From Chrysemys picta bellii (lineage: Eukaryota), in contig NC_088807.1 of assembly GCF_011386835.1 (NCBI RefSeq), positions 24,862,001-24,926,000 of the forward strand: 64,000 nt of DNA, given 5' to 3'. The stretch's first letter is position 1. Each line of letters opens with the position of its first letter. Below, piece by piece: positions 1 through 64,000 of this stretch. The notes under the pieces were generated by a model. That model did not search any database, was not told the origin of the DNA, and saw only the letters and a list, made by a program, of their open reading frames with translations. The translations under genes and the position numbers were made by a program.

Positions 1-94
1 GTGATGGGGTCTGGCCACCCCAAGCCAGTGACTTTCCAGTGGGAACTGGAACCCAAGGTGGGCGGCTGTCCATTGCCACCCTTGTCTCACGCAG

Positions 95-1632
<1,538 letters not shown>

Positions 1633-2325
1633 CCCCCCTGCTCCCACCAGGCCCTCCCTCTGACCCCCTGCTTGGGGGAGGGGGCGGGAGCTCAGGGCCC
1701 CTCATCACAGCCCCACGGCTTCTCGGGTAGAGCTGCCCATCTCCTCTGGCTGCCACAGCTGTGTGGGGTGATTCGTGGCACAGCCCCCCTCAATCCCAGC
1801 CATGGGGAGGCCCCCAGCCTCTCTCCCTGAATGGTTTGGGGGGGCGGGGCTGCCCCATGGCAGCTCCACTGCCTCCTGGTGGCTGTGCCCCAGCCCTCCC
1901 AGTCCCCCCTCAATGGGAGCCTGACATCACGGGGCTGCCCTGCCCCTTGTGACCCACAGCCCCCTGCTGAGGGGCTCAGGTGTCTACTGTGCCTCTCCTG
2001 GGCTGTGGGAGGGCGGCTCACAACACAGTGCCCCTGGGGCGGGGGAGTGGGCGCTGCCCCCTGCTGTACAGATTTCTTCCTCCTCCTCCTATTTATCTCT
2101 TGCCAAGCGGGGGCCCCCCCAGAGAACTCTATATTTTTATGCAGAGGCGTTGTGGGCCGCTTTGCCCGTGGAGGGCACCTGGCTCCCCCCACCCCCCCAC
2201 GGGTCCCGGGCCCTCCGCCCTAGCAAGTGCCACAGGTGGGGCGCTGCGGGCGCCAGGCCGCTCTGTGCTCCCCGGGGACGGTGGTCGTTACTTTTCAACT
2301 GTACTTGAAAGACGAACAGCTCTGT

Positions 2326-2331
2326 AATAAA
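2326..2331 (+). terminator. Polyadenylation signal of the Rho gene
   Basis: AATAAA about 700 nt after the stop codon, followed by a GT/T-rich stretch. Confidence 0.7.
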
Positions 2332-3477
2332 TTTGTAGCAATGTTTAGTATTGGGGGGGGCTCTGGCTGTTTGTGGCTAGTGCGGTTCCTCACATCACAG
2401 CCCTGGGCTCCCCCATATCTCATCCTGATCCCCTCCCCAGCCAGCTCTGCCCCCTGGGCCGTGCTGGGGTCACGCTAGCCTGAATCAGTTCTACCCCCTG
2501 CCACCAGCTGGAGGGGGGGGGGGCAACTCTCCAGTCACCTCAACAACCTGCCCGCTGAGCTGCCCCCCATCCCCTTCATCTTGCTGTTCCCTGGGGCAGA
2601 GGCCCCCCCAGTGGCCCCTGGCCTGAGGGAGCAGGCTGCTTCGCGGGGGGAGACGGTACAATCCTGTGCTGCAGGTTCCTGCTCTGGGTGGTGGCAGCAC
2701 GGCTCTAGCGCCTGTGTCAGGTGCTGTACGCGTGAGGGGTTCTGGAGGGAGTGTGCGGGGTATTGTGGCCACTTCTGGGCCAGGGCAGCAGTGGCATGGC
2801 ACCCCATAACGCAGCCTAGCTGGGGCTCGGCTGGTGCTGAAATGCACCCAGCTCTGGGGCGGAGCTGGGGCCGGGCTCACATGAGCAGTACCTGCCTGGC
2901 CCTGGCGTGATGAGCAATTAACATGGGGGTGGGGAGTTGGCACTGCTGAGTCACACCCATCCCTGGCAGGGCCAGGCCTGGACAGTGCGGGGAAGGTAAA
3001 TTCCCTTCCTGCACCCCAGGGCTGACCCCCAGAGATTCCCCCAGTGCAGCAGGGTGACTCCCTGCGAGCCCCGAGCACTGTCCCAGGGAGCAAAGCCTGA
3101 AGAGGGGGTGGCCCGTGTGGGCGTGGCCGGGGGCTGGTTGTCTGGGTGCTGCCAGGCCCCACCCCAAGGAGCCACATGGGGGGTTGTGCCACTTTCCACC
3201 CTTCCCCAGCTAGCCTGACCCCCAAACTCTGGACATGGGGGGAAGGGGCAGATGGCCCCTGGGAGTCCAATGCTGGCTCCAGCACAGCAGCCTATGCCCC
3301 CACGTGCCCACTCCCCTCCCCAGAGCTGGAGAGGGAACCCAGGAGTCCTGGCTCCCAGATTCAGTGGGAGGGGGGACCGGGGTCTCTAGGGCTGCACTCA
3401 GAGCTTGAAGCGTCCCCCGGGCAGCTCCATACGAGGTACCAGGACAAATGCGCCTCACCAAGAAAAGAGGCGGCTGC

Positions 3478-3549
3478 TTCCCACACAGGGAGTCGAACCG
3501 GGGCCGCCTGGGTGAACACCAGGAATCCTGAGCGCTAGGCCACGTGGGA
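3478..3549 (-). tRNA. tRNA-Glu(TTC)-derived gene, probably a decayed pseudogene
   Basis: The reverse complement TCCCACGTGGCCTAGCGCTCAGGATTCCTGGTGTTCACCCAGGCGGCCCCGGTTCGACTCCCTGTGTGGGAA (72 nt) differs at about 7 positions from vertebrate tRNA-Glu-TTC as recalled. The anticodon TTC and B-box GGTTCGACTCC are intact and a T4 Pol III terminator lies ~11 nt downstream. U33, G19 and the T-stem are mutated. Confidence 0.85.
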
Positions 3550-4290
3550 CAGGTCTGCTGCGGCTCCGGCCTGGGCCCCGGCAGCGGGCGCCGCAGCGCC
3601 ACCCACTGGGGAAGGAGGGTACTGCACCATTAACCCCCCACCCCCAAGGGACAGGCCCCTCCCCTCAGCCCCTCGTAGCAGCGAGCCCACATGCTCCCAG
3701 GCAGCCCTGCTCAGGGCCCGGGAGCGCTTCTAATCCAGAGTCACTCCGGAGCAGGCTCAGAAGCCAGCCCTGACCCCATTGGAGACACAGGGCAAGTCTG
3801 CCTGGAACAGGGGCTGAGCGGAGATCACAAACCAGCCAGAACCCAGGAGTCCTGGCTCCTGGCCCTGCTTCCCCCCAAGACCCCACAGCCATCTCAGAGC
3901 CGGGGAGAGAACCCAGGAGTCCTGGTTCCCAGCCCCCCCCCCCCCCCCCGCACTCTAACCACTAGACCTCACTCCCCTCCCAGAGCCTGTGGTGTCCTTT
4001 CTCCAGGCCAGTTCAGGGTGGCCGTGTCCCCACCGGGCCCCACATGGGCTGGGGGGGCAGGAGGCTGGTTCCTGCCCAGGGGAGAGGCAGATTTTCTCTT
4101 TAACATTTCCAAGGCCTGGACATCTCCGAGCGCCGCCCCGAGCCCCCCACCTCACCGCACGGGACGAGCACTCCACGCAGCAGGGGCTTCCACGGACCCC
4201 ACAGCGCAGTGGGGCAGGGGACACAGAGCAGGGCCAGCCCCTCCGGCAGGGATGGATGGATGGACGGACACACCAGAGCAGCGATCCCAG

Positions 4291-4296
4291 TTTATT
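4291..4296 (-). terminator. Polyadenylation signal of CCDC115
   Basis: TTTATT on + (AATAAA on -), ~90 nt past the stop codon. Confidence 0.7.
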
Positions 4297-4381
4297 GACG
4301 TGGGCAGCGGCGGTTACAATACACCCAGCTGGGGGGGGCGGGGGGGGGGGGGGCGAAAGCCGAGGGGGGGCGTTGGCTGCG

Positions 4382-7300
4382 CTACCCCTCTCTGGCCAGC
4401 AGCTGGCGCTTTCTCTCCAGCAGCGCCCGATACTGCGCCCGCGTGGCCTCGATGTCGCTCTGTAGGCTGGCGATCTCCCCGGCCAGGAGAATCCCTGCGC
4501 GGAGACGGGGGTCAGGAGAGGGGGGAAAGGGGACCTGTCCCCTCTGGGGGGCGCCGGCTCCCATCGGCCCCAGGGCAGGGACTGGCTGGCTCAGGGGGCG
4601 GGGAATGGGGCAGGGGCCTGTCCCCTCTAGGGAGCACCGGCTCCCATAGGCCCCAGGGTAGGGACTGGCTGGCTCAGGGGGTGGGGAATGGGGCAGGGGC
4701 CTGTCCCCTCTAGGGGGCACCGGCTCCCATAGGCCCCAGGGCAGGGACTGGCTGGCTCAGGGGGGTGGGGAATGGGGCTGGGGCTTGTCCCCTCTAGGGG
4801 GCCCTGGCTCCCATCAGCCCCAGGGCATGGACTGGCTGCCTCAGGGGGGCGGGGAATGGGGCAGGGACTGGCTGGCTCGGGGGGCAGGGAATGGGGCTGG
4901 GGCCCAGGGCTTGTCCCCTCTAGGGGGCGCTGGCTCCCATCGGCCCCAGGGCAGGGACTGGCTGCCTCAGGGGCAGGGAATGGGGCCCGGGGCCCAGGGC
5001 CTGTCCCCTCCAGGGGGCGCCCTGGACTTACCCTCTTTGAAGCTGCTCTGAGCCTGCCGGAGGCTCTGGGGCACCAGGATCCCGAACCAGGTCAGTGGGT
5101 CCCGGGACGAGGCCCCCTTCTGGGAATCGGGTTCGGGGGCTGCCTCCACGGGGGGGCCAGGATCCGCAGTTTTCCCTGGGCCCTTTCGCTGCCGCAAGAC
5201 TGGGGAGACATTCACCAAAATGTGTCTCACAACCTCCCCCCCCCCCCCCCCCCCCAGCTCTGCTGCGCCCCATCACTCCCGACCCGCAGCCCACTCCTAG
5301 CCCGGCCCTGCCGGTGCCCCTCACTCCTGACCCGCAGCCCCTGCCAGCCCAGCCCTGCGCCCCACAGCTCTGCCGGTGCCCCTCACTCCCGACCCGCAGC
5401 CCCCGCTAGCCCAACCCTGCCCCCCCCAGCTCTGCTGCGCCCCTCACTCCCGACCACAGCCCCTGCCAGCCCAGCCCTGCCCCCCACAGCTCTGCCAGTG
5501 CCCCTCACTCCCGACCCGCAGCCCCCTCCTAGCCCAGCCCTGACCCCCCCCCAGCCCTGCCGGTGCCCCTCATTCCCGACCCGCAGCCCCCCCAGCCCAG
5601 CCCTGGGCTCCCGCTGAAGTTCTTTGTCCATTAGTTCACCTTGGTCTTGGGGCCCGATTTCCTCCACGGCCGGTGACCCCTCAGCAGCCTCTGCGGACGG
5701 GTCCCCGTCTCCTGGGATCACCTGGAAGGCGACCTGCCCGCTCTCCCCCTCGCTGGAAGGAATAAACCACACCATTGACCCCCCCCTCGGGCTGGGGAGC
5801 CCCCCTGCAGGTCATTCACAGCCTGGCGCGGATGGGGCACCCCCGTCAGAGCCGTTCCAGGCTGGGGGTCGGTTGTTCCCTGTGTCCGCTGAGGGCAGGA
5901 CGAGAAGTAAAGGGCTGAAGCCGCAGCCAGCGAGATGGAGGTTCGATATTGGGAGATATTTCAAGCTCGCCGGGTCGTTCAGCTCGGGAACCGGCTCCCA
6001 AGGGGGCTGTGGGACCCCACTGGAGGGTTTTAAGACCAGGTTGGAGAAACCCCTGTCAGGGCTGGTCTGGGGTGAGTAGGTCCTGCCTCCGCGTAGGGGG
6101 CCGGACCCGGTGACCTCCTGGGGTCCCTTCCAGCCCCACGATTCGAGGAGTCTCGTTCCGTGAATTACAAGATCGTTGGGGGGGTTTCACCATTTCCGTG
6201 CCCAGCGTGAAAGTGGGATTTACACAAGGCTCTAGTCAGGAGGCCAAGTCTGCCGGTGCCCCTCACTCCCGACCCACAGCCCCCTGCTCACCCGGTCCTG
6301 GGCTCCCCCACAGCCCTGCCGGTGCCCCTCACTCCTGACCCACAGCCCCCTGCTCACCCGGTCCTGGGCTCCCCCACAGCCCTGCCGGTGCCCCTCACTC
6401 CTGACCCACAGCCCCCTCTCGCCCGGTCCTGGGCTCCCCCCAGCCCTGCCGGTGCCCCTCACTCCCGACCCACAGCCCCCTGCTCACCCGGTCCTGGGCT
6501 CCCCCACAGCCCTGCCGGTGCCCCTCACTCCTGACCCACAGCCCCCTCTCGCCCGGTCCTGGGCTCCCCCCAGCCCTGCCGGTGCCCCTCACTCCCGACC
6601 CACAGCCCCCTGCTCACCCGGTCCTGGGCTCTCCCCAGCCCTGCCGGTGCCCCTCACTCCCGATCCACAGCCCCCTGCTCACCCGGTCCTGGGCTCCCCC
6701 ACAGCCCTGCCGGTGCCCCTCACTCCCGATCCACAGCCCCCTGCTCGCCCGGTCCTGGGCTCTCCCCAGCCCTGCCGGTGCCCCTCACTCCCGACCCACA
6801 GCCCCCTGCTCACCAGGCCCTGGGCTCCCCCCAGCCCTGCCGGTGCCCCTCACTCCTGACCCACAGCCCCCTCTCGCCTGGTCCTGGGCTCCCCCCAGCC
6901 CTGCCGGTGCCCCTCACTCCCGACCCGCAGCCCCCTGCTAGCCCGGCCCTGGGCTCCCCGCAGCCCTGCCGGTGCCCCTCACTCCCGACCCATAGCCCCC
7001 TGCTCTTACCTGGCGCACACCCGGACCAGCGGCTCCATGCGGGCCCCGTACTGCAGGGCAGAGACCGACTTGCAGCCCATGGCGAAGCGGGACTTAGAGA
7101 GCGAGAACCAGCCCTGCATGGAGGGACACAAGGGGGGGTGTCAGGGGCTGCTGGGGAGGGGACACTCCCCTAAGGGGCTGCACTGCCCCAGAGACCCCAC
7201 CCCACCCCCAGGCTGACGGGGCTGCAGCTTGACCAGGCCAGTGGGTGCAGGAGGGGGCCTGGGGAGCACGGTGGGCGTTGAGAAGGTGAGCAGTGTGGGA

Positions 7301-7629
7301 AAGGGGGACCCCAGGGGCGGTGGGGGGGTCCTGGAGGGAGGGAAGTGGGGCCTGGGGGCAGTAGGGGGGGCCTGAGGGGTAAGAAGGGGGGCTGGGGGCA
7401 GTAGGTGGGTCCTGGGGGGGGCAAGATGGGGGGCCGGGGCAGTAGGGGGAACCTGGGGGCAGTAGGGGGGCCCGAGGTGTAAGTAGGGGGGGCCCATCCA
7501 ATTCCCCTCCCGCCTCACCTGCTCCACGCAGCTGTTGAATTCGTCCCTCTTGCCCTGCAACGTCTCCAGCGCCCCCAGCAGGTGGAGCAGCCGCTCGTCC
7601 AGCTCCCGGCGCAGCGCCAGCTCGGCCAT
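4382..7629 (-). CDS. CCDC115: Coiled-coil domain-containing protein 115 (Vma22 homolog, V-ATPase assembly factor); coding exons 7629-7519, 7113-7010, 5752-5640, 5199-5032, 4494-4382 (202 aa)
   Basis: [28 protein letters not shown]...[22 protein letters not shown]...[35 protein letters not shown]. Phases are consistent, and the gene is head-to-head with IMP4 as in mammals. Confidence 0.95.
4540..5020. repeat. ~80 bp minisatellite family containing CCTCTAGGGGGC(G/A)C; further copies at 20395-20820 and 47580-47920
   Basis: Tandem GGGGAATGGGGCAGGGGCCTGTCCCCTCTAGGGGGCACCGGCTCCCAT...CAGGGACTGGCTGGCTC units. Confidence 0.9.
5900..6150 (+). mobile_element. Degenerate CR1 LINE 3'-end fragment
   Basis: CACTGGAGGGTTTTAAGACCAGGTTGGAGAAACCCCTGTCAGGG...GTGACCTCCTGGGGTCCCTTCCAGCCC resembles the CR1 3' UTR. 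Confidence 0.7.
6250..7005. repeat. ~62 bp minisatellite in a CCDC115 intron; related units at 5240-5600 and 9890-10220
   Basis: About 12 copies of GCCGGTGCCCCTCACTCCCGACCCACAGCCCCCTGCTCACCCGGTCCTGGGCTCCCCCCAGCCCT. Confidence 0.95.
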
Positions 7630-7689
7630 CGGCCTGGGGCACAACCGGGTCAGAACCGGAGCCTCGGGCCGGGGACCCGCCCCCGGGAT

Positions 7690-8640
7690 GTACCCTGGCA
7701 CCGCCCCCCCAATACCTGCCCCCTGGCACCGCCCCCCCTCAGGCCCTTCGCCCCCACCACCTGCCCCCCCCAATACCTGCTCCCTGGCACCGCCCCCCTC
7801 GGGCCCTTCGCCCCCACCACCTGCCACCCAATACCTGCCCCCTGGCACCGCCCCCCTCGGGCCCTTCGCCCCCACCACCTGCCACCCAATACCTGCCCCC
7901 TGGCACCGCCCCCCTCGGGCCCTTCGCCCCCACCACCTGCCCCCCCAATACCTGCTCCCTGGCACCGCCCCCCCTCGGGCCCTTCGCCCCCACCACCTGC
8001 CCCCCAATACCTGCCCCCGGCACCGCCCCCCTCGGGCCCTTCGCCCCCACCACCTGCCACCCAATACCTGCCCCCTGGCACCGCCCCCCTCGGGCCCTTC
8101 GCCCCCACCACCTGCCCCCCCAATACCTGCTCCCTGGCACCGCCCCCCCTCGGGCCCTTCGCCCCCACCACCTGCCCCCCAATACCTGCCCCCGGCACCG
8201 CCCCCCCTCGGGCCCTTCACCCCCACCACCTGCCCCCCCAATACCTGCTCCCTGGCACCGCCCCCCTCGGGCCCTTTGCCCCCACCACCTGCCCCCGGCA
8301 CCGCCCCCCTCGGGCCCTTCACCCCCACCACCTGTCCCCCCAATACCTGCCCCCTGGCACCGCCCCCCTCGGGCCCTTCGCCCCCACCACCTGCCCCCTG
8401 GCACCGCCCCCCTCGGGCCCTTTGCCCCCACCACCTGCCCCCCCAGTACCTGCCCCCTGGCACCGCCCCCCCTCGGGCCCTTCGCCCCCGCCACCTGCCC
8501 CCCCAATACCTGCCCCCTGGCACCGCCCCCCCTCGGGCCCTTCGCCCCCACCACCTGCCCCCCTGGCACCGCCCCCCCGCCACCTGCCCCCTGGATCCAC
8601 CCCCCCACTGACCCCCCTCGGTCCCTCCCCCTGGCACCGC
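7690..8640. repeat. ~43-44 bp C-rich minisatellite in the inferred CCDC115 5'UTR intron
   Basis: About 16 copies of CCAATACCTGCCCCCTGGCACCGCCCCCCTCGGGCCCTTCGCCCCCACCACCTGCC. It is the source of the spurious 558, 391 and 358 aa ORFs. Confidence 0.95.
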
Positions 8641-8699
8641 CCCCCCCTCGGCCCTTCCCCCCAGGCGCGCCCCCACCTGGCTCCTCCAGCACCTACCCC

Positions 8700-9240
8700 G
8701 GACCGAGCGATCCCGGCTGTTCCCCCTCCCGCCCCTCCCCTTCACCCGAGCACATGACCTTGGAAACCAGCCAATCCCGGCTTCCCAGTGGGGCGGAGCC
8801 TCCCCAATGTTCTCCAATCAGAGCTAAGGGCTTGGGCGAGACGCTCCAATCACCCTCCAGAGGAGGCCGGGAGAAGCCGCTGATTGGACAGAGCTGTTTC
8901 CCCCATGCGAAAACGAACCGGCGGCCATCTTGGTTGAGGGCAAGCGCGGCGCCGTCCCCGTCTCGCCGCCATGTTTGTAAAGGGTAAACCTGCCCCGTCC
9001 CCTTCGGCCGCCATTTTTGCGAGGGGCAACGGGGAGGGGGGGGGGGACTGCACCACGTGACTCTCTCCTCACCATGGGCCGCCATCTTTGTGAGGGGCAA
9101 AACATCGCCCTGGCCCAGTTGAGCATCCCGCTCTCTGATAGGCCGGGCCGCCTGGGCCAATGAGAGGCCCTGGTGTTGGGCGGCCGGGTCGCCCACGTGC
9201 TGTGGGGACAGAGCTGCGGATCGCCGGGAGTTGCCAGCAT
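8700..9240. promoter_or_regulatory. Bidirectional CpG-island promoter shared by CCDC115 and IMP4
   Basis: CCAAT/ATTGG at 8771, 8804, 8814, 8846, 8883 and 9157. YY1-type GCCATNTT at 8924, 8968, 9010 and 9081. CACGTG at 9054 and 9194. It lies between two divergent genes. Confidence 0.8.
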
Positions 9241-12200
9241 GGTAGGGGGCGAATTGGGTTTGTTATTGTAGGGTCGCCTGAGAGGGGGAGGGGCCCGGGG
9301 GCTGGTACCCTGTACCCTGGGGGAGGGGGGCAATAGGGGGCTGGGTTAGTGACTGTAGGGGGGCCTGCGGGGCAGAGGTGGGCACCCCCTGGGGGGGGGG
9401 GGTCCTGGGCTGGTTATTGTAGGGTCTCCTGGGTGCGGGAGGGGGTTGGGGGAGCAGCTCCCCCCCTTGGGGCTTGTGGGCGATTGGTGCTGGGACTCTC
9501 GGGCTTTGTTATTGTAGGGTCTCCTGGGTGCGGGAGGGGGTTGGGGCAGCTCCCCCCCTTGGGGCTTGTGGGCGATTGGTGCTGGGACTCTCGGGCTTTG
9601 TTATTGTAGGGTCGCCTGTGTCTGGGCGGGGCCCCCGGGGAGCGGGGCGAGGCCTGGCGCTGTTGTGGTAGGGTCGGCATGTGGGGCGGGAGGGGGAAAC
9701 TCCCTCCCCCCCCCCCCCCCCGGGCTCTGTGTTAACTCCCCCCCCCCCCCGCCTGTGCCGCCCAGCTGCGCCGCGAGGCCCGGCAGCGCCGGGAGTATCT
9801 GCACCGGCGGGCGCAGGAGGACCGGACCCGCGCCACCGAGACCAAGAAGGAGCAACTCAGGCGGGCGCTGGAGGGTAACGGACCCCCCCGCTGTGCACCT
9901 CCCTTCCGACCTGCAGCCCCTCCCTCTTCCCCCCTGCCCCTCCCTCCCGACCCACAGCTCCCTCTTTCCCCTCCCCCCCCCGCTGTGCCCCTCCCCCCCC
10001 CGTGCCCCTCACTCCCGACCCGCAGCCCCCTCCCTCCCCCCCCTGTGCCCCTCACTCCCGACCTGCAGCCCCCTCCCTCCCCCCCCCGTGCCCCTCACTC
10101 CCGACCTGCAGCCCCTGGCGCCCTTCGCTCCCGACCCACAGCCCCCTCCTCTCCCCGCAACCAGTGCCCCTCACTCCTGACCCGCAGCCCCCTGCCAGCC
10201 CAGCCCTGGGCTCCCCCCTCCTGCTCTGCCGTGGCCTGAGGGTTGCGACTCGGTGCCCTGGAGGAGGGGCTGGTTTGGGGCAGGAGGACCGGGGGGGGAC
10301 GGACTTTGAGCGGGAGGGGGGAGAGCTGCGAGGGGGGGGGGGTTGTCTGGAATCTCACTCTCTGACTCCCCCGGCAGAGAATCGGCTGCTGCCCACGGAG
10401 CTGCGCCGGGAGGCTCTGGCGCTTCAGAAGTCCATCGAGTTTGATGACCAGGGAGCAGAAGGTGAGTTTGGGGGCCGGGGGGGGGGGGGGAGGTTCAGGG
10501 AGTTCCGTGCCTCCCCTCCCTCAGGCGAGGAACCCCCCCCACTCCGCCAACACCCTTGGTCAACATTGTCCTGTGTCCTTCCTGACTCTTCACTGCCCGG
10601 CTGCCCTGAAACATGAGAGTGGGCCACCCCCATTTGGGCTCACACGGCCCCGTGGGGCCAGATGGAGCCCGCACTCCCCCCCCCCCCCCGGCCCTGCAGC
10701 CGAGATGCCTCTCCCCCAGTGAGTGACAGCCCCATAGACCCGTTATCATGGCCGGCTCACTTGGGATAGGTGGAGCAGAATCTGGTGTGTGTGTGTGTGT
10801 GGACCGGGGGGGGGCTGAGCTGGTCCTGGTCACACCCAGCCGAGCCGTGAGTCCCACGTCCAGTGTGGATAAAAACAGATTGTTGTCGGTTTTTTAAAAT
10901 TTATACCTGATTTCTGACGTTTTTCTTTTTAAAAATCCACCTGAAATTCTGACCCCTTCTGTTCAGGGCTGAATCTGGCACGGTCAGTTACGTTATATTT
11001 AAAAACATATATAGTTAACCAGCAAGAAAGCCCCGAACCGGGGGGTCGTTCCTGGTACCTCCTCCTCCCCCCGTTTGCTCCGCGTCCGTCTATTCACCGA
11101 GCTCAGGTCAATGATAGCTTTGCACCAGGTTAAAAAACCAATCAGGAGCTGCTTGGTTTCCTCTTCCCATCTCTGAATAAAACCTCGGTGGGAGAGGACG
11201 AGATCTACTAGCTCTAAAATCCCGAAGGACATGGAGACTAGAAACAATCAGTTCAAATTCACTAATTACCACCAACACTCCCTTTGTACAATAAATCCGG
11301 GCGTTTCAAATCCAAGCCATGTTTTAATCAATTCCCACCCACCCCCACCTCCCTGTATCCAGCCCTTCTAATAGGCTGGGCAGAATATGATTTTTTTTTT
11401 TTTGTAAGCATTTTCCCTGATTTGTAGCTCTTTCAATTAGTTGCGCAAAATAATGGTTTTTACTCCTTTTTGTCTCCCCGATTTTGGTCTCTTTAAATCT
11501 TCATTTTGGGTTTTAAGCTTTTAAAAATCCTCTCTTTACGTTTTCACTTGTGGAAATTGCTGGGGCGTGAGGTGGGTCGGACAGGGATTATTTAACGACG
11601 GCAGAGGCTGATAATCGAAAAGTTAAAGCGTTTGAACTGTTAAAAGAGAAATTGTGAACGCCGCACGTCCAACCACCCAAAGGAAACAGCCTGAAATCCC
11701 GTTCGGATGCCTCCCTCCGCCGTGTTTTTCTTCCTTGGCTGACTTGCGTGTTTTGGATCCCGGCGGTGGGCGGTGAAATGGAGATTTACGGACACAAATC
11801 AAACCCGCCTGGGCCCGGTTTTAAAGTCGTTTTCTTTCGAGAACGAAAAACCTCCAGGGCTCTTTTGTGTGTTTTTAATCGGATTCCGATTTCCGTCCAG
11901 ATGGAGTTTGACGGGGATCCCGAGCACAGCGAGGCCAGGAGAAGACTTGGTGGCTGGTCGCTTGTGATAAAATCTGTCACTTCCCCCACTGGGCTGTTGA
12001 GGGACCGGCCGCGGGGCAAGAAATTCGCCACTCCCTGGCGGGATTTAAAAATTACCGAACCCCGCCCCCCCAACTCCGTGTAAATGGGCTAACATAATTC
12101 AGGGCCTGAACGGGGGTCGTGGCCAGCCAGAGGCCATGCCCGTTAACCCCTTGCCTCCCGCGGCAGGGCTGGTGACACAGCAGGACGACGAGTATCGCTG

Positions 12201-15200
12201 GGCTGGCGTGGAGGACCCCAAGGTGATGATCACAACCTCGCGCGATCCCAGCTCCCGCCTCAAGATGTTTGCCAAGGTACAGGGCCTGGGTTGGTTATTG
12301 TAGGGTCTCCCGGAGAGCGGTGCTGCTCGGCGGGCTGGCATGGTTATTGTAGGGTCTCCTGGGCACTGGTTAGTTTCTGCAGGGCCTCCCGGGGACTGGG
12401 GCTGGTGAGTAGGGTCTCCTAAGGGCGGGGGGGCTGCATTAGGGGCTATCGTCAGGTCTCCTGACATAGGGGGGCTGGGTGTGGCGGTGTCAGGCCGTTC
12501 GGCGGAGGGGCAGGTCTGTTATTGTAGGGTCTCTCTCACCCCCACCCCCTCTCTCTCGGCGGCAGGAGATGAAGCTGGTGGTGCCGGGCGCCCAGCGCAT
12601 GAACCGGGGGCGACACGAGGTGGGGGCCCTGCTCCGGGCCTGCAAGGCCAACGGCGTCACGGACCTGCTGGTGCTGCATGAACACCGCGGGCAGCCGGGT
12701 GAGCCGGGGGGGCGTGCTGGGGGGACTCCCCCCTCCCCCTCTGTCTGGGGCTGCTGGGGGGGGGGGGAGCTGCTTCCCCTCTGTCGGGGATTCTGAAGGG
12801 GCTCCCCCTCTGCTGTTATTTCTGGGGGGTCCCCAAGGTGGGCGGGGGGCTGCAGGGTCTTTTAGCTGTGGGGTGGATGAATCGGGGGGGGCAGGACAGC
12901 TCCATCCCAGCCCCCCCACTGCTAACCACCACCCCCTCTCCCCTCCCCCCAGACGGGCTGATCGTCTCTCACCTGCCCTTCGGCCCCACGGCGTTCTTCA
13001 CCCTCTGCAACGTGGTCATGCGGCACGAAGTCCCCGACATCGGCACCATGTCCGAGGCCACCCCCCACCTGATCTTCCACAACTTCACCTCCCGCCTGGG
13101 CCAGCGGGTCAGCCGGGGGCGCCGGGGTCCTTGTTGGGTCTTCTGGGACTGCCCGGGCTGGCTGTGTTATTGTAGGGTCCTCTAGGGACTGGGGCTGCCA
13201 GGGGAGGTGGGCGGAGACTGCTTTGACAGTGTAGGGTCTCTGGGGAATGTTTGTGCGCGGTGTGTTTATTGTAGGGTCTCCTGGGGGGCGTTAGAACGAT
13301 CTGGGGACTGGCTTGTTATTGTAGGGTCTCAATTCACCCCCCCTTCTCCCCCCAACCCAGTGTTTCTCGGTCTCTGCCCTTCAGGTCTGCAGCATTCTCA
13401 AGTACCTCTTCCCGGTGCCCAAGGAGGACAGCAAGCGGGTCATCACCTTTGCCAACCAGGACGATTACATCTCCTTCAGGTGCCAAGCCTGCCCCTGGAT
13501 GCAGCCACTTCTGGGGCGGGCAGCTGGGGAACAGCCACATATAACACCACACGGGGATGGCTGGGCGCAAGGATGCCTGGGTTCTCTCCCAGCTCTGGGA
13601 GGGGAATGGGGGCTGGCGGGGGGGGGCTGAGAGCCAGGCCCACGCTGGGTGACCCCTTTCTCCTGTGCCCACCGCAGGCATCACGTCTATAAGAAGTTGG
13701 ACCACCGAAACATCGAGCTGTCTGAGGTGGGGCCGCGCTTCGAGATGAAACGTGAGTCACGTCTCTGAGGGCCCCTCATAAGAACGTAACGGCCAGACTG
13801 GGTCAGACCAAGGGTCCATCTAGCCCAGTGTCCTGTCCTCTGACAATGGCCAGTGCCAGGTGCCCCGAGGGAATGAACAGAACAGGGAATCATCAAGTGA
13901 TCCATCCCCTGTCGCCCATTCCCAGCTCCTGGCAAACAGAGGCTGGGACCCCATCCACGCCCAGCCTGGGTAATAGCCATTGATGGACCGATCCTCCATT
14001 AAATCATCTAGTTCTTTTCTGAACCCTGTTAGTCTTGGCCTTCACAACATCCTCTGGCAAGGAGTTCCACAGGTTGACTGTGCATCGTGTGAAGAAATAC
14101 TTCCTTTTGTTTGTTTTAAACCTGCTGCCTATTCATTGAGTGACCCCCTAGTTCTTGTGTTATGAGCAGGAGTAAATAACGTGTCCTGATTTACTTTCTC
14201 CGCATCAGTCATGATTTTATAGACCTCGATCATATTCCCCCCCCCCCCCCGAATCGTCTTTTTTCCATGCTGAAAGATTAATCTCTCCTCATACAGCAGC
14301 CATTCCAGACCCCTGATCATTTTTGTTGCCCTTTTCTGAACCTTTTCCAATTCCAATCTATCTTTTTTGAGATGGGGCGACCACATTTGCACGCAGTATT
14401 CACGGTGTGGGCGTATCATGGATTTATATAGAGGCAATAGGATATTTCCTATCTTATTTCCCCCTTTCTTAACCGTTCCCACCGTTCTGTTCGTTTTTTG
14501 ACTGCCGCTGCGCGTTGAGTGGATGTTTTTCAGAGACGTCTCCACGGTGACTCCAAGATCTTTCGTGAGTGGTATCATCTAATTCAGACCCCATCATTGT
14601 ATATGTGTAGTTGAGATTCTGTTCGCCAATGTGCATCACTTTGCCTTTATCTATATTGAATTTCATCTGCCATTTTGTTTCCCAGTCACCCAGTTTTGTT
14701 CGGTCCCTTTGTAACTCTTCGCAATCTGTTCTTGACTTAACTGTCTTGAGTAGTTTTGTATCATCTGCAAATGTTGCCACCTCCCTGTTTACCCCTTTTT
14801 CCAGATCGTTTATGAATATGTTGAATAGGACTGGACCCAGAACAGACCCCTGGGGAGGACACAATTTACTCCCCTCCATTCTGAAAACTGACCATTTATT
14901 CCTACCTTTTAACCAGTTACCGATCCATGAGGGGACCTTCCCTCGTATCCCGTGACAGCTCACTTTGCTTAACAGCCTTTGGTGAGGGACCTTGTCAAAG
15001 GCTTTCTGAAAATCTAAGTACACTATCTCCACTGGATCCCCCTTGTCCACATGCTTGTTGACCCATCAAAGAATTCTAGTAGATTGGCGAGGCGCGATTT
15101 CCCTTTACTAAAACCATGTTGACTCTTTCCCAACAAATTATGTTCATCTCTGTGTCTGACAGTTTGGTTCTTTACTAGAATTTCAACCAGTTTGCCTGGT

Positions 15201-16936
15201 ACTGAAATCAGGTTTACCAGCCTGTAATTGTCGGGATAATCTCTGGAGCCCTTCACATTAGCTGTCCTTGTCATTTGGTACAGAACCTAATTTAAATGCT
15301 AGGTTACATACCATAGTTAGGTCCTGCAATTTCGCATTGGAGTCCTTCAGAACTCTTGGGTGAATGCCATCTGGTCCCGGTGACGTATTACTGTTTAATT
15401 TGTCAATTTGTTCCCAAACCTCTTCTAATGACACCTCAGCCTGGGACAGTTCCTCAGATTTGTCACCTAAAAAGACTCAGGTCTGGGAATCTCCCTCACG
15501 TCCTCAGCCGTGAAGACGGCTGCAAAGAATTCATTTAGTTTCTCTGCAATGGCCTTATCGTCCTTTAGCACCTCGATCGTCCAGTGGCCCCCGTGGTTTA
15601 GTAGCTTTCTGCTTCTGAGGTACTTAAAAACAAATTTGCTGTTACTTTCGGAGTCTTTGGCTACACTTCATTTGCCAGCGTTTATGCTCCTTTCTATTTT
15701 CCTCACTAGGCTTTAACTTCCGCATTTTAAAGGAGGCCTTTTGGCCTCTCACTGCTTCTTTTACTTTGTTTAGCCACGGCGGCTCTGGTTTGGTTCTCTT
15801 ACTAAAGTTGGGGGATACATTTAAGTGGTGCCTCTGTTATGGCGTCTTTAAAAAGTTTCCACGCGGCTGGCAGGGATTTCACTGTTGGCGCTGAACCTTT
15901 TAATGTCTGTGTCACTAACCTCCTCGGTTTGTGTGGTTCCCTTTTCTGAAATTAAATGCTACAGTGTTGGGCTGTTCTGGTGTTTTTCCTGCCACAGGGA
16001 TGTTACATTTCATTATATTATGGTCACTATTACCAAGCCATCCAGCTATATTCACCTCTTGGACCAGATCCTGATCTCCACTTAGGACTAAATCAAGAAT
16101 TGCCTCTTCTCGGGTGGGTTCCAGGACCAGCTGCTCCAAGAAGCAGACATTTAAGGTGTCAAGAAACTTTATCTCCGCATCCTGTCCTGAGGTGATGGAC
16201 CCAGTCAGTGTGGGGGTAGTTGAAATCCCCCATTATTATTGAGTTTATTTTTATAGCCTCTCTAATCTCCCTGAGCATTTCATAGTCACTCTCCCGGTCC
16301 TGGCCAGGTGGTCGGTAATATCCCTCCCGCTCTAGTCTTATTCGTCGAGCACGGAGGTACTGGCCAGAGAGATTTCATGGTACGGTTTGGTTCATTTAAG
16401 ATTTTGAGTCTACGCTTTCTTTCACATCTAGTGCCGCTCCCCCGGTACGACTGGTTTTGTCCCCTGGTATTACCGTGTCCCAGTGCTTATCCTCATTCCG
16501 CCAAGTTTCTGTGATGCCTGTGCAAGGCACTCTGGTTCAGCCCCCGCCCCAGCAGTTGCTGACTGACCCAGTCATGGCAGCCCAGGGGGCCAGACACCCC
16601 CCAGTGCTGGTTTATAGCTCCCCCCATGCGGGGGAGCTGTGCAGAATCCAGGGGAAACTGAGGCACACATGGGCATCATCAATCGATTACAGAAAATGTG
16701 TCCCATCCTGCCCCTCGCCCCCTGAGCGATGGGGGTGGGGGGCTCCCCTGCTTTGCCTGTCTCCTGGCAGCAGGTGCTTCCTGGGGGCACCCCGCTGACC
16801 CTCTTGCCCCTCCCTCATTACAGTGTACATGATTAAGCTGGGCACGCTGGAGCAGGCAGCCACGGCCGACGTGGAGTGGCGCTGGCATCCTTACACCAAC
16901 ACGGCCCGCAAGCGGCAGTTCCTGAGCGCCGACTAA
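9239..16936 (+). CDS. IMP4: U3 snoRNP protein IMP4 (Brix domain); exons 9239-9241 (ATG only), 9766-9874, 10378-10461, 12167-12276, 12566-12698, 12953-13107, 13385-13479, 13678-13751, 16824-16936 (291 aa)
   Basis: [19 protein letters not shown]...[32 protein letters not shown]...[23 protein letters not shown]. The exons total 876 nt, matching the 291 aa human IMP4. Confidence 0.97.
10860..12110. mobile_element. AT-rich relic of probable DNA transposon(s) in IMP4 intron 3
   Basis: Abrupt AT-rich island. CAGTGTGGATAAAAA start at 10861 and imperfect inverted ends CAGGGCTGAAT (~10965) / ATTCAGGGCCTG (~12100). No TSD was found. Confidence 0.35.
13777..16520 (-). mobile_element. 5'-truncated CR1 LINE (endonuclease + RT remnants, frameshifted) in the last IMP4 intron
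   Basis: ORF2 peptides include [63 protein letters not shown] and SDHNI. The CR1 3' tail (GTTCTTATG) is at 13777-13785. Confidence 0.95.
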
Positions 16937-17124
16937 GGGGCAGGCCTGGCCCAGAGCGGCCGCCCCCTCACGCTCCGCTCTGGGCCCAGGCCTGCCCCCT
17001 TAGTCGGCGCTCAGGAACTGCCGCTTGCGGGCCCTGTTGGTGCTAAGGATGCCAGCGCCACTCCACGTCGGCCCGTGGCTGCCTGCTCCAGCGTGCCAGC
17101 TTAATCATGTACACTGTAATGAGG
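16813..17124. repeat. Long inverted repeat (arms 16813-16959 and 16975-17124, ~15 nt loop) duplicating the IMP4 terminal exon
   Basis: The right arm is the reverse complement of the acceptor, last coding exon and stop codon, with 6 differences (5 single-base indels, 1 substitution). Confidence 0.95.
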
Positions 17125-17608
17125 CCGAGGGGCAAGCAGCGGTCCCCAGCGGGGTGCTGCCCCGGCCCCGTGGGTATCGCCCTGCGGTGGAGGGGGAAGC
17201 ACCAGCAGAGCTGTTGTTTTCACATTTTTATTTTTGTAGGGTCTGCTTTAATACACAGCTTGGTTTGACCCTTGGTTTGGTGTCTGCTGCTGTCTGTTCA
17301 CAGCTGTTCCCATCTTGCCGGGGGTGGGATTTAGCCCCATGCCCCCAAGCTGTGGGGCCTAGCTCACAGCGGTGCCCTACTGATTTGAAGGTGGAGTTTG
17401 TTACTCTTCTTCCTGTGCCCGGAAGGGAACCCAGGAGTCCTGGCTCCCAGTCTCAACTCCCTGCGCCCGGAAGGGAACCCAGGAGTCCTGGTGTCAGTTG
17501 ATGGCGGTTCGCTCTGTGCCGGGGGTGATGCTGGGGCCGCGGCTCGGCTCAGTCCATCTGGGGTTGGGGTGGGAGGGGCACAGGCCCTGGCGCCCCCCCC
17601 CACTCCCC

Positions 17609-20600
17609 CTAGAGCCGCGTCCACTCAGCCGGGGGGTCGCGGGGGCCTTTTGGCTTCCCGATGCGGAAGTTATAGCCTGGGGGAGAGACAACAATGAGGG
17701 AGGGGCCTTTACCGCTCCAACCCCCGTCCAGACTCCCCAGATCCAAACGGCTGCTGGTTCCCCCCGCCCAGCCCAGGACTCCTGGGTCCCCTCCCCATGA
17801 CAGCCCTGGGCTCTCCCCCATCACCTCCTTCATATCCCCAATCAGAGCCGGGGCCTGCCCCACCCCCATCCTGGGGGCTGCCCCCCTACTGTACCCCTCT
17901 CACACCCACGTCCTACCAAGACCATTGCCCGGAGAGGTGAGTGGGCTGCAGCCCCTTCCAGGTGAGGCGTCCACGGGCTCGTAGCTGGACGTAGACTCAA
18001 GGCGGGGGGAGCTGGAGGCTGGCGGAAGAGAAAACAATGAGGCCTCCCTGGCTCCTGTTAGAGCCGCCGCTGAGATGCAGCCACCTCTGGGGTGGGGCAG
18101 CTGGGGAACAAGCACACACAAGGCCGCAGAGGGATGGCTCAGCCGGCACTGAGATGCAGCCACCTCTGGGGCGGGGCGGCTGGGGAACAAGCACACACAA
18201 GGCCGCAGAGGGATGGCTCTCCCAGCACTGAGATGCAGCCACCTCTGGGGCGGGGCGGCTGGGGAACAACCACACACAAGGCCGCAGAGGGACGGTTCAG
18301 CCGGCACTGAGATGCAGCCACCTCTGGGGCGGGGCGGCTGGGGAACGATTCAGCCGGCACTGAGATGCAGCCACCTCTGGGGCGGGGCGGCTGGGGAACA
18401 AGCACACACAAGGCCGCAGAGGGACGGTTCAGCCGGTGCTGAGATGCAGCCACCTCTGGGGCGGGGCGGCTGGGGAACGGCCATACAACACCGCACTGGG
18501 CTAGCTCAGCCAGCGCTGAGATGCAGCTGTGGCTGGGGAAAGCCATGGGTGCGAAGCTGTGATGAATGCCGCATGCACTCCCACTGCCAGGGTTTCCCAT
18601 CCAGGTACCGAACTAGCCTCCCCCTGTTTATCTGTGTAAGCCCCGGCCCTCCTCCACCCCCCCCACTCACCCTTCTTCTGGGGAGACGCCAGAAAACCCT
18701 GGAGATGAGATGGAGAAAAATGAATGACAGAAACTGACTCATGTCCTCGTCCCCAACCACCAGCCCCCACTCCCCTCCCAGAGCCGGGGAGAGAACCCAG
18801 GAGTCCGGGCTCCCAGCCCGCCCTGCTCTAACCCACCAGACCCCACTCCCCTCCCAGAGCTGGGGAGAGAACCCAGGAGTCCGGGCTCCCAGCCCGCCCT
18901 GCTCTAACCCACCAGACCCCACTCCCCTCCCAGAGCCGGGTAGAGAACCCAGGCCTCCTGAGTCCAAACCCTCCTCCCCGCCTGACCTACCGGCCTCGAG
19001 CCCCCCTCTGGCTGCGGCTGGCTGGGCAGGGGGTCAAGAACTCACCAGGGGTTTCACACTGGGCAGCACGGTCTTCCCATGGCTGGGGCAGGGCGAAGGG
19101 GGGCCCCGGGGGCTGGCGTCACCTGGAGTAGAGAGAGGGGCAGGGATCAGCGCATGGCCCCCCTGGGCAGCTGGGGGTCCCACCTCCCTAGGTCAGAGCC
19201 ACCCCAGGACTCTTGAGTCCGCGTCCCCCCCCTTCTGCATCAGAGCCATGGGCCTGGACTCCTGGGTCCCATCCCATTCCCCCCCCCCAGATCAGACCCA
19301 TGGTCCCTCCTGGCCCCAGACTCCTGGGTCCCCCCCCAGATCAGATACATGGTCCCGGACTCCTGGGTCCCCTTGCCGTACCTGCGCTGGTGGAGTTGGG
19401 GGTGTATTCGCAGCTGGGGCTGGGTGGCAGGCGTTTCACGGGGCTCCCGGGCAGGGAGTGGGCCTGCAGCCCCCCGAAGCCGCTGGGGTCGATGGGGGAC
19501 CACTCGGGGCTGCCCCCGCCAGGCCTGGTCTGCCGGGAGGAGGCCGCCGCCGGCCCGCCCCCCCGGCGGAACTTGTTCACCACCGCGTAGGTGTCACTCA
19601 TCTTAGGGGGCAGGTCCGGGGTGGGCTCGGACGGCACCGAGATGCTCCTGGGGGAGGAAGGGGGGTAGCACCAGTGGCGACGGACATGCTCCACCCAAGG
19701 CCGAGCCAGGGAGAGAAGTCCGGCTCCCTGCCTCCGCCCGTCCTGTAACCAGTAGCCCTGGGGGGGAGCAGATACTCAGCACAGTCTATTGGAGGGGGGG
19801 GCGGTTGGGGGGGTCAAAGCAGGGCATTGTGGGGAAGGGAGGGGGGTGCTCAGAGCTCCCTCCTGGGCTGCAGCTAACGCCCAATGGGGCGTTAACCCTG
19901 ACCCCTAATGACTACCCATTTCCAGGCTACATTGGCAGCTGCTGCAGTATTAAGGTACCGGCTGCCCCAGAGGTGGCTGCATCCCAGCCTTCCCCGGGGC
20001 GGCGTTACGTGCGGCTGCTCCCCCCACTGTCCCGCCCCAGAGGTGGCTGCATCTGGCCGCACACTCACCGTAAGACGCTGCTGTGTTTGCCAAGGGGCGC
20101 GGGGCGGCGCAGGGACACGGCGTCGTCGTACAGGGGCAGCTGGTTCTGCAGGGAGAGGAAGGGGTGAGCCGGGGAGGGGGGAGCTGGGGGAGCCGTCCCG
20201 GCCTGGTGCTGACACCGGCTTTTCGCTTCCTCCCGCAGGAAGTGTGACAACGGGCTGCGGGTGCAGGGCAGTTAACCCTGCTGGTGCCGGAGGGCCGGCC
20301 CTGGGGAAGGAACAGAGAGTGCCCCCCCTACAGCCTCCGCCTGGCCCCCCATCCCTCCACGCAGCTGCCCCTCCCCAGATGCACCCCTCTGGCCAGCCGG
20401 CCCCAGGGCAGGGACTGGCTGACTCAGGGGGGCGGGGAATGGGGCAGGGGCCTGTCCCCTCTAGGGGGCACCGGCTCCCATTGGCCCCAGGGCAGGGACT
20501 GGCTGACTCAGGGGGGCGGGGAATGGGGCAGGGGCCTGTCCCCTCTAGGGGGCACCGGCTCCCATTGGCCCCAGGGCAGGGACTGGCTGACTCAGGGGGG

Positions 20601-21622
20601 CGGGGAATGGGGCAGGGGCCTGTCCCCTCTAGGGGGCACCGGCTCCCATCCGGCCCCAGGGCAGGGACTGGCTGGCTTAGGGGGGCTGGGAATGGGGCAG
20701 GGGCCTGTCCCGGCTAGGGGGCGCCGGCTCCCATTGGCCCCAGGGCAGGGACTGGCTGGCTTAGGGGGGGCTGGGAATGGGGGCTGGGGCCTGTCCCCTC
20801 TATGGGGCGCCAGCTCCCATGCATTTTGTTACCAGCTCACCTATGAGCTAAACCTAAAGCCCTCTGGGCTTCTCCCCTATGGGGCCAGATGGGAGCCGGC
20901 GCCCCCAGTCCTTTCCTGCTCCACCTTTCAGCCCCATGGGGGGGGGGGAAAATGGGGAAGGGAGGGAAACTGAGTCCCCCCTTGCAAGTCCTGCCCCTCA
21001 CACCCCTCCTCTACTGCTCCAGCCCCCCCTCCATGCACCCAGGTCGCTTCCTTCTCAACTGCTCCAGCCTGCCCCCCAGCCCTCCCCCCACCAATTCCCC
21101 CCGTGTGCCCCTCCCCCAAGTGCACCCACTGATTCACACTCTTCCCCCCCCCCCCAGACCCTTCGGGCCCCCAGGATCCAGATCTCCCCCCCCCCCCCCG
21201 CCCCCGTACCGCACAGGCCAACGGAGCTGTTTACTCCAGGGCTGAATCGAAAGGGGAAGGAAGGCGCATGGGACTTCCTCAAGTGGGGGGAGGGGCTAAG
21301 GGGGGTGGACCTGGGGGGAAAATCGGGCTGGGGGGGGGAAATCAGAGATGCGGGGATCGGGGCTAGATCGCAGGGTGGGACCATAACCGGGTTAGGGTTA
21401 GTGTGTCTGTGCGCCCTCCCCCCCGGAGGGGCCGGGCCCTGCGCCCTGTGTGTCCCTTCGCCCCCTGCTGGAGGGGCCGGACCCTGCACCGTGTGGGTCC
21501 CTGCGCCCCCTGCTGGAGGAGACGGACCCTGCACCGTGTGGGTCCCTGTGCCCCCTGCTGGAGGGGCCGGACCCTGCACCGTGTGGGTCCCTGTGCCCCC
21601 TGCTGGAAGGGACAAGCCCTGC

Positions 21623-21677
<55 letters not shown>

Positions 21678-22008
21678 GCGCCCCCTGCTGGAGGAGACGG
21701 GCCCTGCGCCCTGTGTGTGTCCAGCGCCCCCTGCTGGAGGGGACAAGCCCTGCGCCCTGTGTGTCCCTTCGCCCTCTGCTGGAGGGGCCGGACCCTGCAC
21801 CCTGTGTGTCCCTTCGCCCTCTGCTGAAGGGGCCGGACCCTGCACCGTGTGGGTCCCTGTGCCAACTGCTGGAGGGGCCGGGTCCTGTGCTCTGTGTGTG
21901 TGTGTGTGTGTGTATGTGTGTGTGTGTCCCTGACGCCCCCTGCTGGAGGGGCCGGGCCCTGCACCGTGTGGGTCCCTGTGCCCCCTGCTGGAGGGGCCGG
22001 GTCCTGCG

Positions 22009-22046
<38 letters not shown>

Positions 22047-25000
22047 GGCGCCCCCCGCTGGAGGGGATGGGTCCTGCGCCGCGTGGGTCCCTGATCCAGG
22101 GCCCTCTCACCTCCTTGAGGTTCTCGTACTTGGCGGTGGCCAGGGCGGAGCGGAACATCTCGGCCACGGCGTGGAACAGGAACTCGTACTGCTCCTGCCA
22201 GACAGAGGGGACACGGCCGTGTTAGGGGAGTGGGGGCTCCCAGCGGCCCCAGCCCCACCTCTCCCAGCAGGGGGCGCGGTGTGGGCGTCCGGCAAGGGGA
22301 GAACCAGGGGGCTCACCAGCGTCTGGACGGCCGACGGTCTCTGCTTTCTCATCGCTAGGACGATGTCGAAAATGCTGAAATTCGGGGGGATGCTCTGAAA
22401 AACAGGAGAAGGCTCGCGAGTCCGGCAGGGGGCAGCCGCGGGTCGGACGCACGCCTACACACATGGACACGCGCGGTACCTGTTGGAGGAGGAGGTGTCT
22501 CACGTGCTCCAGGATGCAGATCACGCCAGTCCGGCCACAGCCAGCGCTGCCGGGGGGGGAGGAAGCAGGAAGGAAATGGGTGAAGAAGAATCCGCTACCA
22601 CCGCCTCAAATCAAATCCCTCTCGGGGGCAAAGGGGCCCTTCACCCCACACACTGCCTGTGGGCGTTCACTCTGAAACCTAACAACTACAGTTTCAACCT
22701 TCACGCATCTCTGGTGGGTGTTAACTCTGAGCCCTAATGAATGGAGCGATGATGCGGAACCTCTGGGGTACGTTCACTCTGAACCCTAATGGCTACGGCT
22801 ACAACCTTCGTGCATCGCCAGTGCACGTTCACTCTGAAACCTAATGACCATCTGTGGTAGGCGTTTACTCTGAACTCTGACGGACGGTTAAATGGGGCAT
22901 CCTGGGTGTCGACAGTGGGATGTTTACCCCAAACCGTAAGGCCTGGGTGAACAACGGGGTGTCATCACACTGGGTATTTGCCCTGGACTTTAATGATGGG
23001 TTTCAGCAGACATCATCCACCCAGATGGCTGGATTGTTCACTCTGAAGCCTAATGACTGGCGTTTCACTAAGGTCATGGTTTGTCTCAGCATGGCTATTA
23101 GCGGTGAACCCCAATAATTATGTTTTTAAAAGGGGCTATAGCTCATCTCAACAAGGCCGTTAACTCTGAAGCCTAATGATTGTCTTTCAAATGGGGACAT
23201 AGGTCATTTCAGTATGACCATGACTTCTGAAATATAACAACTGGGATTGAAATAGGGACACCTTGACATGGCCGTTCACGCTGGATCCTAAAACTTGAGG
23301 TTTAAATGCGGGTGTGGCGTGTCGAACCGCGACTGTTAACTCGGAACCCTAATGTTTGGTGTTAAATGGGGACTTGATTTGTTTTGACATCGGTGTTAAC
23401 TCTGGATGCTAATGATCGTTGTTTGAGTGGGACTCTGCCCATCTCTGTGCGTTTACTCTGAACCCTACCGCTGGCCATTCAACGACTGCTCTGCGCCACT
23501 TCTGAGGTTGCAGAAAAGGGGCGGAGCTCACGGCAGGGGGAGGCAGTCAGAGGATGGGGTTTGGATTGTGGGAGGGGTTTATTTGAGGGCGTGGCTTAAT
23601 TTTTTCTAGCAGACCCCTGGGTATGAAGACTGCGTTCTCTCTCCATCCCGGGTGAGGGGCTAATGAGGCCCCACTGGGCCCTCCCTCCACTCATCCGCTG
23701 CTGAGCTCTCCACCCCCCCCACAGCACAGCACAGTGCCCCCTACCTGCAGTGCACGCAGATGGGGGCTGAGTCGTCCCCCTGTTTCAATCGCACGTGGTC
23801 GATCATCTCCAGGAAATGGCTGTAATTGTCGGGGATCCCGCGGTCCGGCCAGGCCACGTACTGGAAATGGGTGAGGGGCCGCTCCTCCTGGGGAGGGAAC
23901 GGCTGGCATCAGCCCTGTTCCCCATGGCACGGCACCCCCAGCACCTGGTCCTGCCGGGGGAGAGCACCCCCTGCCCAGCTCCCGGCCCTGCTCCCCACAG
24001 CACAGCACCCCCCCAGTGCCCACCTCTGCCGGGGGAGAGCGCCCCCTGCCCAGCCCCCGGCCCTGCTCCCCACAGCACAGCGCCCCCCAGAGCCCACCTC
24101 TGCCAGGGGAGAGTGCCCCCTGCCCAGCCCCCGGCCCTGCTCCCCACAGCACAGCACCCCCCAGTGCCAGCCCTGCCGGGGGAGAGTGCCCCCTGCCCAG
24201 CTCCCCGCCCTGCTCCCCACAGCACAGCATCCCCCAGTGCCAGCCCTGCCGGGGGAGAGCGCCCCCTGCCCAGCCCCCGGCCCTGCTCCCCACAGCACAG
24301 CACCCCCCAGTGCCAGCCCTGCCGGGGGAGAGCGCTCCCTGCCCAGCTCCCCGCCCTGCTCCCCACGGCACAGCACCCCCCAGTGCCCACCTCTGCCAGG
24401 GGAGAGCGCCCCCTGCCCAGCCCCCCGCCCTGCTCCCCACAGCACAGCACCCCCCAGTGCCAGCCCTGCCGGGGGAGAGCGCCCCCTGCCCAGCCCCTGG
24501 CCCTGCTCCCCACAGCACAGCACCCCCCAGTGCCCGCCCTGCCAGGGGAGAACGCCCCCTGCCCAGCCCCTGGCCCTGCTCCCCACAGCACAGCGTCTCC
24601 CAGTGCCCACCTCTGCCGGGGGAGAGCGCCCCCTGCCCAGCCCCCCACCCTGCTCCCCACAGCACAGCACCCCCCAGTGCCAGCCCTGCCGGGGGAGAGC
24701 GCCCCCTGCCCAGCCCCCGGCCCTGCTCCCCACAGCACAGCACCCCCCAGTGCCAGCCCTACCGGGGGAGAGCGCCCCCTGCCCAGCCCCTGGCCCTGCT
24801 CCCCACAGCACAGCACCCCCCAGTGCCCACCTCTGCCAGGGGAGAGCGCCCCCTGCCCAGCTCCCGGCCCTGCTCCCCACAGCACAGCACCCCCCAGTGC
24901 CCACCTCTGCCGGGGGAGAGCGCCCCCTGCCCAGCCCCTGGCCCTGCTCCCCACAGCACAGCACCCCCCAGTGCCAGCCCTGCCGGGGGAGAGCACCCCC

Positions 25001-28000
25001 TGCCCAGCCCCTGGCCCTGCTCCCCACAGCACAGCACCCCCCAGTGCCCGCCCTGCCGGGGGAGAACGCCCCCTGCCCAGCCCCCCACCCCGCCGCATGG
25101 TGCCCCCGCAGCTCACTGACGTTCTGGAAGCCGACGCTCAGCGTGCGGATGATCACGTCCGGATTCAGCTCCTGCTCCTGGATCTGAGAGACAGAGACAA
25201 GCTGCTGCAGACAGAGGCTTCGGGGGTGCCGACATTGCAGGGTTATGAAGCGCCTTTAGTGTCTCCAAGAGAGGCACCGCTGCAGCCACCTCTGGGTGAG
25301 GTGAGGAACAGCTGAGGAATAGCTGCATATAACGCTGCACAGGGACGGATCAGCTGGAGCGGAGATGCAACCACCTCTGGGGCAGGATGGAGTTGCCCAG
25401 CAGCAGTTTGGGACAGGAAGTGAAGGGGAGCTGTGTCTCTCTCCTGGCGAGTCCCCCAGGCTGCCCCTGTAACCCCTCCCTGGTACCTGGACGATGGAGA
25501 AGGGCCCGATCTGCAGTGGTTCTTGCTTCAGCGGCCAGTAGCGTTCACACTTTTTCTAAGGAGGGAAAGTCAGTTCACGGAGAGTCCATGGGGGTCGCCC
25601 CCCAGACTCCCCCCACAGCCAGGGGATGGGGGTGGGCACGGATGGGCCCCCACACTCACCTTCCCCATCTCCACCTCCCGACAGGCCATGGCAATTACCT
25701 GGAAGGAAGGAAGGGAACGAAACAGTTAGGAAAAGAATGAGAGAAGGAGCATGTACCTGGCCGGGCTGGAATAGAGAACCCAGGCGTCCTGGTTCCCAGC
25801 ACCCACCCCCCAACCCAATAGACCCCACTCCCCTCCCAGAGCTGGGGAGAGAACCCAGGAGTCCTGGCTCCCAGCCACCCCTGCTCTAACCCACCAGACC
25901 CCACTCCCCTCCCCACTCCCCTCCTAGAGCCAGGGAGAGAACCCAGGAGTCCTGGCTCCCCTTGACAACCCCCCCCCCCCCACACACACCCTGTTCTTTG
26001 CAAACAGCTCTCACATGAGCCCTGACAGACTCACTCCACCCAGCCCACGTCCTGCAGGGTAGTTACCCCCAAAGGGTAACATGGGGGGGGGGCGTTTCAA
26101 AAAGCCCAGAACTCCTCAAAATTCATCCCCACGGCAAGCAGGAGGAACGGATTTAGCTGGGAGCCCGGCTCTCTGGCCTGGGGGTAGCCGTTCATCCCCA
26201 GAAGACACCGGATCTTGGTCCGTTTGAATCGGCAGCAGGACCCAGGGGAGTTAAATTTCTGACCTTTTCCCGGCCTGTTCTGCTCCCAGGCTGCAGTTAT
26301 GCAAAGGGGTATCCGGGAGTGGGACGGCTCGTCCGGCGCTGAGATGCAGCCACCTCTGGGGTGGGGCGGCTGGGGAACAGCCGCACATAACACCACACAG
26401 GGATGGCTCACCTGGCACTGAGATGCAGCCACCTCTGGGACAGTGCCGCTGGGGACCAGCCGTGCAGCGCTAGCAGAATGGGATTGTTTTCATTTTGTAA
26501 GCTCAAAAGCTCGTCTCTCTCCCCAGCAGAAGTTGGGCCAATAAAAGCTCGTCTCGCTCGTGCCAGGGAAGGAAATTTATCAACGAGCCAGAGCCGGGAG
26601 ATGCTCGGATAGTCTTGGGCGACACATCGGCGAGGAAGAGGGACAGTTTCTGTGACTGTCCTGGGAGAAGGAGAGGGAAGATAACGTTGTAGGAGCGTGT
26701 GATGATCGAGCTTCAGCTCCGTGCCTGGCGTTCAGGCCCCGGCTCATGAAAGGGCGGCGCGGAATTCTGCCGTGAAAAGCCTCGCACGTCCGCCTCAACA
26801 CGGTCTCGACGCCTCGGATGGAACAAAAAGATGAGGCCATCCGGATTCCACACCCAGGAGGCCTACGCATAGCGCCAAGCTTCCTAAAAGTGAGAGTGGC
26901 ATTTTAGGGAGAGGAACGAGCGCGGGCAGTTACTGGTGAAAGTGATGCATAAAGCCACTCGTCACATGAGGCCGCCCCGCAGGCCACGTGGCAAGCGTTA
27001 TCCCCGCAGCTTCTGAGCCGTGCCAAGCGCCGCAAAGCGAAGCCCTTGGATTTTGCAAAAGCCGCGGGAGATTACGGCAAACCTAGCGTCTGTCCTGTCG
27101 CCAGCAAGTTTCCGGGAGCAGATGGCATCCACGCGGGCAGCTGTCCCGGTCCTGGCACGGGTCCTACACTTCGCCAGCGCTCAACGGGATGGAATTTGGG
27201 GCCTAGAGACCATCAGAAGAACACGTCCTGGTCTTTCACCGATGTGACCATGCAAATTCTGCCCAGTGGGGATCTCTGCACTTAGCAGAAAGGAACCAGC
27301 TCCGACTTGAAGGATTCGATCAGGTCGAGCCCTGCAAATCCACAAATATCCACATCTGCGGATGTGGATATCTGCACAAATTGTATATCCGGGCAGGGCT
27401 GTACGGCTCCGGAGCGCTCCCAAGCGTGGCGAGGAAAGCAAAGGAATTGTAGGTCTGCCAGGAACTGGCAGCGCTCAGCAGACAGGCTCTCTCCTGTAAT
27501 CTACGTGCCCAAACCAGAAAATCGTTCAGCCTTGGGCTTGGTCCCCAAACGGCTTGCAACCACGGAGCCCCTGCAGCCTTGGGCTTGGTCCCCAAACGGC
27601 TTGCAACCACGGAGCCCCACCGGCGGGAAAGCAGCGCCGCCCCGTGGCTGAAAACGAAGCGGTTCGCGACACTTCCGAGTATTCGCGACATAGGATTTGG
27701 CTGCGCCGACCCGTCCGTTCAGGAAATGCTGCTGAATGCAGAAAGATTTGGCCAGGAGCCACTGAATATCTTTGTGCGGGGAACGGCTGGTGACGGCGCC
27801 CGCACCAAATTCTGCGACCCACCGGAAAAGACGAAGGGCAGGACCCTAGGACATTAGATCGGTCCAGCTCCGTCGCCAGGTTCTGCACAAGGAACGACGC
27901 GACAGACGCGCTCTGAAGCCAATCGGGAAAATCATCGGGGACAGACCTGTTCCACTCCTTGGCCCATCCTGGAAATACACCTAATCCTGTGTGCTGCTTC

Positions 28001-31000
28001 TCCGCCCAACGCCAAGCCCACGCTCCGTGACACGCAGACCCGGGGCCTCGAAGAAGCCAGCTGCGGACACACGTGAGATGCGAGCGGACCCCGCAGAAGT
28101 AGGCTGAGAAGCTGCGATACGGTTTCCTGTATTGGTGGGCACAGCAAGAAATCCGCTTGGAGAACGTCCCCGGAGAAACGTGAGTGGCTAATGAAACTTG
28201 CAGAAGGACGATCTACGGAGGGAAACCGGCCTCTCCATAGGAAAGGTCGCCGGCACCGATCCCACGCTCCCCGCAGGCTGGACCACACGCAACGGAGAAC
28301 CGGCACCCACGCGAGTGTCCCTGGAGCCGATCCCCGGCGGTGGTGTGGAAATTGCAAACTGTGGATCCGTCCAGAGGGGCAAATCACAACGCCGGAGGTG
28401 TGGAAAGGGCACGTTGGCACACACCACAGCCTGAAACTGCAAGGGGTACCCTGGCACATGTAGGAACTGTTAAATTACGCCTGTCTGAACCACGTGCGGG
28501 GATGTATCGTGTTTGTAGGGGAATAAACGGTACAATTACGCCTGTCTACATAAGAACATAAGAACGGCCGTACCGGGTCAGACCAAAGGTCCATCTAGCC
28601 CAGTATCCCGTCTACCGACAGTGGCCAATGCCAGGTGCCCCAGAGGGAGTGAACCTAACAGGCAATGATCAAGTGATCTCTCTCCTGCCGTCCATCTCCA
28701 TCCTCTAACAGACAGAGGCTAGGGACACCATTCCTTACCCGTCCTGGCTAATAGCCATTAATGGACTTAACCACCATGAATTTATCCAGTTCTCTTTTAA
28801 ACCCTGTTATAGTCCTAGCCTTCACAACCTCCTCAGGCAAGGAGTTCCACAGGTTAACTGGGCGCTGTGTGAAGAAGAATGTCCTTGTATTTGTTTTAAA
28901 CCTGCTGCCTATTAATTTCATTTGGTGACCCCTAGTTCTTGTATTATGGGAATAGGTAAATAACTTTTCCTTATCCACTTTCTCCACATCACTCATGATT
29001 TTATAGACCTCTAACATATCTCCCCCTAGTCTCCTCTTTTCCAAACTGAAGAGTCCTAGCCTCTTTAATCTCTCCTCATATGGGACCCTCTCCAAACCCC
29101 TAACCATTTTAGTTGACCTTTTCTGAACCTTTTCCCGTGCCAGTATATCTTTTTTTAGATGAGGAGACCACATCTGTACGCAGTATTCGAGATGTGGGCG
29201 TACCATCGATTTATATAAGGGCAATAAGATATTCTCCGTCTTATTCTCTATCCCCTTTTTAATGATTCCTAACATCCTGCTTGGTTTTTTGACCGCCTCT
29301 GCACACTGCGTGGACATCTTCAGAGAACGATCCACAATGACTCCAAGATCTTTTTCCTGACTTGTTGTAGCTAAATTAGCCCCCATCATATTGTATGTAG
29401 AGTTGGGGTTATTTTTACATTTATTACTTTACATTTATTCACATTAAATTTGCCATTTTGTTGCCCAATCACTTAGTTTTGTGAGATCTTTTTGAAGTTC
29501 TTCACAGTCTGCTTTGGTCTTAACTATCTTGAGCAGTTAATCATCTGCAAACTTTGCCACCTCACTGTTTACCCCTTTCTCCAGATCATTTATAAATAAG
29601 TTTAATAGGATCAGTCCGAGCACTGACCCTTGGGGAACACCACTAGTTACTCCTCTCCATTCTGAGAATTTACCATTAATTCCTACCCTTTGTTTCCTGT
29701 CTTTTAACCAGTTCTCAATCCATGAAAGGACCTTCCCTTTTATCCCTTGACAACTTAATTTACGTAAGAGCCTTTGGTGAGGGACCTTGTCAAAGGCTTT
29801 CTGGAAATCTAAGTACACTATGTCCACTGGATCCCCTTGTCCACATGTTTGTTGACCCCTTCAAAGAATTCTAATAGATTAGTAAGACACGATTTCCCTT
29901 TACAGAAACCATGTTGACTATTGCTCAACAGTTTATGAGTTTCTATGTGTCGGACAATTTTATTCTTAACTATTGTTTCGACTGATTTGCCCAGTACAGA
30001 CGTTAGACTTACCGGTCTGTAATTGCCGGGATCACCTCTAAAGCCCTTTTTAAATATCGGCGTTACATTAGCTAACTTCCAGTCATTGGATACAGAAGCC
30101 GATTTAAAGGACAGGTTACAAACCCTAGATAATAGTTCCGCAATTTCACATTTGAGTTTTTTCAGAACTCTTGGGTGAATGCCATCTGGTCCCAGTGACT
30201 TGTTAATGTTACGTTTATCAATTAATTCCAAAACCTCCTCTCGTGACACTTCAATCCGTGACAGTTCCTCAGATTTGTCACCTACAAAAGCCGGCTCAGG
30301 TTTGGGAATCTCCCTCACATCCTCAGCCGCGAAGACTGAAGCAAAGAATCCATTTAGTTTCTCCGCAATGACTAATCTTTAAGCGCTCCTTTTGTATCTC
30401 GATCATCCAGGGGCCCCACTGGTTGTTTAGCAGCTTCCTGCTTCTGATGTACTTAAAAAACCTTTTGTTATTATCTTTGGAGTTTTTGGCTCGCCGTTCT
30501 TCAAACGCCTCTTTGGCTTTTCTTATTACATTCTTGCACTTAATTTGGCAGCGTTTATGCTCCTTTCTATTTGCCTCACTAGGATTTGACGTCCACTTTT
30601 TAAAGGAAGTCTTTTTATCTCCCACTGCTTCTTTTACATGGTGGTTAAGCCACGGTGGCTCTTTTTTAGTTCTTTTACTGTGTTTCTTAATTTGGGGTCT
30701 ACATTGAAGTTGGGCCTCTATTATGGTGTCCTTAAAAAGCGCCCATGCAGCTCGCAGGGATTTCACTTTAGTCACTGTACCTTTTAACTTCTGTTTAACT
30801 AACCCCCTCAGTTTTGCATAGTTCCCCCTTTTGAAATTCAATGCCGCAGTGTTGGGCTGTTGAGATGTTCTTCCCACCACAGGGATGTTAAGTGTTATTA
30901 TATTATGGTCACTATTTCCAAGCGGTCCTGTTAGAGTTACCTCTTGGACCAGCTCCTGCGCTCCACTCAGGACTAAATCTAGAGTTGCCTCTCCCCTTGT

Positions 31001-34000
31001 GGGTTCCCGTACCAGCTGCTCCAAGACGCAGTCAGTTAAAGTATCGAGAAATTTTATCTCTGTATTTCGTCCTGAAGTGAAATGTTCCCAGTCAATATGG
31101 GGATAATTGAAATCCCCCACTATCATTGAGTTCTTAATTTTGATAGCCTCTCTAATTCCCTTAGCATTTCATCGTGACTATCACCATCCTGGTCAGGTGG
31201 TCCATAATAGATCCCTAATGTTATATTCTTATTAGAGAATGAAGCACGTGCGGGATGTATCGTGTTTGTAGGGGGATAAACGGTACAATTACGCCTGTCT
31301 ATACAATGTGGGGGATGTACCGTGTTTGTAGTGGAATAAACGGTACAATACACCTGTCTGAACCACGTGCGGGGATGTATCGTGTTTGTAGGGGATTAAA
31401 CGGTACAATTACGCCTGTCGGAACCACGTGCAGGATGTATTGTGTTGGTAGGGGATTAAACGGTACAATTACGCCTGTCTTATTACTTATGTCTTATTTG
31501 ATAGAAAAGCTGCCCCAGCCGGTGAAGGAGAGAAGATTTCGTGCTCCGCAGGGCCGGGAAAGGTACGCAGGGAGTCAGCCAAGCTGGGACCAATCGTTTA
31601 GCAGGAGCAGTTCACAGATAGCGTAAGAGAATTTGAAGTGGGAGAAATCCTCTTTCTGGGTCCGTTTGCAGAGGAAATCCCATCAGGAGCGAGGGGTGTT
31701 TGGGGCACACATTGAATCTTTGGGGGTACAGGATCTAGGACGGGGCTGGCCCAGCCCAGAGGAGTGTGCGTGGGTGGCTGAAAGGCCAGGGGTGTCAGGG
31801 CGCTGGCGCCCAGCTACGGGGGTGAGCGGGCAACTGCCAGACCTGGGACCCCGAGAAGCGTTACACCCACCTTCACCCCGTATTCCCAAATCATGCGCCA
31901 GAAATCCAGGACGGTGTGAGGCAGCGGCCCCTGGGTCGCGATGTAGCATCTCTTGTTATTTACCCCCTGGCAGGAGACGAAGGGGGGAAATAAGTCACCC
32001 ACCACCTGCAGGGCAGCACCACCCACTGAACCCCACCCACCCCTGCAGCACAGCATCCCCTGCGGAGCCCCCGCCCACCCCCTGCAGCCCTGTGCCCCCC
32101 GATGAACCCCCATCCCACCCCCTGCATCCCAACGCCCCCCGCTGAGCCCCCCATCCGTCCCCTGCATCCCAACGCCCCCCGCTGCACCCCCCATCCCACC
32201 CCTGCAGCCCAACGCCCCCCGCTGAACCCCCATCCCATCCCCTGCATCCCAACGCCCCCCGCTGAGCCCCCCATCCATCCCCTGCATCCCAACGCCCCCC
32301 GCTGCACCCCCCATCCCACCCCTGCAGCCCAACGCCCCCCGCTGAACCCCCATCCCACCCCCTGCATCCCAACGCCCCCCGCTGAACCCCCCATCCCACC
32401 CCCTGCATCCCAACGCCCCCCGCTGAACCCCCCATCCCACCCCCTGCAGCCCAACGCCCCCCGCTGAACCCCCCATCCATCCCCTGCATCCCAACGCCCC
32501 CCGCTGCACCCCCCATCCCACCCCTGCAGCCCAACGCCCCCCGCTGAGCCCCCGCCCACCCCCTGCATCCCAACGCCCCCCGCTGAACCCCCCATCCCAC
32601 CCCCTGCAGCCCAACGCCCCCCGCTGAGCCCCCCATCCGTCCCCTGCATCCCAACGCCCCCCGCTGAGTCCCCCATCTCACCCCCTGCATCCCAACGCCC
32701 CCCGCTGAGCCCCCCATCCGTCCCCTGCAGCCTGGTGTCCCCCGCTGAGCCCCCCATCCCGCCCCCTGCAGCCCAACGCCCCCCGCTGAACCCACCATCC
32801 CGCCCCTTGCAGCCCAACGCCCCCCGCTGAACCCACCATCCCGCCCCCTGCAGCCCAACGCCCCCCGCTGAGCCCCCCATCCGTCCCCTGCAGCCCAACG
32901 CCCCCCGCTGAACCCACCATCCCGCCCCCTGCAGCCCAACGCCCCCCGCTGAGCCCCCCATCCGTCCCCTGCATCCCAACGCCCCCCGCTGAGTCCCCCA
33001 TCCCGCCCCCTGCAGCCCAACGCCCCCCGCTGAGCCCCCCATCCGTCCCCTGCATCCCAACGCCCCCCGCTGAGCCCCCCATCTCGCCCCCTGCATCCCA
33101 ACGCCCCCCGCTGAGCCCCCCATCTCACCCCCTGCATCCCAACGCCCCCCGCTGAGTCCCCCATCTCACCCCCTGCATCCCAACGCCCCCCGCTGAGCCC
33201 CCCATCTCACCCCCTGCATCCCAACGCCCCCCGCTGAGCCCCCCATCCGCCCCCTGCATCCCAACGCCCCCCGCTGAGCCCCCCATCCCACCCCCTGCAG
33301 CCCTGCATCCCCCGCTGAGCCCCCCATCCGCCCCCTGCATCCCAACGCCCCCCGCCGAGCCCCCCATCCCACCCCCTGCAGCCCTGCATCCCCCGCTGAG
33401 CCCCCCATCCGCCCCCTGCATCCCAACGCCCCCCACTGAGCCCCCATCCGCCCCCTGCATCCCAACGCCCCCCGCTGAGCCCCCCATCTGCCCCTGCATC
33501 CCAACGCCCCCCGCTGAGCCCCCCATCCGCCCCCTGCAGCCCAACGCCCCCCGCTGAGCCCCCATCCCACCCCCTGTAGCCCAGCGCCCCCCGCCCCACC
33601 CCCTGCAGCCCTGCATCCCCCGCTGAGCCCCCCATCCGCCCCCTGCATCCCAACGCCCCCCGCTGAGCCCCCATCCGCCCCCTGCATCCCAACGCCCCCC
33701 GCTGAGCCCCCCAGCACTGGATTGGCAGGGCCAGTGCTGGTGCGAGGGGAGAGCGCCCCCTGCTGCGGAGGGAGGGGGTTACCTGGATGAAACTGGCATT
33801 GATATAGTCCGTCTGCCCTTCGTCCGTGCAGAGATTCAGAACGACCCGGGTCTGATCATCTGCCGGGGAGAGAGGGAGGGATTGACAAATTCAGACTGGG
33901 AATAAGGCACCAATTGTGACCGATGAGAGGAATTACCCACGGGGCCAGTTCCCCAAGGGGCGCAGCGGAGTCTCCGTCTCTGGCTGTTTGTAAATCAAGC

Positions 34001-37000
34001 TGGGCTGTTCTTCTCAAAGTTCTGCCCCAGGAATTATTTTGGGGCCGTTCTCTGGCCTGTGGGCAGGGCCGGCTCCAGGCACCAGCTTCTCAAGCAGGTG
34101 CTTGGGGCGGCCGCTCCGGAGAGGGGCGGCACGTCCAGGTATTCAGCGGCAATTCGGCGGACGGTCCCTCACTCCGCCTGGGAGTGAAGGACCTCCCGCC
34201 GAATTGCCGCTGCAGATCGCGATCGCGGCTTTTTTTTGTTTGTTTGTTTTTTGTTTTGGCAGCTTGGGGAGGCCAAATCCCTGGAGCCGGCCCTGCCTGT
34301 GGGATACAGGGGGTGAGATGAGACACTCACAATGGTCCCTTCTGGCCTGGGAATCTATGAATCTATGAAACCCGGCCCTGAGATGCGGCCACCTCTGGGG
34401 TGGGGCAGCCGGGGAAAACAGCTGCACATAACGCTGCCTGGAAATGGCTTGCCTGGAGCTGAGATGCAGTCAACTCTGAAGCAAGGCAGCTGGAGAACAG
34501 CTGTATATAACATCACAAGGGACAGCTCCTCTGGTGCTGAGATGCAGCCAGCTCTGGGGTGGGGCAGCTGGGGGAACAGCTGCACATAACGCTGCACATT
34601 TCAGTGCCAGCAACCCCCTCCCACACTCACATGGCAGGATGTCTTTATACCGATTCTTCTTGATATTTTCTTTCCTGCCCCCAGCCTCCGCGGAGAACCC
34701 CTGTTGCTGCCGGAAGGCGCTGGCTTGGGCCTTGATGTCCTGGGCGGAGAGAGAGGACAGGAGGGGGATTAGGAGGCCGTGGAGAAGACGGGGTTAAACA
34801 GGGAGAGTGAGCGAGCACCCCAGCAGCCAATAGCTCTGTGATTCCCACAGCTAATGCCCTGGCTCCCTAATACTCAAGTATACGGCACCCCATTCCCTGT
34901 GACCACAGCCCCTTTTCCCAGCTCAGACTTTCCAGCACCCCCAAACTCCAAGGGTAAGACTAGCCTGGCACTGAGATGCAGCCACCTCTGGGGCAGGGCA
35001 GCTGGAGAAACAGCTGCACATAACGCGGCACAGAGACAGCTCACATGAGGATGATCATTCCTGAGCACTGGAGTCAGGTTTATTTTGGGAACAGGCTGGT
35101 TCTGACCTTGCCAGTAGCGGACCAGCCGGTCCTGCCAGCTCTGGGCCCCAGCGTGAGCACACCCACGCCCATCCTGGAACAGGCAGGAGAAAAAAAACCC
35201 CACCCCTGCCATGGAAGTACCCTCCAGGGAGAGTTAATCTGTGCAGGAGTTGCTTCCAGAATGAGAGCCAGGACTCCTGGGTTCTCTCCCCGGCTCTGGG
35301 AGGGAGGAGAGTGGGGTCTAGGGGTTAGAGTAGGGGGGGCTGGGAGCCAGGACTCCTGGGTTCTAGCCCTGGCCCTGGGAGGGGACTGGCATCTAGTGGG
35401 TTAGAGAAGGGGGGCTGGGAGCCAGGACTCCTGGGTTCTCTCCCCAGCTCTGGGAGGGGAGTGGGGTCTAGGGGTTAGTGCATGGGGGCTGGGAGCCAGG
35501 ACTCCTGGATTCTCTCCCCAGCTCTGGGAGGGGAGTGGGGTCTAGGGGTTAGAGCAGGGGGGGGCTGGGAGCCAGGACTCCTGGGTTCTATTCCCAGGTC
35601 TGGGAGGGGAGGGGGCTCTAGTGGGTAGAGCAGGGGGGCTGGGAGGTAGGAATGGAGGGCTCAGGGGGGTGGGCTCTAGGGGGCACTAGCTCCCTTCAGC
35701 CCCAGGGCGGAGGAGTGGCTGGGTCAGTAGTTCGCAGGCGGGGGGTTACAGTAGTTGGCAGTTCTCAGCTGGACCCGCCAGCGGCCGGGCTGTTTGCCAC
35801 AGCTCCAGCGCCAGCTCCGCCCCGGTGGTTTCTGCTCTCGCGTTGCCAAGGTTTGACTGCAGCGGTTTTGTCGACTAAGGCTGGAGAAAAGCAGGTGTGG
35901 AACGAAGAGGGTAGCAGGAGACAGGCAGGTTCTGCAGCTTCTCAGCAGATAAAAGTTTCTTGCATTAGGGATCAGGGCGCGTCACGGAGTTTTTGATGTT
36001 TATTTCCTCCGTTTTTTCCCCCAAAAAAAGTTTTGGTGGGGCGGGGGAAGGAGAAAGAACAGGACCGCGGGGGAGAAAACCTGGGTCTGAGCGGCCCGGG
36101 CAGCTTTCGGCTTCTCAGTGCCGGATTTGACTAAATCACACAGTTTTTGGTTATTCATTCCCTAGGTTTGGTTTTTTAATTTCCAAAAGGACAGAGGGAA
36201 GAGAAAGACCCAGAGGGGGAAGATCTGGAGCAGAGAAGCTCCCGCGGCTTCCGAACTCTCCGGCCGACGGAGGTTTTTCGCCATCCCAATTTTTTTCGTA
36301 GTTTCCCCCCTGTGTCCCGACGGCTGGAGGCAAAAGGGAGACAACCGGGATGTTGTCGGCTTGGTGGATCCCCTGAGCTGTACCCTGCGGGGGATGGTGC
36401 GGGGGCCAGAGCTCTGGATGGAGGGCATGGGGGATATTAGCCATGTAGGGTGCAGAGAGACAGGGGATCAGGGGAGGGAATTTGACCAGCCCCCCGCAGC
36501 ACAGCGCCCCCCAGCGCCCGGCCCCGACTGCCAGGGGAGAGCGCCCCCTGCCCAGCCCCCCCGCAGCACAGCACCCCCTAGAGAGGTCCATTTCCCCGCA
36601 CTGTTGCATTCACTTTCAGGATCCGTGTTTTCAGTTCCCAGGACTGACTAACCCCATGGGGTAGCTTCTGCTTTTCACTTCAGCTCTGCTGCACAGGGCT
36701 GGTGAGCAGCCCCTGTGCTGAGCAAGGGAGCAGAGCCTGTCAGCCATCCTGTGCGGCATTATGCACAGCTGTTCCCCAGCTGCCCTGCCCCAGAGGTGGC
36801 TGCATCTGAGCGCTGGTCAAGCCATCCCGCTCTCTAGACCCAGTACAGTGGAATGAAAACAGCTGTACATAAGTTTGGAATATGAGATGGGGATTTAATA
36901 AAGGGAGTGGCTGGCTTAGGGGGTGGGGAGTGAGGCACGGGGCCTTTCCCCACTAGGGGGTGCCGGCTTCCATCACTTTCCCTTCCCTCCCCCACCTGGC

Positions 37001-40000
37001 CCCAGCCCGGAGGTAGCTGGGATTTGGTTTGGGCTACGTTTATATATCAGCAGCTGAAGCCAGGCGAGAGACAAGGGAACAAAGTCCCTTCTGGAAAATT
37101 CATTTCCCTGGCAGAGGGGAGGACGGGCCAGCGCGGAGCTGCACAGAATTAACCCTCCCCACCCGACTCACTCCCAGCACAACTCTGGAAAGCCACCGGG
37201 GAAACTGAGGCACCACGTTGAGGCAGGGCCTGGCCAAGGTGACACTGACAGAACCCAGGAGTCCTAGCTCCCAGCCGCACCCTGATCTAATCCGCTACAC
37301 CCCACACCCCTCCCAGAGCTGAGGAGGGAACCCAGGAGTCCTGGTTCTTAGTTCTAGCCTATAAAAAGAACCTTCTGCTGTTTTATACTGTGACAACCAG
37401 TGAACTTTGCTGCTCCCCAGAAATAGCTGCATCTCAGCTGTTCCCCAGCTCCCCATCCCCAGAGGTGGCTGCATCTCAGCGCCAGGCAAGCCATCCCCAT
37501 CTGGCATTATGCGTAGCTGCTCCCTGGGTGCCCTGTCCCAGAGCTGGCTGCATCTCAGCACTGGGCGAGCCATCCCACTATGGTGTGATGTGCAGTTGTT
37601 CCCCAGCTGCCCCGCCCCAGAGGTGGCTGCATTTCAGCATTGAGAGCAAGCAGTGTGGTTTGTAACTGCAGGAGGCAGCCGCTGTTTTAGGAGGGGCTAT
37701 TTCATGCACTATCGATGCTATGTCACAAGCCACAGTGATAAGGGGAAATTTGCATTTGGTGCCTGCTCAACACAGGGTCTATTTGAACCAGCACCAGGAC
37801 CCAGTGGAGGTGAATTTCGGATTATGTCACGGCCTTTTCTGCTCCCAGGCTGCGGTTATGCAAAGGAGTAGCTGGGAGTGCGACTGGGACGGCTCGCCCG
37901 GCGCTGAGCTGCAGCCACCTCTGGGGATGGGGAGCTGGGGAACAGCCGCACATAACGCCACACAGGGACGGCTCGCCCAGCGCTGAGATGCAGACACCTC
38001 TGGGGATGGGGAGCTGGGGAACAGCCGCACATAACGCCTCACAGGGACGGCTCGCCCAGTGCTGAGATGCAGACACCTCTGGGGATGGGGAGCTGGGGAA
38101 CAGCCGCAGACTGTTATCAGAAGGGACTGTCCTTACTGAATCCCCCACTTCCCTTCTCTTGTGGGTTCTCTCCCCGGCTCTGGGAGGAGAGTGGGTCTAG
38201 TGGTTAGAAGAGGGCATGGGGCTGGGAGCCAGGACTCCTGGGTTCTCTCCCTGGCTCTAGGAGGAGAAGGGAGGGTCTAGTGGTTAGTGCGGGGGGGGTG
38301 GAGGGAGAAGTGAAAAAGAAGGGGAAAGTGGATGCCATGTTTGGGTTCCCAGTCAATTTCACTTGAGTTTAATGACCCGATTGCTAGTAACACAAACCAG
38401 AGAATATTCTTTACTCTGGGAATTTCCTTCAGACTGAATCGATCGCTCAGACCGAACGGCTGATTTCCACTGGATTCCCAGCTCTTGACCGGTCTAGATG
38501 CAGCGGTACCTTGCCCAGGACTGAGGTGCAGCCACTTCTGGGGCGAGGCAGCCGGGGAGAGCCGCACTGTGACACTAGAAATGTGTGCCGGAAGAAACAA
38601 TGGGGAATGTAGTGGTCGGAAAGCATCTGTCTGCTGGGGTTCGGCGGGGTAACCCCAAGATGGAAGGGAAATGTAATGACCCTAGGGCGCACCCCACTAA
38701 CGATTTCAGGCCAGCACTGACTGCCAGGGGAGAGCACCCCCTGCCCCACTCCCCACAGCACGGTGCCCCCCAGGACCTGGCCCTGGCTGCCAGGGGATAG
38801 TGCCCCCTGGCCAGGCCCCCGCCCCGTGCCCAGCCCTGGCTGCCAGGAGGATCTGCTGAATGTTGTAGCGATGCCCAGGGCCCACAAAGCTGGTGGCGGT
38901 GCGGGAAGCCTGTGGGCAAAGCCGGAGCGGCTATTGGCTGGATTTCACCATTTCTCGGCTCTGCCTTGCCCCGGGCCCGAAAACTTGCACTGCTCCGGGC
39001 AGTGATGGGCGACAGAGCCGGCCACCCGCCAAGGGACCCGGAACCGAGACGTCCAATAGCGTCTCATAGGATCAGCCCAGGGCACCCAGCCCCACAATCC
39101 CTGGCTCTAACCACTAGCCCCTGCTCCCCTCCCAGAGCTGGGGAACGAACCCAGGAGTCCTGGCTCCCAGCCCCCCCTGCTCTAACCACTAGACCCCACT
39201 CCTCTCCTAGGGCCGGGGAGAGGACCCAGGCGTCCGGGCTCCCAGCCCCCCTGCTCTAACCACTAGACCCCACTCCCCTCCCAGAGCTGGGGAGAGAACC
39301 CAGGAGTCCTGGCTCCTAGCCCCCCCTGCTCTAACCACTAGACCCCACTCCCCTCCCAGGGCCGGGGAGAGGACCCAGGCGTCCTGGCTCCTAGCCCCCC
39401 CTGCTCTAACCACTAGACCCCACTCCCCTCCCAGGGCCGGGGAGAGGACCCAGGCATCCAGGCTCCCAGCCCCCCTGTTCTAACCACTAGACCCCACTCC
39501 CCTCCCAGGGCCGGGGAGAGGACCCAGGCGTCCGGGCTCCCTGCAGCTCTGACTCTTGCTGGCCGGCAGGTGACGAGTTAACTCTGTGCACGGCGGGAGC
39601 AATGGAAAGTTAAACCCAAGCCCCAGATTAATGATTACAGAAAGAAACTTGCACTGGGGCTGGAGACGGGCGGAGGGTGTCGGACGCCTGGGTTCCCTGC
39701 GCAGCTCCGGGAGGGCAGTGTGGGGTCCCGTGCGTTAGAGCGAGGTGCCGGGGCTGGGAGCCAGGACTCCTGGGTTCTCTCCTCGGCTCTGGGAGGGGAC
39801 CGGGGTCTAGTGGTGCAGGGAGCCAGGACTCCTGGGTTCTCTCCCTGGCTTTGGGAGTGGAGTGGGGGCTGGTGGGTTAGAGCGGGGGGCTGGGAGCCCG
39901 GACTCCTGGGTTCTCTCCCTGCTGGGGGTGGGATTTCCCGGGGATCCGGGCGGCGCAGGGGCTGGCGCGGGGTCTCGGCTCTCCCCGCGGCCCGGCCTCA

Positions 40001-40079
40001 CCTGGAACTCCTGGCCCAGCCGGGCCGGGCCGGGCTCGGCGCCCAGGAACGCCCGCAGCGTCTGGTCCAGGCGGCTCAT
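17609..40079 (-). CDS. PTPN18: Non-receptor tyrosine phosphatase PTPN18 (BDP1, PEST family); exons 40079-40002, 34739-34631, 33859-33783, 31966-31871, 25698-25660, 25555-25487, 25183-25121, 23887-23745, 22546-22480, 22394-22317, 22194-22111, 20145-20069, 19647-19382, 19122-19046, 18698-18671, 18018-17917, 17676-17609 (~506 aa)
   Basis: PTP motifs [66 protein letters not shown] and QT(L)EQY. The tail has [14 protein letters not shown] and the CTH motif [22 protein letters not shown]. The gene is adjacent to IMP4 as in human. The 3' PEST-region exons are less certain. Confidence 0.93.
18050..18540. repeat. ~79-80 bp dispersed and tandem family (CTGAGATGCAGCCACCTCTGGGG core); also at 13490-13560, 19960-20055, 25270-25400, 26320-26460, 34375-34590, 37410-38110, 40890-41270, 44670-44950
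   Basis: Repeated GGCACTGAGATGCAGCCACCTCTGGGG(C/T)GGGGC(A/G)GCTGGGGAACAGCCGCACATAAC units in both orientations. Confidence 0.9.
21420..22085. repeat. ~43 bp minisatellite with (GT)n inserts carrying CCAGCAGGGGGC motifs on the - strand
   Basis: About 12 units of GTCCCTG(C/T)GCCCCCTGCTGGAGGGGCCGGACCCTGCACCGTGTGG. Confidence 0.92.
22665..23470. repeat. Degenerate ~55-61 bp array with conserved 21 bp core GTT(C/A/T)ACTCTGAA(A/C/G)CCTAATGA
   Basis: Core starts near 22665, 22720, 22772, 22827, 22863, 22922, 22976, 23036, 23097, 23159, 23219, 23274, 23335, 23395 and 23451. Confidence 0.85.
23900..25090. repeat. ~60 bp minisatellite in PTPN18 intron 7
   Basis: About 19 copies of GGGGGAGAGCGCCCCCTGCCCAGCCCCCGGCCCTGCTCCCCACAGCACAGCACCCCCCAGTGCC. 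It is the source of several 350-500 aa spurious ORFs. Confidence 0.95.
26560..28460 (+). mobile_element. Decayed DNA-transposon relic with XPG/FEN1-like H3TH and Cys-rich C-terminal remnants (Academ-like)
   Basis: 28110-28160 translates to [17 protein letters not shown] (compare GCDTVSxFxGxGKKTAW). 28198-28450 gives [60 protein letters not shown]. The relic is frameshifted. Confidence 0.5.
27326..27403. mobile_element. Small palindromic MITE-like element
   Basis: Ends AGCCCTGC...GCAGGGCT with an internal palindrome ATCCACATCTGCGGATGTGGAT. No TSD is visible. Confidence 0.5.
28473..31480. repeat. 61 bp tandem array (28473-28547 and 31241-31480) split by a CR1 insertion
   Basis: GAACCACGTGCGGGGATGTATCGTGTTTGTAGGGGA(A/T)TAAACGGTACAATTACGCCTGTCT, about 5 copies. 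Confidence 0.9.
28548..31240 (-). mobile_element. 5'-truncated CR1 LINE (endonuclease + RT), PTPN18 intron 4
   Basis: ORF2 peptides [68 protein letters not shown] and [18 protein letters not shown]. The 3' tail is (GTTCTTAT)2. Confidence 0.96.
31990..33710. repeat. ~40 bp C-rich minisatellite, PTPN18 intron 3
   Basis: About 40 copies of CCCTGCA(T/G)CCCAACGCCCCCCGCTGAGCCCCCCATCC. Confidence 0.95.
33890..34368 (+). mobile_element. CR1 3'-end fragment interrupted by a hAT MITE
   Basis: CR1-like 3' UTR ending GGTCCCTTCTGGCCT...(AATCTATG)2. Confidence 0.7.
34064..34295. mobile_element. hAT-superfamily non-autonomous element (MITE)
   Basis: TIRs CAGGGCCGGCTCCA / TGGAGCCGGCCCTG with a perfect 8 bp TSD CCTGTGGG (34056-34063 and 34296-34303). 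Confidence 0.92.
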
Positions 40080-40450
40080 CGCGCGGAGCGGCTGCCCCGC
40101 GGCCGGAGCGAGGACGCAGGACGGAGCGGACTGAAGAGGAAGTTGAGGTCCCCGCCCCCCAACGGGCCGGTTGGGCGAGCCCGGACCTGAGCCTGGCGGG
40201 CCGCCAGCCAGGGGAGCGAGCGCGGCTGCCTAGCTGGGAGAACCCAGGCGTCCGGGCCCATCCTCACCTGGGGGATCCCGCCCAGCCCAAGCCGGAAATC
40301 TCCCCAACCGCTGGGGCAGGGTCGCCGAGAACAGCGCCGGTCGAGCCCTCCCCGAGCGGCGTTATGTGCGGCTGTTCCCCCCGTGTGCCCTTCCCCAGAG
40401 GTGGCTGCATCTCAGCGCCGGCCGAGCCCTCCCCGTGGAATTTTTGCTAT
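40080..40450 (-). promoter_or_regulatory. CpG-island promoter / 5'UTR region of PTPN18
   Basis: CpG-dense segment directly upstream of the PTPN18 ATG. Confidence 0.6.
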
Positions 40451-41988
40451 ACGTTTGTGGGTAGTTTTGCTCTGGGTTGTTTCCTTCCCCTTCTCGGAGC
40501 CCTCTGGCTTCCTGGGGATGTCCCTGCCTGCCCCTCAGTTGGGGGGAGCGGGGCTCAGCGTGCCAGTCGCCAGCCCTTCTTGGGGACCGGCCCGCTTCCC
40601 CCCCATCCCTTAGTGGGATCCCTCCCCCCCAACCCCCTCAGCTGGGATCCCCTCCCCCAGAATACCCCCAAGCTGCCCTATAACAGCCCCTTCTCGACAC
40701 CACCCCTCGGCTGTGGTGCTAAAGGTAAATTCTCAGCCTTTGCCCCCGTGTCTGAGCTCAGGGCTTTGTGCACCTTCCAGCAGTCAGGAAATGACCTGCA
40801 GCGGAGACTAACCTCACCACATGTGCCAGGTGCAATTCCACTGTGACCAGGGCATTAATATCTGGTATTTCGCTACATGGGGAGGGCTTGCCCAGCACTG
40901 AGATGCAGCCAACTCTGGTGCGGGGCAGGTGGGGAACAGCCACACATAACTCTGCACAGGGATGGGTCACCCGGCACAGAGATGCAGCCACCTCTGGTGT
41001 GGGGCAGGTGGGGAACGGCCACACATAACTCTGCACAGGAATGGGTCACCCGGCACAGAGATGCAGCCACCTCTGGTGTGGGGCAGGTGGGGAACGGCCA
41101 CACATAACTCTGCACAGGAATGGGTCACCCGGCACAGAGATGCAGCCACCTCTGGTGCGGGGCAGCTGGGGAACGGCCACACATAACTCTGCACAGGAAT
41201 GGGTCACCCGGCACAGAGATGCAGCCACCTCTGGTGTGGGGCAGGTGGGGAACGGCCATTCATAACACTACCTCAAAGGACTTTAGGACAGGAAGTGAAG
41301 GCGTTTTCTGTATCTCAATGACACAGGGGGCTTAGGGAACCCTAAATCTGGATCTCCATCTGGATTTGGTCAGGACACTGGGGATCCACCCTCAGCTCTG
41401 TGGGACAGGGTCTGCGGAGAGATCAAGGCCTTCGTTTTCATGCCGGATGTATGACGCAGAAGAGCAGGGCTACCCGGGGCCGTAGGGAGACTGAGAGGCC
41501 TGGTCTGGGGAGGAGGAACTGACCCAGGTAGCACGTCTCCCGCCCCGGCCTTCTCCTGGGGATAGCGGGGCTGGGGCCTGGGGGAAGGGCTGAGCGGCAA
41601 GGGTGAGACATCCACCCCGTGGGGAAGTCACAGGACCCTGACTTCGCCTGGAACCTGTGGGGAGGAACTGGAAAGAGGAGAATGTGATCGGAACAACAGC
41701 AACGGGAGACTCGTGTAGTAGAGAGGGTGGGGGGAGGTGTGGGGAGCCAGGACTCCTGGGTTCCATCCCCAGCTCTGGGAGGGGAGTGGGGTCTAATGGT
41801 TAGAGCGGGGGGGCTGGGAGCCAGGACTCCTGGGTTCTATCCTGGGATCTGGGAGGGGAGTGGGGGGTCTAGTGGTTAGAGTGGGGGGGGGGGCTGGGAG
41901 CCAGGATTCCTGGGTTCTATCCTGGGATCTAGGAGGGGAGTGGGGGTCTAGTGGTTAGAGCTGGGGGGGGGGGCTGAGAGTCAGGCCT

Positions 41989-43009
41989 CAGTTGTTCTCA
42001 AATGTGGCCACTGTGGCCGCATGTGGCCACCAGGGGCTTTTCTTGCGGCCGCAGCCACATGGGGAGCGATGGGGGCTCCCCCCTCCCCTGGGGCCACCAG
42101 CAGAGGTCGGGCCCTGCCACCCTCTGGAGAGACAAACACTGAAGGAGCAGGGGGCGGCCCGTGAGTTCACCCCCCATTGCCCTGATCCCCCCTGCCTCCT
42201 CCAGCCCTGGGCTTTGGCCATGCAGCAACAGGCTCTGGCCTTACCGCCTCCTCTGGCCCTCGGCTCCAGCCGCCCCAGTGGGGGGCTCCGGCCTCCAGCT
42301 CACCACCACCCCTCCCTCATCCATCCTAGGCCCCCGCTACCTTCTCTGGCCCAGGCTCCATCCCCCATGCACAGGGCTTTGGGCTCGGGCGATAGGATCC
42401 GGCCTTGGGGCTCTGGCCCCACCTGTGTAGTGGTGGGGTGCTGGCCCTGCCTCCCCTGCCCCCTGCCCCCCATCGCCCCAGCCCCCACTGCCTCCCCCGC
42501 CCACCGCTACCTCCCTACCCAACTCCCCATCCAGGGCATGATATATCCCCAGGCTTGCAGGGGCTGAGCAAGTCTGCTGTGAAAAATAATATTTGTGTGT
42601 TGGTTAATATCACTTTTCACAGCAGACTCTGTAGCCAGCTGGGAGGCTGTGAAAAAAGTGATACGAACATACAAGTGTCACTTTTCACAGCAGCAACTTA
42701 CTAGCTAACAAGTCTTTAAAAAAAATAGCAAAAGAAACAACAACAACAAAGACAAGAATGTGCAAAACACCTTGTTTGTGTTTCTGTTCTCTTTAGGTCC
42801 AGTAAAGAATAGAGACAACGGTCCATTATTTTGATTATTGAAAAAAAAAAAGCCCCACATAAATAAATCACAAGGATTTGGATTTGTGCATATTTATTTG
42901 ATTTCCCTAAAGCTAATTAAATATTTTAGGAAAAATTGTCAAAGTGGCACCAGCAAGATTTGGTAGCTGCATTCTGAGGCCACTAAAAATTTTGTTGTGA
43001 GAACCCCTG
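41989..43009. mobile_element. hAT (Charlie-like) non-autonomous element
   Basis: Termini CAGTTGTTCTCA / TGAGAACCCCTG, an AT-rich interior and internal inverted repeats (CTGCTGTGAAAA...TTTTCACAGCAG). No TSD is recognisable. Confidence 0.6.
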
Positions 43010-43439
43010 CTCTGAAGAAGAGGACTAGAGCCAGGGACAGAACCCAGGAGTCCTGGCTCCCAGCTCCAACCACTAGACCCCACTCCCCTTCCAAAAACCC
43101 AGGAGTCCTGGCTCCCAGCCCCCCCTGCTCTAACCACCAGCCCCCACTCCCCTCCCAGAGCCAGGGAGAGAACCCAGGAGTCCTGGCTCCCAGCCCCCCG
43201 GCTCTAACCACTAGCTCCCACTCCCCTCCCAGAGCCAGGGAGAGAACCCAGGAGTCCTGGCTCCCAGCCCCCCCTGCTCTAACCACTAGCTCCCACTCCC
43301 CTCACAAAGCCAGGAGAGAACCCAGGAGTCCTGGCTCCCAGCCCCCCCGCTCTAACCACTAGCTCCCACTCCCCCTCCCAGAGCCAGGGAGAGAACCCAG
43401 GAGTCCTGGCTCCAAGCCCCCGTCCTGCTGGAGCACCCC

Positions 43440-44189
43440 GACATTGCTAAGCAGCATTGTGATGTCAGACACACCATACTGTGATGTCACGGGGCAGGGG
43501 GCTGATGGGAGGAGCCAGCAGGATGATGTCATGGGGCTGTCCCACGCTCCCCCCAGAGGATGAGGATGGTGCAACGTGCCTGGGTGATGACACGTTGCCA
43601 GGATGTCGTAGCACATCATGATGCAATGTGATGATGTCACAGTGTAGCATGATGTAATCACTCAATACAATGATGTCATCATATCTCATCATGACGTCAC
43701 CACGGCGCAGCCCAGCGCTGGTGTGTCTCGCAACACAACGGAGTGTGGTGCTGTCGCAGTGCACTAAGATGACATCACAGCCCAGCATCATGTGTTACAC
43801 GGTGACGTCATGGCCCAGTGACCAGCTGTCACCCCCAGTCCCTGCCCCGATGGCCGTCGAAACCCACCTCGCTCTCTGATTGGTGGACGTCTGGTAATAG
43901 CCTCTCGGGATTGGCAGGGTCAATCTCGAAACCCGCCCCTTCGGCTCGCTCTGCGCTCCCTGATTGGCTAAGGCTTGTGACAGTCTGGCCCAAAGTTGCG
44001 TCCGCACCGCCTCGCTCTGTGATTGGCTGCTACCCGGCACGCCGGGCCACGCCTCCCACGCTTCGCGCCCTGTGATTGGAGGGAGGCGCCGCCGGCCCCG
44101 CCCTTTCCCCCGCGTTCGGTTCCGTGCTGCGCGGGGCCGGGATCGAGGCTGCTGGAGGAGCGCAGGGGAGACCCTCGGGCGTGCGCATG
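43440..44189 (+). promoter_or_regulatory. MON1B promoter and first exon (donor at 44190)
   Basis: A CRE/TGATGTCA cluster at 43460-43810, five ATTGG boxes (43879, 43910, 43963, 44022, 44075), a CpG island, and the donor ATG|GTGAGG. Confidence 0.7.
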
Positions 44190-45269
44190 GTGAGGGGAGG
44201 GGGAGACCCCCCTTACTGCCACGTGGGTTTGGAGGGGGAGACCCTCCCAGAGCCCCATGGGGAGGAGGGGAGACCCTCAGTGGGGGAGGAGGGGAGACCC
44301 TCCCAGAGCCCCATGGGGAGGAGGGGAGACCCCCAGTGGGGGAGGAGGGGAGACCCCCCCCAGAGCTCCATGGGGAGGAGGGGAGACCCCCAGTGGGGGA
44401 AGAGGGGACACCCCCGCAGAGGCCAATAGGGAGGAGGGGAGACCCCCAGTGGGGGAGGAGGGGAGACCCCCCCAGAGCTCCATGGGGAGGAGGGGAGACC
44501 CTCCCATACCTACATGGGGAGAGGGAAGCCCCTGATGCATCCCTGCCGGGCGTTATGTGTTGTTGTTACTGAGCTGCCCTCTCCAGAGGGGAGACATCTC
44601 AACATCCCTCTATGCCTGGCCTGCTCTCCGTTGTGAAAGATCCCCAGGATCTGCAGGGGGAGGAATCCCCCGACGCTGAGATGCAGCCACCTCTGGGGCG
44701 GGTCAGCTGGGAAACAGCCGCACATAACAGCACATGGGGAGGGCTCGCCTGGCGCTGAGATGCAGCCCCTCTGGGGTGGGTCAGCTGGGGATCAGCCGCA
44801 CATAACAACACATGGGGAGGGCTCACCCGGCACTGAGATGCGTCCACCTCTGGGGCACGGCAGCTGGGGAACAGCTGCACATAACAACCCACAGGGAGGG
44901 CTCGCCCCGTGCTGAGATGCAGCCCCCTCTGGGGTGGTGAAGCTGGGGGGGCAGCACCCAGGAGTGCTGTGGTGGTGAAGAAGGGGGCGTTGGTGTTATA
45001 AGGGGGGTGCTGCCGGCCCTGCTGTGCTAAGCTTGGTGCCATTAAGCTCCCGGTGGGAAGGCGATTAGTGAACAGGGCTATTTCCTGCCGGCTCCTGCCT
45101 GGCATCGCTGCTGGGGCATGTGACAGCGATTAGTGATTAATGCTGGTCTGACCGGCTTGGCCCTGCCCTGCCGGCTGCTGGGAGCGGCCCGGGCTGGCCG
45201 TGGCTCCGGGCCTGAACAGCGACTTGGGTCCGTCTGGTGTTTGCACCTCCATGGTGGGGTGGAGTGGGG

Positions 45270-46330
45270 TCTAGTGGGTTAAGGCGAGGGGGGCTGGGAG
45301 CCAGGACTCCTGGGTTCTCTGCCTGGTTCTGGGAGGGGAGTGGGGTCTAGTGGTTAGAGCGGGGGAGCCGGGCGCCAGGACTCCTGGGTTCTCTGCCTGG
45401 TTCTGGGAGGGGAGTGGGGTCTAGTGGTTAGAGCGGGGGAGCCAGGCGCCAGGACTCCTGGGTTCTCTCTCCAGCCATGGAGCTTGGGTTCTTGTGACTT
45501 TGCCACTGCAGGTGCTGCTTGGCATGCGGAGATGGCAACGGGCGAGCCCGGCTCACCGACGCGGGAAGGGATGGCGCTGCCCCAGGAGCAGGCCGGGCTG
45601 TGCCCCACGGATACAGGTGAGTCCCTGCCTGGGGCGCGCCCCCCAGACTGGGGACAGGAAGGTGTGGGGTTGTCCTCCATCCTGTGGCCAGGGACATTAG
45701 TGGGGCTGTGGTCACCGGGGCCCCCGACCCTACAGTGGGGACGCCCTGCTGAATGCAGAGAGAGAGTACCCCTGAATTGGTCACACAGGGGGCAAGGACT
45801 CTGGGGTTCTCTCCCTGGCTCCAGGAGGGGATGGGGTCTACTGGTTAGAGCAGGGGGGCTGGGAGCCAGGACTCCTGGGTTCTCTCCCTGGCTCTGGGAG
45901 GGGAGTGGGATCTAGTGGTTAGAGCAGGGGGGCTGGGAGCCAGGACTCCTGGGTTCTCTCCCTGGCTCTGGGAGGGGAGTGGGGTCTACTGGTTAGAGCA
46001 GAGGGGCTGGGAGCCATGACTCCTGGGTTCTCTCCCTGGCTCAAGGAGGGGAGTGGGGTCTACTGGTTAGAGCAGGGGGGCTGGGAGCCAGGACTCCTGG
46101 GTTCTCTCCCTGGCTCTGGGAGGGGAGTGGGATCTGGTGGTTAGAGCAGGGGGGCTGGGAGCCAGGACTCCTGGGTTCTCTCCCTGGCTCTGGGAGGGGA
46201 GTTGGGGCTGGTGGTTAGAACACGGGGGCTCAGAGCCAGGACTCCTGGGTTCTCTCCCTGGCTCTGGGAGGGGAGTGGGATCTGGTGGCTAGAGCAGGGG
46301 GGCTCAGAGCCAGGACTCCAGGGTTCTCTC
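45270..46330 (+). repeat. ~70-75 bp tRNA/SINE-head-like minisatellite; further arrays or copies at 410-500, 3830-3990, 18750-18960, 25770-25960, 35265-35650, 39095-39920, 41750-41960, 43025-43420, 54860-55320, 57590-57840
   Basis: Unit GGGGAGTGGGGTCTAGTGGTTAGAGCAGGGGGGCTGGGAGCCAGGACTCCTGGGTTCT(C/A)TCCCTGGCTCTGGGA, in both orientations across the window. Confidence 0.9.
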
Positions 46331-49300
46331 CCGTCTCCGTGACTCTCTCCTTTGCCCCCCAGGGGGGGACGAGCTCAGCGCTGGCCCGGAGGAGCAGGAG
46401 GAGCTGCTTGCCCCACAGAGCAATGGGCCCGTGAGAGCGGCTGATGGCCAGGGGGATGCCCAGGAGGAGCAGAGCGACAAGGAGCTCTCGGACTCGGCCT
46501 CCACCGACAATGCCTTGGAGGACTCGAGCGAGTTCGGGCGGCCCCTGGGGGTGGGGGCCTGCGAGCCAGGGGGCCCCTTGGCCCCTCCCACGCACCGCGA
46601 CGAGGACGTGACGGCCGCCAGCTGGCGGGCCCGCCGGAAGCACATCTTCGTGCTGAGCGAGGCCGGCAAGCCCATCTACTCTCGCTACGGCAACGAGGAG
46701 GCCTTGTCCTCCACCATGGGCGTCATGATGGCGCTGGTGTCCTTCATCCAGAGCGGCGACAACGCCATCCGCTCCATCTACTCGGGTAGGCGCGGGCTGG
46801 GCTGCAGGGCAGGGGCTGGGCAGGGGGCACACTGCCTTGGCATTCAGGGCCGGGCGCTGGGGGGTGCCATGCTGCGGGGCAGGGGACCTTCTCCTCTAGC
46901 AGTCAGGGCCTGGCACTGGGGGGTGCTGTGCTATGGGGTGGGGGGCTGGGCAGGGGGTGCCCTGCCCTGGCAGTCAGGGCTGGGCGCTGGGTGGTGCTGT
47001 GCTGTGGGGAGCAGGTTGAGGGGCTGGGCAGGGGGCGCTCTCCTCTGGCGGACAGGGCCGGGCACTGTGGGGGTGCTGTGCTGTGGGGTGGGGGGCTGGG
47101 CAGGGGGCCCTCTGCCCTGGCAGTTGCTGCCGACCCAAATAAATTAATTCCTTAAAAATCCCGTAACACTTGCCCTCCAGCAGTGGAGGTGGGGACCCCA
47201 GTCCTGGGTGTTGGGGCGCGGGGGATTCCATTCCACCTTCCTGATTTCTCCTCACCGCAGTCCCAGTTGGAGGGGCGGAAGCTAGTCACCGATTATCCAG
47301 CTGCTGCGCTCCACCCCAGAGGTGGCTGCCTGTCGGTGCTGGGCAAGCCCGCTGTGGGGTGTGAGGCTGTGCGCTTGCCTAGGGGGATTTAGCGGGAGGA
47401 GGAGGCTGGGACGCTGGCAGACCTGTGGCCCCACACCTTGCCTCGTGCCGCTGGGCATGGGATGCACGAATCGCGCCCAGGGGAGCCGTAATGAGATCAG
47501 CCCTCGGCGGTCGATACGTCGCACTGAGAGTGTAGAAATACGTGAGGCGTGACAGATGGAGAGGAGACTCGTGGGCACTGGAATGGGACATGGCGGCCTG
47601 TCCCCTCTAGGGGGCGCTGGCTCCCATCCAGCCCCAGGGCGGGGAACTGGCTGGCCCGGGGGGCGGGAAATGGGGCAGGGGCCTGTCCCCTTGAGGGGGC
47701 GCCGGCTCTGATCTGGCCCCAGGGCGGGGAACTGGCTGGCCCAGGGCGGTGGGGAATGGGACACGGGGACTGTCCCCTCTAGGGGGCGCCAGCTCCGATC
47801 TGGCCCCAGGGCGGGGAACTGGCTGGCCCGGGGGGGCGGGAAATGGGGCAGGGGCCTGTCCCCTCGAGGGGGCGCCGGCTCCGATCTGGCCCCAGGGCAG
47901 GGGACTGGCTGGCCCAGGGGGTCGGGCAGCGGCACTCGGGGGTCCCCGGGAGCAGGGCAATCTCACTGTCTCCACGTCCGCCCCAGATGACCGGAAGCTG
48001 GTGTTCGTGCAGCAGGGCCCGCTGGTGCTGGTGTCGGTGTCGCGGACGCTGCAGTCGGAGCAGCAGCTGCGCCAGGAGCTGCTCTACGTCTATTACCAGA
48101 TCCTCAGCATGCTGACCCAGGTGAGCATCACCCGCATCTTCGAGCGCAAGAAGAACTACGACTTGCGGCGCCTGCTGGCTGGCTCCGAGAAGATCCTCGA
48201 CCGCCTGCTCAACCTGGTGGAGTCGGATCCCGGCTTCCTGCTGGGGGCCGTGCGCTGCCTCCCCCTTCCCGCCTCCCTGCGGGACGCCCTGGGCACCCTA
48301 CTGCAGAAGGCCATCACCCCCAACCTGGTCTTCTCCATCCTGGTGGCCCGCAGCCAGCTGGTCACGGCGGTGCAGGAGCGGGCGGTGATCGAGGAGTGCC
48401 GGCTGGAGCCCACCGACCTCCACCTGCTGCTTAACCTGATCGGGGCCAGCTCGGCCTTCCAGGCCGGGGAGATCTGGACGCCCATCTGCCTGCCCCGCTT
48501 CAACCCCGACGGGTACTTTTACGCCTACATCTCCTACCTGGACGCGGAGTGCACCGTGTGCCTGGTGCTGCTCTCCACCGACAAGGAGTCCTTCTACGCC
48601 GTCTCGGACTGCAAGAAGCGGGTGGAGGAGGCCATGCGGACTCAGGGCTCGCTGCAGGTGCTCTCGGGCGGCCTGCAGAGCCCCTCCTATGGCGTGGGGC
48701 AGGTCGGGGTGCCCGACTTGCGGCACTTCCTCTACAAGCCGCTGGATATCCCGGAGAACTACCGCCAGCTGCCCCAGTTCACCAGGTAACGGGGCACCCC
48801 GGCCGCCCTCCTGGGGGCAGCAGTGCTTGGCTCTGGCTTTCGCCGTCGGGGTTGGTGTGGGGGAGGCTGGGTCGTGTCGGTGGCCTTGAATTCTGACGCT
48901 AATGCTAAGCCGTGCTTAGTACCTGCAAGGTACTGGTGGTAGGGGGCACCGGGGAGCAGGGGGGTCAGCAGGAGGCACTCTCCCCTGGCAGTTAGGGCTG
49001 GGCGCTCTGTGGTGGGTAGCGGGGTGGAGGGCGCTCTCCCCTGGCAGTCAGGGCTGGGCACTGGGGGGTGCCGTGCCATGGGGAGCAGGGCGGGGGGCTG
49101 GGCAGAGGGCGCTCTCCCCTGGCAGTCAGGGCCGGGCACTAGGGGGCGCCGTGCTGCAGGCAGCAGGCCAGGTGTCAGAAGAGCTGTCCTCAGTTTGCGG
49201 GCAGGCGTTCTGCAGCTGTGTGCTCCACCCCAGAGGCAGCTGCGTTTCAGCCCCAGGTGCAGCCTGGAGAGCGCTTTGTGGTCACTGCAACGGAGGACGG

Positions 49301-51946
49301 CTGGGATGTGCCAGCTGGACAGACAGCCTCCCGAACAGACAGCTGCCCTCCCTCTCCCCCCGCGGCTCCGGGACGAATTAAGCCAGCCTTATGCAATCCC
49401 GGCTTTAAATAGGGCACGTCATGTGCTTCCCAACAAGGCGGTGTGTGTGTGAGACTGGCTGCTTGTGGGGATCACGGGGGCGGAGGTGGCCCAGGGCATG
49501 CTGGGAATTCAGGGGCCTCGGCAGTGCCATCACGTGGCGGAATGCGGGTAGCTCAGTGCCAGGGGAGGGGAGCTCTGACATCATGAACCTCCCAGTGCCC
49601 CCGAAAAAGAATGGGTGACACCGTCCGTGTGTTATAAATGGGGAAACCGAGGCACATTCTTCTGTTTCAAAACAGCAGGGATAGAACCCAGGAGTCCTGG
49701 TTCCCAGCCCCTGTATTCTACACTACTAGACCCCTCTGCTGGGGGGCAGGGGGGATTGCAGCTGAGAGCTCGTGCCAGGGTGGGACGGGTCAGTGTAGGA
49801 CACTTAACGAACCGCTTTACCCCACACAACCATTCTTCCTGTCAGCTGGACTTGGCATGGAATCGGGGTCTCTGAACTGCTTGTTCACAGCCTGAAACAG
49901 ATGTGATTGGCTCACGATACACCTCGTTAGTCAGGGCAAGTGTTTCTCCCCCACATCAGAATGGGGGTCCGTCTGTCCGGGTAGCTCCTCCCCGTCCTGG
50001 ATCAGAATGGGGGTCCTCCTTTCCCTGGTACCCCGTCCCCGTCCCGGATGAGAACAATGGGCTCCTCTACCCTGATGTGAGGGGACCGGCTAGCTGTATA
50101 CCAAATACTGCAATAGGATCGGGATCTCTCATCCTCCCTGCCTTGTAGTGCCAGAACAAAGGCCTGTCACGTGAACCACCCAGGGGTCAAAGCCAACTGT
50201 GGGCTTCTACAGGTCCCTCGTGTTAGCTGGTGGGACTCCCTGCCACAGGATACTGGCGCTGACAGCCCTGCAGGCCCCAGGAGTATCTGGAAGATCTCAA
50301 ACCAAAGGCAGGGTTTTGGCAGGGCGGGCCCGACCCCGGAGGGAGCTGGATTTCGGCAGTGAGACAGCGCTAATCACTGGGGGCTGGGAAGCTCTTTCCT
50401 CTGGGGTTCCTCTGCTAGCCAGGATGCCGCGCTAGATGGGCTCGTGCTCCAGCTGTTCCTTGGTTTCCTTCTAGTTCAGCGTTCTCCCTGCCCTCCTGGT
50501 TCTGCGGGGTGCGGGGTCAAGACACTGGTAGCCGCAGGGAGCGGGTGGTGCCTGGTCTCTGTGTCTAATCCCCCCTCCTCTGGCGTCTCTCGCCCCTGCA
50601 GCCCAGAGCTGGAGGGGCCGTATTGCAGCGAGGAGGAGCAACACCGGCTCTTTGACCTCTACCATTACCTGCACAGCCGCATCCACAGCACCTCTCGCCC
50701 CCTGCGCCTCATCTACCATGTGGCCGAGAAGGAGACGCTACTCGCCTGGGTAAGGCAGGGCACAGATCAAGGCATCTGGAGGGGCAGGGTCATGGGCCCT
50801 CATCTCCCCAGAGGAGCAGCAGGGCTCCTCTTCCTCCCCAAGAGAGGCAGGAGCACCCCCTACTACTCACTCACCGCAATTGGCTCAGGCTCTCTGCAAA
50901 CTCAGGCAGCATCACTCACACGTGGGTCAATTTCCCCCAAGTTGGAGTGATGGGCTCAGGCCTTCTGCAGACTCAGGCAGTGTCGCTGCCTTTGCGACAC
51001 TTGGTTTATGATTTCAAGGTTTTCTTCCCAACTAGGAGGGTGAGATGCTTACTCTATTCGTAACAGAAAGCTGAGCTGCTGCTGTGATCACATGACTCTA
51101 GCAATCGCCCTTAGGCATGAGCCTAGATTGCCTGGGCCTTCACCTGGTGTTGGCTGGGGGCTTGGGAGAGACCACTTCCTGTCTCAGTAATACTCTAGGG
51201 TGAGGAGGGTGGGACTTCCTGCTGTGTCCTTTCTATCTTGCACTTGGCTCATTCCTGCTCTCCTAGCAGGAAGCACAGTGGTGCCTGGCGTGGGAAGTGA
51301 TCACCAAGCCCAGACCAGTCCCGCCTGGATAGCTGGGGAAATGGTTCAGGCTGTTCGTTTCCAGAATTCCAGCGTCAAGGCCCCACATGCTGCAGAATTC
51401 CCAGACTACTGAGGGATGTGACTGGGATATGCACCTTAGTGTGATGTGTCCACTCACGTGATCGGCAGCGATGTGCTTGGGTTTTAACCAAACATCAGTA
51501 GGTTTCAGAGTGAACACGCGCCCCATTGGAACAGATAGCTCATGCTGCTTCTGGCTGTCATGCTGACAGCTCCATATAGGTTTAAAGCTTGTGCTGCCTC
51601 CCTCAGGGCTAATGATGAGAGGAAGCTTGGGGAGCAAGTTTGGAGAGGGAGGACAAGAGACAAGACAGTGCCAAGTATTGGGGAGAGGATGGATTGACCT
51701 GTCCTTTTTCCACGTTCTCCTTCTCAGGTCACCAGTAAGTTCGAGCTATACACCTGCTTCAGCCCCCTGGTAACCAAGGCCGGCGCCATCAATGTCCTCA
51801 CCAAGTTGTTGCGCTGGATCAAGAAGGAGGAGGACCGGCTCTTCATTCGCTACCCCCCAAAGTACTCTACTACACCCAACCCTGGGAAGGGCGCCAAGGG
51901 GGGCCGGCCCGATGGCGCGGAGAACGGATTTTTTGCTGGCCTCTAA
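45532..51946 (+). CDS. MON1B: Vacuolar fusion protein MON1 homolog B (Rab7 GEF subunit); coding exons 45532-45616, 46363-46785, 47987-48785, 50602-50749, 51728-51946 (557 aa)
   Basis: [55 protein letters not shown] and [20 protein letters not shown]. The C-terminus [10 protein letters not shown]...NGFFAGL* is the MON1B type. The gene is next to a SYCE1L-like gene as in human. Confidence 0.95.
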
Positions 51947-53248
51947 GCCTGAGCCTGCTTCACCTGAGGCCTGGTGATTGGATAACTTGGGGGGGAAATC
52001 CCTTCTCCTCTTTGAAGGGGAGATCGGGGACCCCCCCCCCCCAAGAAACCACACTCTCTAGGAGCTGGCTCAGGCTTGGCCAGCTCCTTCTGGGGTGGTG
52101 GCGACACGTGGTTATCTGCCCGTCTTATTTATTGGCCTACTCGTATCTCCGAGTCTCTGTTGGGGAAGCCGGAGTGGGGGGTTTGCTTCACTTTGGGCCT
52201 CGTGCTCCAGGCTGATGTGGGGCGCAGAGGGGGGTGGCGAGCTTACGTTCTGGCTCGCATAGGCCTGTACTGAAGGACTCCACCTACATGGTGGAGCTGG
52301 GGTTGGGTGCGGCTTGTTCCATCTCCTTGACAGAAGCTGTTCGCGGTTCCTTCCCCGGAGCCTCTGCTTTCCGCCTCCTGGTGTGGATCGGCCGCAGGCC
52401 CCTATGAAATGGGCTGTGATTGTGTTTCTCTTTCTTTTGGATGAATTGTGGGGAATTGCACCCTGGGCATCGGAGCCGGACCTGCTTTGAAACCATTTTT
52501 CAACATCCTCTGCTCTTTAAAAACTTGGGCCTGGAATGAACTTAGATTTCTCGCAGGCGCCCGGAGGTTGGCGGCTCATGTTTGCCAATTGATTTAACTG
52601 GCCGCTGTGTCTTGAGACATAGCTGTATGTGCGGCGGGAAGGAGATTACTCCCTCATCCCCCGCCATGCACATGCTTCTGTCGATGATATAAATTGCAAG
52701 TGGGTGTTGGAGATGCCGCTGTATTATGTTCTCCCTCCCTGGGCTGGTCATGTTCGTTAGCGCCTGCACCAATGCACTCTCCCCTGCCCGTATTAATTTA
52801 ATGTTCCCTTTGGAAAGGCAGATCCTTTCACAGGAAGTGTTGAAATGCTCTTTGAAAGCAACGAACTGCCTCCCTCCTTTGCCGGTGACATCTGTGCTAA
52901 GTTAACTGGGCTGCCCCGTCACACTTTTCAGTCTCCTTGTCCATCCTGGTTGCTAGAAGGAAGGGCTGTTTGCTCTCCTGTGGCCTTAGACCTATCGATT
53001 TGCAGCGGGATTGACCCAGAATCCGCTGGGTCTGTTTCTCGCAGGAAGATCATCCCATGCCTCTGGAGAGCCAGCCCCTGCCTGCGTCTCCTTTTAACTT
53101 GCGTTTAGCTGCTCCAGTGAGACCTGATGGGGTTGGGGAAGCAGAAACAGTTTTCACATGCATGACGCGCTGTGCCTAGAACCATCTTGGCTGTCTGTCA
53201 AATGAGGTCTCTTTCTGGCTGGCGTGTTCAACTGAGAATCAAAGTCTT

Positions 53249-54471
53249 ATTAAAAAGTTGTTTTGATGAGGGTACATCTGTCTTGCTCGCCGGCCAGCAC
53301 AAAAGATCTTGTCAAGAGAAGGGGGAATTGGGGCTTTCTAAATGCTAGCTGTATTGCCTTGGCCCCAGTGAGCTTATGTCAGTTGGATGCTGGGGAGAGG
53401 TCCAATCTTTTAATTCTCATCTCTGGAGACGTCAGGTCACAGCGGAGCTAGCCCACAGCGGCCCTGGTCCAGAGGGTTGTCACGCTAACCCTCTGCCTGA
53501 GGCTGGCATTTTCCATCCCTGCAGCATTCTCCTTTTTGGAAAGACGGGATCCCAAATTCACTTTGCCCATTTTTGTCCTCCAGAATCCCCTTCTCTTCCT
53601 GCTGTGTTCCACTCAACCATCAGGTACTCTAATGTTGCCTGGTGGTTTTTATTTTTTATCTCAAATCTAAGTATTATGCCAACTGTGGGCTGTGGTCCTC
53701 TCTGCTGGCAACACCACTACCATGCTCCACCCCAGAAGCAGCTGCAGTTCAGCGCCTGCTGCAGTACTTTGGGCTCGTTCAGCAGGTACAAAGCGGAGAT
53801 GGGTCTGGTACTAGCATGTTCCACCCGTGAACTATATCTTCTGGGCCCAGCCTCCATTGTTTTAAGTGAGTACTGCTTGGCTGCTGGCAAGGGAGGGATG
53901 TGACTTTATGGCAGCAGAGGGCCTGCCAAGCAGTTCCTAGCACATGGTCGCTCCATTTATCCCATCAGGAGCGTGTGAAAGGCGTCAAGCTCAGGTGCTC
54001 TTCAAGGGGGAAAGGGAGCAGTGAGGCATGGTAGAAGGGTCATTATAGAGTGATATTCACAGCTGTTTCTGGGGGCGTGGTTGGGTGCCTGGACCGCAGG
54101 CTGTGAACTGATGTTGATGCTTCTAGTCTGCGAGTGGTGATGTGGTGCAGAGAGCTGCTGTGCAGAAATAAAGCTACCAGTTGCACTCGCTTCACCCCCA
54201 GGCCTCGCACTTAACCCTGCTGCTACAACGCTGCAAATAGAAGCCTGGGGACGGCCAGAGTCCAAAATACCAAGGCGAGCCTCTCAGGGGGTGTTATTTT
54301 AAGATGCAGCCAGCGCTTGCACCCTGCCGCAAGCTATGTATGTGGGCTCTGCAGCGGGAGCAGGACCGGCGGTGGGAAGGCAGCTGCTGCTCAGAGAGGT
54401 CGGGTCCAGCACTTCTCCCAAGGCTGACTGCACCTCGAGTCCACCAGCAAGGGTTGGGGGGCTGAAATAAA
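53249..54471 (+). terminator. Candidate MON1B polyadenylation signals
   Basis: ATTAAA at 53249, AATAAA at 54167 and AATAAA at 54466. Confidence 0.45.
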
Positions 54472-55439
54472 CAATGTCTGGCTGCCTGTAGCTCCACTCC
54501 TGCCCTTGTCTGGCCCCGAAGGTACAGGAGCGGGCTAGGCCCTGGTCCAGACGCTACTGGCCCTCGCTCATCACCTGCCAATCGTTAGACTGCCCCACCC
54601 CCTGCCATCTACCCAAGCCAAATGCCATCCCCGTGGGGGGAGCCCCCCCCCCGGGTGCTAAGCACAAAAACATCCACATGGTGGAGCCCAGGGACCTCTG
54701 AAGGTGCCCCCCACCCCATGCCCGAAGCAGAGAGGGGAGAATGGATGAAATCCAGGCCCGCCCGTGCAAATGATAATCAAGGAGGGATGGCATGAGCTTA
54801 GTCTGTGGGCTGGGACAAGGGAGGAGCAGCCCTGGAACCCATGCTCTGGGGTTACTGTACACAGCTCCCCGCTCTAACCCCCTGGACCCCACTCCCCTCC
54901 CAGAGCTGGGGAGAGAACCCAGGAGTCCTGGCTCCCAGCCCCCCCTGCTCTAACCCACCAGACACCACTCCCCTCTCAGAGCTGGGGAGAGAACCCGGGA
55001 GTCCTGGCTCCCAGCCCCCCCCTGCTCTAACTACTAGCCCCCTCTCCCCTCTCAGAGCTGGGGAAAGAACCCAGGAGTCCTGCCTCCCACCCTCCCCCCC
55101 CAATCCTCCTCCTGCTCTAACCACTAGTCCCCACTCCCTTCCTAGAGCCAGGGAGCGAACCCAGGAGTCCTGGCTCCCAGCCCCCCCGCTCTAACTACTA
55201 ACCCCCACTCCCCTCTCAGAGATGGGGAGAGAACCCAGGAGTCCTGGCTCCCAGCCCCAACTCCCTGCTCTAATCCAGCAGACCCCACTTCCCTCCCAGA
55301 CCTGGGGAGAGAACCCAGGCATCCTGGTTCCCAGCCCTGCCCCCCAGTGGGGGGTTAGCCCCTCCCCCTTTTCCAAGGGGAGGGGCGGGGCCCTGGCAGG
55401 TGGTAAATACAGCGCACGAGCCTGGCTGGGGGCGGGGGA

Positions 55440-55604
55440 GGGGGGGGCAGAGGCGGGGCCGCAGCAACCGTTGGAAAACGGCGGGAAAAGAAAGCGCGGG
55501 AGGGGCTGGGGAGTTTCAAGGCTCCCCCTCCCTCCAGGGGGGTGAATAGGCGCCTGTGTTAAGGCCCCCCCCCCCGCCCCACACTTCTCTGGGCACATAG
55601 CGCC
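55440..55604 (+). promoter_or_regulatory. Germline-gene-type promoter of the SYCE1-like gene
   Basis: GC box at 55451-55460, MYB-type CAACCGTTG at 55465 and AACGG at 55477, and E2F-type GGCGGGAAAA at 55480. Confidence 0.6.
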
Positions 55605-58600
55605 ATGGAGGGGAGAAAACAGGGTGAGGGGAAGATGGGGCAGAGGGGGAATGGCCCCCATGGGGTGGATAACTCATGGCAATCCCACAATGCCCGTCTT
55701 TCTCATGCCCCCAGCGGGGTGATCCCACAATGCCCTTGCTCACACCAAGGGTGTGTGTGTGTGTGCGATCCCATAATCCCTTTGTCCTTCACCCCAAGGG
55801 GGATGATCCCACAACTTCCCGCTCCCTCATGCCACCAGCAGATGTGTGGGGTGTGATCCCACAGTGCCCTGCTCACTCACGCCAAGGGTGTGTATGTGAT
55901 CCCACAGTGCCCTGCTCACTCACACCAAGGGGGTGTGATCCCAGAGTGCCCTGCTCACTCACGCCAAGGGGGTGTGTGTGATCCCACAGTGCCCTGCTCA
56001 CTCACGCCAAGGGTGTGTGTGATCCTACAGTGCCCTGCTCACTCACACCGAGGGAGTTTGATCCCACAGTGCCCTGCTCACTCACACCAAGGGGGTGTGA
56101 TCCCAGAGTGCCCTGCTCACTCACGCCAAGGGTGTGTGTGTGATCCCACAGTGCCCTGCTCGCTCACACCAAGGGGGTGTGATCCCACAGTGCCCCGCTC
56201 ACTCACACCAAGGGGGTGTGTGTGATCCCACAGTGCCCTGCTCACTCACACCGAGGGGGTTTGATCCCACAGTGCCCTGCTCACTCACGCCAAGGGTGGG
56301 TGTGTGATCCCACAGTGCCCTGCTCACTCACGCCAAGGGTGTGTGTGATCCCACAGTGTCCTGCTCGCTCACGCCAAGGGTGTGTGTGTGATCCCACAGT
56401 GCCCTGCTCACTCACACCAAGGGGGTGTGATCCCAGAGTGCCCTGCTCGCTCACACCAAGGGGGTGTGATCCCACAGTGCCCCGCTCACTCACGCCAAGG
56501 GGGTGTGTGTGATCCCACAGTGCCCTGCTCACTCACGCCAAGGGTGTGTGTGATCCTACAGTGCCCTGCTCACTCACACCGAGGGGGTTTGATCCCACAG
56601 TGCCCTGCTCACTCACACCAAGGGTGTGTGTGTGATCCCACAGTGCCCTGCTTGCTCACACCAAGGGTGTGTGTGTGATCCCACAGTGCCCTGCTCACTC
56701 ACACCAAGGGGGTTTGATCCCACAGTGCCCTGCTCGCTCACACCAAGGGGGCGTGATTCCACAGTGCCCTGCTCACTCACACCAAGGGGGTGTGATCCCA
56801 CAGTGCCCTGCTCACTCACGCCAAGGGTGTGTGTGTGATCCCACAGTGCCCTATTCGCTCACGCCAACGGGGGTGATCCAATAACTCCCTGCTCCCCCAG
56901 CAGAGTGATCCCACAATGCCCTGCTCGCTCATGTCAAGGGGGGTGATCCCATAACTCCCCGCTCCCCCAGCGGAGTGATCCCACAATGCCCTGCTCGCTC
57001 ATGCCAAGGGGGGTGATCCCGTAACTCCCTGCTCCCCCAGCGGAGTGATCCCACAATGCCCTGCTCGCTCATGCCAAGGGGGGTGATCCCGTAACTCCCC
57101 GCTCCCCCAGCGGAGTGATCCCACAATGCCCTGCTCGCTCATGCCAAGAGGGGTGATCCCGTAACTCCCCACTCCCCCAGCGGAGTGATCCCACAGTGCC
57201 CTGCTCACTCACGCCAAGGGGAGGGTGATCTCAGTGCCCTGCTTGCTCATGCCATGGGGCAGCGATGCCACAGTAACCTTGTCACTCATGCCATGGGGCG
57301 GCAATCCCACAATGCCTTCTCCCTCTCGCCATGGCAATCCCACAATGCCTTTCTCCCTCATACCGTGGGCCGGATAAATCTGTGTCAACCCCACAGTGCC
57401 CTTCTCCTGAACACCAAGGGGTGGATAAATCCCCCTAGAAAGCCCAGTTACAAGCTTGAGCTGAATTTTCTGTACAACAAAGCAATTCCTTTGATTTTTT
57501 TCTTCTTCTTCCCAGTTCCCAGGGACTTTGCACCCAAGGCAGAGGAGCTGCTGTTGCTGGTGAAACAACTGCAGGATGGTATTTGGGAGCTGGGTCTGGT
57601 GGTTAGCGCTGGGAGCCAGGACTCCGGGGTTCTCTCCCCAGCTCTGGGAGGAGAGTGGGAACTAGGGGTTAGAGCTTGCGGGGCTGGGAGCCAGGTTCTC
57701 TCTCCAGCTCTGGGAGGGGATGGGGCTGGGAGCCAGGACTCCTGGGTTCTCTCTCCAGCTCTGGGAGGGGAGGGGGCTGGGAGCCAGGACTCCTGGGTTC
57801 TATCCCTAGCTCGGGGGGAGAGTGGGGTCTAGTTGTCAGAGTCTGTGAAAGGGGACTGTCCTTTTCTAGGCTGTACTAGGGACTCTCTGTGTCACATCTC
57901 TGTGCCTCAGTTTCCCCTCCCCCTTTAAGTGAAGGCAGGAATAACCCCTCTCCTCCCAAGCACGCTCAAAAGAGCCTAGGGTGAAGGACGAGTGTTAGGA
58001 ACCCAACCGGGCATATCCTTCTCCTTCTCTCTGCAGCAAGGACCCTGGAGCCCCGAATGGACGACCTGGTAGGAAGGATCAGCAGACTGCAGCGAGGTGA
58101 GGGGAGGGGAAGGCAGGGGGATGGAGCACACGGGGCTGCAGCCCACTCCCCCAGCACCCCTTACTGCCATGCCCCGTGTCCTGGGCCCCCCAGTGTCTAG
58201 CAGGGGCTAGATTCTGCTCTCACTGACAGTCCGTTTACATGGGGACACACACTGTACCCCCAAAGCCAAGCTGCTGCACCCGCCGGGGGATGCGCCGACC
58301 CCAGGAGCAGAGGCCGTTGTCCGGTTTAGCTTCCACGGCTTTGAAAGCGGCGTGTAAACGACCCCTGGACTTCAGAGCAGGGACTCTGGATTTCCCCCAG
58401 TGGGGCTGAAATCAGACTCAGGCCCTTGGTAATGCAGGGATCTATATAATCCATCCATCCTCATGTATACCTACCTTCCTATAGTTCTCTAGGTCTATAC
58501 TGACCCCTCCCTCCATCCCCGTACACCCCCCCACTATCCATCCCCATACCGACCCTTCCCTCCCTCCCTCCAACCCCACACCAGCCCATCCATCCCCATA

Positions 58601-61356
58601 CTGAGCCTTCCCTCCTTCCGTCCAACCCCACACCACTATCCATCCCCATACTGACCCCTCCCTTCATCCCCGTACACCCCCCTACTATCCATCCCCTTAC
58701 TGCCCCTTCCCTCCCTCCGTCCATCCAACCCCCCCTACTATCAATCCCCATACTGACCCCTCCCTCCATCCCTCCATCCAACCCCACACCACTATCCATC
58801 CCCATACTGACCCCTCCCCCCTCCCCGTACACCCCCTGCATTATCCATCCCCATACTGACCCTTCCCTCCCTCCCTCCAACCCCACACCAGCCCATCCAT
58901 CCCCATACACACCTCTCCATCTATCTATCTACCCATCCATCCCACACACCACTGCTCCAGCCCCTTAGACACCCCCCCTCCGCACACCCTCACCCCTAAC
59001 CCGTTTGGTGTCTCCGCAGCTAAGCAGGCTCTGAGCCGGGAGCTGCAGGATGGGAAGGCGCGCAGCGAGGAACTGCAGGCAGAGCTGGAGGAGCGTAAGT
59101 CACCCCCACCCCAGCACCACTCCCTGCGGCTCATGTTGCGCCTCAGGTCTTTGGCCCAGAGTCTCACCGGTGCCTAACTCCCCTAGGCACCAAATCCCTT
59201 TAAGGATTTGGGCCACAGCATCTTCTGAGCTCTCTTGGAGCAGGCTCCTTTGCACCGCTGGTTACTTCGCTACCCAGCTGCATGCTGCGGGGCGCTGGAC
59301 CCACTCCCTAGCGCCGGTGAGACATATCCCCGAACCCGGAGGACATGAGCCCCCAGCCTGGTTGTTCCCCCCTCCATTCTCTTGCAGTGAACGAAGAGAA
59401 GTCGAACCTGGAGGAAATCTGCAGCCAGAAGCAAGGTGAGAGCAGGCCTTTAGCGGGCCGCGGAGTGACATAAGGACGGGCTGGACAGCCGGGAGAAAGG
59501 CACTGACCGCTTTGGTCTCGCGCTTTGAGATCCACGGAGGAGACGGACTCAAGAAGAGACGGGCGTTACCATTAGCAGCGGGCTCCAGCCTTAACCACCT
59601 CTGCCCCCCAAACTCCCCATGGGCCCCCCACCAATCCCTTCTATTTCAGAGACTTCCTGCCTCTCTGCTCCTTCTCTCCACTGCCAGGGGTGCTGCGTGC
59701 CCCCAGGGGTGTTGTGTATCCCCTTTGTCCCCTCCCTCACACCAGGGTCCCCCGAGTCCCCCCATCCCAGGGCCCCCGTGTGCCCCCCATTCCACTTCCC
59801 TCACACCAGGGTCCCCCGAGTCCCCCCATCCCAGGGCCCCTGTGTGCCCCCCATTCTCCCTCCCTCACACCAGGGTCCCCCGATTCCCCCATCCCAGGGC
59901 CCCTGTGTGCCCCCCATTCTCCCTCCCTCACACCAGGGTTCCACAATTCCCCCCATCCCAGGGCCCCTGTGTGCCCCCCATTCCTCCTCCCTCACACCAG
60001 GGTCCCCCGATCTCCCCCCATCCCAGGCCTTCTGTGTCCCCCCCATTCCGCCTCCCTCACACCAGGGTCCCCCATGTCTGGAGTGAGCACCCCATGGGGA
60101 GTGGGGTGGCCCCAGCAGGGATCAGCGCGCGGTGTCTCTCTGGGAGCCGTGTCCCCAGCACTAACATGCGTGTCCCTTCCAGAGGTCCTGCGCACCCTGC
60201 AGCTCCGCTGCCAGGAGACAGAGGCCGAGGCCCAGCGGTGAGAGGGGATAGGGCAGGAGGGAGGGGTGGACAGATGGAGGGGTGTGTATGGGGATTTAGA
60301 TGGAGACTGAGAGACACAGAGAACCATACAGAGAGAGAAGGACTCCTTGGTTCAACTCTGGTAGGGGAGTGGGGTCTAGTGGTTAGAGCGGGGGAAGATG
60401 GGGGTGGGAGCCAGGACGCCTGGGTTCTATTCATGTCACGCCCTGATATTGGGCCAGGTGTTTCCGCTTCTCTGCCCACGTGCGGGGGTTGAGTAGATTC
60501 ACCTGGGGAAGGTGGCTTGGGATCCCCTGCAGGCGATAGCCTCGTCCCCTCGTCTGGGAGTCAGGCCGCCCGGGCTCACTGGCTGGGCCGCCCTTGTTCG
60601 CCCCATGCAGGCAGCAGACGCTGTCCCAGGAGCGGAAGCAGAGCATCGAGGAGCTGATGGCGAAGATCCAGGAAGAGAAGCTGAAGCAGAGGAAACAGAG
60701 GTACCCCCCGGCCCCCCAGCAGCAGACTGAACGCGGGACCCCCAGCTCTGTAGGCGGGCGTCACTACCGCTCCAACCCCCCGCCCACCCCTGGTGCCCTG
60801 GAGATGGGCACGTGTCGTGCACAGCACCCAGCACAACGGGCAATGAGCAGGAGTGGGCAGTGCATTCTGGGATATCCCGCTGCACCGAGTCTAGATGCTC
60901 CCTTCTCTCCGTGAGATCTACGGCAGCCCGATCCTCAAAGTCGATCCCTTAGCGGGTCCGGGGCATCCATCCTTGGGGCAGCCCCCTGTGTGCCAGCCAG
61001 GCCGAGCCATGGGCAAGCGCTCTGAGAGAGACCGGGGTTGCACACCCCAGTTTGTCCACCAACCACCTGGCCTAGGTGTGCGATGGTGGCTCCCTCCTGC
61101 AGCCTGAGCCTCTGCTGCGGGTTCCACTCCCTGGGCGTGTTCCTGTTCTGTCCGGGAAATTAACGACCAATCATTAACCAGCTGCCAGGCCCACAGTGCA
61201 GAGGCGGTAGTGCTCACCCTAGGCAGTCCCGGCTTTGCCACAGGCCCTCGCTTGCCAGCGCCTGCTCACCAGAGGGAGTAGAGTCACTCTAGGGGGTGAA
61301 TCAGCCCTTAGCGTCCCTCTCTGTCTCTCTCACACAGACAGCACACGGGCGCACAA

Positions 61357-61389
<33 letters not shown>

Positions 61390-63969
61390 GCAGAGCTCAT
61401 CCCCTCCAGCAGGGTACAGCAGGGACACACACACACACATAGTCACAGAGAGCAGGGCTCATCCCCCGCAGCAAGGGGGACACACACACTCACACCTGCA
61501 CACTAGGGTGACCAGATAAGTGTGAAAAATTGGGACAGGGTGGGGGGTAATAGGCACCTATATAAGAAAAAGCCCGAAATATTGGGACTGTCCCTATAAA
61601 ATCAGGACATGTGGTCACCCTACAGCACACTCACACACACACACACAGAGCAGGGCTCATCTCTTCCAGCAGGGGGTGGCAGGGACATACATGTACTGCA
61701 CTGTATGTAACGCACTCTGTGTGTGTCCCTGCTGCCCCCTGCTGGAGGGACCAGCTCTGCTGTGTGTGTGTGTGTATCCCTGCTGGAGGGGCTGAGCCGT
61801 GTGGTGTGTGTGTATGTATCCCTGCTGCCCCCTGCTGGAGGGTCTGAGCCGTGTGGTGTGTGTATCCCTGCTGCCCCCGGCTGGAGGGGATGAGCCCTGC
61901 TGTGTGTGTGTGTGTATCCCTGCTGGAGGGGCTGAGCCGTGTGCTGTGTGTGTGTGTGTATCCCTGCTGGAGGGGCTGAGCCGTGTGCTGTGTGTGTGTG
62001 TATCCCTGCTGCCCCCTGCTGGAGGGGATGAACCCTGCTCTGTGTGTGTGTGTGTGTGTTTCTGTTGTGCGCAGAACTCCACGCTCCCTGCACCCCAGCC
62101 GCTCTCTCTGCCCCATGGCAGCCCCTCACCCCCTGTTGTTTCCAGGCTGGAATTTGAGCAGCAGCTGGACGAGCTGATGGAGAAGCACAAGAGCCTCCAG
62201 GAGTGCCACGTAAGAGCCATTGGGGTCCCCCGGGGCTGTTGCTGGGCCAAGTGGGCTGGGGGTGGGGTCCAAGGGAGCGCCCCCTTGGGACAGACTGTGG
62301 GACACAACCCTACTGGGAGGGGACCTGGGCATGTGTGGGAGGGAGTGGGTTAGAGCAGAGAGTCTGACTGGGAGCCGGGATTCCTGGCTTTGAGGGGGGC
62401 TGGGAGCCAGGACAGGGGCTGAGGACACTCGGTGCTAGCAGAAGCCAAGGGTGTCCACGGTGTTTCGCTGTGGCAGCATTAGGGGTAGGGCCCTGATATA
62501 AGGCCTGCGGGGGCAGGGGAACTACCCTTTAGCTGGTACAAGCTGCGTCTCCCCTCGGAGACCAGGGGGGGTTAATGTGAGGGAAGCCCCTGGACGCCCC
62601 CACCCCAGACACTTCCTCCTCCCCATGGCAGCGTGCTCTGTGGTGAATTCCCTCCGCCTCCTCCTAGAGCATGGAGAAGCTGGCTGCCGAGATCTGCAGC
62701 ATGGCCGAGAGCAAGGAACGTTTGCTGAGCGAAGGTGATGAATCTCTCTGGGCCTCAGTTCCCAGCTGTAAAACGGGCAGAATAATCCTCCCTTGGGGCT
62801 GTCTTGTTTATTTGGAGTGCAGACGCTTGGGGGCAGGGACCATCTCTCGCTCAGGGTCTGTGCAGCGCCCAGCACGACGGGGCCCTGATCTCGGTCGGGA
62901 TCTGGGCAGCGTCTGGCACGACGGGGCCCTGATCTCGGTCAGGGTCTGGGCAGCGCCCGGCGTGACGGGGCCCTGGTCTCGGTTGGGGTCTGGGCAGCGC
63001 CCGGCACGACGGGGCCCTGATCTCAGTCAGGGTCTGGGCAGCGCCCGGCACGACGGGGCCCTGATCTCGGTCGGGGTCTGGGCAGCGCCCGGCGTGACGG
63101 GGCCCTGATCTCGGTTGGGGTCTGGGCAGCGCCCGGCGCGATGGGGAACCCTGATCTCGGTCGGGGTCTGGGCAGCGCCCGGCACGACGGGGCCCTGATC
63201 TCGGTCGGGGTCTGGGCAGCGCCCGGCGTGACGGGGCCCTGATCTCGGTCAGGGTCTGGGCAGCGCCTGGCATGACGGGGCCCTGATCTCGGTCGGGGTC
63301 TGGGCAGCACCCGGCGTGACGGGGCCCTGATCTCGGTCGGGGTCTGGGCAGCACCCGGCGTGACGGGGCCCTGATCTCGGTCGGGGTCTGGGCAGCGCCC
63401 GGCGTGATGGGGCCCTGATCTCGGTCAGGGTCTGGGCAGCGCCTGGCATGACGGGGCCCTGATCTCAGTCAGGGTCTGGGCAGCGCCCGGCGTGACGGGG
63501 CCCTGATCTCAGTCAGGGTCTGGGCAGCGTCTGGCACGACGGGAGGCCCTGATCTCAGTCAGGGTCTGGGCAGCGCCCGGCACGACAGGGGGCCCTGATC
63601 TCAGTCAGGGTCTGGGCAGCGCCCGGCACGACGGGGGGCCCTGATCTCAGTCAGGGTCTGGGCAGCGCCTGGCACAACGGGAGGCCCTGATCTCAGTCAG
63701 GGTCTGGGCAGCGCCTGGCACGACGGGGCCCTGATCTCGGTCTCTGCAGACATGTCTCAGTCCAGGAACTGGGCCCCATCCGTTCTCACTGAGATCCCAG
63801 CACCCGAGTTACGCTGCCCCGTGACGCTGTTTCTGTCATTTGCCCCAGACAAGCTGATCCGAGACAACCTGGCCCAGGTCGAGAAGCAGCTGGACTCCCT
63901 GCCCCAGGCAGAGGCAACTCCCAGCCAGGAGAGGATGTTCCTGAAGAGCCAGGAGGCCAGCACTGCCCT
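55605..63969 (+). CDS. SYCE1L: Synaptonemal complex central element protein 1 / 1-like, 3'-partial; exons 55605-55623, 57516-57578, 58037-58096, 59020-59094, 59388-59435, 60183-60237, 60611-60700, 62146-62209, 62668-62734, 63849-63969
   Basis: Exon peptides align collinearly with SYCE1 as recalled: TLEPRMDDLVGRISRLQ, LNEEKSNLEEICSQKQEVLRTLQLRCQETEAEAQR, LEFEQQLDELMEKH, EKLAAEICSMAESKERLLSE and MFLKSQEA. All phases are consistent. The symbol was chosen from adjacency to MON1B, and exon 1 is less certain. Confidence 0.88.
55850..57240. repeat. ~41-46 bp minisatellite, SYCE1L intron 1
   Basis: About 25 copies of GATCCCACAGTGCCCTGCTCACTCAC(A/G)CCAAGGG(G/T)GTGT, grading into a longer variant after ~56880. 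Confidence 0.95.
58490..58930. repeat. C/A-rich degenerate minisatellite
   Basis: Repeated CCATCCCCATACTGACCCCTCCCTCC. Confidence 0.85.
59735..60075. repeat. ~53 bp minisatellite
   Basis: About 6 copies of CCTCACACCAGGGTCCCCCGA..CCCCATCCCAGGGCCCCTGTGTGCCCCCCATT. Confidence 0.9.
61380..62050. repeat. (GT)n-containing minisatellite with CCAGCAGGGG motifs, related to 21420-22085
   Basis: Repeated TATCCCTGCTG(CCCCCTGCTG)GAGGGGCTGAGCCGTGTG(TG)n. Confidence 0.85.
61504..61622. mobile_element. hAT-type MITE
   Basis: TIRs TAGGGTGACCA / TGGTCACCCTA with flanking 8-mers CTGCACAC and CAGCACAC (7/8 TSD match). Confidence 0.85.
62870..63745. repeat. 43 bp minisatellite, SYCE1L intron 9
   Basis: About 20 copies of TGGGCAGCGCCCGGC(A/G)(C/T)GACGGGGCCCTGATCTCGGTCGGGGTC. 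Confidence 0.95.
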
Positions 63970-64000
63970 GTGAGTGCTGAGTGCCACCAGCCCTGTGCCA

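What the first reader, a model, noticed from the sequence alone, without database searches (positions are those of the whole stretch)
22665..23470. CRISPR-like architecture in a vertebrate intron: 15 conserved palindromic cores separated by diverged ~35-40 bp spacers
Seen: a much lower-GC island in which the 21-mer GTT(C/A/T)ACTCTGAA(A/C/G)CCTAATGA recurs at spacings of 55, 52, 55, 36, 59, 54, 60, 61, 62, 60, 55, 61, 60 and 56 bp. The intervening DNA has diverged almost beyond recognition, with only traces such as AAATGGGGAC and CAACCTTC..GCATC. The core contains the inverted repeat GTTCA-ctc-TGAAC and often a telomere-like CCCTAA. Neighbouring minisatellites diverge evenly, so selective retention of one sub-motif suggests constraint. 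Known: a 5-3-5 palindrome is the geometry of steroid-receptor response elements (ERE GGTCAnnnTGACC). Inference: a phased homotypic binding-site array acting as an enhancer or protein-loading platform, or the subterminal binding array of an ancient transposon. It is not a true CRISPR, since there are no cas genes and the spacers are distantly related to each other.
Basis: partly seen in the sequence, partly recalled or inferred. Interest (0 to 1): 0.7.

Follow-up and report, generated by a model that had tools for sequence, protein, structure and literature searches.

The report
Decaying motif-core minisatellite in phosphatase intron
An intron of a turtle tyrosine-phosphatase gene is mostly an old 15-unit tandem repeat whose conserved core is a free-standing ~26-base DNA word also found as single copies in turtle and bird DNA, but the array's cores are no longer protected from mutation, so it looks like a worn-out cluster of protein-docking sites and has nothing to do with CRISPR.

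Summary
The 21-base core is kept far better than the spacers.

The array fills about 70% of a 1.2-kb intron that splits the catalytic VHCS|AGCGRTG motif of a PTPN18-like phosphatase gene on the minus strand.

- **The spacers are related.** They are weakly but significantly homologous (z=6.4), so this is a tandem duplication. It is not a CRISPR-like array of unrelated spacers.
- **The core stands alone.** It is a ~26-bp motif, yGTTmACTCTGAAvCCTAATGA+TGRC. It occurs as solo copies with unrelated flanks twice more in this window, in related turtles, and at 13 distinct loci of bird-type host DNA. It has no hits in 596 Gb of prokaryotic genomes.
- **No constraint now.** Against four other turtles (0.7-0.9% divergence) there are 9 substitutions in cores and 6 in spacers. 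Eight of the nine move away from the consensus.
- **The palindrome is rare.** The full 5-3-5 palindrome occurs in only 1 of 15 units and 1 of 13 solos, so the steroid-receptor reading is not supported.
- **No transposon signs.** There are no terminal repeats, target-site duplications or paralogous arrays.

Best reading: a relic cluster of sites for an unidentified long-motif DNA-binding protein, now decaying. Earlier notes of this scan report CTCF- and REST-motif minisatellites elsewhere in this genome. None is known to carry this motif.

The parts
22547..23744 (-). Intron of a tyrosine-phosphatase (PTPN18-like) gene. It is phase 2 and splits the catalytic motif VHC-S|AGCGRTG.
   Evidence: The exon translations end in ...APICVHC and start with [15 protein letters not shown]. 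Pfam Y_phosphatase matches the upstream exon at E=2.6e-11. GT and AG are read from the sequence.
23745..23905 (-). Upstream exon (part) encoding the WPD loop through VHC.
22478..22546 (-). Downstream exon encoding (S)[22 protein letters not shown].
22665..23506 (+). Tandem array of 15 units (52-62 bp, one of 36 bp). Each unit is a 21-bp core plus a spacer. It lies antisense to the host gene.
22665..22685 (+). core u01, 2 mismatches to GTTMACTCTGAAVCCTAATGA
   Evidence: Two substituted sites between turtles, 22665 and 22684.
22720..22740 (+). core u02, 1 mismatch
22772..22792 (+). core u03, 1 mismatch. This is the only unit with the full 5-3-5 palindrome.
22827..22847 (+). core u04, 0 mismatches. 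It is followed by the short 15-nt spacer.
22863..22883 (+). core u05, degenerate (5 mismatches). Organism E has a 7-bp deletion inside it.
22922..22942 (+). core u06, degenerate (7 mismatches)
22976..22996 (+). core u07, degenerate (7 mismatches)
23036..23056 (+). core u08, 0 mismatches
23097..23117 (+). core u09, degenerate (6 mismatches)
23159..23179 (+). core u10, 0 mismatches
23219..23240 (+). core u11, most degenerate. It has 13 mismatches in register, and about 8 by my hand count (not a tool result) if shifted by one base.
23274..23294 (+). core u12, degenerate (6 mismatches)
23335..23355 (+). core u13, 2 mismatches
23395..23415 (+). core u14, 3 mismatches
23451..23471 (+). core u15, 4 mismatches
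19891..19911 (+). Solo copy of the motif in the neighbouring intron, 2 mismatches to the degenerate 21-mer.
51495..51515 (-). Solo copy of the motif 28 kb away on the other strand, 1 mismatch.

Best explanation
This is an old, now static minisatellite. One copy of a free-standing ~26-bp DNA motif (yGTTmACTCTGAAvCCTAATGA followed by TGRC in birds and yTGG in the turtle array), together with about 35 bp of its flank, was duplicated head to tail until it filled most of a phosphatase-gene intron.

The motif is most likely the recognition sequence of a long-motif DNA-binding protein, such as a multi-zinc-finger or multi-homeodomain factor, shared by turtles and birds. That would explain two things:
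- Isolated copies with unrelated flanks exist in both lineages.
- Inside the array, the motif survived while the spacers drifted almost to randomness.

The array therefore once worked like a homotypic cluster of docking sites.

**Shown:** the anatomy, the tandem origin, the dispersed solo copies, the position-specific degeneracy, and the absence of present-day constraint.

**Inferred:** that a protein reads the motif, and that past selection or protection by binding kept the cores. Today the array is a relic. Six cores are already dead, and the rest take substitutions at least as fast as the spacers.
For: **Tandem origin.** All 15 units are recovered by one profile. The spacers are homologous as a set (z=6.4). 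A 107-bp dimer is repeated at 77% identity.

**Core far better kept than spacers.**

**The motif is a unit of its own.**
- There are 2 solos in this window.
- Short 33-37-bp paralogous pieces, with unlike flanks, occur in three related turtle genomes.
- There are 17 metagenome contigs, about 13 distinct loci, with the exact 21-mer.
- Information in those loci drops to zero beyond positions -1 and +25.
- The contigs carry avian-type CR1 tails and share nothing else with the window.
- There are 0 hits in 596 Gb of prokaryotic genomes and in the viral set.

**Binding-site-like degeneracy.** Positions 4 and 13 vary freely, and all six combinations occur in 13 loci. The same two positions vary in the turtle array.

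**Relic status.**
- 9 substitutions in cores and 6 in spacers between turtles.
- Eight of the nine core changes move away from the consensus (my reading).
- A 7-bp deletion lies inside core u05 in organism E.
- Core decay is over-dispersed.
Against: - No protein is identified, and no motif database was available.
- If selection kept the cores for a long time, its absence over the last ~1% of divergence needs an extra assumption, such as loss of function or redundancy among many sites.
- Six of the nine core substitutions are CpG-type. Counting non-CpG changes only gives 3 against 3, which cannot exclude a two-fold slower core.
- The bird copies were found by an exact-match search, so their perfection is partly ascertainment.
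- The solo copies show no consistent CpG-island or promoter context.
Confidence: 0.45

Rival explanations
1. A neutral minisatellite in which only the cores are homogenised. Short-tract gene conversion or template switching between units can start only where the units still match, which is the core. The cores therefore keep resetting each other while the spacers drift. No protein binding or selection is involved.
For: - Between species, cores change as fast as spacers, as expected under concerted evolution.
- Well-kept cores are interleaved with dead ones.
- Spacers carry more CpG (25 in 527 bp against 6 in 315 bp) and show a CpA/TpG excess, so they started with a faster clock.
Against: - It does not explain why the same 19 fixed and 2 free positions recur as solo copies with unrelated flanks in birds and turtles.
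- No conversion or unit-number change is seen among five turtles.
- A 21-26-bp homology tract is short for conversion (from general knowledge).
Confidence: 0.2
2. A fragment of a transposon or other mobile element that carried an array of recognition sites for its own enzyme. The cores would have been kept by selection on the element before it landed in the intron, and the block has decayed neutrally since.
For: - It is an AT-richer block inside very GC-rich DNA.
- Present decay is neutral.
- Spacer heterogeneity looks older than the locus could produce at the observed rate of 0.7-0.9% between species.
Against: - No long paralogue of the array exists at >=80% identity in three turtle genomes.
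- There is no inverted partner array. The only flanking inverted repeat is 17 nt at 82%, no better than seven others in the same 1.2 kb.
- Solos have neither shared internal flanks, nor target-site duplications, nor inverted partners in 12 of 13 loci.
- No transposase lies nearby.
Confidence: 0.15
3. A currently functional enhancer or protein-loading platform under purifying selection. This is the reader's main inference, and it includes the steroid-receptor-type 5-3-5 reading.
For: - Spacing is regular at 52-62 bp, and nine cores are still good.
- The array and its unit number are retained in five turtles.
- Other motif-core arrays are reported in this genome (unchecked).
Against: - A core rate at or below half the spacer rate is rejected (p=0.002). 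A rate at or below one fifth is rejected at 5e-6.
- Eight of nine core changes destroy consensus positions (my reading).
- The full palindrome is present in 1/15 units and 1/13 solos, with no compensating changes.
Confidence: 0.08

Closest known systems
Minisatellites whose unit carries a long zinc-finger motif. Examples are CTCF-site tandem arrays such as DXZ4/FIRRE-type repeats, and the REST/RE1 and CTCF arrays noted elsewhere in this turtle genome by this scan.
   Same: The unit is about 50-60 bp and holds one ~20-26-bp high-information motif. The same motif also exists as many single sites with unrelated flanks. The motif is better kept than the rest of the unit.
   Different: The factor is unknown here. 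Between-species data show no constraint on the cores. The DXZ4/FIRRE comparison rests on my general knowledge, and the turtle CTCF/REST arrays are unchecked notes.
The gypsy insulator of Drosophila: 12 Su(Hw) sites in ~350 bp with AT-rich variable spacers, while endogenous Su(Hw) sites are mostly single.
   Same: It is a phased homotypic array of a long multi-finger motif with variable spacers, and solo sites are dispersed in the genome.
   Different: That array sits inside a known retrotransposon and is multicopy. This one is single-locus with no element around it. The comparison is from general knowledge and was not tested.
Ordinary old intronic minisatellite (VNTR).
   Same: The units are head to tail, homologous over their whole length and intronic. 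Neighbouring introns hold younger 45-, 73- and 84-bp arrays.
   Different: Decay is very uneven along the unit, and the core is shared with dispersed solo copies in two sauropsid lineages.
CRISPR array
   Same: Only the look of conserved repeats alternating with variable spacers of similar length.
   Different: This is a vertebrate intron. The spacers are homologous to each other. The repeats are degenerate. There are no cas genes and no prokaryotic context.

Membership tests
CRISPR array | Spacers unrelated to one another (acquired sequences) | tested here: not met
   The spacers are homologous as a set (z=6.4). The proximal 18 nt give z=9.7.
CRISPR array | Prokaryotic or viral genome context with cas genes nearby | tested here: not met
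   The array lies in an intron between two Y_phosphatase exons of a vertebrate gene. The core has 0 matches in 596 Gb of prokaryotic genomes and in the viral collection.
Minisatellite (tandem repeat, unit 10-100 bp) | Head-to-tail units derived from one ancestral unit | tested here: met
   There are 15 units with a 52-62-bp period. All are found by one profile. Cores and spacers are both homologous.
Minisatellite (tandem repeat, unit 10-100 bp) | Copy-number variation between individuals or species | tested here: not met
   Orthologous contigs of three other turtles span the array with no unit gain or loss. The only change is a 7-bp deletion. The array is old and static.
Steroid/nuclear-receptor IR3 response element | Two inverted half-sites separated by 3 bp, conserved as a palindrome | tested here: not met
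   All five arm pairs are complementary in 1/15 units and 1/13 bird solos. Variable positions 4 and 13 lie in the arms and have invariant partners, so nothing compensates.
Transposon subterminal or internal binding-site array | Terminal inverted repeats, target-site duplication and an inverted partner array | tested here: not met
   Only chance-level inverted repeats flank the array. There is no target-site-duplication signal at the solos (1.54 vs 1.66 null). Twelve of 13 solos have no inverted partner within the fetched contig.
Transposon subterminal or internal binding-site array | Other genomic copies carrying the same array | tested here: not met
   At >=80% likeness only 33-37-bp pieces from elsewhere in three turtle genomes lie on the array. 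Dfam/Repbase was not available.
Homotypic transcription-factor binding-site cluster | The motif exists independently of the array, with position-specific degeneracy | tested here: met
   Solos with unrelated flanks occur in turtle and bird DNA. Positions 4 and 13 are free and the other 19 are fixed.
Homotypic transcription-factor binding-site cluster | Purifying selection on the sites between species | tested here: not met
   There are 9 substitutions in 315 bp of cores and 6 in 527 bp of spacers.
Homotypic transcription-factor binding-site cluster | A known factor that binds the motif, and occupancy in vivo | not testable with these tools
   No motif database or ChIP/ATAC data were on hand. 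Literature string searches found only chance primer matches.
Known structured RNA family | Match to an Rfam covariance model | tested here: not met
   Nothing relevant appears at E<=1 in window 19000-26000 or in the 13 bird loci. One tRNA-Gly lies 165 bp from one solo only.

The most novel reading that the evidence does not exclude
The ~26-bp word yGTTmACTCTGAAvCCTAATGA-TGRC is the recognition site of an unassigned multi-finger or multi-homeodomain DNA-binding protein. That protein would have been conserved since before turtles and birds split. Its sites would number in the hundreds to thousands, comparable in information content with REST or CTCF sites. Tandem arrays such as this one would be, or would have been, loading platforms for it.
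Probability: 0.3. Interest if true: 0.65.

Novelty: new member of a known kind. Interest (0 to 1): 0.4.

Why it matters
The array itself is a decaying repeat of little consequence for the phosphatase gene. The useful by-product is the motif. It is a sharply bounded, high-information 26-bp word shared by turtle and bird genomes, with unrelated flanks and two freely varying positions. Few vertebrate DNA-binding proteins have sites this long (REST, CTCF and ZNF143 are examples). A new one conserved across sauropsids would be a concrete, testable lead. The case also shows that a strong core/spacer contrast inside an array does not by itself prove present-day function.

Tried and rejected
- **TRF.** It misses the array because the copies are too diverged.
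- **Rfam.** Nothing turned up on the window region or on the 13 bird loci. I considered hammerhead, snoRNA D'/C' box, U5, RNase MRP and telomerase-template resemblances from memory. I dropped them because Rfam is blank and the flanks lack the other required boxes.
- **tRNA linkage.** Only 1 of 13 loci has a tRNA nearby.
- **MITE or terminal-repeat reading.** Only L008 has an inverted partner.
- **Helitron 3' end.** Conservation continues past the would-be CTAA|T terminus.
- **Truncated LINE or SINE tail.** Both boundaries are sharp and no graded upstream homology exists.
- **Target-site duplications.** None above chance.
- **Transposase next to solos.** The long frames in L016 and L017 are GC-rich low-complexity artefacts.
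- **CpG-island context of solos.** Inconsistent.
- **CpG decay as the sole cause of spacer divergence.** The signature is ordinary and cannot randomise whole spacers.
- **Literature string searches.** Only chance primer hits.
- **Prokaryotic and viral collections.** 0 hits.
- **Earlier scan notes by sequence.** Blank.
- **Transcription-factor guesses from memory.** HNF1/HMBOX1 'AGTTAAC', SIX 'GAAACCTGA', PAX and a homeodomain TAATGA site could not be tested and are not claimed.
Full report
**1. The observation**

Reading the window shows an AT-richer block (GC 0.44-0.53) inside DNA of 0.65-0.78 GC. A fuzzy search for the core places copies at 22665, 22720, 22772, 22827, 22863, 22922, 22976, 23036, 23097, 23159, 23274, 23335, 23395 and 23451. 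A very degenerate fifteenth copy lies at about 23219.

The degenerate 21-mer GTTHACTCTGAAVCCTAATGA with up to three mismatches has 11 matches in the 64-kb window, against 0.01 expected from dinucleotide shuffles. A profile HMM of the unit recovers all 15 units at E<1e-3. Tandem Repeats Finder does not report the array, although it reports the younger 84-, 45- and 73-bp minisatellites in the neighbouring introns at 77-94% matches.

**2. Where it lies**

The two flanking exons lie on the minus strand. They translate to ...[40 protein letters not shown] and [22 protein letters not shown]. The first matches Pfam Y_phosphatase at E=2.6e-11.

The intron (22547-23744, phase 2) therefore splits the catalytic VHCS|AGCGRTG signature of a tyrosine phosphatase. 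Another first-stage note calls the gene PTPN18. I confirmed the domain but not the paralogue. The array occupies about 70% of this 1.2-kb intron and is antisense to the gene.

**3. Is the core really kept better than the spacers?**

Yes.
- In a gapped alignment of the units, the core columns have an 80-90% majority base, while the distal spacer is near the random floor.
- Among units with well-kept cores, core identity is 76-95%, while spacer identity is indistinguishable from shuffled spacers for most pairs. Only u01-u03 and u10-u13 reach z of 2.5-3.
- If the spacers had the core's rate, the observed spacer identities would have probabilities down to 4e-12.

The spacers are not unrelated, however. 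As a set they are significantly homologous (alignment identity 0.339 against 0.238 ± 0.016 for shuffles, z=6.4). The 18 nt after the core give z=9.7. A 107-bp dimer is repeated at 77% identity. So the array arose by tandem duplication of one unit. That alone removes the CRISPR analogy.

Core decay is also uneven between units. Eight cores have 0-3 mismatches, u15 has 4, and the other six have 5-13 (dispersion p=2e-7).

**4.

Twenty public runs hold this intron. They come from the source organism, a near-identical one, and four others holding fewer of its sampled words, 0.65-0.67 for C, D and E and 0.26 at most for F.

I laid contigs of four of them on the intron at 80% likeness. The orthologous array is present with the same 15 units in three species and partly in a fourth. 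It is 0.7-0.9% diverged, with no unit gained or lost. The one structural change is a 7-bp deletion inside the already degenerate core u05.

- Within 22665-23506 there are 15 substituted sites: 9 fall in the 315 bp of cores and 6 in the 527 bp of spacers.
- There is no depletion (P of so few = 0.98).
- A core rate at or below half the spacer rate is rejected at p=0.002. A rate at or below one fifth is rejected at 5e-6.
- Restricting to the nine best cores gives 6 substitutions in 189 bp against 9 in 653 bp.
- By my reading, eight of the nine core changes move away from the consensus.
- Six of the nine core changes are CpG-type once the state in the other species is considered. Counting only non-CpG changes gives 3 against 3, which still shows no depletion but has little power.

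**5. What the core is**

Two further copies lie outside the array, at 19891 (+) and 51495 (-). In the related turtles, a few contigs from elsewhere in the genome match only 33-37 bp centred on a core, and their flanks are unlike the array.

An exact search of public metagenome contigs found 17 contigs from three datasets, representing about 13 distinct loci after removing duplicates.
- These contigs are CpG-depleted and lack bacterial-type ORFs.
- They carry CR1 LINE fragments whose 3' tails are, from my knowledge, of the avian type.
- They share nothing with the turtle window except the motif itself and a MIR-type SINE core.
- The same pattern has no match in 596 Gb of prokaryotic genomes or in the viral collection.

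Aligned on the motif, the 13 loci have no information in their flanks beyond position -1 (T or C) and +1 to +4 (TGRC). So the dispersed unit is a sharply bounded word of about 26 bp and not a long repeat.
- Positions 4 (A/C) and 13 (A/C/G) vary freely. All six combinations occur among the 13 loci, and the same two positions are the variable ones in the turtle array.
- The solos have no target-site duplications and no inverted partner in 12 of 13 loci.
- They have no Rfam match or consistent tRNA neighbour, no adjacent mobile-element gene, and no consistent CpG-island context.

The complete 5-3-5 palindrome is present in one array unit and one bird locus. The two variable positions lie in its arms with invariant partners. 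The nuclear-receptor geometry is therefore not a conserved feature.

**6. Interpretation**

A sharply bounded, high-information word that occurs singly with unrelated flanks in two sauropsid lineages, with the same fixed and free positions, is what the site of a long-motif DNA-binding protein looks like. REST and CTCF sites are the models, from general knowledge.

The array is then a tandem duplication of one such site plus its flank. The motif part outlasted the spacers because it was read by a protein, through selection or through protection by binding.

The between-species data show that this no longer holds in these turtles. The cores are decaying at least as fast as the spacers, and six are already dead.

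At 0.7-0.9% divergence between species, in-situ point substitution cannot have brought the spacers to near-randomness quickly. So the array must be very old, or it passed through a more turbulent early phase. This is inference.

I put 0.45 on this 'relic site cluster' reading. The rivals are:
- Core-limited homogenisation in a neutral minisatellite (0.2). It fits the neutral between-species rates but not the dispersed solos.
- A block from a mobile element that carried its own recognition-site array (0.15). It fits the foreign base composition, but there are no paralogous arrays, terminal repeats or duplications.
- A currently selected enhancer or platform (0.08). The substitution counts contradict it.

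CpG decay of the spacers (25 CpG in 527 bp against 6 in 315 bp; CpA o/e 1.69) contributes to the contrast but cannot produce it alone.

**7. Relation to earlier notes of this scan**

Unchecked notes say the genome is a turtle (painted turtle). They report minisatellites built on CTCF and REST motifs, and a 'conserved-box, variable-spacer' array in SMG9 explained by CpG-free boxes, in other windows.

These raised my prior for the motif-core reading and prompted the CpG check. None is known to carry this motif. The look-up by sequence was blank.

**8. Limits**

- No transposon library (Dfam/Repbase), no transcription-factor motif library and no whole genome were available.
- The bird copies were found by exact match, so their perfection is partly ascertainment. 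The conservation of positions 1-21 cannot be measured from them.
- The host of the metagenome contigs is inferred from CR1 features, not named.
- The between-species comparison covers only about 1% of divergence.

Noticed in passing
window 23531-23707: Nine substitutions in about 180 bp (roughly 5%) separate the source organism from the other turtles, eight from all four and the ninth (23707) from the three that cover it. The array next to it differs by only 0.7-0.9%. This could be a lineage-specific conversion tract, an old haplotype, or a local mutation hot spot just right of the array.
   Followed up: no
window 20399-20820, 21425-22093, 23912-25090: The neighbouring introns of the same gene hold much younger GC-rich minisatellites: 84 bp x5 at 94% matches, 45/119 bp with (TG)n at 77-89%, and 73 bp x16 at 91%. 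The gene is unusually rich in intronic tandem repeats.
   Followed up: partly
window 37193-37213 and L012:3214-3234: An exact 21-mer, CCACCGGGGAAACTGAGGCAC, is shared between the turtle window and a bird contig. From general knowledge it is the conserved core of the ancient MIR/CORE-SINE family, so it is ordinary.
   Followed up: partly
L008:888-910 and 1263-1285: This is the only bird contig with two motif copies. They are in inverted orientation 375 bp apart, with the GTT ends facing inward. The left copy has lost its TAATGA end.
   Followed up: partly
L015:1832-1902: A tRNA-Gly(GCC) gene lies 165 bp downstream of the motif copy in this bird contig. No other locus shows such a neighbour.
   Followed up: yes
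window 19880-19890 and 51516-51530: Both solo copies in the window are preceded by the same CCAATGGGGCG, at 0 and 3 nt upstream. The bird solos lack this. Inside the array, AAATGGGGAC lies about 20 nt upstream of the next core. The turtle solos may be collapsed or seeded units related to the array.
   Followed up: partly
window 3478-3549 (-) and 28784-28999: There is a tRNA-Glu(TTC) gene, and a CR1-like ORF2 C-terminal fragment 43% identical to the bird CR1 peptide.
   Followed up: no
L017:1213-4736: The bird contig carries a long proline/histidine/serine-like stop-free frame. It is a GC-rich minisatellite translated and not a gene.
   Followed up: partly
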